Positions 1 to 46,275 of a stretch of DNA of 46,275 nucleotides are shown in pieces (positions within the stretch are counted from its first letter, which is position 1; each line of letters begins with the position of its first letter). A program made the position numbers and the translations under genes. The DNA is taken from positions 1 to 46,275 of the forward strand of contig CAZWTX010000020.1 in the NCBI GenBank assembly GCA_964637135.1, in the 5' to 3' direction. The notes under the pieces were generated by a model. That model was given only the letters and a program-made list of their open reading frames with translations, was not told where the DNA came from and ran no database searches. This DNA is from an uncultured Methanospirillum sp. Its GTDB lineage: Archaea; Halobacteriota; Methanomicrobia; Methanomicrobiales; Methanospirillaceae.

Positions 1-49
1 TCGAAAATTCAAAGAGTTTTCAACGTTATATGAGGATCTCAACAGAGCC
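1..49 (+). mobile_element. Probable right end of an IS5-family insertion sequence (transposase tail plus terminal inverted repeat)
   Basis: Bases 1-49 end in GAGGATCTCAACAGAGCC (reverse complement GGCTCTGTTGAGATCC), resembling GGCT(T/C)TGT(T/A)G ends of IS5/IS903-like elements. Frame 2 reads ...YEDLNRA across the end. No frame gives the UDP-glucose dehydrogenase residues expected here, and the dehydrogenase frame has TGA at 31-33. Confidence 0.6.
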
Positions 50-651
50 GAAATATCTGCAAACGGCTCGGGGTTAATGTCTATGACGTGATGGAGGGTG
101 CCGGTCTGGATCATCGGATTGGCCGGTACTTCCTCAATGCGGGAGCTGGATTCGGAGGAAGTTGTTTTCCAAAAGATGTATCTGCCCTGATCAGTCTTGC
201 CGAAGAAGTGGGTGAAACCCCTGTTCTTCTCCGTTCGGTTATCGCCGTGAATGAGAACCAGCCGCTCCGGATGCTGGATCTGGCACGGAAACGGATCGGG
301 GATCTCCACGGAAAAAAGATCGCCGTGCTTGGGCTGGCCTTTAAGGATAATACCGATGACATCCGTGACTCCCGCTCGATCCCGGTCATTGAAGGACTCA
401 TAAAAGACGGGGCCATCGTATCTGCATTTGACCCGATGGCCATGGATCAGATGAAACGGATCTTTCCTTCCATCTCCTATGCCGGGTCTGCTTCAGAAGC
501 ACTGAAAGATGCTGACTGCTGTCTGGTGATGACCGAGTGGCCTGAATTTTCCCGGTTGTCTGATGAGTTTTCGCTTATGAAACAGCCCCCAGTCATTCTG
601 GAAGGAAGAAAAATGATACCCCGCGATGATGTGGAAGGGATATGCTGGTAA
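50..651 (+). pseudogene. ugd: UDP-glucose/GDP-mannose dehydrogenase family, C-terminal half; interrupted at ~50
   Basis: From base 52: NICKRLGVNVYDVMEGAGLDHRIG...GFGGSCFPKD (catalytic Cys motif)...LGLAFKDNTDDIRDS...TEWPEF. Homology stops abruptly upstream of 50. Confidence 0.8.
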
Positions 652-652
652 T

Positions 653-1537
653 ATGACGGGAAAACCGGTTAACAAAGTGGTGATTCCGGCGGCAGGTCTT
701 GGGACCCGTTTCCTTCCGATGACAAAAGCTCAGCCCAAAGAGATGCTTCCCGTGGTTGATAAACCGGTCATCCAGTACGTCGTCGAAGAAGCAGTCTCTT
801 CAGGGATCGATGATATTCTCATCATCACCGGGAGAACCAAACGATCGATTGAGGATCACTTTGATCGGTGTCCTGAACTAGAGATGAAGTTTGGTCCCGA
901 TTCACAGAGTATCTATCATGATTCGCTCTCTACCCTCTCTTCATATCCGGAAATTCATTATGTAAGACAGCGAGAACAGCGGGGACTCGGTGATGCCGTC
1001 CTCCTTGCCGAAAAACACTGCAATGGAGAAGCCTTTGTCGTTCTTCTGGGGGATACCATCACCCTTTCCCCGCCCGGCCAACCAACCTGTACCAGCCAGA
1101 TGGTTGCAGCCTATGAAAAGTATGGGAGATCCATTATCGCGGTGGAACCGGTTCCGGATTTCAAAATCAAGGATTATGGCATTATCGATGGAACGCCCAT
1201 TGATGAAAAGACCTACCGGATTGTTGACATTGTTGAGAAACCGGCAGTGGCAGATGCTCCCTCAAACCTGGGAGCGATCGGATGCTACCTGTTCACCCCG
1301 GAGATCTTTGATCTGATAAGGGAGACCGGGAAAGGGCATGGCGGTGAGATTCAACTGACTGATGCCATCCGGAAACTGGATGAACCGATCGGGCTTATTA
1401 CCAACTGTCGGCGGTATGACATTGGAGACAAGCTGGGCTGGATGAAAGCGTTTGTAGAATTGTCCCTGATGCGGGATGAATTCAGGGATGATCTGAAAGA
1501 ACTTTTCAGGGAACTGACCGGAGATCAGAATGAATAA
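653..1537 (+). CDS. galU: UTP--glucose-1-phosphate uridylyltransferase
   Basis: VIPAAGLGTRFLPMTKAQPKEMLPVVDKP, RQREQRGLGDAV, VEKP, GEIQLTDAI; ATG at 653 just after the upstream stop. Confidence 0.95.
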   Translation: MTGKPVNKVVIPAAGLGTRFLPMTKAQPKEMLPVVDKPVIQYVVEEAVSSGIDDILIITGRTKRSIEDHFDRCPELEMKFGPDSQSIYHDSLSTLSSYPEIHYVRQREQRGLGDAVLLAEKHCNGEAFVVLLGDTITLSPPGQPTCTSQMVAAYEKYGRSIIAVEPVPDFKIKDYGIIDGTPIDEKTYRIVDIVEKPAVADAPSNLGAIGCYLFTPEIFDLIRETGKGHGGEIQLTDAIRKLDEPIGLITNCRRYDIGDKLGWMKAFVELSLMRDEFRDDLKELFRELTGDQNE

Positions 1538-2540
1538 CAAGGGAAAATCGGTTATCGAAGAAGGTATTGAGAAGGTACTCAAAGATACTGAAGATATTAA
1601 TTATGATCAGAAACGGGTTCTGATAACAGGCGGTTCAGGGTTTCTCGGATCCTGGCTCTGTGATGTCCTCCTCAGGAAAGGAGCAGAGGTTATCTGCCTG
1701 GATAATTATGCATCAGGCAGGAAGGAGAATACCGATCATCTCTGCACGGTTCCGGGTTTTACCCGGGTGGATCATGATATCTCCACTCCCTATTCACCCT
1801 CTGAGCCGGTCGACCTGGTGATGCACCTTGCCTCCCGTGCCTCCCCCCTCGAATTCACCGATTATCCAATCCAGATTTTAAAATCCAATACCCTTGGGAC
1901 GATGAATGCCCTGGGCATTGCAAAAAAATCTGGAGCACGGTTTTTATTCACCTCTACCAGTGAGATTTACGGTGAAGCACAGATCTTTCCGACTCCTGAA
2001 ACATATCGTGGCAATGTCAACACTCTTGGAATCCGGGGGTGTTATGATGAAGCAAAGCGGGCCGGAGAGGCATTCTGTATGGCCTATCACCGTCAGCATC
2101 ATCTGGATATCCGGATTGTCCGGATATTTAACACATATGGACCGCGGATGCGAAGTGATGGGCTCTATGGCCGGGTTATTCCCCGGTTCCTCGATCAGGC
2201 CAGGAATAATACACCTATCACGATATTCGGGGATGGATCCCAGACACGGAGTTTCTGTTATGTCACCGACCAGGTAACCGGGCTGTTAAAACTTGCCGGG
2301 TATGATGATATTGCCGGATCAGTGATTAATATCGGAAATCCTCTTGAGATGTCGGTTCTTTCTCTCGCGGAGAAAGTTATTGAGATCACGGATTCCAAGT
2401 CGACCATCAGTTATCATCCCCTTCCCCCCGATGATCCCTCACGCCGGTTCCCGGATATTTCAAAGGCTGCAGTGGTGTTGCAGTGGGAGCCGAAAGTGGA
2501 TCTTGATTATGGCCTCCGGGCGATGATTGAAACATCCTAG
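1530..2540 (+). CDS. UDP-glucuronate decarboxylase (UDP-xylose synthase)-like NAD-dependent epimerase/dehydratase
   Basis: ITGGSGFLGSW, HLASRASP, FTSTSEIYG, GCYDEAKR (YxxxK), RIFNTYGPRM, GDGSQTRSFCYV, DDPSRRFPDI. Confidence 0.88.
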   Translation: MNNKGKSVIEEGIEKVLKDTEDINYDQKRVLITGGSGFLGSWLCDVLLRKGAEVICLDNYASGRKENTDHLCTVPGFTRVDHDISTPYSPSEPVDLVMHLASRASPLEFTDYPIQILKSNTLGTMNALGIAKKSGARFLFTSTSEIYGEAQIFPTPETYRGNVNTLGIRGCYDEAKRAGEAFCMAYHRQHHLDIRIVRIFNTYGPRMRSDGLYGRVIPRFLDQARNNTPITIFGDGSQTRSFCYVTDQVTGLLKLAGYDDIAGSVINIGNPLEMSVLSLAEKVIEITDSKSTISYHPLPPDDPSRRFPDISKAAVVLQWEPKVDLDYGLRAMIETS

Positions 2541-2578
2541 TCATAGAACACCGGATTGAACACCATATTTTGAATTTC

Positions 2579-2603
2579 TAGTGTCCAGATATTGCGGTAA
2601 AAG
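2579..2603 (-). mobile_element. Possible terminal inverted repeat of the IS256-family remnant
   Basis: TAGTGTCCAGATATTGCGGTAAAAG resembles the GTGTC-N(n)-GTAAA layout of IS256-family ends and lies downstream of the minus-strand transposase remnant; the partner end is not visible. Confidence 0.4.
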
Positions 2604-2840
2604 TGTCTGACCCTATAATTTACACAACCGAATTCACCTGATACCGGTAAAAGGTACCATGCTAACGCTCCTTTTTTGCGGGTCATGGGAGGCCCTGCTG
2701 TACCGACTTCGCTCTCTTCAATGAGGGTTTGGGGGTTCACCCCTAATCCGGGTGGAATTGAATGTTTATTTATGTTTCATACCAGTATCAGCAGAAACAC
2801 ACGATTGGGATCTGTCCTCATGAAAGGGTTCACACGGATA

Positions 2841-3345
2841 CATTGTCAGGTTTCTTTTCCCAGTCACCCATTCTTCATTGATATCTATGAGAATCGTACC
2901 AATGAGACGAGATATTCATCAGAAGGAAATGGTCCCGCAATCCGTGCCTGCCCTTTGATCTCTTGTTAATCTGTTCCATCAGATTGGTACTCCATATTCG
3001 TTTCCAATGCTCTCAGGGGAAGTGCTGATAGTGCCGGATATCGGTAAAATACCGCTCAACTGTCTCAACGGATGTATGGAAACCCCAATTCGCCAGACGT
3101 TAGAGATCTCATCCAGATTACCGTTAGTATCAAATAATGTTGTTTTAAAGAGAATCGGAACTCCGCTTGTCTCCTAACCGGAATAATCCTCATGATTATC
3201 CGAAGAAAGGGATCTGGCACCTCTGCCGACTGGCACCGGAAAGCCCTTCCAGAACTGATGACTGGATTCCTTTGTTTCCATCAGATATGACGAATTGGGC
3301 ATCATTAAGCCACGCTCCTTCAGTTCTATAGAGAATAGCGAACCC
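2841..3345 (-). pseudogene. IS256-family (mutator-type) transposase, degraded C-terminal fragment
   Basis: Hand translation of the minus strand across frameshifts and stops: ELKERGL / DAQFVISDGNKGIQSSVLEGLSGASRQRCQIPF / VERYFTDIRHYQHFP*EHWKRIWSTNLMEQINK / EIKGQARIAGPFPSDE / ILIDINEEWVTGKRNLTM. These match IS256 motifs (SDGxKG, QxCxxH, HWxRIxTTNxxERxNxEIK, GxFP). Not in the ORF track. Confidence 0.88.
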
Positions 3346-3428
3346 TAGGCTAATAATCTTGAACATATAAGTTATTTAAATAGGCTATTGCACCAATGTG
3401 GGGTTAATCGCTATCCTCTATAAAGGAT
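3327..3428. repeat. Inverted-repeat doublet, copy 1
   Basis: Left arm 3327-3345 TATAGAGAATAGCGAACCC, 55-bp spacer, right arm 3401-3422 GGGTTAATCGCTATCCTCTATA. 3382-3428 is a direct repeat of 5386-5430. Confidence 0.75.
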
Positions 3429-3537
3429 TTACAGCTCTTTTACGTACCCTGATGTTGTAATGCCAGGATTTCTCCAGAACACGGATTATCGCAGGGTTTT
3501 TAGGTTTTTTCGGTCAGGGAATTGTCTCTTTTCGCTC

Positions 3538-3552
3538 AAACCTTAAATAATA
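3538..3552 (+). promoter_or_regulatory. Candidate BRE/TATA box of the peptidase gene
   Basis: AAACCTTAAATAATA about 35-45 bp upstream of ATG 3587. Confidence 0.4.
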
Positions 3553-3586
3553 TGATTGATATTAGTATGAAGTGAGAACCGAAAAT

Positions 3587-5284
3587 ATGGTCCGATATCT
3601 CTCATTCTTCTTTCTCCTGATTTTCATAGGGGGAATCATCCCTTCAGTTCCCGCGGATAATACCTCATCATCTGATGACCAGAATACCACGGGGATCATA
3701 TCCCTATCTGATGATACCCTCCCGGCTGATTCTGTACAAAAGGGCAGTGAATCAGTATCTTCCCCGTCTCTGGAGCAATCAGAGAGCCCGGCTGAACATG
3801 GAACATCTCTTCCCTATGTGCCTGACCGGGTGATTGTCCAATATCGTACCGGTTTATCGTCAACGGGAGATTTCTCCATAATGGCAGCAGATGTAAATGC
3901 CGAGGTTGGAGCCGAAGTCATTGCAGGGGAAGATGAACTCGGAATCCAGGGACTGCAGGTGGTTGAACTTCAGGATAACCTGTCCGTGTCTGAAGCGATT
4001 GCATTGTATGAGTCCAATCCTTCTATTGAATATGCCGAACCGGATTATCTCCTGTATATCAGTGATCCGGTTCAGAATGAAGATAATACCACCCAGGAAG
4101 AGCCTTCAGGATTTGAAATCTCCGAAGAATCAGATGATACCAGGATCACTTCACTCACCCCGAATGATCCGTATTTTTCTTCACTATACGGGATGCAGAA
4201 GCTCCATGCACCAGATGCCTGGGAGTATTCGACCGGCTCATCTGACGTGATCGTAGCAGTTGTTGACACCGGGGTCGATTACACCCATCCGGATCTTGCC
4301 GCCAACATGTGGGTAAACAGTAATGAAATTCCGGCAAACGGCGTAGATGACGATGTAAACGGATATATTGATGATTACCGGGGGTGGGATTTTTACAATA
4401 ATGACAATAATCCCGCCGATGATCACAGCCACGGTACCCATTGTGCAGGAACGGTGGGAGCAGTCGGAAACAACGGGATCGGGGTTGTCGGTGTCACCTG
4501 GAACGTCAGTATCATGCCCCTGAAATTCATGGGAGCAGGCGGTTCCGGCCCGACCAGTGCTGCGATATCAGCAATTAACTATGCCCGTATGGAAGGAGCA
4601 GATGTGATTTCCAACTCCTGGGGCGGAGATGATTACAGTTCAGCGTTGAAAACCGCGATTGACAACTCCGGGGCGGTTGTCGTCTGTGCAGCAGGGAATG
4701 ATTATGGCCGTAATACGGATGTTAATCCCCAGTACCCCTCAGCGTACACGAGCAGTAACATCATTGCCGTGTTATCAACCGATTCCAGCGATTCTCTTTC
4801 AACCTTTTCGAATATCGGACCGACCTCGGTTGATCTCGGGGCCCCCGGAACAAGTATCTACAGCACCATTCCGGGAACCGGCTATGGATCCAAATCCGGA
4901 ACCTCCATGGCAACCCCCCATGTTGCCGGACTTGCTGCCTTGGTGAAAGCCGAAAATAGTTCGCTTTCTGTTACCGAGGTGAAGGCATTGATCATGGATA
5001 ACGTGGACCCCCTTCCGGCTTTAAGCGGAAAATGTCTGAAAGGAGGACGGATTAATGCATACAAAACGATGGCTGCTGTCCCGAGGCTCACCGCACGATT
5101 CTATGGTGTTCCCGGAGTTGAGGTATTTCCTCTGACGGTCCACTTTTTTGATGCATCAACCGGTAATCCGACACGATGGAACTGGAGTTTCGGAGATGAG
5201 ACCGGCAATTCGACTGAACAGAACCCGATCCACGTGTATAATGAACCCGGTTCGTATACCGTCATCCTGACGGCGGAGGGATGA
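3587..5284 (+). CDS. Secreted subtilisin-like S8 serine peptidase with propeptide and C-terminal PKD domain
   Basis: Signal peptide; propeptide ending IEYAEPDY; catalytic triad VAVVDTG / HSHGTHCAG / GTSMATPHVAG; AAGN oxyanion motif; PKD WSFGD...QNPIHVY..PGSYTVILT. Alternative GTG start at 3572. Confidence 0.93.
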   Translation: MVRYLSFFFLLIFIGGIIPSVPADNTSSSDDQNTTGIISLSDDTLPADSVQKGSESVSSPSLEQSESPAEHGTSLPYVPDRVIVQYRTGLSSTGDFSIMAADVNAEVGAEVIAGEDELGIQGLQVVELQDNLSVSEAIALYESNPSIEYAEPDYLLYISDPVQNEDNTTQEEPSGFEISEESDDTRITSLTPNDPYFSSLYGMQKLHAPDAWEYSTGSSDVIVAVVDTGVDYTHPDLAANMWVNSNEIPANGVDDDVNGYIDDYRGWDFYNNDNNPADDHSHGTHCAGTVGAVGNNGIGVVGVTWNVSIMPLKFMGAGGSGPTSAAISAINYARMEGADVISNSWGGDDYSSALKTAIDNSGAVVVCAAGNDYGRNTDVNPQYPSAYTSSNIIAVLSTDSSDSLSTFSNIGPTSVDLGAPGTSIYSTIPGTGYGSKSGTSMATPHVAGLAALVKAENSSLSVTEVKALIMDNVDPLPALSGKCLKGGRINAYKTMAAVPRLTARFYGVPGVEVFPLTVHFFDASTGNPTRWNWSFGDETGNSTEQNPIHVYNEPGSYTVILTAEG

Positions 5285-5313
5285 AATAATCACGGTTTCA
5301 GATGATTTTGGAC

Positions 5314-5430
5314 TTCAGAGGATATCGATTAACCCATAACCCGGGGTCTGGAATATATATTCTGGCGTGAATATATCTATTCGAGAGGTTATTGCGCCAA
5401 CGAAGGGTTAATCGCTACCCTCTAAAGGAT
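5314..5430. repeat. Inverted-repeat doublet, copy 2
   Basis: Left arm 5314-5335 TTCAGAGGATATCGATTAACCC, 69-bp spacer, right arm 5405-5426 GGGTTAATCGCTACCCTCTAAA (19/22 complementary). Confidence 0.85.
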
Positions 5431-5454
5431 GAAAAACGTTACAGGGATATCCCC

Positions 5455-6813
5455 TTACACCCTCTTATAGTCATCTTCGACCCGTTCGATATCATCTTCC
5501 TCAAGGTATTCACCGATCTGCACCTCGATCACTTCAAGCGGCACTTTTCCGGAGTTTCCCAGCCGGTGAATCTTTCCTGCCGGAACGTACGTCGACTCGC
5601 CCGGCCGCAGGAAGATCTCCTTCTCACCAAGCATTACATCAGCCGTGCCATGAACGACCACCCAGTGTTCACTCCGGTGATGATGGCGCTGGAGAGAGAG
5701 ACGCCTGCCCGGATCGACGACAATCCGTTTGATCTTATACGCCGTTCCCTCCTCAAGTTCAAGGTAAGAACCCCATGGCCGGAAGACATGCCGGTGAATT
5801 TCAGTGATTGGATTGCCCTCCCGTTTGAGATCCTTAACAAGATCACCCACCTTCTCTGCCATATCCCGCCGGCAGACCAGGAGGGCATCATCCGTATCGA
5901 CGACGATCGTGTCTTTGACCCCAATAAGGGCAGTAACCCGGTCTCCGGTGCTGACAAAGTTACCGGTTGATGCATACTGGTAACATGTACCGACATTCTC
6001 GGCATCGTTCTTCTCTGCCACCTCATACCAGGCAGCAAAATTTCCGAGATCGGTCCAGTTTGCATGAAGCGGAACAACAACTACCTGTTTTGACAATTCA
6101 AGAAGTCCGTAATCAATTGAGATCGACGGAATCGTATCATAGTCCGGATTTCCGGTGCTGCAGATTCCGGCAATTTCGGGCTGGAATTTCTGAAGTTCCT
6201 CCTGAAACACCGGTACCGAAAAGAGGAACATACCGCTGTTCCAGAGATACCCTGACGAAACATACCGGACAGCAGTCTCTGCATCAGGTTTTTCCCTGAA
6301 TTCCCTGACATGATACCCCGGGGAAAGCGCCTCCCCCGGAGCAATATAACCATAGCCGGTATGCGGAGAGGTCGGCGGGATGCCGAAGGTGACCAGATGA
6401 TGTATGCCAAGCGGGAGGGCTGCCGTAATCTCTTCCACAGCAGACGGGCCCAGGAGATGATCGCTTGGAAACACCACGACACAGGCTTCAGGATCAGCAG
6501 TCCTGATCTGTGAAACTGCCCACGCAATTGCAGGTAGGGTGTTCTTTCCTTCGGATTCGGAGAGTATGAAATTATCGCGGACCGGGAATCCAAGCTCCTC
6601 GATCTGGTCACAGGCAAGGAACCGGTGAAGTTCATTTGTAACGACCAGAATCCGTTCTTCTCCCGACAAGGCAACTGCCCGCTGATATGTTTTCTGAAAG
6701 AGTGAATTTTCACCATCAACCTGGAGAAACTGTTTTGGATAGTGCGTCCGGGACAGAGGCCAGAGCCGGGTTCCCACCCCTCCTGCGAGAATGACGGTAT
6801 ATAGCGAAGACAT
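5455..6813 (-). CDS. manC: Mannose-1-phosphate guanylyltransferase / mannose-6-phosphate isomerase
   Basis: VILAGGVGTRLWPLSRTHYPKQF, FPSDH, TGYGYI, FREKP, WNSGMF, SIDY; C-terminal cupin RPWGSY...LSLQRHHHRSEHW...GEYLEEDDIER. ATG at 6813 chosen. Confidence 0.95.
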   Translation of the reverse strand: MSSLYTVILAGGVGTRLWPLSRTHYPKQFLQVDGENSLFQKTYQRAVALSGEERILVVTNELHRFLACDQIEELGFPVRDNFILSESEGKNTLPAIAWAVSQIRTADPEACVVVFPSDHLLGPSAVEEITAALPLGIHHLVTFGIPPTSPHTGYGYIAPGEALSPGYHVREFREKPDAETAVRYVSSGYLWNSGMFLFSVPVFQEELQKFQPEIAGICSTGNPDYDTIPSISIDYGLLELSKQVVVVPLHANWTDLGNFAAWYEVAEKNDAENVGTCYQYASTGNFVSTGDRVTALIGVKDTIVVDTDDALLVCRRDMAEKVGDLVKDLKREGNPITEIHRHVFRPWGSYLELEEGTAYKIKRIVVDPGRRLSLQRHHHRSEHWVVVHGTADVMLGEKEIFLRPGESTYVPAGKIHRLGNSGKVPLEVIEVQIGEYLEEDDIERVEDDYKRV

Positions 6814-6899
6814 CTTATATACATTGTTCAATCTCCGTTCATCAAACCACCGACAGGAGATAATAAGGGAACACACACTGACATCTGTTGCAGGTTGTT

Positions 6900-8063
6900 A
6901 TGAGATCTTTCTGGCTCATCCTCATCATTCTCCCTTTTCTGGTACTATGCGGGTGCATGGACACCGGACAGACAAACCCTCCTGAAGTGATACCCGGTCC
7001 GTCAATCATTGATATCGAAGATATCGCAGCGAGCAGCAGTGAGTTCACCCTGAAGGATTCACTTGGCCGCGATGTATCAGTTCCCCGGAATGTAACCTCG
7101 GTTCTCTGCTCAGGTAACGGATGTATGCGCTATCTCTCCTATCTTCAGGCGACGGATATGGTCTCCCGTATCGACCGGGCTGAACATGATTTTGCAGATA
7201 TCGCCCAGGTACCATACCTTCTTGCTAATCCGTTTCTCCAGCATATCCCTGCCCAGGATCCCCCGCTGACACCGGCCCAGATCCAGAACCTTCCCGTCAG
7301 GCCGGGAGTTATCATCCTTATCAACCAGACCGGGCTGTTCCAGCCTGATGAACTGGAAGAACTGACCGGGGTTCCAGTCCTGGTGCTGCAGGAAGGGGAT
7401 CTGGCGGACGGAAGAGATCAGATGGATTATACCCTTCGAGTGATGGGGCTCATCCTGAACCGGAGTGACCGGGCCGAAGAAGTGATCCGGTTTTTTGATA
7501 AACTGACCGATAACCTGCAGAACAGGGTCTCTACAATCGCAGAGTTTCAGCACCGGGATGCATATATCGGAGGCATACCGGCTGACGGGAAAGCGCCTCT
7601 CTCATCCACAGACCCGGCATATATTCCCTTTTCCCTTGTCGGGGTGATAAACCTGGCAGCATCGGATAATCTCCCTCCCTCGGTCCGGGTATCAGGCCAG
7701 CTCCCGGATTCAGCGATCAGGAAGATCTCGCCGGATGCCTTTTTTGTTGATCTCTCTACAATGCAATTTAAACCGGCTGGAACTGAAGAATTTGAGAAAG
7801 ACTCTGACTGGTCTGAGATGGCTGCCATCAGGGAGGGAGAGGTGTACGGCCTCCTGCCGGCAACCCTGATCGGAAGAAACCACGAGATTGACCTGATCAA
7901 TGCGTACAAGGTGGGGAAAGTGCTCTATCCCGAGAAATTTACCGATGTGGATCCAGAAGTCATGGCTGACTATATCCTCGCATTCCTCTACGGACGACCG
8001 TTATATGACCAGATGAACCAGGCGTTCAACAACATGGCCCTGTCACGACTTCCCGTATTCTGA
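6900..8063 (+). CDS. ABC transporter substrate-binding lipoprotein, iron-siderophore/cobalamin type
   Basis: Signal peptide ending LCGC; TLKDSLGRDVSVP, ELEELTGVPV, RAEEVIRF, AIREGEVY, GKVLYPEKF. Confidence 0.8.
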   Translation: MRSFWLILIILPFLVLCGCMDTGQTNPPEVIPGPSIIDIEDIAASSSEFTLKDSLGRDVSVPRNVTSVLCSGNGCMRYLSYLQATDMVSRIDRAEHDFADIAQVPYLLANPFLQHIPAQDPPLTPAQIQNLPVRPGVIILINQTGLFQPDELEELTGVPVLVLQEGDLADGRDQMDYTLRVMGLILNRSDRAEEVIRFFDKLTDNLQNRVSTIAEFQHRDAYIGGIPADGKAPLSSTDPAYIPFSLVGVINLAASDNLPPSVRVSGQLPDSAIRKISPDAFFVDLSTMQFKPAGTEEFEKDSDWSEMAAIREGEVYGLLPATLIGRNHEIDLINAYKVGKVLYPEKFTDVDPEVMADYILAFLYGRPLYDQMNQAFNNMALSRLPVF

Positions 8064-8175
8064 TATTCACGGGTAAATCAAAAGGATCACATTTTTTCCC
8101 GTGCCTGCAATCAGGGCATCACTTTTTTCATTGAAAAATACAAGACGAAAAATGAACAGTGCCAACAAAAGAATA

Positions 8176-8249
8176 TGGGCTCGCTGAGATTCGAACTCAG
8201 GATCTCCGCCATGTCAAGGCGACGTCATAACCAGCTAGACCACGAGCCC
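8176..8249 (-). tRNA. tRNA-Val(GAC)
   Basis: GGGCTCGTGGTCTAGCTGGTTATGACGTCGCCTTGACATGGCGGAGATCCTGAGTTCGAATCTCAGCGAGCCCA: 7-bp acceptor stem, anticodon loop TTGACAT, TTCGAAT T-loop; CCA not encoded. Confidence 0.97.
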
Positions 8250-8280
8250 CGGTTGTGCCTTACAATGTAGCACCCGGTCG

Positions 8281-8294
8281 CATATATACACTTT
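8281..8294 (-). promoter_or_regulatory. Candidate BRE/TATA box of tRNA-Val
   Basis: Minus strand AAAGTGTATATATG about 32-45 bp upstream of the tRNA 5' end. Confidence 0.5.
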
Positions 8295-8314
8295 GATTCA
8301 GTATGAAAACGGGG

Positions 8315-9911
8315 TTATATTCTGGCAAATTTTGCCATATAGATTCCCGGCATCCCACGGATCGCTTCCATGACATCATTCGGTACATCGCTGTCCACGT
8401 TGAGGACCATAATCGCCTCTTCCCCTGCCCTGAATCGTCCAACCTGCATTCCGGCGATGTTAATATTCGATTCACCAAGGATGGTGGATGCCCGGCCGAT
8501 TACCCCGGGTTTATCCNNNNNNNNNNAGGTGACGGGAGATGATGACTGCTCCTTCAGGAACCATGTCCATCGTGTATCCGCTGATGGAGACGATCCGCGC
8601 GCCGCCCTTGTACATCACAGAACCGCTGATGCTGATCTCGCCCTTATCGGTGAACACTTTCAGGGTGATCAGGTTGCGATATCCGGACGATTCTTCGGTC
8701 ATGGTTTCAGCAACGGAAATTCCCCGGTCTTTTGCAATAAATGAAGCATTGACCATGTTCACCGGCGTCCGGAGGATCGGGTCAAGAAGCCCCTTGAGTG
8801 CCATCAGGGTGACGAGTTTCGTGGAATTTCCGATGGAGGAGAGATCGCCGCCATAGGTCATCTCAACCTTCTGCATCTTTCCTTCCAGGATCTGGACTGC
8901 AAAGCGCCCCATCTTCTCGGCAAGCGTTGCATAGGGCTCAACGACTTCATGCTGCTCGGCCGGAATGATCGGCGCATTGACCACGTACTTTGCATCCTGT
9001 CCGTTCAGGACATCAAGGCACTGGTACGCGATGGAGATGGCAACATTCTTCTGTGCCTCCACGGTACTCGCGCCGAGATGTGGTGTCAGGACGATCCCCG
9101 GAATCCCGATAAGCGGACAGTTCTTCGGAGGTTCTTCTTCGAAGACATCAATTGCTGCCCCGGCGACTTTCCCAGCCTTAACTGCATCGGCAAGTGCCTG
9201 TTCATCGATGATGCCGCCTCTCGCACAATTGATGATACGCACCCCGTCTTTCATGGTGGCAATGGACTTTTCGTTAATAATGTGCCGGGTCTCCTTGATC
9301 AGCGGCGTATGGACGGTTATGATATCTGCCTGTCTGAACAGATCCTCAAGGGACATGGATGTGATGCCCATCTCGGCGGCTTTCTCGCTACTGATGAACG
9401 GATCATACCCGATGATCCGTGCATTGAAGGATGATGCCCGCTTTGCAATCTCGCGCCCAATTCTTCCAAGCCCGACAATACCAAGGATCTTTTCATTCAG
9501 TTCAACACCCATGAACTTGGACCGTTTCCATTCCCCGGCCTGCATTGATGCATTCGCCTGGGGAATATTCCGGCAGAGAGAAAGCATCATTGCCATGGTA
9601 TGTTCGGTCGCGGCAAGGGTATTACCTTCAGGTGCATTGGCAACGATGATTCCCTTGCGGGTGGCAGCATTCATATCGATATTATCGACGCCTGCACCGG
9701 CCCTGCCGATGAACTTCAGTTTCTTTCCGGCTTCGATGACCCGTTCGGTAACCTGAGTTCCCGACCGCACGAGGAGGGCATCGTAATTGTCTATTGTCGC
9801 GACGAGCTCATCTTCTGAAAGGCCGGTCTGGATGTCGACCATTACCTTCTCCCGCAGGATTTCAATCCCTTCTTCAGCGAGTTCGTCACTCACAAGAACG
9901 TTAAATGTCAC
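8315..9911 (-). CDS. serA: D-3-phosphoglycerate dehydrogenase (spans a 10-N scaffold gap)
   Basis: LLVRSGT, GRAGAGVDNID, GLGRIG, NCARGG, TPHLGAST. Removing the Ns at 8517-8526 gives a continuous ISRHLDKPGVIGRAS ACT domain ending AKFARI*. Confidence 0.95.
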
Positions 9912-9980
9912 AGTACCCTCTATTAGGTCTGCGGAAGATGTCTTGATAGTTCCCTGTGGGGATCAAAAAAAACAGAATAA

Positions 9981-11396
9981 TTACCGCTCAAAGAGAGCGG
10001 TCTGAACATCCCGGTCGACGATCGTGACACACCGGGTGTCAGATATCTCGTTTTTAATCTCCACCGGGTAGCAGCCGGTCAGGCACCCGAGGCAGAGATC
10101 ATGGGCAGGTTTACCAACCGCCGTTACAAGGGCCGGAAGAGAGATGTAATGGAGACTTGTTGCCGTGATACTTTTCCGGACTTCCTCAACATCCTTGTCA
10201 CTCCCGATAAGTTCGCTTCTCGTGGGCATGTCGACGCCAAGATAGCAGGGTGCCTTGATGATCGGGGATCCGATTCTCATGTGGATATCCCGTGCACCGG
10301 CATCACGCATGATCTCGATGATGCGGCGCGAGGTTGTGCCCCTCACGATCGAGTCATCCACGAGAACGATCGATTTCCCTCTCAGATGATCTGGAATCGG
10401 GTTGAGTTTCATCCGTACCGCCCGTTCCCGTTTCTCCTGGGTTGGCATGATGAATGTCCGCCCCATGTACCGGTTCTTTATCAGGCATTCCATAAAGGGA
10501 ATGTTTGATCGTTCGGAGAACCCGACGGCATATGCAGTTCCGGAATCCGGAACCGTACATACCGCATCTGCGGTTACCGGTTCCTCATCAAATATAGTCG
10601 ATCCAATCTTCCGTCTGACGTCATATACCAGGGATCCGTCAATGTACGAGTCTGAACGGGCAAAATAGATGTACTCAAAGACACAGTGGCCCTTCTTCTC
10701 CGCGACAGCAATCTGCCGGGTTCTGACCGTTTTTCCGCTGATGTGAATCATCTCACCGGGAAGAACATCCCGTTCAAAAGTTCCGGAGAGGGCGTCAATG
10801 GCAACGCTCTCGGACGCAATGATGTATCCGTCATCGACCGTTCCAAAACAGAGCGGCCGGATCCCGTGAGGATCGCGGAATGCATAGAGATCCCCGTCAC
10901 ACATCATGACGACCGAGTAGGAGCCTTTCAGGCATTCCATACATTTTCGCACGGCATCCTCGATCGTTCCGCCACTTCGTACCGATTCAGTGATAATTTT
11001 TGAGATGATTTCGGTATCAGAGGTGGACCAGAAGATCTGTCCCTTGTCTTCGAAGTAGGTTCTCAGTTCCCGGTAATTGACCAGATTCCCGTTATGGGCG
11101 ATCGCAATGACATGTCCGCGATACGTGAAGAGAAACGGCTGGATATTTTCAGGCCGCCTCTCCCCGGTTGTCGGGTACCTGACATGCCCGATCCCCACCG
11201 TTCCGGTCAGGGAAGCAAGTGTTGACTCGTTAAAGACTTCTGCTACAAGGCCGTTTCCTTTATGCTTGGAAACACCGGTTCCGTTATACGTGGCAATCCC
11301 TGCGCTTTCCTGCCCGCGATGCTGGAGGGCATACAGCGCGTAGTACAAAGAAAAAGAGACGTCGGACGTTGAACTGATGCCAACGATCCCACACAT
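9981..11396 (-). CDS. purF: Amidophosphoribosyltransferase
   Basis: N-terminal MCGIVG, LQHRGQESAG, GHVRYPTTG, CVFEYIYFAR, LVDDSIVRGTT, C-terminal CLGCLTG. Confidence 0.97.
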   Translation of the reverse strand: MCGIVGISSTSDVSFSLYYALYALQHRGQESAGIATYNGTGVSKHKGNGLVAEVFNESTLASLTGTVGIGHVRYPTTGERRPENIQPFLFTYRGHVIAIAHNGNLVNYRELRTYFEDKGQIFWSTSDTEIISKIITESVRSGGTIEDAVRKCMECLKGSYSVVMMCDGDLYAFRDPHGIRPLCFGTVDDGYIIASESVAIDALSGTFERDVLPGEMIHISGKTVRTRQIAVAEKKGHCVFEYIYFARSDSYIDGSLVYDVRRKIGSTIFDEEPVTADAVCTVPDSGTAYAVGFSERSNIPFMECLIKNRYMGRTFIMPTQEKRERAVRMKLNPIPDHLRGKSIVLVDDSIVRGTTSRRIIEIMRDAGARDIHMRIGSPIIKAPCYLGVDMPTRSELIGSDKDVEEVRKSITATSLHYISLPALVTAVGKPAHDLCLGCLTGCYPVEIKNEISDTRCVTIVDRDVQTALFER

Positions 11397-11398
11397 GA

Positions 11399-11581
11399 TT
11401 AATGCGTTGCTACCTGTGGTCTCTTGTTAATCCAGCGGTATGAACGCATTCGTGAGGTCCGGCCAAAGCCGCATGATGAACAGATTTTATGGCGTTTATG
11501 GTACGACATCTTCCCGCATCTTCTACAGGTCAGATGAGTCTGCGTCTGTCGCTTTCCACGTGATGGAGTTCCTTTTGACAT
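11399..11581 (-). CDS. rpl37e: 50S ribosomal protein L37e
   Basis: [11 protein letters not shown]...[11 protein letters not shown]....CSSCGFG zinc finger. Confidence 0.97.
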
Positions 11582-11594
11582 AATTAATTACCTC

Positions 11595-11822
11595 TTATTG
11601 TGGGTTTGGAGAGATGTAAATGACGTTATCGCCACGAATAATCAGGGTACCGATGCTCAGGACCTTTCCGTCCACTACCTCTTCGGCCTTGTCAAGGACG
11701 AGGTTCATGTGGACGTCATATCCCTGGAGAACTCCTTTAATCTCCCGTCCGCCCTTGAGAGATACCAATACCGGTTGCCGATTCAGGACCTGATCTAAAA
11801 TATCCATAGGTCTTTTGGTCAT
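11595..11822 (-). CDS. Sm/Lsm-like archaeal RNA-binding protein
   Basis: RPMDIL...[25 protein letters not shown]...[12 protein letters not shown]; conserved position upstream of L37e. Confidence 0.95.
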
Positions 11823-12047
11823 ATTACTACCCTGCACTACTCGAAATGAGTGAATAAATTGCGCGTGGACTGCACTTAAACATACCTGTCCGATCTCAGG
11901 GTTCAATCAGGGTGAAGAAGAATCCTTCTTCCTGACTGATCCGTCTGCTCGCTCTCAGATATGCTGCAGGATATGGTATCTGTTGCGGAGAGAGCAACTG
12001 GCACCGTGGAGTATAAGCAGCAGGGTAAACAACTTAGCATCAGACCT

Positions 12048-12545
12048 ATGGGGAAACTGACTGCAAAACGCCGCCATTCTATACGGAAGTCACAGGTAGG
12101 ATCCATTATTGATGCCCTCCGCAAAGAGATCGGATCATCAGCCGATCTTTTTACCGGAAAGATGTTTGAAGTCATAGAAACCGGGGAGGACCTGCATCTG
12201 TACCTTGTCGATAAGCAGCCATACCTGCTTGAGATGTCGGAGGTTATCTTTCCAAGCCTTCGTGGCGCTCTTGCAAAACCATTTCCCGAGCGCCGGGTTA
12301 CGGTGGACATGGGGGCCGTCTCTTTCGTCATCAACGGGGCTGATATCATGCGTCCAGGGATCACCTCGGTCTCGCCTGACGTAAAGGCAGGCAGGCCGGT
12401 TCAGATAGTTGACGAGCGTCACCAGAAACCCCTTGCCCTGGGAATCGCCCAGTATGACGCTGAAGAACTCATGGCTCTCGAGAAAGGGAAAGGAGTGAAG
12501 ACCTATCATTACGTCGGTGATGAGATCTGGACAATCGAACTCTGA
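12048..12545 (+). CDS. PUA-domain RNA-binding protein (MCT-1/Tma20-like)
   Basis: FPSL...VTVDMGAVSFVINGADIMRPGI...KPLALG...KGKGVKTYHYVGDEIW. Confidence 0.9.
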   Translation: MGKLTAKRRHSIRKSQVGSIIDALRKEIGSSADLFTGKMFEVIETGEDLHLYLVDKQPYLLEMSEVIFPSLRGALAKPFPERRVTVDMGAVSFVINGADIMRPGITSVSPDVKAGRPVQIVDERHQKPLALGIAQYDAEELMALEKGKGVKTYHYVGDEIWTIEL

Positions 12546-12614
12546 TCCCTGAAACAGGGCTGTGAGTGCCCGGAAAACCAGCATCTTTAATACATCTGAC
12601 AGAAAAGGTTCTTC

Positions 12615-12977
12615 ATGGGACTTCGTGACCTTCTCTTCGGTAACAAGGATGTCGGTGACCCCGACCAGTATAAAGAACTCCCCCTGAAAGATTTCGAGCT
12701 CAGTGAGAGCCCTGCCCTTCTGGTCAAGATCGCAACCGTTACCGGTCTTCGCGAGAGCCAGATCGTGAAGGATCAGATATACGACGGAAATATCGTGATA
12801 GTGGATATTACCCGGCTAAAACTGGATAAGATCAACTATGAGCGGGTCATGAAAGACTTCTACCAGGTTGCACGCGATGTCGACGGGGATATCGTCGGAC
12901 TTGGTGACCAGCAATACGTGGTCATATGCCCGCGGAATGTCAAGATCTCACGGGATCGTATCGGTGGCGGAGCATAA
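12615..12977 (+). CDS. sepF: Cell division protein SepF (archaeal)
   Basis: VKDQIYDGNIVIVDI...VDGDIVGLG...VVICPRNVKISR; usual context next to ZPR1. Confidence 0.88.
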   Translation: MGLRDLLFGNKDVGDPDQYKELPLKDFELSESPALLVKIATVTGLRESQIVKDQIYDGNIVIVDITRLKLDKINYERVMKDFYQVARDVDGDIVGLGDQQYVVICPRNVKISRDRIGGGA

Positions 12978-13506
12978 GATTCGTCAGGAGGTCAGCGGAT
13001 CCTGTCCGGCCTGCGGAGACGATATCAACTACCTCTATGAGACAGAACATATCCCATACTTTTCTGATATCCTGATCATCACCTGTTCCTGTCAGTCATG
13101 CGGGTACCGGTTCTCCGATGTTCAGTGTCTCTCAACGAGTGAGCCGGTGATCTACACGCTTGAGGTAACCTCGGAGGAGGATCTCAACTCGCGGGTGGTC
13201 AGGAGTACCTGCGGAACGATAACGATCCCTGAACTCGGGGTGGAGATCACACCCGGTCCCGCGTGCGAGGGGTTTATCTCTAATGTCGAGGGGGTGCTCA
13301 GCCGGGTGGATCATGTCCTCGACGGTATCCTGATTGACGGGGACCCGGACCAGAGGATGAAAGCGATCCGGCTGAAAGAACAGATCGTGAACATTATCGC
13401 AGGAAAAGAACGAATGACCCTGATTATTGATGACCCTGCGGGAAATTCACTGATTGCATCTGAACGGGCGAAAAAAGAGACGTATGAGCCTTCTTCTCAA
13501 TCCTGA
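12964..13506 (+). CDS. ZPR1-type zinc finger protein
   Basis: CPAC...IPYF...CQSCGYRFSDV, RVVRS, IPELG, GFISNVEG, DPAGNS. GTG start at 12964 overlaps the sepF end. Confidence 0.92.
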   Translation: MAEHKIRQEVSGSCPACGDDINYLYETEHIPYFSDILIITCSCQSCGYRFSDVQCLSTSEPVIYTLEVTSEEDLNSRVVRSTCGTITIPELGVEITPGPACEGFISNVEGVLSRVDHVLDGILIDGDPDQRMKAIRLKEQIVNIIAGKERMTLIIDDPAGNSLIASERAKKETYEPSSQS

Positions 13507-14510
13507 CCGGTAAAGGGTTCACCATTCAGGAAAACGCCTGGCTCCCCGGTGACCTCACCGACGACTTTTGCATCAGGGTACCCATCAATAACCGCGGAGA
13601 CATGCTCCGGTGCAGTGACACATACATACCCCATACCCATGTTAAAGGTCCGGTACATCTCGTAATCAGAAATATTCCCCGATTCCTGCATCCACCGGAA
13701 GATCTCGTGAGAAGGAAGCGGATCATCAATCGAGAATCCATATCCTGAGAGCCGTGTCAGGTTCAGAAGCCCGCCGCCGGTGATATGGCACATGCCGTGA
13801 ATACTGGTTTTTCCGGCAAGTTCTGGAATCCCGGCATAGATACGGGTCGGCATGAGAAGGGTTTCCCCGAATGTCTTTCCGCCGGACAGGGTATCGTCAT
13901 AGGAAGCATACTCCTTCACCAGTTTCCGTGCCAGGGTAAGGCCGTTACTGTGAATGCCTGAAGACGGGATCCCGATGATCCGGTCGCCTGGAGCGATCTT
14001 CCCGCCGGTGATCACCCGGTCTCTCTCAGCGATCCCGAGGCATGCTCCTGCGAGATCCAGCCCGGTGACGAGCCCTTTCAGGGTCGCGGTCTCTCCGCCG
14101 ATGATCGAGATGTTTGCCTGCCGGGCTCCTTCGTTCAGTCCCCTGCCGATCTGTTTCATCTGGTCAATCGAGAGAGCAGACGTGGCTATGTAATCGACGA
14201 ATGCGACCGGTTCGAGATTCATAACATACAGGTCATTGACGTTCATCGCGATGCAGTCGATTCCGACCGTGGTCCAGTCTTCCAGTTCATCAGCGATGAG
14301 CATCTTGGTACCGACCCCATCAACTGCCAGTGCGAGAACGTACTTTCCAAAGGTGATAAATCCGGCAAAATGCCCGATTTCAGATGCCATTGGGTAATCG
14401 CCGGTTCGCCGAAACGTCAGCTGGGAGACCAGGGCTTTTACTGCCTGTGCCTCGAGTGAGATATCGACTCCCGCTTCGCGGTATGCATCCCGCTTATTTT
14501 CCCGGTTCAT
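13497..14510 (-). CDS. purM: Phosphoribosylformylglycinamidine cyclo-ligase
   Basis: YREAGVD, DGVGTK, GIDCIAMNVND, GGETA, SSGIHSNG, HITGGG, TFNMGMG; ATGA overlap with the aspartokinase stop. Confidence 0.96.
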   Translation of the reverse strand: MNRENKRDAYREAGVDISLEAQAVKALVSQLTFRRTGDYPMASEIGHFAGFITFGKYVLALAVDGVGTKMLIADELEDWTTVGIDCIAMNVNDLYVMNLEPVAFVDYIATSALSIDQMKQIGRGLNEGARQANISIIGGETATLKGLVTGLDLAGACLGIAERDRVITGGKIAPGDRIIGIPSSGIHSNGLTLARKLVKEYASYDDTLSGGKTFGETLLMPTRIYAGIPELAGKTSIHGMCHITGGGLLNLTRLSGYGFSIDDPLPSHEIFRWMQESGNISDYEMYRTFNMGMGYVCVTAPEHVSAVIDGYPDAKVVGEVTGEPGVFLNGEPFTGQD

Positions 14511-15913
14511 GTACATTCCTCGCCGTTCTGAGAGAGTTTAAACTCATCATGCAGGATTTTCACCGCACGCGGACCATCCTCCTGTTTTACAACAAAGGAG
14601 ATGTTCACCTCTGAGGAACCCTGGGAGATCATCATGATGTTGATCCCCTCACGCCCGAGTGCAGCAAACGTCCGTCCTGCCGTCCCGGCCGTCCCTGCCA
14701 TGCCTGATCCAACTACGGCAACGGCACAGATGTTCCGGTTCTCGGAGATGTCCTTGACGACACACCGCTCCTTCAGCGGACTTAATGCCTCCATGGCATT
14801 CTTTACCTGGCTCTCCTCGATGATGAGGGTGATGTTGGCTTCCGAGGAACCCTGGGAGATCATCATGACGTTGATCTGGTGATCGGCAAGAAGGGAAAAG
14901 ATCTTCCTGGCAACTCCCGGCCGGCCGATCATCTGGGCTCCGGTGATGGCAATTGCGGCTACCTTGTCAATGAAGGTGATCGCCTTAACAACTCTCGTCT
15001 CCCTGATGTCTCCGCCCTGGATACAGGTACCCGGGTACTCCCTGTTGAAGGTGTTTTTGACCCAGACGGGTATCTGCTTCTGCATTGCCGGTTCGATTGA
15101 ACGGGAATGCATCACTTTCGCACCAAAGTAGGAGAGTTCCATGACCTCGATATAGGAGATCCGGGGTATGACCCTCGCTTCCTTCACGAGGCGGGGATCG
15201 GTGGTCATGATCCCGTCGACATCAGTCCAGATCCAGATCTCATCAACGGTCAGGGCAGCTCCGAGAATAGCCGCTGTATAGTCTGATCCGCTCCTCCCAA
15301 GGGTCGTGACAACCCCGTTCTCCGTGCATCCCATAAAACCCATCACCACCGGAACAGAATGTCCGATGAGGGGTTCTAAACGGCTGCGAATCCGCGATTC
15401 CCCGGCTGGCAGGGCAATGGCGTCACCATGATTGGCAGTGGTCAGGATTCCGGCCTCGCACCCGTCAAGGACGAGGGAGGAGATCCCCTGCTGCCGGAGA
15501 GCTGCACTGAAAACCGGGGCATTCAGGCGTTCTCCGAATGATATGATATAATCCCGTGACCGGTGAGTCAGTTCGCGGAGATGGTAAATTGCATAGAGAA
15601 AATCACGCAGGTTTTCTATTCTCCGCGTGATGATCTCACTGGTTTCCGGGTAATAATCCGGAGCAACCTCTTTGAGTGTTTTCAGGTGACTTTCCGTCAG
15701 GTACTCGACAAGCCCGGTGACTTCTTCTCCGTCGCGGGAATGGATCATCTTCTCGGCAACCTCGATGATACGGTCCGTCACGCCGCGTTGTGCTGAGACG
15801 ACGACCACCATCCGGGTGCCCTTTGCATGGTGACCGGACACGATCTCCACTGCCTGCCTGACTGCCTGCGGGTTCTGTACAGAAGTCCCCCCGAATTTCA
15901 TTATCAGTTTCAT
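14507..15913 (-). CDS. lysC: Aspartate kinase
   Basis: MKFGGTSV, SFGERL, TLGRSGSDY, WTDVDG, ELSYFGAKV; two ACT repeats MISQGSSE. Confidence 0.95.
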   Translation of the reverse strand: MKLIMKFGGTSVQNPQAVRQAVEIVSGHHAKGTRMVVVVSAQRGVTDRIIEVAEKMIHSRDGEEVTGLVEYLTESHLKTLKEVAPDYYPETSEIITRRIENLRDFLYAIYHLRELTHRSRDYIISFGERLNAPVFSAALRQQGISSLVLDGCEAGILTTANHGDAIALPAGESRIRSRLEPLIGHSVPVVMGFMGCTENGVVTTLGRSGSDYTAAILGAALTVDEIWIWTDVDGIMTTDPRLVKEARVIPRISYIEVMELSYFGAKVMHSRSIEPAMQKQIPVWVKNTFNREYPGTCIQGGDIRETRVVKAITFIDKVAAIAITGAQMIGRPGVARKIFSLLADHQINVMMISQGSSEANITLIIEESQVKNAMEALSPLKERCVVKDISENRNICAVAVVGSGMAGTAGTAGRTFAALGREGINIMMISQGSSEVNISFVVKQEDGPRAVKILHDEFKLSQNGEECT

Positions 15914-15974
15914 TGTCGCCAGAGCTTCCCGTGTTCCTCTTTTATCTCATGTTAGCGCGCACTCTACTAATAAG

Positions 15975-17597
15975 ATGCAGATCAAGGAGATCATCACCGG
16001 TCATGTCCTGATCATCGGCAGTGGCGGCTCCGGTGTCAGGGCTGCCATCGAGGCCTCTTCTCACGGCCAGGTCGTGCTCGTATCCAAGACCATTGCCGGC
16101 AAGGGAGGATGCACGATCATGGCAGAGGGCGGATATAACGCCGTTCTCTGTGGGGATGACTGTACTGACGATCACTTTGCCGACACGATGAAAGGCGGAG
16201 CCTGGCTGAATGATCCGGCCCTTGTCCGGATCCTCGTTGACGAGGCCGGTTCGCGGATGGAGGATCTTATCTCCTGGGGGGCGGTTTTTGACGTGACCGA
16301 AAACCGGACCATCTGCCAGCGGCCGTTCGGCGGGCAGTCCTTCCCGAGAACCTGTTATGCCGGCGACCGGACCGGGCATGAGATGATGGTAACCCTGATG
16401 GAGCGGCTCGCAGCAACGGATGTCAGAGTCTGTCACGAGATCTCGATTGTGGATCTCATCATTGACAACGGCCGGGTTTCCGGGGCGCTCGGTCTTGACC
16501 GAGATGGAGCCCTGATCGTCTTCCTTGCCGATGCAACGATCCTTGCCACCGGTGGGGGAACGAGGGTATACGATATCTCAACGAACTCGATGAGCGGGAC
16601 CGGAGACGGTTATGCCATGGCATACCGGGCAGGGGCAGAACTGATTGACATGGAGCAGATCCAGTTTCACCCGACCGGAGCTGTGTACCCGTGGGATTCG
16701 AGAGGAAGACTCGTGACCGAGGCAGTTCGTGGTGAAGGAGGCGTTCTTCGCAACGCCCTCGGTGAGCGGTTCATGGCACGGTACGACCCGGTAAAGATGG
16801 AACTCTCTACACGGGATGTCGTGGCCCGGGCCTGTGCCACCGAGATCAATGAAGGAAGAGGAACAGAACACGGGGGAGTGTGGCTTGATGTGACACACCT
16901 GCCCGCAGAACAGATCGAAGAACGGCTGCCGATGATGCTTGAACAGTTCCTCACCTATGGCGTGGATATCAGGGTCCAGAAGATGGAGGTGGCTCCGACC
17001 GCCCACCACATTATGGGCGGGGTCAGGATGGATACCCGGTGCAGGAGTACGGTTCCCGGGCTCTTTGTCTGCGGCGAAGTCGCCGGCGGTGTTCACGGGG
17101 CAAACCGGCTCGGAGGAAACGCCCTTGCCGAGACCCAGGTCTTCGGACAGCGGGCCGGAGCATTTGCGGGAGCAGAACCGGTTCGGGAAAAAACCGTTCC
17201 GGCTTCTGTCGAGGGAATGTGTGGCACCCTGGCCGGCTATGATTCCGGGGATACTCCCCCGTCGGTCGTGAAGAACCAGCTTAAGGAAGCGATGTGGAAA
17301 GGTGCAGGAATCTTCAGGACCAGAGACGGGCTGAGGAACACACTTCGTGAGATTCACCGGCTGGAATCCATGCGGCTCAAAGCCGTCCCGCCGTCCGGGT
17401 ATGCAGACTGTGCGGTAACACGCAATATGCTCACCACGTCCCGTCTCATTGTCGAATCTGCCCTTGCCCGCGAGGAGTCACGGGGAGCCCATGTCAGAAC
17501 CGATATCACCCAGACCTGGGACAATTCGAATTCTCCGTTCGGTCATACCAGGACTGATATAACCGGCACCATCCTTGAACGAAAGGAGGCAGCATGA
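15975..17597 (+). CDS. tfrA: Thiol:fumarate reductase (CoM/CoB) flavoprotein subunit
   Basis: IGSGGSG, MAEGG, QFHPTG, TEAVRGEG, TRDVVAR, HHIMGG, HGANRLGGNAL, ESRGAH; directly upstream of a TfrB-type gene. Confidence 0.9.
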   Translation: MQIKEIITGHVLIIGSGGSGVRAAIEASSHGQVVLVSKTIAGKGGCTIMAEGGYNAVLCGDDCTDDHFADTMKGGAWLNDPALVRILVDEAGSRMEDLISWGAVFDVTENRTICQRPFGGQSFPRTCYAGDRTGHEMMVTLMERLAATDVRVCHEISIVDLIIDNGRVSGALGLDRDGALIVFLADATILATGGGTRVYDISTNSMSGTGDGYAMAYRAGAELIDMEQIQFHPTGAVYPWDSRGRLVTEAVRGEGGVLRNALGERFMARYDPVKMELSTRDVVARACATEINEGRGTEHGGVWLDVTHLPAEQIEERLPMMLEQFLTYGVDIRVQKMEVAPTAHHIMGGVRMDTRCRSTVPGLFVCGEVAGGVHGANRLGGNALAETQVFGQRAGAFAGAEPVREKTVPASVEGMCGTLAGYDSGDTPPSVVKNQLKEAMWKGAGIFRTRDGLRNTLREIHRLESMRLKAVPPSGYADCAVTRNMLTTSRLIVESALAREESRGAHVRTDITQTWDNSNSPFGHTRTDITGTILERKEAA

Positions 17598-19039
17598 TTC
17601 ACCTGAACGTCAGAATTTCCCGGTATGATCCGGCATCAGGTAGGCCTGCTGAACTCGTCCCGTATGAAGTTGATGTGGCTGAGGGAGCGAGAGTACTCAA
17701 TGTACTCGAGATGATCCGGGAGACACAGGATCCGACTCTTGCCTTCCGGTGGAGTTGTCGAGCCGGCCAGTGCGGGAGTTGTGCCGTGAAAGTGAATGGT
17801 GAGCCGGCTCTTGCCTGTACGGCTGAAGCGACCGACGGGATGATCATTGAGCCGCTTGACCTCCCGGTGACTCGCGATCTCGTGGTGGATCTCGTCTCCG
17901 GCATCAACGATATCCCCCGCCTGAACTCGTGTACCTGCGGGGTAATCCCGGAACGAGAGGCTGTTCTCGCGATAAAACCGCTCCGCGACTGTATTGAGTG
18001 TCTCTCCTGTCTCTCGGTCTGCCCGGCGATCAGGGTTACTGAATTTACCGGTCCGACGGCGATGCGGGCGCATATGCGTATCGCCCTGGACCCCCGGGAA
18101 GACCGGCGGGATATCACCGATGCAATCCGTGATGGACTCTTCACCTGTACCAGTTGTAACCGGTGCTGGCGGGTCTGTCCGAAGGCAATCGAGATCCCAG
18201 GCAAGGCAATCGAGAAACTTCGAGAAATCGCAAACCGGAATGGCCTGACTCTCCCCCGCCACCAGGAAGTCGCCGAACTGGTCAGGACAACCGGCAGGAG
18301 TGTTCCTCCCACCGGGGACATCTTTCTTGACGGCATGCCGGAGGTTATCGAGCCATACGGGGAAGTGAAAGGTGAGGTCGGCTTCTTTGTCGGATGCTTG
18401 TTTAATGCCCGGCTTCCCGACCGGGCACGGGATATGATCGAGGTGATGCGGCATGCGGGAATCCGGGTGATCATCCCGCAGGATCAGGTCTGCTGCGGCT
18501 CTCCCCTGATTCGGACCGGACAGACATCTTTCCTTTCTGAATTGCAGGAGAGGAACATCCGTGCGTTTACCTCACGCGGGATCGGGACGGTGATGACGAT
18601 GTGCGCCGGATGCGGGGCTACCCTGAAACATGACTATGAGACGCCTTTCGAGGTCAGGGATGTCACCGAGATCCTGACCCGGTATGGCCTGCCCCCTCAC
18701 CGGAAGCTTCCGGTAACAGCAACATACCATGATCCCTGCCACCTCATGAACGGACAGCAGATAACCAGGGAACCCCGGGAGATCCTGAAGGGGGTTGTTG
18801 ACACCTTCATTGAGATGCCTGCTCACTGCTGCGGATCCGGCGGCGGAGTGAAATCGGGGCTTCCCGAGGAGGCAGCTGCCCTTGGTGAACTGAGACGGGA
18901 GGCGATCCGGAAGACCGGAGCTGATGTGGTGGTTACCATCTGCCCGTTCTGCGAGTACCATATCCAGGAACACACAGATAAACCGGTGAAGAACCTCATG
19001 ACCCTTCTTGCCGAATCCTTCACGGCTGACAATTCCTGA
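17594..19039 (+). CDS. tfrB: Thiol:fumarate reductase Fe-S/CCG subunit
   Basis: 2Fe-2S SCRAGQCGSC, two 4Fe-4S motifs (CIECLSCLSVCP, CTSCNRCWRVCP), two HdrD-like CCG domains (VCCGSP, YHDPCH...CCGSGGG...CPFC). Confidence 0.9.
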   Translation: MIHLNVRISRYDPASGRPAELVPYEVDVAEGARVLNVLEMIRETQDPTLAFRWSCRAGQCGSCAVKVNGEPALACTAEATDGMIIEPLDLPVTRDLVVDLVSGINDIPRLNSCTCGVIPEREAVLAIKPLRDCIECLSCLSVCPAIRVTEFTGPTAMRAHMRIALDPREDRRDITDAIRDGLFTCTSCNRCWRVCPKAIEIPGKAIEKLREIANRNGLTLPRHQEVAELVRTTGRSVPPTGDIFLDGMPEVIEPYGEVKGEVGFFVGCLFNARLPDRARDMIEVMRHAGIRVIIPQDQVCCGSPLIRTGQTSFLSELQERNIRAFTSRGIGTVMTMCAGCGATLKHDYETPFEVRDVTEILTRYGLPPHRKLPVTATYHDPCHLMNGQQITREPREILKGVVDTFIEMPAHCCGSGGGVKSGLPEEAAALGELRREAIRKTGADVVVTICPFCEYHIQEHTDKPVKNLMTLLAESFTADNS

Positions 19040-19045
19040 TCCCTG

Positions 19046-20320
19046 ATGGCAAGACGGACCGAAGAAGAGGTGATATCGTTTATCCGGGATTTTTCCCCTG
19101 CCCTGGATGAATCCGGACAGCGGAACCTGAACCCCCGGAGAAGAACGATCCTGGACGAGATCAGGGCCGGGGAAGGTCTGGTTACCCGGTATACAAATGA
19201 ATTCTGGACCTCACGGCAACGCCAGGCAAACAGGCTCCATGAAATATCCTACCGTGCCTGTTTCAAGCCCCAACTTCCTGCTTTTTTCATCGGACTCCTG
19301 ACCAGTCCGGGGGACCGGGTGTATGATCCCTTCTCCGGCCGGGGAACCACCGCGATAGAGGCCGGGCTCCTTGGCCGGCGGGTGGCAGCGAACGATGTCA
19401 ACCCGCTCTCCCGCATCATCACAAAACCCCGGCTTACCCCCCCGGACCTTGCTGCGATCAGATCACGGCTGCTCACCATCGGAGATACAGATACCGGTGA
19501 TCCAGGCATTGATCTCACGATGTTTTACCACCCTGATACGCTCAGGGTGATCCTCTCTCTCCGGACCTACCTTCTTGAACGGGAGGCAGACGGGACGCTG
19601 GACACGGTTGATGAATGGATCCGGATGGTCGCAACAAACCGGCTGACCGGCCATTCATCAGGTTTTTTCTCGGTATACACGCTCCCGCCGAACCAGGCAG
19701 TGTCCCCTGACCGCCAGATCCGAATCAACGAACTGCGAAACCAGACTCCCCCGTACCGTGATGTCCGGGAGATTATCCTCAAGAAGAGCCGATCCCTTCT
19801 CCAGGGACTTGATACACATCATCGGGCCATGCTGAAAGAGATATCAGGATCTGCCATTTTCTCCACCGCAGATGCACGAGTCACACCTGAAATTCCTGAT
19901 GCCTCCATCCGCCTGACGGTCACGTCCCCCCCGTTCCTCGACGTTGTCCAGTATGCCGGAGACAACTGGCTGCGATGCTGGTTTAACGGGCTTGATGCAG
20001 CAGGGATAAGCAGCCGGATCACCATGTCCCGGCGGCTTGCAGACTGGGAAGCGGTGATGGGATCGGTCTTTTCAGAACTCTGGCGGGTGACTATGCCTGA
20101 CGGATGGGTGGCATTTGAGGTTGGCGAGGTGAGAAAAGGATCTGTCCGGCTTGACGAACACGTAGTTCCGCTCGGCGAGAAAGCGGGATTCACCTGTGTC
20201 GGGATCGTTGTCAACCGGCAGGACTTCACGAAGACGGCAAATATCTGGGGGGTTGAAAATATGAACGGGGGGACAAACTCAAACCGGATTGTCCTGTTTC
20301 ACCGGGAACCGGAAAATTAA
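19046..20320 (+). CDS. Site-specific DNA amino-methyltransferase (likely N4-cytosine)
   Basis: Motif I VYDPFSGRGTT in the N-terminal part, motif IV VTSPPF in the C-terminal part. Confidence 0.85.
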   Translation: MARRTEEEVISFIRDFSPALDESGQRNLNPRRRTILDEIRAGEGLVTRYTNEFWTSRQRQANRLHEISYRACFKPQLPAFFIGLLTSPGDRVYDPFSGRGTTAIEAGLLGRRVAANDVNPLSRIITKPRLTPPDLAAIRSRLLTIGDTDTGDPGIDLTMFYHPDTLRVILSLRTYLLEREADGTLDTVDEWIRMVATNRLTGHSSGFFSVYTLPPNQAVSPDRQIRINELRNQTPPYRDVREIILKKSRSLLQGLDTHHRAMLKEISGSAIFSTADARVTPEIPDASIRLTVTSPPFLDVVQYAGDNWLRCWFNGLDAAGISSRITMSRRLADWEAVMGSVFSELWRVTMPDGWVAFEVGEVRKGSVRLDEHVVPLGEKAGFTCVGIVVNRQDFTKTANIWGVENMNGGTNSNRIVLFHREPEN

Positions 20321-21471
20321 TGAGATATCAGGTAATCAAACGCCGCTAATGCAGCTTTCGCCCCTTCCCCGGCAGCGATGATGATCTGCTTTCCCGAGAT
20401 AGCGGTCACATCACCCGCGGCAAAGATGCCCGGTGCACTCGTGTGGCAGTTGATATCGATCTCTATCTCTTTCTGATCATTCAGTTTCAGAAGTCCCTCA
20501 AGGAATGCGGTGTTCACAGCCCATCCGATCTCAGCAAATAATCCCTCAAGGGCTATCTCTTTCGTTTTACCGGATTCCCGGTGCCGGATCGTGATACCGG
20601 TCAGCCGGTCGGTTCCATGAAGGGCGGTGACTTCAAATCCGGAATGAAGGGTCAGGTTTTTGAGGTTCGGGATCTGTTCCCGGTAACAGGAATCGCACGA
20701 CAACTGGCTCCGGTAGATGAGGTGAACTTCCCGTGCAATCTTCGCCATCTCAATGGCGGTCTGAATTGCCGAATTGCCGCCGCCTACCACGGATACAATC
20801 TTGTCCCGAAAGAGCGGGCCGTCGCAGGTGGCACAGACCGATAGTCCCCTTCCAAGGAACTCCTCTTCCCGTTCTACGCCGAGTTTCTTCGGCTCTTTTC
20901 CCTGTGCCAGGATGACGGTCTTCGCTGAAAACTGTTTTTCGGCCATGGTTTTTACCGCAAATCCACCGCTGGCCGGATAGAGCGAGATGATCCTGTCAAG
21001 TTCGATCTGGATGTCCTGTTTGCGGACCTGTTCCTCGAAGAGTTTCATCAGGTCATCACCGGTGATCATCCGGTATCCCATGTAATTCTCGATATTCCAA
21101 CTCTCGAGAGCCTGACCCCCGATATTTTCAGAAATTACCAGTGCTTTTAGGTTTTTTCTGGCACAGTACAGGGCAGCGGTCAGTCCGGCAGGACCGGCAC
21201 CGGCGATGATGACATCATAGAGATCATTCCCGGTATCGGATCCGAAGATTTGTTTCAGCCGGTTTGCATCAAATCCAACGATAACCTCATCATCAACGAT
21301 AATCACCGGTACGCCGTACTGGCCGGAGCGTTCCACCATCTCCTTGGCAGCCTGCCGGTCAATCCCGACATCAATACTCCGGTACCGGACGTTGTACCGG
21401 TCAAGAAATGCTTTCGCTAATCGGCAATAGGGACAGTTCTGGGTTGAATAGACCGTGACCTGCGTCGGCAT
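20317..21471 (-). CDS. Glutaredoxin-thioredoxin reductase fusion
   Basis: N-terminal CPYC...GQYGVPV..VGFD; reductase GAGPAGLTAA, VCATCDG, GGGNSA, FAAGDV. Confidence 0.92.
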   Translation of the reverse strand: MPTQVTVYSTQNCPYCRLAKAFLDRYNVRYRSIDVGIDRQAAKEMVERSGQYGVPVIIVDDEVIVGFDANRLKQIFGSDTGNDLYDVIIAGAGPAGLTAALYCARKNLKALVISENIGGQALESWNIENYMGYRMITGDDLMKLFEEQVRKQDIQIELDRIISLYPASGGFAVKTMAEKQFSAKTVILAQGKEPKKLGVEREEEFLGRGLSVCATCDGPLFRDKIVSVVGGGNSAIQTAIEMAKIAREVHLIYRSQLSCDSCYREQIPNLKNLTLHSGFEVTALHGTDRLTGITIRHRESGKTKEIALEGLFAEIGWAVNTAFLEGLLKLNDQKEIEIDINCHTSAPGIFAAGDVTAISGKQIIIAAGEGAKAALAAFDYLISH

Positions 21472-21525
21472 AGATGTGTATATGGCATGGTTCCAAAAAA
21501 AGGAATGGGGTGCTTATTAACCGCC

Positions 21526-22035
21526 TTATTTCCTGCGAAGCAGGAGGTATCCGGCGCCGAGAGCAATAGCAGGGAGCATGAGGCCTGCCGGTGACTTCTG
21601 TGTCGGTTCACCGTCAGGAATTTCTGGAACAACGCCGGTCTGGGATGGCGTGATGGATGCATCGATTGAACCTCCCGTCCCGGGAGCAAAGGTGAGATCC
21701 AGCTTCTGTGATTCCCCCGCCCAGAGTTTAACCTTCTCAGCTGCCTGGAGGTCTCCTATCCAGAAAGTGATGTAAGACCCGATCTGGTTCTCCTCCCCGT
21801 TCACGACAAGCCGGTGATCGAAGGTTGCAGGTCCGCCATATGCACCGGCCTTCTCCGTGGTGATGTTACCGACAACCGTCCCATTGATCTTCGCCACGAT
21901 CTCGGTCCCTGCCGGGGAAGGGGTTCCGTTCATCATGACAGAACCATGGAATTCATACGGGAGCGGGGGGATTGCATTCACTCCTGCCACAAGGGCAAGA
22001 ACCGTTAAAAAAACAAGGCAAAGTCTGAAATTCAT
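21526..22035 (-). CDS. Secreted protein with C-terminal membrane anchor/sorting signal
   Basis: Signal peptide; PPLPYEFHGSV..NG.P.PAGT.I.A beta-rich domain; P/T linker; tail KSPAGLMLPAIALGAGYLLLRRK (motif, TM helix, basic cluster). Confidence 0.8.
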   Translation of the reverse strand: MNFRLCLVFLTVLALVAGVNAIPPLPYEFHGSVMMNGTPSPAGTEIVAKINGTVVGNITTEKAGAYGGPATFDHRLVVNGEENQIGSYITFWIGDLQAAEKVKLWAGESQKLDLTFAPGTGGSIDASITPSQTGVVPEIPDGEPTQKSPAGLMLPAIALGAGYLLLRRK

Positions 22036-22102
22036 CTCTTCTTTCTCCTCTCCTATTCAGATGTACATTGCGGGTGAATAAATAAAATTGGTTTTGGCCC
22101 GG

Positions 22103-23203
22103 CTACACGCCGAGGGTGCCCGGGCTGCTCAGGTACACCCAGTACCCGAAACCTGGCTGAAGGAGGGTCTGAGCCGGATCCCCGCCGGCTCCCCTGATGA
22201 CTGCTGACCGATACTGCTGGGATGGTGCATCAAACCCGATGGCATATGTCCATCCGGTGAGAGGAGAGAGAATACTGTCTGCCTGAACCGGTGTTGCCGA
22301 GGGAATGGCCAGGGTATTCCATCCGGCCGGATAGTTCTTCGGTGATCCCGCTCCCGCCATCTGTACCGGGATAGAGAGAGACCCGGTGGAGTAGATCCAG
22401 TATGCTGCCATCTTCGTCAGGGGTTCATCCTTTCCCACCGTCTGCCAGCCGGTATTCGGATCATACCTGAGTACAGAATGTCCCCCAGACGGTACATTGC
22501 CAAATATTGCCGCGGTATCTGAACCAGGGGCCGGTTGAAGGGAGAATCCGATGAAGTTCCATCCGGTAACCAGGGAAATGATCACCTCTCCGGTCATGCT
22601 GTTCTCATTTGTCGGAACCGGCGACGGAACCAATGTGGGAACCGGGGTCGGGGTAATGATTTCAGTCGGGACTGCCGTGGTCGGAACCGAAGTCGGCACA
22701 CTGGTCGGTTCAGCGGTCGGAGCCGGTGGTTCGGATCCACCGCCGACGGTTACCGTTCCCACTGTTCCCTGTATTTCAACAGGATTTCCACTGTCATCAT
22801 CAACTTTGCTTGCGGTGATGGAGAGGGCTGTTGATCCTGCTGCTTCCCCACGGATAGTAAGGGTTGCAAGAGCAACCCCGGTTGCACCCGCCTCAACTCC
22901 GGCATTCAGGTCAATTGCCCGGATCGCATACCCGGTTCCGGAAGCACTCCCTTCCGAGAGCGAAGCCCATGCCGGAAATGTACACCCCGTGATGGTTGCT
23001 ACCGCCGGATTGTCGGGGGTGATCGTGAGACTGTACCCGGAAAGCCCGGCAGGAGCGGCATCAAGGATCAGAACTGCATCCATGGTTTCGCCGGCTGTGG
23101 AAATGGATACCGGCTGGATAGATACCGTTGCTGCCAAAACGACGGAAACCATCAGGATGAGGCAGACGATCACGGCAGACAGGTTCACCGGGATCCGGTT
23201 CAT
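22103..23203 (-). CDS. Secreted cohesin-domain protein with Pro/Thr linker and C-terminal GWN-repeat domain
   Basis: Signal peptide; LDAAPAGLSGYSLTI...TFPAWA...IRAIDL...LATLTIRG...VDDDSG (archaeal cohesin-like fold); PTAEPTSVPT linker; two GWN...YW.Y half-repeats. Confidence 0.72.
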   Translation of the reverse strand: MNRIPVNLSAVIVCLILMVSVVLAATVSIQPVSISTAGETMDAVLILDAAPAGLSGYSLTITPDNPAVATITGCTFPAWASLSEGSASGTGYAIRAIDLNAGVEAGATGVALATLTIRGEAAGSTALSITASKVDDDSGNPVEIQGTVGTVTVGGGSEPPAPTAEPTSVPTSVPTTAVPTEIITPTPVPTLVPSPVPTNENSMTGEVIISLVTGWNFIGFSLQPAPGSDTAAIFGNVPSGGHSVLRYDPNTGWQTVGKDEPLTKMAAYWIYSTGSLSIPVQMAGAGSPKNYPAGWNTLAIPSATPVQADSILSPLTGWTYAIGFDAPSQQYRSAVIRGAGGDPAQTLLQPGFGYWVYLSSPGTLGV

Positions 23204-24828
23204 CCGCTCACCTCGGTGAAGAGTGCCTGCACATCCCCAAGATCAGGCACTCCATTCAGGTTGAAATCTGCAAATTCAGCGGAGTAGTTCCCTTTTATGT
23301 GATCCATGTGTTTGAAGAGAAGCTGGGGATCCTGCAGATCGATCTGTGCGTTTCCGTTCAAATCCTCATACCGTCCGTCTGAATCAGGATCCAGGGGAAC
23401 ATTCGCACAACCGGGGAGGGGAAGGAGTGCTCCCTGAACCGGGACGACAGTCACATTCCCGGTGACCGATGGCACATGCTCCGCAGGGATGGCAGTGACT
23501 GGTGCCGGGTATCCTGCTCCCTCCGGGTTTCCGGTAATCTTCACGACCCACAGATCCCCGTTTCCGGCCGCATCGTGCACATCCCCGTCAGAAGAGGAGG
23601 CGGTTCCAATGAGCGCGAGGGTCTGGTCAGGGTTGATTGCGATACCATACCCTGCCTCAAAGAGGGTTCCGCCAAGGAGCCGGTACCAGAGGAGATTACC
23701 GTCACTGCTCACCTCGCCAACCCAGAGATCTCCTTCCCCCCTCGCTCCGGAGAAGTCCCCGTCAAGAGAGAAACTCTCTCCGGCAAGATACACCCCCCCG
23801 CCTGGGGCGGGTTTCGTGCTCCAGACATTCTCACTGAAACTTCCGCCGTACGTCTTCTCCCAGAGGAGATTTCCATCCCGGTCAAGGCGGATGACCCATA
23901 TGTCCCCGGCCCCCATCTTCCGGGTGACATCCCCGTCCCCTGAACTCGTGACGCCGGAGACGATGAGATCGCCGCCGTCCAGTTCAACGACGGCATGTGC
24001 CCAGTCTGATCCGGTCCCCCCGTATGCCTTTTGCCAGAGGAGGTTGCCATCGGCATCGATCTTTAGTATCCAGAAATCACTGCTCCCGTGGTACCCGGTG
24101 ATATCGCCGTCTCCGGAATAGGTATTGCCGGCAATGACGTACCCGCCGTCAGATGCCTGGATGATACTGTTTCCGCTGTCCCGCCCGGTACCTCCGTAAA
24201 ACCGTTCCCAGAGGATCTTTCCATCCTTATCAAGACGGACAATCCAGACCAGACCGTTCTCCTTCTGGTTTTCCGGCTCTTCGTGCGAGAAGGTATAACC
24301 GGTGATCAGGCATCCTCCGTCTCCGGTCAGGATGAGATCGCCTCCTTCATCAGTCAGATTGCCTCCAAGGCTCTTTTCCCAGAGGATGGAGCCTGCCGGG
24401 TCAAGCTTGAGCACCCAGAGATCCCCCATCCCCAGGTACCGGGAAACATCACCATCTTCAGAACCCGCGGTCCCTATTACCATCGCTCCCCCGTCATCGA
24501 GAGCCCGTACAGCAAGTCCGTAATCGGTTTCAGATCCCCCGTATGCCTTCTCATACAGGATCGTGCCGTTCTGATCTGCCCTGACAAGCCAGAGGTCACC
24601 GTTCCCATGGTACCCGGTCACATTCCCGTCTGCTGAATAGGTTACCCCGGTCAGGAACAAGGTGCCGTCTGCTCCGACGTCAAGTCCATATCCCCAGTCA
24701 AGACCGTCAGCGCCTCCAAAACTCTTCTCCCAGACAATATCCCCGCCCCCTGCAAGAACAGCAGCAGGAATGAGGCCAAGAAGAAGAAAAAAAATCACCT
24801 GGTACGGAATCAGTTTCACCTGCAACAT
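23200..24828 (-). CDS. Secreted beta-propeller repeat protein with C-terminal dockerin-like domain
   Basis: About 7 repeats of S.DGDV..YHG.GD.WV.KLD..G..LWEK.YGG; C-terminal paired Ca-binding loops DPDSDGRYEDLNGNAQIDLQD and DFNLNGVPDLGDVQALF; stop overlaps the next ATG (ATGA). Confidence 0.82.
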   Translation of the reverse strand: MLQVKLIPYQVIFFLLLGLIPAAVLAGGGDIVWEKSFGGADGLDWGYGLDVGADGTLFLTGVTYSADGNVTGYHGNGDLWLVRADQNGTILYEKAYGGSETDYGLAVRALDDGGAMVIGTAGSEDGDVSRYLGMGDLWVLKLDPAGSILWEKSLGGNLTDEGGDLILTGDGGCLITGYTFSHEEPENQKENGLVWIVRLDKDGKILWERFYGGTGRDSGNSIIQASDGGYVIAGNTYSGDGDITGYHGSSDFWILKIDADGNLLWQKAYGGTGSDWAHAVVELDGGDLIVSGVTSSGDGDVTRKMGAGDIWVIRLDRDGNLLWEKTYGGSFSENVWSTKPAPGGGVYLAGESFSLDGDFSGARGEGDLWVGEVSSDGNLLWYRLLGGTLFEAGYGIAINPDQTLALIGTASSSDGDVHDAAGNGDLWVVKITGNPEGAGYPAPVTAIPAEHVPSVTGNVTVVPVQGALLPLPGCANVPLDPDSDGRYEDLNGNAQIDLQDPQLLFKHMDHIKGNYSAEFADFNLNGVPDLGDVQALFTEVSG

Positions 24829-24930
24829 CCCCAATTGTGTTGCAGAATTATTCGGGTATAGCCAATATAAACATTCTTCAGAAGAGAACGCCGGCCCGGA
24901 GAACGATCCACCCGGAAAAAAAGAGATTGG

Positions 24931-25701
24931 TTATGCAGCAGCGCTGTTTTCAACAGCCTCTGATTCAACCGGAGCGGTCCCGGTATTGTCAGATTCAATA
25001 ACTACTGCTTCTTCTGTGGTTTCCACAACCGGGGTGAATACTGATGCACCGATCCACCAGGTTCCGTCAACCGGAAGGATATATGCGGTCTTCTCTTTCA
25101 CGATCATACCGTCAGCAGTATCCGCGGCCATGTACCGGACGAAGTTTCCACCGGATTTCGCTGCATTACGCATCTGTTCAATGTAGCGAAGCCCGTTCGG
25201 ATCTGCAACGCTGAGCTGGTTCAGCCCGACGACGTTCAGGTTAAGCGGGAATGCAAGGACCTTGCCATCGTTGTCATAGGCAAAGATTGCCATTTCCGGC
25301 GATGCCCATTCGGCATTGCGGTCATTGAATGCAGTGATTGCATTGTTCTTCCCGGAGATAAGTGCAAAGTTCTTTGCATCCTTCACAAAGGTGACAAGGG
25401 TTTCATTGATCAGGTCAGGTTCCTCTGCAGCAGGTTCTTCAGCGACAATGACTGCTTCAGTCATGGTACCGGATTCTGCCACTTCGGTTGCCGGCTCAAT
25501 TCCTTGATCAACGGGTTGCAGAGCGTCCATTGTCACCGCGTCTCCGGTTTCGTTCACCGGGACGCTCACATTCACGGTCTCGTTATCTGCCGGTATCACA
25601 GCCTGTACCGCAGTCGTCTCGTTTGTCTCAGCGGATACGCCAGAAAGACCTGCCGTAAGGAGAACAGCGAGGATACATCCAATCCAGAAGAAAGATCTCA
25701 T
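24931..25701 (-). CDS. Secreted stand-alone Cache-domain protein
   Basis: Signal peptide, acidic linker, then LVTFVKDAK.FA...GK..AI.AFND...IFAYD.DG.VLA.P...DPNG..YI..M...A..GG.FV.Y...K.AY..PVD..WWIG; no cytoplasmic module. Confidence 0.8.
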   Translation of the reverse strand: MRSFFWIGCILAVLLTAGLSGVSAETNETTAVQAVIPADNETVNVSVPVNETGDAVTMDALQPVDQGIEPATEVAESGTMTEAVIVAEEPAAEEPDLINETLVTFVKDAKNFALISGKNNAITAFNDRNAEWASPEMAIFAYDNDGKVLAFPLNLNVVGLNQLSVADPNGLRYIEQMRNAAKSGGNFVRYMAADTADGMIVKEKTAYILPVDGTWWIGASVFTPVVETTEEAVVIESDNTGTAPVESEAVENSAAA

Positions 25702-25781
25702 GCAGGTATTCATTCGGGATAGAAGGTATTTATGGGTGATGATACCCCTCAATACCAGAAAACAGAGAAGAAATAAGCACC

Positions 25782-26282
25782 CTACAGGGAGATCTCCCTG
25801 AATGTTTTCCCGGGTACGCCACAGACCGGGCATACTCCCGGCGGAGTATTGAGCGCAACATTACCACAGACCGGACAGAGATATACCGCAGTTACTTCAA
25901 GATCCTTCCCGGCACGAACTGCTTCAAGGGCCTTTTCATACAGGGACGCATGAATTTGTTCAGCTTTCATGGCATAGGTGAAAGACCGGGTCGCATCCGT
26001 GTTTCCCTCTGCATCGGAAGCCTTGATAAATCCCGGGTACATCTCAGTAAATTCTTCGGTCTCCCCTTGTATGGATTCTACCAGGTTCTCGACGGTAGGC
26101 TTGATACCATACACCTGGAGATGTCTCTTTGCATGGATCGCTTCTGCTTCAGATGCAGCCCTGAAGAGTTTGGCAATATTGGTATATCCTTCGGCGGCTG
26201 CTTTTTCTGAAAACGTTGCATACTTGCGGTTTGCCTGTGATTCTCCGGCAAAACCCGCCAGGAGGTTTTCCTTGGTTGCCAT
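25782..26282 (-). CDS. rbr: Rubrerythrin
   Basis: FAGESQANRKY, EAIHA, GETEE..EMYP, EQIHA; rubredoxin-like CPVCG...CPVCG. Confidence 0.93.
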   Translation of the reverse strand: MATKENLLAGFAGESQANRKYATFSEKAAAEGYTNIAKLFRAASEAEAIHAKRHLQVYGIKPTVENLVESIQGETEEFTEMYPGFIKASDAEGNTDATRSFTYAMKAEQIHASLYEKALEAVRAGKDLEVTAVYLCPVCGNVALNTPPGVCPVCGVPGKTFREISL

Positions 26283-26396
26283 ACCACTACAATGGATGAA
26301 CGCGGATTATATGCTTACGCTAAGATCCCTTCCCGGTACCCGGATCCATACCGATGGTGTCTATCTGCACGAATGACGATCATCTGTAAGATGTGA

Positions 26397-27080
26397 ATGG
26401 CTCGGAAACGGATGACGGAACTGGACCTGCTGGATCGGCCGCGTGAAAAGATAGCCCGGAACGGTCCGGAATGCCTCTCAGACGAGGAATTGATCTCGGC
26501 AATCCTCGGGCGGGGTATCCAGGGACGCGATGTCATAACCCTCTCCCGGGAGGTCGCCGGACTGCTCAGATCAGAATCCCGGATCGGATACCCGGATCTC
26601 ATCGGAATCGACGGCATAGGCCCATCGAAAGCGTCCCTTCTCCTCGCCTGCTTTGAACTCTCACGACGGTACGGGCATACCCGTGAAGCAGATGTGATCC
26701 AGGTGACAACCCCGGAAGATCTCCTTTCCATCCCGGGGATCCGGGATCTCAGGACAAAGAAACAGGAACATTTCCTGGTCGTCACCCTAAACGGAGCGTC
26801 CGAGGTGATCACATCCCGTACAGTTACCATGGGTCTCCTGAATCACAGCCTCGTCCATCCGCGTGAAGTCTTTGCCGATGCCATCACTGACCGTGCAGCT
26901 GCCATCATCGGGGTACACAATCATCCGTCAGGAAACCCCTCCCCAAGCCGGCAGGACATCGAGATAACCGGCCAGCTCGCAGCAGCAGGTGCCATCCTCG
27001 GAATTCACCTTCTCGATCACGTGATCATCACACGGGATGCGATTATCTCCCTGCGTGAACAGGGACATCTCCCCGGATGA
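26397..27080 (+). CDS. radC: RadC family protein (HhH + JAB/MPN domain)
   Basis: DRPREK, LSDEEL, GIGPSKA, VHPREVF, HNHPSG.PSPS.QD, LLDHVII. Confidence 0.93.
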   Translation: MARKRMTELDLLDRPREKIARNGPECLSDEELISAILGRGIQGRDVITLSREVAGLLRSESRIGYPDLIGIDGIGPSKASLLLACFELSRRYGHTREADVIQVTTPEDLLSIPGIRDLRTKKQEHFLVVTLNGASEVITSRTVTMGLLNHSLVHPREVFADAITDRAAAIIGVHNHPSGNPSPSRQDIEITGQLAAAGAILGIHLLDHVIITRDAIISLREQGHLPG

Positions 27081-27086
27081 TCCCGA

Positions 27087-27677
27087 TCAGTTCAGGGCTG
27101 AACCGAGTGCGTATCCCTTCTTGCAGGCAGAATCAAGAATATCAGGAAACCGGTTCAGATCAACCCTGGTATCCATGTCAGGAATAAGGAGTTCATCAGC
27201 GTACCGGCAGTCAATGATATCGCAGAATGCCTGCGTTGTTTTCTTTACCCCGTCAAAATTATCCGGCAGATTCATACCTGATATCGAGATAAACAATGTC
27301 CTGCGTTTCTTTCTGAGTTCCTTCTCAATAAGCGGTTTCTTTCGTTCATATTTCGCACAGTAAAAGACCTGGAACCGGTCCATGAACGATTTCAGGTGTC
27401 CGGGAATTCCCATGGTCATGACCGGGGTTGCGATGATCAGGCTTTGCATCTCCCGGAATGCCGGAATAAGACGGCTGACATCATCCTCCATCATACAGGC
27501 TTCATGATCCCTGCAGAAGTAGAATTCCATGCATGACGTGAATTCAAGGGTGGGAACATGGATGACAGTAACCTCGCATCCGCTTTTCCTCGCTCCTTCG
27601 ACCGCCTTATTCAGCAACAGTGCAGTATTTCCCTCAGCCAGCGGACTGCCGAGAAGCGCAATGATCTTCGGAGCCAT
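27087..27677 (-). CDS. Flavodoxin-family / iron-sulfur flavoprotein-like protein (variant Cys motif)
   Basis: LGSP..GNT, CMEFYFCRDHEAC, IATPV, LKSFMDR. Confidence 0.85.
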   Translation of the reverse strand: MAPKIIALLGSPLAEGNTALLLNKAVEGARKSGCEVTVIHVPTLEFTSCMEFYFCRDHEACMMEDDVSRLIPAFREMQSLIIATPVMTMGIPGHLKSFMDRFQVFYCAKYERKKPLIEKELRKKRRTLFISISGMNLPDNFDGVKKTTQAFCDIIDCRYADELLIPDMDTRVDLNRFPDILDSACKKGYALGSALN

Positions 27678-27846
27678 GGTATCATATCATCAGGATCTCT
27701 GGTATGTATTTTTCGATATCTCCCGAGAAGGATTTTATAGTACTCTCTGATATGCCGACGTTATTGATTTTTATGACACGATTCTACAGGTTTTTTAGGG
27801 GGCTCATTTATTACCCAGAAGTGTAAGTATTCTATTGGTGAATACC

Positions 27847-28065
27847 ATGTCTGAAAAGACCCAAGTAAAGGCCGGAAATAAAGTAGGCCCTGGAAAATAC
27901 GTGTGTGTGGACTGCGGGAAGGAATACGAGATGACCGATGCGGAGCAGGATCTCAGGAAGTGTTCGGCCTGTTCCTGTGAGATGTACCAGTGTTTTCCGA
28001 TCACCCATATCCGTCCGGATATCAAGACCCCGGAGGATGCTGTTCACCCGCCAAAACGGGAATAA
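27847..28065 (+). CDS. Small zinc-ribbon/rubredoxin-like protein
   Basis: AG.KVGPGKYVCVDCG...KCSAC; GGTGA RBS-like sequence upstream. Confidence 0.75.
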   Translation: MSEKTQVKAGNKVGPGKYVCVDCGKEYEMTDAEQDLRKCSACSCEMYQCFPITHIRPDIKTPEDAVHPPKRE

Positions 28066-28131
28066 TCCTTTTTCCGACCGTAACCGGTCCTGGTCTCGAT
28101 AATAGAACAACAACGTGGACAGAGGGAAAAA

Positions 28132-28257
28132 ATGGTTAATGTTTCTGATGAAGGACAGATCTTTGAATGTGAGATCTGCGGAAATGTCGTAAAGGTTCTG
28201 GAAGTCGGTGGTGGCGAACTCATCTGCTGTGGAGAACCAATGGTCCTTCAAGGGTGA
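28132..28257 (+). CDS. Desulforedoxin (41 aa FeS4 protein)
   Basis: Hand translation MVNVSDEGQIFECEICGNVVKVLEVGGGELICCGEPMVLQG*: CxxC...CC pattern; too short for the ORF track. Confidence 0.93.
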   Translation: MVNVSDEGQIFECEICGNVVKVLEVGGGELICCGEPMVLQG

Positions 28258-28261
28258 TCTG

Positions 28262-28600
28262 ATGGCTGCCGGAATGGATGACCTTGAGCAGAAGATCGGG
28301 AAGGTTCCCCGGATCTTCAAGAAACTTGCAGATACCGATCCTGATCTGCACGAGATGATCCTCCGCCTCGACCAGTTCATCTGGGATGATGGTGCTCTCT
28401 CCCGGAAGACCAAGAAACTCATAGCGATTGCTATAGCAACCTCAATGCGGGATCAGCATGCCATCCGGGCACAGATGGCCGGGGCAAAGAGTCTTGGTGT
28501 CACGAAGGATGAGGTCGAAGAAGCGCTCAGGGTGGCATATCTCCTGGCAGGGATGCCAGCCTATGTGAACGGAAAAGTGGTTGAAGAAGAGGTTATGTAG
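28262..28600 (+). CDS. Carboxymuconolactone decarboxylase (CMD/AhpD-like) family protein
   Basis: DGALSRKTKKLIAIAIA...AKSLGVTKDEVEEAL..A...AGMPA; starts 4 bp after the desulforedoxin stop. Confidence 0.88.
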   Translation: MAAGMDDLEQKIGKVPRIFKKLADTDPDLHEMILRLDQFIWDDGALSRKTKKLIAIAIATSMRDQHAIRAQMAGAKSLGVTKDEVEEALRVAYLLAGMPAYVNGKVVEEEVM

Positions 28601-28609
28601 GGAGTGAAC

Positions 28610-29275
28610 ATGATGCATGGTGATGATTATTCCGATGAATGCGAGTGTATCAGCTTTCCGACCCTCGGAGAGCCTGCACCCGATTTCGAGGCAGTGACTA
28701 CCCATGGACCCCTGAAACTTTCAGATATGAAAGGGAAATGGGTCGTTCTCTTCTCACATCCTGCCGATTTTACCCCGGTATGTACAACTGAGTTCATCGC
28801 TTTCTCGAAGGCCAACGATGAACTCAAGGCATTGAACGTGCAGTTAATCGGTCTCTCCATCGACAGCGTGCATTCACACATCGCCTGGGTGAGAAATGTC
28901 AGGGAGAAGATGGGTGTGTCAATCCCCTTCCCCATCATTGCCGATCTTGACATGAACGTTGCTTCCCTGTACGGGATGATCCATCCCGGCCAGAGCAGTA
29001 CTGCTGCCGTACGGGCAGTCTTCTTCATCGACGACAAGGGTATTCTCAGGGCGATGATCTACTACCCCATGACCTGCGGGCGGTTCATCCCTGAGATCAT
29101 CCGGCTCGTCACGGCTTTGCAGACCTCCGACAGGGAAGGCGTTGCGACACCTGCAAACTGGCAGCCGGGGGACAAGGTCATCGTTCCTGCACCATCCACC
29201 GTTGAGGGAGCGGACAAGCGGATGGGTGAAGGGTACGAGTGCAAGGATTTCTACCTCTGCTATAAGCAGATCTGA
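28610..29275 (+). CDS. Peroxiredoxin (Prx6/archaeal type)
   Basis: FSHPADFTPVCTTEF, GLSIDS, VRAVF, YYP..GR, TPANWQPG, C-terminal ECKDFYLC. Confidence 0.95.
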   Translation: MMHGDDYSDECECISFPTLGEPAPDFEAVTTHGPLKLSDMKGKWVVLFSHPADFTPVCTTEFIAFSKANDELKALNVQLIGLSIDSVHSHIAWVRNVREKMGVSIPFPIIADLDMNVASLYGMIHPGQSSTAAVRAVFFIDDKGILRAMIYYPMTCGRFIPEIIRLVTALQTSDREGVATPANWQPGDKVIVPAPSTVEGADKRMGEGYECKDFYLCYKQI

Positions 29276-29276
29276 C

Positions 29277-29286
29277 CTTTTTTTTG
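29277..29286 (+). terminator. Possible oligo-T terminator after peroxiredoxin
   Basis: T9 run right after the stop codon; the next ATG follows immediately, so read-through is also plausible. Confidence 0.3.
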
Positions 29287-29287
29287 A

Positions 29288-29905
29288 ATGCCTCCTATTC
29301 AGGTTCTTGCCATCGCCGGCAGTCCACGCAGGCATGGAAATTCCGAAGAGATTCTTGACTGGGTCATCGGGGCGATGAACCATCATCCGGATGTTATCGT
29401 TGAGAAGGTAATCCTTGTCAATGCTGACATCAGTCCCTGCCGCGGGTGCAATGCCTGTGAAAAACTGAACCGCTGCGTCATCAGTGACGGGATGGATACC
29501 CTCCATGACCGGATCCTTGCCGCTGACCTTATCATCCTCTCCACCCCGGTATACTGCATGAGCCTCTGTTCACAGGCGAAAGCGCTCGTGGACCGTATGC
29601 AGGTCTTCCGGTCTCGCAAGTACGTGCTTCATCTCCCGGTTATTCCCCCGGAGCGGGTTGGAAAACGGCTTGGCCTCTTCATCTCCACTGCCGGACAGAC
29701 TTGGGATTATGTCTTTGATGCTTCAATCCCGGTAAGCCGGTGTTTCTTCCATGTGATCGGCGTCAGGGAGAAGGACACCCGGTACCTCCTCGTAAATGGC
29801 GTCGATGAGAAAGGGGCAGTCAGGAACCATCCCACGGCAAAGGCTGACGCGGAGCGGCTTGCCACCGAGTTGATCCTGACCCTGCGGGAGCGTCTTGCGG
29901 TATGA
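29288..29905 (+). CDS. Iron-sulfur flavoprotein (Isf)/flavodoxin family
   Basis: AGSPRRHGNS, CRGCNACEKLNRC (CX2CX2CX5C), STPVY, KALVDR. Confidence 0.9.
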   Translation: MPPIQVLAIAGSPRRHGNSEEILDWVIGAMNHHPDVIVEKVILVNADISPCRGCNACEKLNRCVISDGMDTLHDRILAADLIILSTPVYCMSLCSQAKALVDRMQVFRSRKYVLHLPVIPPERVGKRLGLFISTAGQTWDYVFDASIPVSRCFFHVIGVREKDTRYLLVNGVDEKGAVRNHPTAKADAERLATELILTLRERLAV

Positions 29906-30555
29906 ATCCATCCCGCCCAATCCGGGTTGTCGGTGTCATGGGCAGTCCCCGCCTGAAAGGCAACACCGCTACCCTTCTTGCACGGTTTCTCGCCGGTGCG
30001 GCCGATGCAGGGGCACTGACCGGGGAGATCATCCTGGTCAGGCAGAATTACTCCTCCTGTCACGGGTGCAATGCCTGTCATAAAACGGGATCCTGTATCC
30101 TTGATGATGACGCCCCGGCCCTTCTCGAAGGACTGATGGAGGCAGATTGTATCGTCGTCGCTTCACCGGTGTATTCCATGGGTATCACCGCCGAGCTCAA
30201 ATCGTTCATCGATCGGGCCCATTATCTCTGGGTCAGGCAGTTTCGCATGAAGACAATCGCTTTTCCCCATGATCGGAAACAGACCCATCATGCCTACTAT
30301 ATCTCTACTGCTGGAATGGACCGACCGGATGTGTTCGACACTGCATTCCCGACGATACGTGCCCTGTTTAACATCCTGGGTTTTGCATATTGTCAGAACA
30401 TTCTGGCACCTGATCTTGACCGGTACCAGGGGATAGCCAACCATCCCGATCTCCTGAAAAAGGCCTATGATGCCGGCTCCAACGCGGTCCTTCTGCTCAG
30501 GGAAGGACGACCATGCTCTTCTGACCAGGCATCACCGGCAGGCCGCCCCGGGTAA
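29902..30555 (+). CDS. Iron-sulfur flavoprotein (Isf)/flavodoxin family
   Basis: GSPRLKGNT, CHGCNACHKTGSC, ASPVY, LKSFIDR. Confidence 0.9.
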   Translation: MNPSRPIRVVGVMGSPRLKGNTATLLARFLAGAADAGALTGEIILVRQNYSSCHGCNACHKTGSCILDDDAPALLEGLMEADCIVVASPVYSMGITAELKSFIDRAHYLWVRQFRMKTIAFPHDRKQTHHAYYISTAGMDRPDVFDTAFPTIRALFNILGFAYCQNILAPDLDRYQGIANHPDLLKKAYDAGSNAVLLLREGRPCSSDQASPAGRPG

Positions 30556-30614
30556 TCACTTTCACCCCGTGCCCTCCCTCTTTTATTACTTCTACCGGTG
30601 AGTCATCCTCAGGA

Positions 30615-31700
30615 ATGGGCAGCACAGCACTTGCTCAGGTGGCCAGGCGGTGGCAGCAACAGATCACTTCTTCCCCTGAATACGCGGTGGTAGCACATGA
30701 CAACACCTACCGGCTTGGCATGTCTCCCTCATCAATCGGGGAGACAAGGTACCATGCATGCGGGAACCTGCTCACTGAGCTCCTCGGGCAGTATGAAGGG
30801 ATCAGGCTTGAAGATGCCATTCCGGGGAAAGAACAAGAGAACCGGGAAGGAGGATACTACAGGATCACCCATTCCGAGACCTTTCCACAGGGGATGCTCG
30901 CTCCGTTTTCTGCGTCCCATCTCCTCTTCCGACAACTGGATCTCGTAAAAGGGGTCGGGGAGAAACGGATGCACCAGTTCAGGTCACGGGGGATCCGCAC
31001 CCTTCAGGATATGATGTTTCTCCGCCGGTATGCTCCCGATGCCGGCGACCTGACCGTTCTTATCGCTGAAGAGATGGATTCTCTCTACCTGGATCTTAAA
31101 AAACGAAAAGGTCCGTCCCACCCCCTGACCCTCCTCGGTACTGCCCGGATGGAGCGGGAACGATTCCGGTTCATCGACATCGAAACTATGGGCCTTTTTG
31201 GAAGGCCCGTTATCCTCATCGGTGTCGCTGCCTTCACCGGAGATACCCTTCAGTCAACACAACTGCTCCTCCGGGATATCGGAGAGGAATGTGCTGCCCT
31301 CACTGCCCTCCACGACCTGATCCCTCCCGATGCGGTCCTGGTATCATTCAACGGACGCTGCTTTGATATCCCCTACCTGCAGGAACGGATGCATTATTAT
31401 GGGCTCGACCCTCTTCCCGAACACCTGCACGTCGATCTCCTCCACCCATCAAGAAGGGTATGGAGAAGGGAGGGGCATGACTGCCGCCTGTCTACCCTTG
31501 AGCAACGGTACCTTGGCATCTCCCGGCACCAGGATCTTCCGGGAATGCTCGTTCCCGAGTGGTACAATACGTACCTGCACACCCGCAACCCGGGACCACT
31601 CCTCCCCATCGTGACGCATAACCGGCAGGATGTGATCAGTCTTGCCTATCTCTTCGACCTTCTCAGGAGGCGGGCAGGTGAATGGTATACCGGTGCGTGA
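30615..31700 (+). CDS. RNase H-like DEDD exonuclease, YprB/MrfB-like, with HhH motif
   Basis: LVKGVGEK (HhH), FIDIETMG, SFNGRCFDIPYL, HVDLLH, CRLSTLE, HNRQDV. Confidence 0.85.
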   Translation: MGSTALAQVARRWQQQITSSPEYAVVAHDNTYRLGMSPSSIGETRYHACGNLLTELLGQYEGIRLEDAIPGKEQENREGGYYRITHSETFPQGMLAPFSASHLLFRQLDLVKGVGEKRMHQFRSRGIRTLQDMMFLRRYAPDAGDLTVLIAEEMDSLYLDLKKRKGPSHPLTLLGTARMERERFRFIDIETMGLFGRPVILIGVAAFTGDTLQSTQLLLRDIGEECAALTALHDLIPPDAVLVSFNGRCFDIPYLQERMHYYGLDPLPEHLHVDLLHPSRRVWRREGHDCRLSTLEQRYLGISRHQDLPGMLVPEWYNTYLHTRNPGPLLPIVTHNRQDVISLAYLFDLLRRRAGEWYTGA

Positions 31701-33981
31701 TCTTCTTCTTGATAACCCCCGGTTCTCACCGTTTATTTCAGACCTGCGGATTCTCCCCGGCCGGGGGGCTGAGTACGCCGAACCGCCTCATTTTACCGGG
31801 ATAACTGCGTGGTTCCTGGAAAAACAGGGTCTCAAACTCTATACCCACCAGGCAGAGACGGTTGAGGCAGTCTGTTCGGGAGAGGATGTGATCCTGAGCA
31901 CACCGACGGCTTCCGGAAAGACATACGCTTTTTTTCTCCCTTTTGTAGAGATGCGGGCAGAAAATCCCGGGGTAACCGCACTTGCCCTTTACCCGGCAAA
32001 AGCCCTGACCAGGGATCAGATGAAGGCCCTTCTCGATATAGAAAGGGTATCAGGAGTTAATCTGAATCCTGCCATCTATGACGGTGATGTCCCGTCATCA
32101 GTCAGGCCCGGGATCAGGGAGAATGCAGGAATCGTCCTGACCAACCCGTATGAACTCCACCAGATCCTCCCGTGGCACCGCCAGTGGAGCCGGTTTTTCC
32201 GCTCATTGAGGTATGTAATCATCGATGAAGCTCACCAGTTCAGGGGTGTCTTCGGGAGTCATGTCGCGCTCCTGATACGAAGACTCCGGCGGATTGCAGC
32301 ATATTACGGATCTGATCCCATCTTCATCCTCTCTTCAGCCACCCTTGCCAATCCCACCTCCTTTGCTGCGAGTCTTACCGGGAAGAAATGCCGGTTTATC
32401 GGGAAGAGCGGGGCCCCTTCAGGGGACCGGATGATTGTTCTCTATAATCCGTACCAGCTCGGGTTCACGGAGCGGACTCCCTCCTCAGAAGCTGCACTCC
32501 TTCTTGCCTCCCTGGTCGAATCAGGCCATCAGACTCTTTGTTTCACCGGATCGAGAAAAATGACCGAACTGATCGCATCCTGGGCCAGAGGACGCATCAC
32601 CGGGAAAAACCGGAATTACCAGCCGGTTGTGGCATACCGGGCAGGGTACCTCCCGGAGGAACGGAAAGCGATCGAATCCCGGGTAAAATCTGGGGAGATC
32701 AGGGGCATTGTCTCGACCAATGCTCTTGAACTGGGGATTGATATTGGAACCCTTGATGCGGTGGTCATGACCGGGTACCCGGGAACGATAATGTCGGTAT
32801 GGCAGCAGGCCGGTCGGGCAGGCAGGACCGGAAAGGAATCGGTTGCGATACTCATCGGGTTTCACAGCCCGCTTGACCAGTATTTCATGAGAAATCCGTC
32901 GATATTTTTCGAACGCCCGCCTGAACATGCCTTTGTCAATCCGGATAACCCCTACATCCTGTCCGGTCAGATCCTCTGCGCCGGGGCAGAACTGCCTCTT
33001 CAGGCAGGAGATTCCCGGTGGTTTGGAGATACCCTCACGGATCACCTCTCCTCCCTTTCGGGAGAACACCTGCTGACATCAACACCCCGGGGGTTTGTGT
33101 ATTCAGGCCTGAAACGGGCGACCGAACTGATATCTCTCTCAGAAACCGGGGAAAACTGGACACTGGAGACAAAAGGGAAGGTCCTCGAAACGCTTACCCA
33201 AGATCAGGCCTGCAGGGAGGCGCATGAGGGAGCGGTTTTTGTGCACCAGGGGGAGACATATCTCGTCCGGCGATGGGCAGCAGACCAGCAGCGGATATTT
33301 GCAGACCGGGAGGATGTTCCCTACCATACCCGGGCGGATCATTCAGAACAGGTACGGATTATTGAAGCACAGGAGACGAGATCAGTCCCGGGGGGAACCC
33401 TGACCCTTGGATCGGTAGAGGTTACCGGGATATACACCGGATACCGGAAAATCCTTGACGGGGTCACCATCGGGCAGGAACCCCTTGATATTCCCCCGAC
33501 CTCGTATCAGACGATTGCGATCTGGTGGATCCCGGAGTCCGGGGTCTGTGAATCGGTTACCAGGAGTGGAGGGGATCTCGCAGGAAGCCTCCATGGAGCA
33601 GAGCATCTCCTGATCAGCATGATGCCATGGCATCTCCTCTGCGATCGCCGGGATATCGGGGGGCTTTCCACCGTCATGTCAGACCAGACCGGTACCCCGG
33701 TTATATTCATATATGACGGGTACGAGGGGGGAACCGGTCTTTGTGAGGCATCATACCCCCTTTTCGAACGCATCGGAGGATCCGCGTTTGATGCGGTGGA
33801 CCGGTGCCCGTGTAGTGAAGGATGTCCTGCCTGTATTCATTCACCGAAATGCGGAAATGACAACCAGCCGCTTGATAAAAAGGGTACGGCACTACTATTG
33901 TCTCTCTATCAGGATGCAGAAAATCCAGATATTATGCATCCGGGTTCTTCTTTGCGAGCACCTTCTCCTTGTAATGAGTGA
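31678..33981 (+). CDS. DEAH-box helicase with DUF1998 zinc domain (MrfA/Hrq1/SftH-like)
   Basis: LYTHQ, TPTASGKT, YPAKAL, DEAH, SAT, TNALELGIDIG, QQAGRAGR, IYDGYEGGTG, CPCSEGCPAC.....C. GTG start at 31678 inferred. Confidence 0.92.
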   Translation: MNGIPVRDLLLDNPRFSPFISDLRILPGRGAEYAEPPHFTGITAWFLEKQGLKLYTHQAETVEAVCSGEDVILSTPTASGKTYAFFLPFVEMRAENPGVTALALYPAKALTRDQMKALLDIERVSGVNLNPAIYDGDVPSSVRPGIRENAGIVLTNPYELHQILPWHRQWSRFFRSLRYVIIDEAHQFRGVFGSHVALLIRRLRRIAAYYGSDPIFILSSATLANPTSFAASLTGKKCRFIGKSGAPSGDRMIVLYNPYQLGFTERTPSSEAALLLASLVESGHQTLCFTGSRKMTELIASWARGRITGKNRNYQPVVAYRAGYLPEERKAIESRVKSGEIRGIVSTNALELGIDIGTLDAVVMTGYPGTIMSVWQQAGRAGRTGKESVAILIGFHSPLDQYFMRNPSIFFERPPEHAFVNPDNPYILSGQILCAGAELPLQAGDSRWFGDTLTDHLSSLSGEHLLTSTPRGFVYSGLKRATELISLSETGENWTLETKGKVLETLTQDQACREAHEGAVFVHQGETYLVRRWAADQQRIFADREDVPYHTRADHSEQVRIIEAQETRSVPGGTLTLGSVEVTGIYTGYRKILDGVTIGQEPLDIPPTSYQTIAIWWIPESGVCESVTRSGGDLAGSLHGAEHLLISMMPWHLLCDRRDIGGLSTVMSDQTGTPVIFIYDGYEGGTGLCEASYPLFERIGGSAFDAVDRCPCSEGCPACIHSPKCGNDNQPLDKKGTALLLSLYQDAENPDIMHPGSSLRAPSPCNE

Positions 33982-34339
33982 CTATCTTTGAGAGCGAGGA
34001 TAATTTATCCATTTCAAGGCCGTAAAGAGCAAATCCCTTCTTGTCAACGGCGACAACCTTGTAATACTGCCTGATTGGATCCGGAACCTTTGCAGACGGA
34101 ATAGAACGCATATTCATGAAATTTTCTATCTGCACCTGGAAATTCTTCTGGAGCAGAATGCGTATTTCACCTATCCACGCCTTTAATTGCCGGATATCCT
34201 CCATGTTCCAGTTTTTTATCAGACTTTCCAGTTCGGATATCCGATCGATTGTGTCCTTGCTCTTCTCGATATGTTCGTCTACTGCCTGGGAGAGGGCCAT
34301 CTGTGCTTGGTCTGCACTGTCGATACTGTCATCAAACAC
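33932..34339 (-). CDS. Hypothetical protein (helical N-terminal half)
   Basis: Open frame; GTG at 34339 preceded by GAGGAGGTGA RBS; co-oriented downstream of the protease gene. Confidence 0.7.
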   Translation of the reverse strand: MFDDSIDSADQAQMALSQAVDEHIEKSKDTIDRISELESLIKNWNMEDIRQLKAWIGEIRILLQKNFQVQIENFMNMRSIPSAKVPDPIRQYYKVVAVDKKGFALYGLEMDKLSSLSKIVTHYKEKVLAKKNPDA

Positions 34340-34388
34340 TGATCTCACCTCCTCTGCAGGTAATGTATCGCATGTGACATCTTCAATA

Positions 34389-34850
34389 TTATTCTTTGGA
34401 TCCGTTCGCCGAATATGGGCAGATGATATGAATCTCGTCACGCACGATGATTCCATGCAGGGTGGTCACCGCCTCAGTCATTTTTGGACTGAGCCCTTCA
34501 CCCGGCTCGAGGTGTTCCGGTTCAATTCCTACCAGGATGATCTCCTTCACCCAGGGTTTCATGTACCCGATGAGCAGGTGTACCGGGATCTGGTGGGTGC
34601 CGATCCCGGTCTCGATAATCAGTTCTTCAGGGATGATCCTGACTGATCCGGGAGGAAGATCCATTTTCGCAGCATCAACGATCACCAGAAGATCAGGCCG
34701 GTGTTCCCTGATGAGACGGGTATAATTTTCAGGAACGGTCCCGGCATCAATGCATATCCACCCCGGAATATCTCCGTTCCGGGCAAGATACGGCCCTGCT
34801 CCGTCATCGGAGAGGAGAATATTTCCAACGCCAAGAAGTATCTTCACCAT
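34389..34850 (-). CDS. hycI: Hydrogenase maturation protease (HycI-like)
   Basis: LGVGNILLSDDGAG, DAGTVPENY, IVDA, GTHQIP, VGIEP. Confidence 0.92.
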   Translation of the reverse strand: MVKILLGVGNILLSDDGAGPYLARNGDIPGWICIDAGTVPENYTRLIREHRPDLLVIVDAAKMDLPPGSVRIIPEELIIETGIGTHQIPVHLLIGYMKPWVKEIILVGIEPEHLEPGEGLSPKMTEAVTTLHGIIVRDEIHIICPYSANGSKE

Positions 34851-34896
34851 TAGCTTCTATCCCCGGTTTGCCGTCAGCCAGTTTCATTCTCCGGAT

Positions 34897-34912
34897 GAAA
34901 TATTTAATGTAT
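34897..34912 (+). promoter_or_regulatory. Candidate BRE/TATA box for the TerY-P operon
   Basis: TGAAATATTTAATGTA about 20-35 bp upstream of ATG 34933, in the divergent gap with hycI. Confidence 0.45.
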
Positions 34913-34932
34913 ATGAATACAAGGATAACCTG

Positions 34933-35634
34933 ATGGATTCTGAAGCCCTTGAAAACCTCGTCGATATCCCGTTTCCCCAGCATCCCCACTGTGCCATGGT
35001 TCTTGTACTTGACACATCGGCATCCATGGCTGGAACCAAGATCGCAGAACTGAACGAAGGACTCAACATCCTCTCTACAGAACTGCTCGAGGATGACCTT
35101 GCTTCAAAACGGATCGACATCGCCATCGTCACGTTTGGAAAAGGGGTGAATGTTGTCTCTGAATTTGTCGGAATCAGCGAATTCAGTCCTCCTGTTCTTG
35201 AAGCAGGAGGATATACCCCGATGGGAGAAGCGATCCTGAAGGGCATAGATCTGATCGAGGCGAGAAAGGCCGAATACAGGGAAATTGGCATGGATTACTA
35301 CCGTCCGTGGATATTCCTGATCACCGACGGGCAGCCGACCGATATGCGGAGAGGTGATGACATGTGGGAACGTGTTCTCCAGGCAGTCCATTCAGGTGAA
35401 GAAGAAAAAAAATTTCTCTTCTGGGCGTTGGGAGTCGATCAGGCGAACATGGCCCTCCTCAGGGAGATATCAGCTCCGTCCCGGACCCCGCTTCAGCTGA
35501 AAGAAGCACGATGGGGGGAGATGTTCCTCTGGCTCTCCCGAAGTCTTGCGCGAATATCAGACTCGCGGATCGGAGAGCAGATATCCCTGGAGAATCCGAC
35601 GGCACCAGATGGATGGGGAGTGATCCCCTTATAA
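34933..35634 (+). CDS. terY: TerY-type von Willebrand factor A domain protein (YegL-like)
   Basis: MIDAS LVLDTSASM (DxSxS), GGYTPMG, YYRPWIFLITDGQP, F.WLS.S. Confidence 0.9.
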   Translation: MDSEALENLVDIPFPQHPHCAMVLVLDTSASMAGTKIAELNEGLNILSTELLEDDLASKRIDIAIVTFGKGVNVVSEFVGISEFSPPVLEAGGYTPMGEAILKGIDLIEARKAEYREIGMDYYRPWIFLITDGQPTDMRRGDDMWERVLQAVHSGEEEKKFLFWALGVDQANMALLREISAPSRTPLQLKEARWGEMFLWLSRSLARISDSRIGEQISLENPTAPDGWGVIPL

Positions 35635-36407
35635 TGCAGGAGGAGATGAAGGGTCCCTGGCCGTATATTGCCGGTGCGAGTGTCACCGGGCCACGGCATG
35701 AAAAAGAGAGAGTACCCGGCCAGGATGCATGGGGCTGGCACAGGAGTCCGGATGGTATCTCCCTGCTTGCCGTCGCAGATGGTCTCTCATCGGTCAGGAA
35801 CGGCGGAACGGGATCTGCCGTGGCGGTATCTGCCCTGATCAAAGCAGCTGGAAACAACACCTTCCCGGAATTGGATCTGACCACGGAACAGATTCATTCC
35901 TTCTTTGCCCTTGCCAGGAGCGCACTTGAAGAGCAGGCAGCAGCTGATGGCACTGATATCTGCGAGTACGGAACCACGCTCCTGATCCTCATGTACCGGG
36001 AAGGCCGGGTTATCACCGGGCAGGTTGGTGACGGAATGATATTAAGCGGGACACGGGATATTTTCTCTGTCCTCTCGGTTCCTGAATCGACCGGGTATGC
36101 CAATGAGACAGCATCCCTGACTTCTCCTGACTGGGAGCCGGAACTGATCATCCGGACAGGAACACCAGATACCCTGATCATGGCGACCGACGGATGCCAG
36201 GGTGTTCTCGCCAGGAAGGAAAAAACGGGGTACATCCCGTACCTGCCCTTTATCACCCCGTTCACCGGATTTATCAGGGACCAGGCACGGGCCGGAAGGG
36301 ACGGCAACACGGCCATAACCGGACTGTTGCTTTCGCAGAAGATGCAACAGTTCTCATCTGATGACAAAACCATGGTCATCCTTTGCGATGAACCGGAACA
36401 ATCCTGA
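35634..36407 (+). CDS. PP2C-family Ser/Thr phosphatase (YegK-like)
   Basis: GASVTGPRH...GQDA, AVADGLSS, TTL, QVGDG, YANET, ATDG, SDDKT; TAATG overlap with the vWA gene. Confidence 0.9.
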   Translation: MQEEMKGPWPYIAGASVTGPRHEKERVPGQDAWGWHRSPDGISLLAVADGLSSVRNGGTGSAVAVSALIKAAGNNTFPELDLTTEQIHSFFALARSALEEQAAADGTDICEYGTTLLILMYREGRVITGQVGDGMILSGTRDIFSVLSVPESTGYANETASLTSPDWEPELIIRTGTPDTLIMATDGCQGVLARKEKTGYIPYLPFITPFTGFIRDQARAGRDGNTAITGLLLSQKMQQFSSDDKTMVILCDEPEQS

Positions 36408-36410
36408 AGC

Positions 36411-39400
36411 ATGATGAATACCGGTACGATCGGGGTATCCGGGCCACGGATAAGGGTGGACCGAAAATCACTCGTAGTCTCCGCCAGAGCCGGTAAAAAA
36501 AACTGCACCGGGACGATACGGATAGTAAACGACGGGAGGGGAGAGCTCAGCGGAAGGGTGTTTTCCAGTGTTCCATGGATTCATGCCAGGACATCCTCGT
36601 TTCTGACCACATTCATCCATGACATCATCGTTGAGATTGATCCTGCTGCAATCCCTCCCGGTTCATGCGGAGAGGGCATTATCGGGATCATAAGCAACGG
36701 CGGTTCGGTCCAGATACCGGTGAGGTATATCCCTTCACCGCAGGTCACAGCGATGCTTTCGGTCGAATCACAGACGATCCAGATCTGCAACCTTGCGAGG
36801 GGAGAAACCGCCCGGACAACCCTCATCATCAGAAACAAGGGATGTGGATTTCTTTCCGGATCGGTATCCTCATATGACGACTGGATTTGCATCCCGTCAC
36901 GCACGATATGGACAAAGGATATCCAGATAATCCCGGTTGACATCCGAACGGGGCGGGCTCCCGGTGTTCTCCACCCGGTTGGCAGGATCCTCATCAGGAC
37001 AAACGGGGGGGAAGAGACCGTTTCCGTGTCACTTGGATTTGCACAGGGTTCACGACCAGTGATCAGGGTCCGCCCCGAGCGGATACGGGTTTCATGGAAT
37101 GTCCACGGGATCATCGAGGAACGGCTTTTAATCGCCAACGACGGGATGGCCACTCTCAGGGGGACCATCCCGGCCTCATCTTCCGGGCTGACAGCGGTTC
37201 CCGCGATATTCACGGTTGAACCCGGGCAGGTGGCCAGGATTATCATCCGAATCGACACCCGCCGCTGCTGCCAGGGTGATTCCTGCACGTTGACGCTTCC
37301 GGTGATCACCAGTATCGGCCCGGTGAGTATTCCGGTTGAGGTTACCCGGAGTAACCGGCATCCGGTGAAACGTCCCCCCGTTGTACGCCGCCGCCTCAGA
37401 CCGGTCAGACGGGTGAAGCGGATGACCGCCTACGTAAACGGTGAGCCGATATCCCTCGTATCATCGGGTAAAAGCGGAGGGGAAGGGGAGATCTGGTTCT
37501 GTCCGGATGCCGGGAACCTCTGTGTGAAGATCTTTCATCCACATCGGATCACTCCTGATCTCGAGGAGAAGATCCGGGAGATGGCGGAGTTTCCACCCGG
37601 ACCGGAGATCTGTGCACGGACAACCTGGCCGAGAGCCCTCGTTTCCGACAAGCCATCAGGCGGGAGGTTTATCGGGTACCTGATGACAAGGATTCCGGAA
37701 GACCGGTTCAGGCCAGCACATCTCTGGTATGACAACCCGGCCGGTACAGATGACATGGCTGCCAGGATACGGGCAGCGGGTGAACTGGCTAATCTGGTTG
37801 ATCTCATTCACAAAGCCGGGCACGGGATCGGCGATCTCAGGGAGAATAATATCCTCGTGTCCGGCGACGGGCAGGTTCTCATCATTGATACCGATTCTTT
37901 TCAGATCAGGGGCAGATCAAAGCGGCTGTATCCCTGCATGGTTGGCACGGGGGAGTATCTTCCCCCTGAACTCCTCCGTTCCGGAGGAGCAGGCCTGTGC
38001 CGGGACCGGATGAATGCAGACCGGTTTGCCCTCGGTATCCTGATCTTCCGCTTTCTCATGGACGGCGTGCATCCGTTCCAGGCAAAAGGAGAACTGGTTG
38101 CCGGTTCGCCTGCGACGACTGACAAAATTCTCCTCGGGTACTATGCCTACGAGACCAGGACACCAGGGATATCCCCCCCTGAATATGCACCCCCATACAC
38201 AAGAATCCCCCCGCCGGTCAGATCCCTCTTTTATGAAGTATTTGTTTCAGGCCATTCTATTCCTGAAAAACGGCCGGATCCTGCACGGTGGCATACCGTT
38301 CTCTCCCAGGTCCGGGTAACGAAAAAGCCGGAGAAATCCCGTCCGGCCCCCCGGGTAGAAGACCCACAGGTTTCCCGGGAGGTGACAACTCCGCCCCGTC
38401 ATACCGACCAGGAAGGGATTCCGGTCATGATCAGGGACCGGATTGTCCGGATTACCAGTGGAACGGTCTTCCAGACCGACCGGGAAGGATATTATGCGGT
38501 TATATTCCGGCAGAGTCCATCATCCAAAAGCAGGAACCGGCCCGGCCTAGCAGGAACATCCCCTTCCTGGATCATACCGGCATCCTGCCTCTGTAATTCA
38601 CAGGGCCGCCCGTGCGGCTACCTGGTTCCGGCTTTTGATCCGGCCCGGTATCGGCACTGGCACATGATATCTGATCCCGGAACCCGTGTTCCTGCATTCG
38701 GATCCGGGTACTCCTTCCTCCACCGCATCGCTGCCTGTCGCAACCTTGCCATCTCCCTTGCCTCGCTCCAGGCTGCCGGATTATTCCCCCTCTCGTTCAG
38801 TGAACGGAGTGTTTTCACCGGTCCTGACAGTTCGGTCAGGATATTTGTATCCGGCTCCTCCGGTTCGTGCGACGGGTGGGCCGGGATATATGTTACAGCC
38901 ACTGAGCTCATCCACCAGATGCTTACCGGCGGGTACCGGCCAGGCCGTGAAGGAACGGGCATTACTCACATGAGAACACTCCCGGTACCAGTCAGGAGAA
39001 CATTCGAACGATACAATGAAAGCGGGATCCCTCCCCTTCCAAGGGAGTGGTTCTCCCTGCTGGATGCAGTCTTTCATCAGATGATAAGGTGCCCCAACGG
39101 CGCGGATCACTGGTATCTTGGCGCCGAAGGCTGGTGTCCGTTCTGTCATCCGCATGGTCTGTCCGGCAGCTCTCTCCCTCCGGGCAGTGTGCCATTCCTT
39201 CTTCCCGCGGAGTCAGCATCTACGAAAAGGCGGAGGGTTAGACGTCTTCTTCGGCTGTCACGACGTTCACGACCGTCAGTATCACCCGGACCGTTTCTTC
39301 TTGCCGTTCCAGGGAAAGAGAACCTCCTCCCCGGCTGCAGGTACCTGGCATCTCTGACTGGTGATATCCCCGGTGCACAACGCGTTATGCTGTATCTGCC

Positions 39401-39752
39401 AGGGGGAACTGCACTGGTTCCGGCGTTCAGGGTTCCGCTCTCACTCGTCTGTGTCCAGGAATCACCGCCATTCCCAGGTGAGCTATCCCCTTCCATCTTT
39501 CCGGACATCTCGCTAATCGATGAGATGAGGTGGTATTCTGCCATGGACCGGCTCAGGGGTGAAGAGTGGGCCCGGGCAAAACGGAAGAGAATGCCCCGGG
39601 TGCGCCAGGTGAAATGCCCGGTTCAGGTAATGCTCTTCCCGATCGATCTTCCTGCCCCGGTTCCCGGACCCGGGCGGATTCCATCCGGAAGAAGAGAAAA
39701 GAAGGGAATCCGGAAGAAGATACAGAGAATCCTCGATGACTTCATGGGATGA
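36411..39752 (+). CDS. YegI-like Ser/Thr kinase with three N-terminal Ig-like repeats, a second degenerate kinase-like domain and a Zn-ribbon
   Basis: SGGEGEIW, VKIF, IGDLRENNILV, IDTDSFQ, VGTGEYLPPE, DRFALG, GVHPF, KRP; repeats I.N.G.G.L.G...W...NGG; C-terminal CPNGADHWY...CPFC. Confidence 0.88.
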   Translation: MMNTGTIGVSGPRIRVDRKSLVVSARAGKKNCTGTIRIVNDGRGELSGRVFSSVPWIHARTSSFLTTFIHDIIVEIDPAAIPPGSCGEGIIGIISNGGSVQIPVRYIPSPQVTAMLSVESQTIQICNLARGETARTTLIIRNKGCGFLSGSVSSYDDWICIPSRTIWTKDIQIIPVDIRTGRAPGVLHPVGRILIRTNGGEETVSVSLGFAQGSRPVIRVRPERIRVSWNVHGIIEERLLIANDGMATLRGTIPASSSGLTAVPAIFTVEPGQVARIIIRIDTRRCCQGDSCTLTLPVITSIGPVSIPVEVTRSNRHPVKRPPVVRRRLRPVRRVKRMTAYVNGEPISLVSSGKSGGEGEIWFCPDAGNLCVKIFHPHRITPDLEEKIREMAEFPPGPEICARTTWPRALVSDKPSGGRFIGYLMTRIPEDRFRPAHLWYDNPAGTDDMAARIRAAGELANLVDLIHKAGHGIGDLRENNILVSGDGQVLIIDTDSFQIRGRSKRLYPCMVGTGEYLPPELLRSGGAGLCRDRMNADRFALGILIFRFLMDGVHPFQAKGELVAGSPATTDKILLGYYAYETRTPGISPPEYAPPYTRIPPPVRSLFYEVFVSGHSIPEKRPDPARWHTVLSQVRVTKKPEKSRPAPRVEDPQVSREVTTPPRHTDQEGIPVMIRDRIVRITSGTVFQTDREGYYAVIFRQSPSSKSRNRPGLAGTSPSWIIPASCLCNSQGRPCGYLVPAFDPARYRHWHMISDPGTRVPAFGSGYSFLHRIAACRNLAISLASLQAAGLFPLSFSERSVFTGPDSSVRIFVSGSSGSCDGWAGIYVTATELIHQMLTGGYRPGREGTGITHMRTLPVPVRRTFERYNESGIPPLPREWFSLLDAVFHQMIRCPNGADHWYLGAEGWCPFCHPHGLSGSSLPPGSVPFLLPAESASTKRRRVRRLLRLSRRSRPSVSPGPFLLAVPGKENLLPGCRYLASLTGDIPGAQRVMLYLPGGTALVPAFRVPLSLVCVQESPPFPGELSPSIFPDISLIDEMRWYSAMDRLRGEEWARAKRKRMPRVRQVKCPVQVMLFPIDLPAPVPGPGRIPSGRREKKGIRKKIQRILDDFMG

Positions 39753-39827
39753 ACTATCCCTTCGGGCGATATGCTATCCATGCTGATGACATACCGGTAT
39801 TACGAGTAAACATCCTGTCCGGATACC

Positions 39828-40496
39828 ATGTTCAAATTTACACCCCCAGATAACCAGTATTCAGATGAGAAGTCAATCAATGAAACCTTAACCCACCTGA
39901 AACTGCAGAAAACCCGGGGCGATCTCGGTGCTGCCATTGCAGCGGTTATTCTCTCGTATTCCCCCCGGGATCTTGAAACAATGAGATGGAACTTCACCGG
40001 GAAGATCCAGTCTTATAATGCTGAGTTACGGAAAGAACTTGAAGAGACCGTTACTACTCATCTTCTTGGAACATATCAGCAGGTGCGGCTGATGAACCAG
40101 CAGGGTTCGTTTGCCATAATGACGGAACCGGCACCGGAGGCCTCCCCGGCATACTGGGAGATGGTCAGAACCCAGTGCACGGGAACCGGAAAAAAGGGCT
40201 CATCCCTCAGGTTCCTGAAATACCTGTTATCCGGATTCTGCATGCTTGTCCAGCAGATTCCCGGCCACCCGGTTGGCATGCCATTTCCCGGCGGAGACCG
40301 GGTTATTCAGAGCGAGGGGGCATATTACTGTCCGGTGCGGACGAAGGCAAACGATGTCGATGCCGCCCTCTGTCCGTTCTGTCCAGCAGAACAGACACCG
40401 GAAGTCGGGTACCTGAAACCTCCCGTTGACGGCAGCAGAAACCGGAAGCAGGAATTTATCAGGAATTGCTACGATCATCACCACTTCAACGGATAG
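39828..40496 (+). CDS. DUF2115 (UPF0305) family protein
   Basis: PGHPVGMPFPGG...YYCPVR......LCPFCPAEQ. Confidence 0.82.
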   Translation: MFKFTPPDNQYSDEKSINETLTHLKLQKTRGDLGAAIAAVILSYSPRDLETMRWNFTGKIQSYNAELRKELEETVTTHLLGTYQQVRLMNQQGSFAIMTEPAPEASPAYWEMVRTQCTGTGKKGSSLRFLKYLLSGFCMLVQQIPGHPVGMPFPGGDRVIQSEGAYYCPVRTKANDVDAALCPFCPAEQTPEVGYLKPPVDGSRNRKQEFIRNCYDHHHFNG

Positions 40497-40637
40497 GGAT
40501 CATCTAATCAAGTGGCTTTACGGAGAACGGTCATCACACCCACAATCCATCCCGGCGGAGAAGGGCGCGAATCATCCAGTTGCTCCCCGGAATCTCCAGT
40601 CAGAACCCAGGGTTGGGTAAAAAAGAAAGCCTGGTGA

Positions 40638-41210
40638 TCAGGTCCGTTTGTACAGGCAATCCTGTTTTCCATCCAGTACCTCACCCATGCAACAGGTCTG
40701 GTTTGCTGGCTGATAACAGGAATCACCACACTTCTTCCATCCGGAACCGGGATACGCCTTACCCTGGCAACAGGACTCTGTTGCGGGATCATAGCAGGTT
40801 TCACCGCACCGGGTATACCCGGGTCTATCATACACCGTGTTGTTACAGCAGGACTGGGAAGTAATGTTGTAACAGGAGTCCCCGCAGGTGCCCCAGAACA
40901 GTCCATCCTTGACCATTCCATTGCAACAGGACTGGGAAGTCGGATTGTACGTATCGTTTCCGCACAACGGCATGCAGGGGCCGGTTGTCACCTTCTCATG
41001 ACAGCAGCTCTCGATTGACATGTTGTAACAGGTATACCCGCAGGCTGCCCACCGGGTTCCTTCATAGACCGTGCCCTGGCAGCAGGACTGGGTACCCGGG
41101 TCATACACCGCATCACCACACGGTACCGCTTTCTCGGCCACAACCAGAGGGACGATGGAAACAAGGAAGGCAACCATAAGGGTGCCTATTATCATACCGG
41201 TACGGATCAT
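40638..41210 (-). CDS. Secreted cysteine-rich tandem-repeat protein (galaxin-like CG...Y.P....CC.G repeats)
   Basis: Signal peptide followed by six 26-aa repeats containing 24 Cys. Confidence 0.85.
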   Translation of the reverse strand: MIRTGMIIGTLMVAFLVSIVPLVVAEKAVPCGDAVYDPGTQSCCQGTVYEGTRWAACGYTCYNMSIESCCHEKVTTGPCMPLCGNDTYNPTSQSCCNGMVKDGLFWGTCGDSCYNITSQSCCNNTVYDRPGYTRCGETCYDPATESCCQGKAYPGSGWKKCGDSCYQPANQTCCMGEVLDGKQDCLYKRT

Positions 41211-41303
41211 ATCCTACTGTTCATCCTGATCAGGCATCAACCTCCTGTCTGGATCATGGAACCGGCAGGAACAGATATACACGGATTCATCATAAAAGAG
41301 GCA

Positions 41304-41492
41304 ATGGAATATTGTAAAAACCATCAGGAGGAAGAAGCGGTAGCGGTATGCCGCATCTGCCATGCACCTTGTTGCAGCGAGTGCATCAACCTCAAAACAG
41401 GGATCTGCCGGTCATGCGTTCTGAAAGGCGTCACCATTCTCTTTGCGATAATGACCATCGGTGCGTATACCGCGTGGTACTCGCTCCTGTGA
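41304..41492 (+). CDS. Small B-box-like zinc finger protein with C-terminal TM helix
   Basis: YCKNH....AVAVCRIC...CCSEC.......CRSC followed by a hydrophobic tail. Confidence 0.72.
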   Translation: MEYCKNHQEEEAVAVCRICHAPCCSECINLKTGICRSCVLKGVTILFAIMTIGAYTAWYSLL

Positions 41493-41493
41493 T

Positions 41494-42015
41494 TCACTCC
41501 TTCCCGTGCATACACCAGAGAGATAATGCCAGCGCAAGGATGGCAGCCGGCAGAACGAGCATTGTCCATTCGAACGGGTCTTCATCCCCGAGGAGCATCA
41601 CCCGTTCAAGGAAGAGAACGAAGAGCATGATGATGATTACCTGGGCAAGTTGGGTCTTCAGTTCGCTGATACTTTTGATTTTAAGCCATGAGGGACCAGC
41701 CTCATCAGAAGTAATCCGGAACGGGCGGATAAACAGGGTGTATATCCCGAAACTGAAGAGAAGGAGTACAAGTCCGAAGAGAAAATTATCAACCGCCTCA
41801 ACGACAAGAAGCATTGAAGCGGTATCAGGTGAGAGGTGATGAGGAAACAGGGTGTAATTAATCGAGAAAAAGTCAAGAACTGCAAGCAGCGCAGCGGTGA
41901 ATGTCTTCATCGCCCCCATGTAAAACATCAGCAGGGAACCGATAATACTACAGATGACAACGATCAATGAGAGATATCTGAAGGAATAGACATCAAGGTC
42001 GGGAAACCGCTTCAT
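41494..42015 (-). CDS. YqhA/UPF0114 family membrane protein
   Basis: Four TM helices; VEAVDNFLFG.VLLLFSFGIY.LFI, WLKIKSISELK. Confidence 0.85.
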   Translation of the reverse strand: MKRFPDLDVYSFRYLSLIVVICSIIGSLLMFYMGAMKTFTAALLAVLDFFSINYTLFPHHLSPDTASMLLVVEAVDNFLFGLVLLLFSFGIYTLFIRPFRITSDEAGPSWLKIKSISELKTQLAQVIIIMLFVLFLERVMLLGDEDPFEWTMLVLPAAILALALSLWCMHGKE

Positions 42016-42079
42016 AATGTATCTCTCCCATCATGGTATAACCAGATGATGCCTGAATGCCTGTGGGTTTGGTGTGGAA

Positions 42080-42547
42080 ATGACAAACAATCTGAATGAA
42101 CGGACGGTACTGCTGGTCATGGGCTGCCCGAAAGTGCCCGTGCAGACGAGTATCGTCCTCTATCTCTCCGGACGGATGAAAAAAGCAGGAGTCCGGGCAA
42201 TTATCGCGGGAACACCGTCAGCCCGCCAGTTGATCCGGGTCGCAGATACCGAGGGTCATTACATTGACGAGATGCGGGACCTTGACCGGACGATAAACGA
42301 TCTTGCCGAGGGAACGCTCGCTGTATCGGAGACATTTGTCTTCGTGCACAACGATGCCGGGGTCAGTTATGCTGCCACCATTGAGGCCATCACTGGACAG
42401 CCGGTCACCGCGATCATCTTCGGGGCTGAGGCTGAACAGGTGGCTGCAGAGATCACCTTCCCCTGCACAATCATCGCCGAACCGGCAACACATAATCCGA
42501 TGCCATTGAAGAAGAAGATCGAGGAGGCTGCACCATGGGCTGTTTAG
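42080..42547 (+). CDS. DUF1890 family protein
   Basis: MGCP.VPVQ, AGTPSA, FVHNDAGVSYA, HNPMPL; paired with DUF1894. Confidence 0.82.
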   Translation: MTNNLNERTVLLVMGCPKVPVQTSIVLYLSGRMKKAGVRAIIAGTPSARQLIRVADTEGHYIDEMRDLDRTINDLAEGTLAVSETFVFVHNDAGVSYAATIEAITGQPVTAIIFGAEAEQVAAEITFPCTIIAEPATHNPMPLKKKIEEAAPWAV

Positions 42548-42813
42548 AGACCTTACCGTACGAAGTGCTCCAGGCACAGTTATCTTTCAAGGAAGCACGG
42601 GAATATCTTGCCCCGCTTCCTGAAACCTACGATGTAGAACCGGGATACCAGCTTTTCGGGATTCGTATCATCGGTATTCCGCCGATCAGGGTCGCTGTCG
42701 ATGGCGATGCAATCATTTTCCCGTATACGAAACCCTGCCACGGGACATTCCTGGTGAAGGTTCCCGAAGCACATGCAGAGATCGAACGGCTCCGTTCACG
42801 CAGGAAGAAATAA
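42535..42813 (+). CDS. DUF1894 family protein
   Basis: MGCLE...SFKEAREY...PGY...G.PPI...FPYTKPCHGTF. Confidence 0.82.
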   Translation: MGCLETLPYEVLQAQLSFKEAREYLAPLPETYDVEPGYQLFGIRIIGIPPIRVAVDGDAIIFPYTKPCHGTFLVKVPEAHAEIERLRSRRKK

Positions 42814-42815
42814 GG

Positions 42816-43508
42816 ATGCGCCCGCATGTGATCGTCAACGTCGCCGTGAGTGCAGACGGAAAACTATCAACCCGGGAGCGAAGACAGGTACGCATATCCG
42901 GTTCTGCAGACTTTGACCGGGTCGATGAATTGAAGGCTGGATCAGATGCAATCATGGTCGGAATCGGAACGGTCCTTGCAGATAATCCATCCCTGACCAT
43001 CAAATCCGATGAACGGATCGCAGGGAGAAGACGCGAGGGAAAACCGGATCACCCGGTCCGTATCGTCATCGACAGCATGGCACGGACGCCACCGGACGCA
43101 AAGATCCTGCACAAGGGGCCCGGGAAGCGGATCATCGCGGTATCAGGGAAAGCTCCTGCCGACCGTATCGATCAGCTCAGCCAATACGCTTCGGTCATCA
43201 GAACCGGAGAAGAGCAGGTGGACCTGCCAGGGCTATTCGTTATCCTTAAATCAAGGGGGATTCACCGGCTGATGGTCGAAGGCGGGGGTACGCTCATTGC
43301 CGGGTTGTTTGCCGCAGGACTGGTGGATGAACTCTCGATGTTTGTCGGGAATATGATCATCGGGGGAAGCGATGCACCGACACTTGCCGATGGAACCGGA
43401 TGGTTTTTCGAGGAGGATTTTCCCCGGCTCAGCCTGATCGGGATCACTCCCCTGGATGAGGGAATTCATATCAGGTGGAATGTCGCCAGAACGCAGGAAA
43501 ATAACTAA
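42816..43508 (+). CDS. arfC: 2,5-diamino-6-(ribosylamino)-4(3H)-pyrimidinone 5'-phosphate reductase
   Basis: AVSADGK, DAIMVGIGTVLADNPSLT, PVRIVIDS, LMVEGGGTL, GLVDE. Confidence 0.92.
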   Translation: MRPHVIVNVAVSADGKLSTRERRQVRISGSADFDRVDELKAGSDAIMVGIGTVLADNPSLTIKSDERIAGRRREGKPDHPVRIVIDSMARTPPDAKILHKGPGKRIIAVSGKAPADRIDQLSQYASVIRTGEEQVDLPGLFVILKSRGIHRLMVEGGGTLIAGLFAAGLVDELSMFVGNMIIGGSDAPTLADGTGWFFEEDFPRLSLIGITPLDEGIHIRWNVARTQENN

Positions 43509-43600
43509 TATCGGTCCAACGGAGTCACCAGACCAGAGTCACCGCGCAAATCAGATACCTTATACCCTTTACTGATAAGATACTACTCTGAGTGTTGCGT

Positions 43601-43969
43601 GTGACAGAGGGTACGATCTTTATCGTTGAAGACAATCCGGTGATTGCCGATCTCATCTCCTGGAGACTGTCGGAGATGGGATACCGGGTAGCCGGTATTG
43701 CCGAAGACAGTGCCTCTGCAATGATTAAGGTGAATGAGATCAGGCCGGATCTCATCCTGATGGACATAAATCTGCCAGGAGAGAAAGATGGGATCGAGGT
43801 TGCCCAGGAGATCATCGATACCTACAACATTCCCATCGTCTACATCAGTTCGATTCTTGACGAGCGGATCATGGAACGGGCAAAAGTTACAAAACCCCGG
43901 GGATACATCGTCAAACCGTTCACTGATAACCAGCTGAAGGCCACTATCGAGATGGCCATGCAGTCATAA
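43601..43969 (+). CDS. Stand-alone response regulator receiver protein
   Basis: IVED, PDLILMDI, DGIE, YIVKPF; start uncertain (43592 or 43601). Confidence 0.9.
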   Translation: MTEGTIFIVEDNPVIADLISWRLSEMGYRVAGIAEDSASAMIKVNEIRPDLILMDINLPGEKDGIEVAQEIIDTYNIPIVYISSILDERIMERAKVTKPRGYIVKPFTDNQLKATIEMAMQS

Positions 43970-43975
43970 CGCGGA

Positions 43976-44581
43976 TCAGAGGAGATCCACGAAATTTTTC
44001 AGGATTGCAAGGCCACGGGTACCGCTTTTTTCCGGATGGAACTGGGTACCCCAGGAAGTGTTGTTTCGTATTGCTGATGCAAACGGGCAGATGTATTCTG
44101 TTGATGTCACGGTATACCCGGGAGTCGTATCAGCCCAGAAAGAATGGACAAAGTAGACATACGAGCCGTTCGGTATGCCTGAAAAAAGAGGATCATCAGG
44201 CATCTCAAGGGTGACCTGGTTCCATCCCATATGCGGCACCTTGAACCCGGGGGAACGGGGAAATTTCCTGACAGTTCCCGGGATCAGACTGATGCCGGCA
44301 TGCAGTCCGTGTTCTTCTGAGAAATCCATGAGCATCTGCATTCCAAGGCAGATTCCGAGGATAGGCCGTTCACCCTGTGCCTCATGGAGGAGATCACGGA
44401 GTGAGGAGAGCCGTGTCATCCCTTCGTGAAAAGCACCGACACCAGGCAGTACAATCCCGTCTGCCGACCGGATTATTTCTGGATCGCTTGTAATCACCGG
44501 CGATCCTCCGACCTTCTCAAGGGCCCTGCTCACGCTGCGAAGATTGCCAAGACCATAATCGATGATAGCGATCTCTTTCAT
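43976..44581 (-). CDS. hisH: Imidazole glycerol phosphate synthase glutaminase subunit
   Basis: IDYGLGNLRSV, LPGVGAF, GICLGMQ, PHMGWN, YFVHS, QFHPEKSG. Confidence 0.97.
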   Translation of the reverse strand: MKEIAIIDYGLGNLRSVSRALEKVGGSPVITSDPEIIRSADGIVLPGVGAFHEGMTRLSSLRDLLHEAQGERPILGICLGMQMLMDFSEEHGLHAGISLIPGTVRKFPRSPGFKVPHMGWNQVTLEMPDDPLFSGIPNGSYVYFVHSFWADTTPGYTVTSTEYICPFASAIRNNTSWGTQFHPEKSGTRGLAILKNFVDLL

Positions 44582-45978
44582 TCGTTTGCCACCTTTTTCT
44601 TCCTCCAGCTCCCGGAAGAACTCCAGTCCTCAGGCAGATCATGATCTATCCGCCATTTTTCCATCCGGTCTGCCCATCCGGACCAGAGATCAGGACATGC
44701 TCCCTGAATTCGTTCCAGTACCCCGAGATCACATGCCGGGCACATATAACAACCCATCCGGTCCACACCGTGCCGGTACATATCATTAAACGGTGCATTC
44801 TCGCGGAAGATATAGAGCCACACATGCAGGGCTGTCCAGTTATGAATCGGAGCCAGGCAAACCTGATTCTGGACATACGCATTCCGCCAGACCCGGGGAT
44901 TTTTCATTCGTGAGAATGATTCGTATTTTCTCTGGCCGACAAAGGAGACAATCTCACCGATATTCTCCTCGATATATCTCCGGAGCGGTTCCAGCTTGGC
45001 GACTTTACAGCACCACCGGTCATCAACCGCAGGCGGTCCCCTGATCTCAAACTCCTTCCAGAATTCATCACCGGTTTGGATCGTTATACCGTCCACCCCG
45101 TATGTAGCGATTATATCGTTGACATTCTCATGGGTGGATGGGAATTCAAGCCCGGTATCTATGAAGAGGATGGGTAGTTGTTTGTAGGCATTTTTAACGA
45201 CAAGGAACGTGGCAAGACTATCCTTTCCACCAGAATAGGAGACACTCATAGGGAGATGTTCGTATGGCCCGATCTTCTCTGCGATAAACTGACGGACGGC
45301 TGCCTCGGCACGATCAAGCGGATCGCGGTTTGCCCTGACCGCATAATCCCAGGTCGACGGTCCCGGATCACAGGTTGACGGAAGGTTTTTTCTCGTCTTG
45401 ACCACCTGGCCGCGTTCCATCCGGTTCGCTTCCTCTGCATCAACCCGGGCCCGGCCAACCCCTGCACAGGAGCCAGACCGGGTGACCATGAACACTTCGT
45501 CCCCTGTCCGGACCGACTCCTCGCAATGGACAAGGCCGGGGGCGAGAAGGCTTGAACCTTCGCGGATAGAACCCTCTGCCCCGTCATCGATGATGATATA
45601 CCGGCGGGTTGGTTTCACAATTCCGGCGGCCTCCGGCCGGGGCAGGGCTTCCCACCGGTGGAGGTCTTCGCGGTACCGGATTGCTCCGACTACCGCACCA
45701 CCGAGGACTATCTCTTCCATGCGGTCCTTGTCAGGAACTTTATTCAGAAGGGCTAGCCTTCCTTCAGGAATCAGGGTCATCCCGAATGTCTCCTCGTACA
45801 ACTGATTGATAAAAGCGATATCATCAGGGAATGCAGGCCGGGGATCCCCGGGAGGAGTCAGCGGTACCGGACGAGCCTGGCTGCCACAGGAGCACCGGTC
45901 ACCCAGTACCGGAGTATGGCACGTATCGCACCAGTGGAGGATGATTTTTCCGTGATACAGGCCACCCATAATTACCAT
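44578..45978 (-). CDS. PAPS-reductase-family protein with PUA domain
   Basis: N-terminal WCDTC...CSCG, PPGDPRPAF; PUA region; SYSGGKDS, RWCCKVAK, GQRKYES, RMGCYMCP. Confidence 0.88.
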   Translation of the reverse strand: MVIMGGLYHGKIILHWCDTCHTPVLGDRCSCGSQARPVPLTPPGDPRPAFPDDIAFINQLYEETFGMTLIPEGRLALLNKVPDKDRMEEIVLGGAVVGAIRYREDLHRWEALPRPEAAGIVKPTRRYIIIDDGAEGSIREGSSLLAPGLVHCEESVRTGDEVFMVTRSGSCAGVGRARVDAEEANRMERGQVVKTRKNLPSTCDPGPSTWDYAVRANRDPLDRAEAAVRQFIAEKIGPYEHLPMSVSYSGGKDSLATFLVVKNAYKQLPILFIDTGLEFPSTHENVNDIIATYGVDGITIQTGDEFWKEFEIRGPPAVDDRWCCKVAKLEPLRRYIEENIGEIVSFVGQRKYESFSRMKNPRVWRNAYVQNQVCLAPIHNWTALHVWLYIFRENAPFNDMYRHGVDRMGCYMCPACDLGVLERIQGACPDLWSGWADRMEKWRIDHDLPEDWSSSGSWRKKKVANE

Positions 45979-46103
45979 GGAGGTTGGACAGGTTACCAGA
46001 TACCTCTTCCCATCAGAAGACGTGACCAGTCATCCGATAAATTCAAAAAAACGGCATATTATTGAAATACAAACTATTATATCATGACTTCATCTACCTT
46101 TTA

Positions 46104-46125
46104 CTATCACGATTTATCATGATAG
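46104..46125. promoter_or_regulatory. Imperfect palindrome, candidate operator
   Basis: CTATCACGAT-TT-ATCATGATAG; another TATCATGA half-site at ~46080. Confidence 0.45.
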
Positions 46126-46180
46126 AGAGAGAAGGTGAGACAGACTGTTCCTGTCTTGTACGGATCCGGGAGGGAAGCGA

Positions 46181-46275
46181 GTGATTCCCTTTCTTATAAC
46201 TGCACTGCTTGCATTTCTCTTTTACCTGATCCTTGTAGTGGGATCCGGTGATATCCTCTTCTGGTCATGGGAAGA
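46181..46275 (+). CDS. MbhA/MnhE-type Na+/H+ antiporter subunit E, N-terminus (runs off window)
   Basis: GGGAGGG RBS, GTG start, VIPFLITALLAFLFYLILVVGSGDILFWSWE resembles the MbhA N-terminus (F...F...L.L.AGS...WS.EE). Confidence 0.65.
   Translation, partial: MIPFLITALLAFLFYLILVVGSGDILFWSWE

Follow-up and report, generated by a model that had tools for sequence, protein, structure and literature searches.

The triad and its setting

Positions 36411-39752 of the window (the whole 46,275-nucleotide stretch of Methanospirillum DNA that was analysed) hold, on the forward strand, an open frame of 1113 amino acids (aa), which comes third in a TerY(vWA)-PP2C-kinase triad (Table 1). The terY, PP2C and kinase genes follow one another closely on the same strand, and features of a TerY-P triad are present: a vWA protein with a MIDAS, an adjacent PP2C, and a Ser/Thr kinase with a C-terminal Zn ribbon. 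The TerY-like protein is 73-77 per cent identical across the genus, and in an alignment of 34 proteins its MIDAS residues D27, S29, S31, and D132 are invariant and T95 nearly so. The third protein combines Ig-like repeats with an intact YegI-type kinase domain (K1) and a second kinase-fold domain (K2).

Table 1. Features of the triad and domains of the third protein (positions in the window)
Feature	Position	Strand	Evidence or remark
TerY-like vWA protein	34933..35634	+	Pfam VWA, E 1e-8; MIDAS motif D27-x-S29-x-S31, T95, D132
PP2C phosphatase	35634..36407	+	Pfam PP2C_2, E 8.5e-39; ATG overlaps the terY stop by 1 nt
Ig3-kinase-pseudokinase-Zn ribbon-tail protein, 1113 aa	36411..39752	+	Starts 3 nt after the PP2C stop
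Ig-like (ASH/BACON-like) repeat 1, aa 12-108	36444..36734	+	Pfam DUF5717_N, AF2, Foldseek
Ig-like repeat 2, aa 114-211	36750..37043	+	Pfam, AF2, Foldseek, repeat alignment
Ig-like repeat 3, aa 216-313	37056..37349	+	AF2, Foldseek
K1, YegI/TerY-P-type Ser/Thr kinase, aa 336-634	37416..38312	+	Catalytic motifs intact
K2, kinase-fold predicted pseudokinase, aa 663-890	38397..39080	+	Profile search, HHalign, AF2 model, Foldseek
Zn ribbon C894-H900-C909-C912, after K2 not K1	39081..39152	+	C, H, C, C in 40, 40, 39, 40 of 40
Basic Pro-rich tail, mostly disordered, conserved helix near aa 1035-1055	39153..39749	+	AF2, conservation

We found 37 homologues of the kinase protein, most of them full length. 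A K2-bearing protein occurs in 24/24 Methanospirillum genomes, as a single copy in the genome of this window. A frameshift fusion or artefact was ruled out by the same open frame in all 12 of the other genus genomes first searched. The upstream neighbours of the triad are constant across the genus and its chromosomal site is fixed; downstream genes (58 ORFs from 14 loci) include haem-biosynthesis, PAS, and nucleotidase genes. A search of viral contigs returned one weak match, to the kinase part only (26 per cent identity). Contigs from RNA libraries with the orthologous locus span the whole triad, and those of three of the four runs break at a divergent gap before terY; because such contigs show neither strand nor level, and DNA may be present, we take them as a weak hint only.

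Domains flanking the kinase folds

AF2 places three beta-sandwiches at the N-terminus (block pLDDT mostly 80-95). The best Foldseek matches to the full model are the ciliary central-pair proteins 7sqc, 9ijj, and 7som (~320 columns, E 5e-17), and the CEP192 SPD-2 domain is also among the matches. Pfam assigns DUF5717_N twice above its cut-off; HYDIN-like Ig is weak, HYDIN, BACON_2, and Cep192_D6 matches fall mostly below the cut-off, and BACON_2 is seen in orthologues. Atlas scores for these domains (0.91-0.92) were taken as a lead. Repeats 1 and 2 and repeats 1 and 3 align above shuffled sequences (0/500 and 1/500 shuffles as good), whereas the alignment of repeats 2 and 3 does not (157/500). 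The three ~100-aa ASH/BACON-like beta-rich repeats described in the initial annotation are thus borne out by the agreement of AF2, Foldseek, and Pfam. A simple hydropathy scan (peak 1.45) fits its statement that the protein has no transmembrane (TM) helix, but the tails of 8/40 orthologues peak at 1.8-2.1.

At the other end, the conserved C-H-C-C pattern and the composition of aa 915-1113 (34 K/R, 15 D/E, 26 P) agree with the Zn ribbon and basic Pro-rich tail that had been proposed. The tail, mostly at pLDDT <50, is modelled as disorder plus three helices and zero strands. It has no OB fold (no Pfam OB match and no strands in AF2), no recognised nucleic-acid domain in Pfam, and no usable Atlas match. 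Pfam gives no helix-hairpin-helix match in the kinase protein; that label stands on some of its homologues.

An intact kinase and a stripped second kinase

K1 retains every catalytic motif (GxxGGEG, K373, GDLRENN with D475 and N480, DTDS at D493-S496, and PPE), so that the first kinase is, as had been claimed, predicted to be intact. K373, D475, N480, D493, D495, S496, and E520 are invariant in 40/40 aligned proteins, and K1 has a short deletion within its alphaD-alphaE insert.

A direct BLAST comparison of K1 and K2 is uninformative (E 0.016). However, a profile built from 15 single-kinase relatives alone finds K2 as two colinear pieces (iE 2e-6 and 1e-7) and detects a second kinase-like region in 40/40 tandem proteins, and HHalign matches K2 to K1 (98.8%, E 7e-17). 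The K2 model (pTM 0.86), in which the N-lobe folds with high confidence, has protein kinases as its sole fold matches in Foldseek (TM 0.44-0.59), and VIA likewise returns kinases (Z up to 15.2, rmsd 4.5, 225 aligned). Both the profile comparisons and the model therefore identify K2 as a true kinase homologue.

In K2, S795 stands where the catalytic Asp would be, S800 in place of the Asn, and V813 in place of the DxD Asp; the Gly-rich loop and the beta3 Lys are missing (beta3 reads AVIF here and ATVY or ATIW in the related genus g6). Across the 40 proteins, the catalytic Asp column holds Asp in 1/40, and the Asn and metal Asp are kept in 0/40 each. The earlier description of a kinase-like region with replaced catalytic-loop Asp/Asn and DxD is hence upheld by the alignment as well as by HHalign, Foldseek, and VIA. 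It had not remarked that the activation segment and the alphaG region, too, are missing from K2 of this window. By sequence, K2 is a pseudokinase; some pseudoenzymes stay active via migrated residues (PMC10211241). K2 has invariant residues of its own, R799 and D806 (40/40). W750/H751, R759, R772, and R799 lie on its conserved surface.

Origin and stepwise erosion of K2

The K2 domains form one clade (SH-aLRT 99) that spans Methanospirillum, genus g6, and a third lineage. Their sequences indicate one shared event, with the catalytic residues already gone in all three lineages. In a tree restricted to the least-eroded K2 copies, K2 groups with K1 and with the family's Ig-kinase-HEAT single kinases (support 92/91; 96), whereas the tree with all eroded copies places K2 apart from K1. 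The sisterhood of K1 and K2 is not rejected (p-AU 0.30). The internal duplication put forward in the initial annotation is therefore compatible with the sequences without being singled out by them: given this p-AU and the all-copy tree, fusion of a related paralogue is also possible.

The 40 proteins fall into three grades. In the first (3/40; sister genus), K2 is full length and already dead, with 66-67/47 residues against 66/48 in K1; in the second (19/40), the activation segment is gone (32-38/41-48 residues); in the third (18/40, including this window), the alphaG region is gone too (33-38/16-26 residues). Compared across the proteins, K2 has thus lost first the activation segment and then the alphaG region, and has kept an alphaD-alphaE-beta7/8 core and the Zn ribbon. 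The alphaD-alphaE insert is kept in at least one domain per lineage: in K2 in Methanospirillum, in K1 in the third lineage, and in both in g6. In the third lineage the insert of K2 has been deleted and the Zn ribbon is kept, so this insert is not a pedestal that the ribbon requires.

Over five disjoint close pairs, dN/dS is 0.27 (0.21-0.32) for K2 and 0.09 for K1, a three-fold weaker constraint on K2. The Zn ribbon has 0.18, the linker 0.45 (0.31-0.72), and the tail an interval of 0.30-0.54; the K2 interval touches those of linker and tail. Within K2, the N-lobe has 0.22 (0.17-0.31) and aa 813-890 have 0.36. Although K1 is more constrained, the K2 interval rules out unconstrained decay, and the substitution pattern indicates that K2 is under purifying selection. 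Column conservation reaches 0.66 in aa 736-812 of K2, against 0.68 for K1 overall, and is 0.39 in the K2 N-lobe, the same as in the tail.

Because its catalytic residues are lost and the domain has shrunk, yet it is still conserved, K2 is likely a built-in regulator or scaffold. A relic that is slowly eroding without any regulatory role, in a protein that acts as an ordinary TerY-P kinase, seems to us rather unlikely, although it is a serious competitor. Such a K2 would be kept only as a folded C-lobe from which the Zn ribbon and tail hang, and the stepwise deletions, the relaxed dN/dS (highest in aa 813-890), the tail-like conservation of the N-lobe, and a Zn ribbon that follows K2 only all fit it. 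A pedestal, however, would not need an N-lobe, which still folds with high confidence and evolves under constraint; nor does the relic reading sit well with the K2-specific invariant residues or with the loss of K2 in 0/24 genus genomes.

Antiviral and nucleic-acid readings

The initial annotation suggested that the intracellular Ig repeats could sense a protein such as a viral structural protein, with K2 as autoinhibitor or decoy. In an antiviral sensor of this kind, their binding would lift an inhibition by K2 (or K2 would be a decoy), and K1 would trigger defence. TerY-P-like triads do protect against phage on their own (Gao 2020, cited in PMC11090510), tandem pseudokinase and kinase domains occur in the defence proteins PglW and DndF (PMC12839542), orthologue Ig domains match Pfam 'Viral BACON', and on one third-lineage contig the locus adjoins a type I methylase. 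Nevertheless, an arms-race sign is not seen in the Ig repeats: their dN/dS in the genus is 0.10, near that of K1 (0.30 in the sole g6 pair). The locus is fixed and core-like. PADLOC matched 1/58 downstream ORFs (14 loci), a response regulator and weak, and at E 0.01 it matched neither the vWA protein nor PP2C, and the kinase by generic kinase-region models only. In membrane-bound relatives, moreover, the same Ig is a single domain directly before the membrane helices. The decoy variant fares no better, since a decoy would need the substrate-docking face that K2 has deleted. The anti-phage TerY-P also differs from this triad in that its kinase is fused to an OB fold and lies in a defence-island context, neither of which is seen here: the upstream genes are fixed, and the 58 downstream ORFs gave that one weak match. 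We consequently regard an antiviral sensor as quite improbable.

A switch that responds to DNA damage or nucleic acid appears marginally less probable still. In this reading, DNA or RNA would be bound by the Zn ribbon and the basic tail, in the role of the helix-hairpin-helix of YegI-like kinases, and K1 would be gated through K2. Linker and tail are basic, the Zn ribbon of TerY-P kinases has been proposed to bind nucleic acid (PMC11090510), and in 8/9 genus loci a MrfA-like helicase is paired with an RNase_H_2 exonuclease upstream of the triad. Two genes on the opposite strand, however, stand between that pair and the triad, no such pair was found at the three g6 loci, and the tail has no recognised domain of this kind.

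A proposed switch with a built-in regulator

We consider it an even call that the protein is a genus-wide TerY-P switch kinase in which the stripped, selection-kept K2 is a non-catalytic scaffold and an in-cis regulator of K1. All enzymatic activity of the triad is assigned here by analogy with E. coli YegI, which requires its Lys, Asp, and DSD loop and whose autophosphorylation is second-order (bioRxiv 10.1101/819920); PphC removes the phosphate from YegI (10.1101/303594). By this analogy, K1 would autophosphorylate with Mn2+/Mg2+ on its DTDS loop (T494/S496, corresponding to YegI S160/S162), PP2C would reset it, and the TerY MIDAS would supply the input. YegI has to oligomerise to become active, so the tethered K2 could stand in for the partner protomer, hold K1 in the set state, and carry the Zn ribbon. 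The full-length AF2 model has a pTM of 0.40, too low to show or exclude K1-K2 packing. The three cytoplasmic Ig domains may bind a constant host partner and thereby position the kinase, as a substitute for the membrane anchor found in YegI-type kinases. A stress or housekeeping response is the most likely output of the switch.

More speculatively, the protein might be an archaeal JAK-like kinase, in which K2 gates K1 in cis and a cytoplasmic ASH-like array of the centrosome/cilium type docks on a conserved intracellular structure of Methanospirillum. We think this doubtful; if it were true, the three-grade series would show how small a pseudokinase core can become and still regulate a kinase.

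Pseudokinases have been reported in only about 2 per cent of archaeal proteomes (PMC10211241), and the role of TerY-P switches outside defence islands is an open question on which this kinase family bears. It includes an apparently soluble TerY-P kinase from species that can be cultured (M. lacunae, M. stamsii, and M. purgamenti), and it provides a natural pseudokinase deletion series. With both, experiments can address what a dead kinase retains under selection and whether TerY-P triads of the core genome serve as housekeeping switches.

Comparison with known systems

YegI carries a membrane anchor and a helix-hairpin-helix. The E. coli YegL-YegK(PphC)-YegI operon has the same vWA-PP2C-kinase make-up, and motif comparison shows that YegI shares the atypical GD..E.N catalytic loop and the DxD(S) that replace HRD and DFG. 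In contrast to the 648-aa YegI, the Methanospirillum protein has two kinase folds and Ig repeats, and lacks a TM peak.

Closer in sequence are single-kinase relatives of the same kinase subfamily (~37-44 per cent identity) with the same DUF5717_N/BACON_2/Cep192-like Ig, which are annotated sequences rather than described systems. They are arranged as kinase-Zn ribbon-Ig1-2 in an order family that includes Methanoplanus limicola, as kinase-Zn ribbon-helical-Ig-hydrophobic segments in Ca. Methanoperedens and unnamed proteins, and as Ig or Ig-like N-terminus-kinase-Zn ribbon-HEAT in two genera of the family (g9 and g15); related single kinases of genus g4 have a hydrophobic segment after the Zn ribbon. 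The helical domain of the membrane-bound relatives may be TerB-like by its motif, although Pfam gives no TerB match there at E 0.01. Unlike the tandem protein, these relatives have one kinase, and they carry the Ig either at the C-terminus or as a single N-terminal copy. From these arrangements, the Ig domain is an old accessory of the subfamily, C-terminal elsewhere.

The TerY-P triad, defined as a TerY vWA protein, PP2C, and a Ser/Thr kinase with a C-terminal Zn ribbon (Anantharaman 2012 as cited in PMC11090510 and PMC4978471), has the same three genes in the same order, with an intact MIDAS, PP2C, kinase, and terminal Zn ribbon. The differences here are the N-terminal Ig triplet, the dead second kinase that separates K1 from the Zn ribbon, and a fixed core locus instead of a DNA-processing or restriction island. 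In the literature searched we found no printed description of an Ig3-kinase-pseudokinase-Zn ribbon architecture, in line with the initial annotation, which did not recognise it among described TerY-P kinases; figures or supplements of Anantharaman 2012 or Gao 2020 may list it.

PglW (type 2 BREX) and DndF are likewise prokaryotic chains in which an active Ser/Thr kinase domain is paired with an inactive one, but their pseudokinase comes first, after a NERD nuclease, in a defence system, and the passages of PMC12839542 on them describe no TerY or PP2C partner. In JAKs, the pseudokinase is the product of a duplication and exerts its regulation in cis (PMC10211241). JAK and the plant tandem kinase-pseudokinase proteins, which also hold both domains in one chain after duplication, are an analogy only: they belong to another kinase family, and K2 has neither an activation segment nor an alphaG region. 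The triad, the Ig accessory, and the prokaryotic kinase-pseudokinase tandem are each known elsewhere, and the Methanospirillum locus is not a new kind of system.

Architecture of the kinase and its operon

The protein described in the initial annotation, with three Ig-like repeats, an intact kinase domain (K1), a second kinase-like domain (K2) and a Zn ribbon (Ig3-K1-K2-ZnR), is real and was correctly described. Its gene closes a triad whose vWA-PP2C-kinase order matches the TerY-P arrangement as outlined in PMC11090510, with a 1-nt overlap between the vWA and PP2C genes and a 3-nt gap between the PP2C and kinase genes; each is present in one copy in this genome, which homologues assign to Methanospirillum. 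Contigs from RNA libraries span an orthologous triad, which is a weak hint of its expression. Genus-wide identity of TerY (73–77 per cent) is far above that of PP2C (about 40 per cent) or the kinase (about 38–46 per cent). A second TerY-P triad, less closely related, occurs in M. lacunae and has a single kinase (locus L050, genome G257).

Coordinates of the features discussed (positions in the window unless a locus is named)
Feature	Position	Strand	Remarks
Kinase ORF	36411-39752	+	1113 aa, open throughout (sequence)
vWA gene (TerY-like)	34933-35634		first of triad
PP2C gene	35634-36407		between vWA and kinase genes
MrfB/MrfA-like repair pair	30615-33981	+	RNase_H_2 exonuclease and DEAD/MZB helicase; syntenic in 8/9 genus loci
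190-aa protein	40638-41210	-	hydrophobic N-terminus; Cys-rich galaxin-like repeats (Pfam E 2e-18)
Third-lineage locus	L092:4652-7774		contig about 40% GC
Third-lineage locus	L093:400-3546		contig about 40% GC

An intact kinase and a pseudokinase

The catalytic residues of K1 (the Gly loop GGEG, K373, D475, N480, D493, D495, S496 and E520) are invariant in all 40 tandem proteins, in agreement with the intact first kinase noted initially. The proposed loss of catalytic residues from a second kinase-like region is likewise borne out. A profile of 15 single-kinase relatives, with no tandem protein included, detects this region in 40/40 tandem proteins; in the window protein it does so through two separate, colinear matches. 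HHalign places genus K2 at 98.8 per cent against K1, and a K2 model from 22 genus-only sequences (pLDDT 86, pTM 0.86) has only protein kinases among the fold matches listed. The catalytic-Asp position holds Asp in 1/40 proteins, and the Asn and metal-binding Asp positions retain their residues in none (0/40 each), while R799 and D806 are invariant.

Tandem K1-K2 proteins were found in three lineages: Methanospirillum, its sister genus g6 and a third lineage. K2 is present in 24/24 Methanospirillum genomes, in three of which it is broken up by a gap or at the ends of contigs. Its activation segment is absent from 19 of 37 genus-type proteins, and both this segment and the alphaG region from 18, including the window protein. 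In g6 (Ig3-K1-K2-ZnR in 3/3 genomes, 1374–1412 aa), K2 is full length yet already stripped of catalytic residues. The three third-lineage proteins (P0042-P0044) each carry a single Ig, with K1 and a dead K2 that shares the same Arg; there the catalytic Asp is replaced by His and the Asn by Thr, and a Zn ribbon follows. An isocitrate/isopropylmalate dehydrogenase gene lies after the third-lineage kinase gene, and upstream is a PP2C fragment in L093 and a type I methylase instead in L092.

Selection was estimated as dN/dS (Nei-Gojobori) on five disjoint close pairs out of 17 with dS <1.3 among 23 genes. Values were 0.10 for Ig, 0.09 for K1, 0.27 (0.21–0.32) for K2, 0.18 for the Zn ribbon, 0.45 (0.31–0.72) for the linker and 0.40 for the tail; the one g6 pair gave 0.30, 0.10 and 0.17 for Ig, K1 and K2. 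K2 is under maintained but relaxed constraint, and conservation of its core (aa 736-812) equals that of K1. We regard it as unlikely that K2 is an eroding pedestal. The alphaD-alphaE insert, which spans 57 in single kinases caught by the search pattern, is shortened to 48–53 in 34/39 Methanospirillum K1 domains (four unmatched, one mis-anchored) and retained in K2; in the third lineage it is retained in K1 and shortened in K2. This reciprocal pattern, across three lineages only, hints that K1 and K2 may divide labour.

Origin of the tandem

K2 and K1 each form a single clade (support of 99 and 92, respectively), and a single ancient origin of the tandem is supported. When only g6 copies represent K2, it groups with K1 and with those single kinases of the family that end in HEAT repeats (92/91), while a K1+K2 grouping is not rejected (p-AU 0.30); with all eroded copies included, K2 falls outside the K1 grouping. 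The placement of K2 thus varies with sampling. The tandem likely arose through the internal duplication originally proposed, and less likely through fusion of a paralogue.

Ig repeats and relatives with other architectures

A full-length AlphaFold model built on a 40-sequence alignment (mean pLDDT 75.7, pTM 0.40) shows three beta-sandwiches, both kinase domains and a tail modelled at low confidence. The best Foldseek matches are ciliary central-pair proteins over about 320 columns, with the CEP192 SPD-2 domain lower in the list, all of which we take to be ASH-domain arrays. Pfam finds DUF5717_N twice (E 4e-12) and, in orthologues, weak matches to BACON_2 or Cep192_D6. Within the window protein, repeat 1 aligns with repeats 2 and 3 better than expected by chance, and repeats 2 and 3 do not do so with each other. 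These results uphold the three Ig-like repeats, and the reported lack of a TM helix agrees with hydropathy, which has no peak indicative of one in the window protein (1.45; 8/40 orthologues reach 1.8–2.1 in the tail).

Relatives vary in layout: kinase-ZnR-Ig1-2 in family f4 of the same order, kinase-ZnR-hydrophobic segment in genus g4, and Ig-kinase-ZnR-HEAT in g9, with a weak Ig-like N-terminus instead in g15. Long HEAT-repeat arrays lie C-terminal to the Zn ribbon in g15 (L034/L071) and g9 (L035). Ca. Methanoperedens and further relatives have the same Ig immediately ahead of membrane-like segments. Because relatives carry this Ig at varied positions, it is an old and, it appears, cytoplasmic accessory that moved and triplicated. 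P0045, P0051-P0054 and P0057-P0061 combine a single kinase, Zn ribbon, helical domain (possibly TerB-like), Ig and hydrophobic segments with variable C-terminal domains (S-layer, lectin, laminin G, TonB-type), and look like receptor-type TerY-P-family kinases. The distant kinases P0064-P0078 (about 800 aa) have a precomputed PF03747 domain, which we assume to be ADP-ribosylglycohydrolase.

Genomic context and proposed function

Upstream of the triad, nine genus loci share the same small gene (9/9), a hydrogenase maturation protease gene (6/9; also 3/3 g6 loci) and the MrfA/B-like pair (8/9). Gating of the kinase by nucleic acids or DNA damage seems improbable. Downstream genes differ between loci (haem biosynthesis, PAS proteins, 5'-nucleotidase); PADLOC matched only a response regulator among 58 downstream genes, and a type I methylase adjoins the kinase of one third-lineage contig. 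The immune-sensor reading of the initial annotation, in which the protein is an antiviral sensor or decoy, is weakly supported, and we judge it improbable.

We give about an even chance to a core phospho-switch of the TerY-P type. In such a switch K1 would be the enzyme, PP2C would reset it and TerY would provide the metal or ligand input. K2 would be a non-catalytic scaffold bearing the Zn ribbon and likely regulating K1 in cis, and the Ig array would act as locator, likely bringing the kinase to a host partner that stays constant.

Comparison with known systems

K1 resembles the atypical E. coli kinase YegI, with its VGD catalytic loop and DSD loop. YegI is described as requiring its Lys and Asp, preferring Mn2+ and autophosphorylating with second-order kinetics (bioRxiv 10.1101/819920), and as being dephosphorylated by its operon PP2C (10.1101/303594). 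By analogy, K1 would be active, with its operon PP2C acting on it. The initial annotation did not recognize the Ig3-K1-K2-ZnR architecture from described TerY-P kinases; our literature search likewise found no description, although the architecture may have been mentioned earlier, and a term search of the CoCoNuT preprint gave no match. Prokaryotic pseudokinase-kinase tandems are reported for PglW and DndF (PMC12839542). The Ig3-K1-K2-ZnR protein is a new variant of TerY-P kinase, and the erosion of its pseudokinase forms an unusually clear series.
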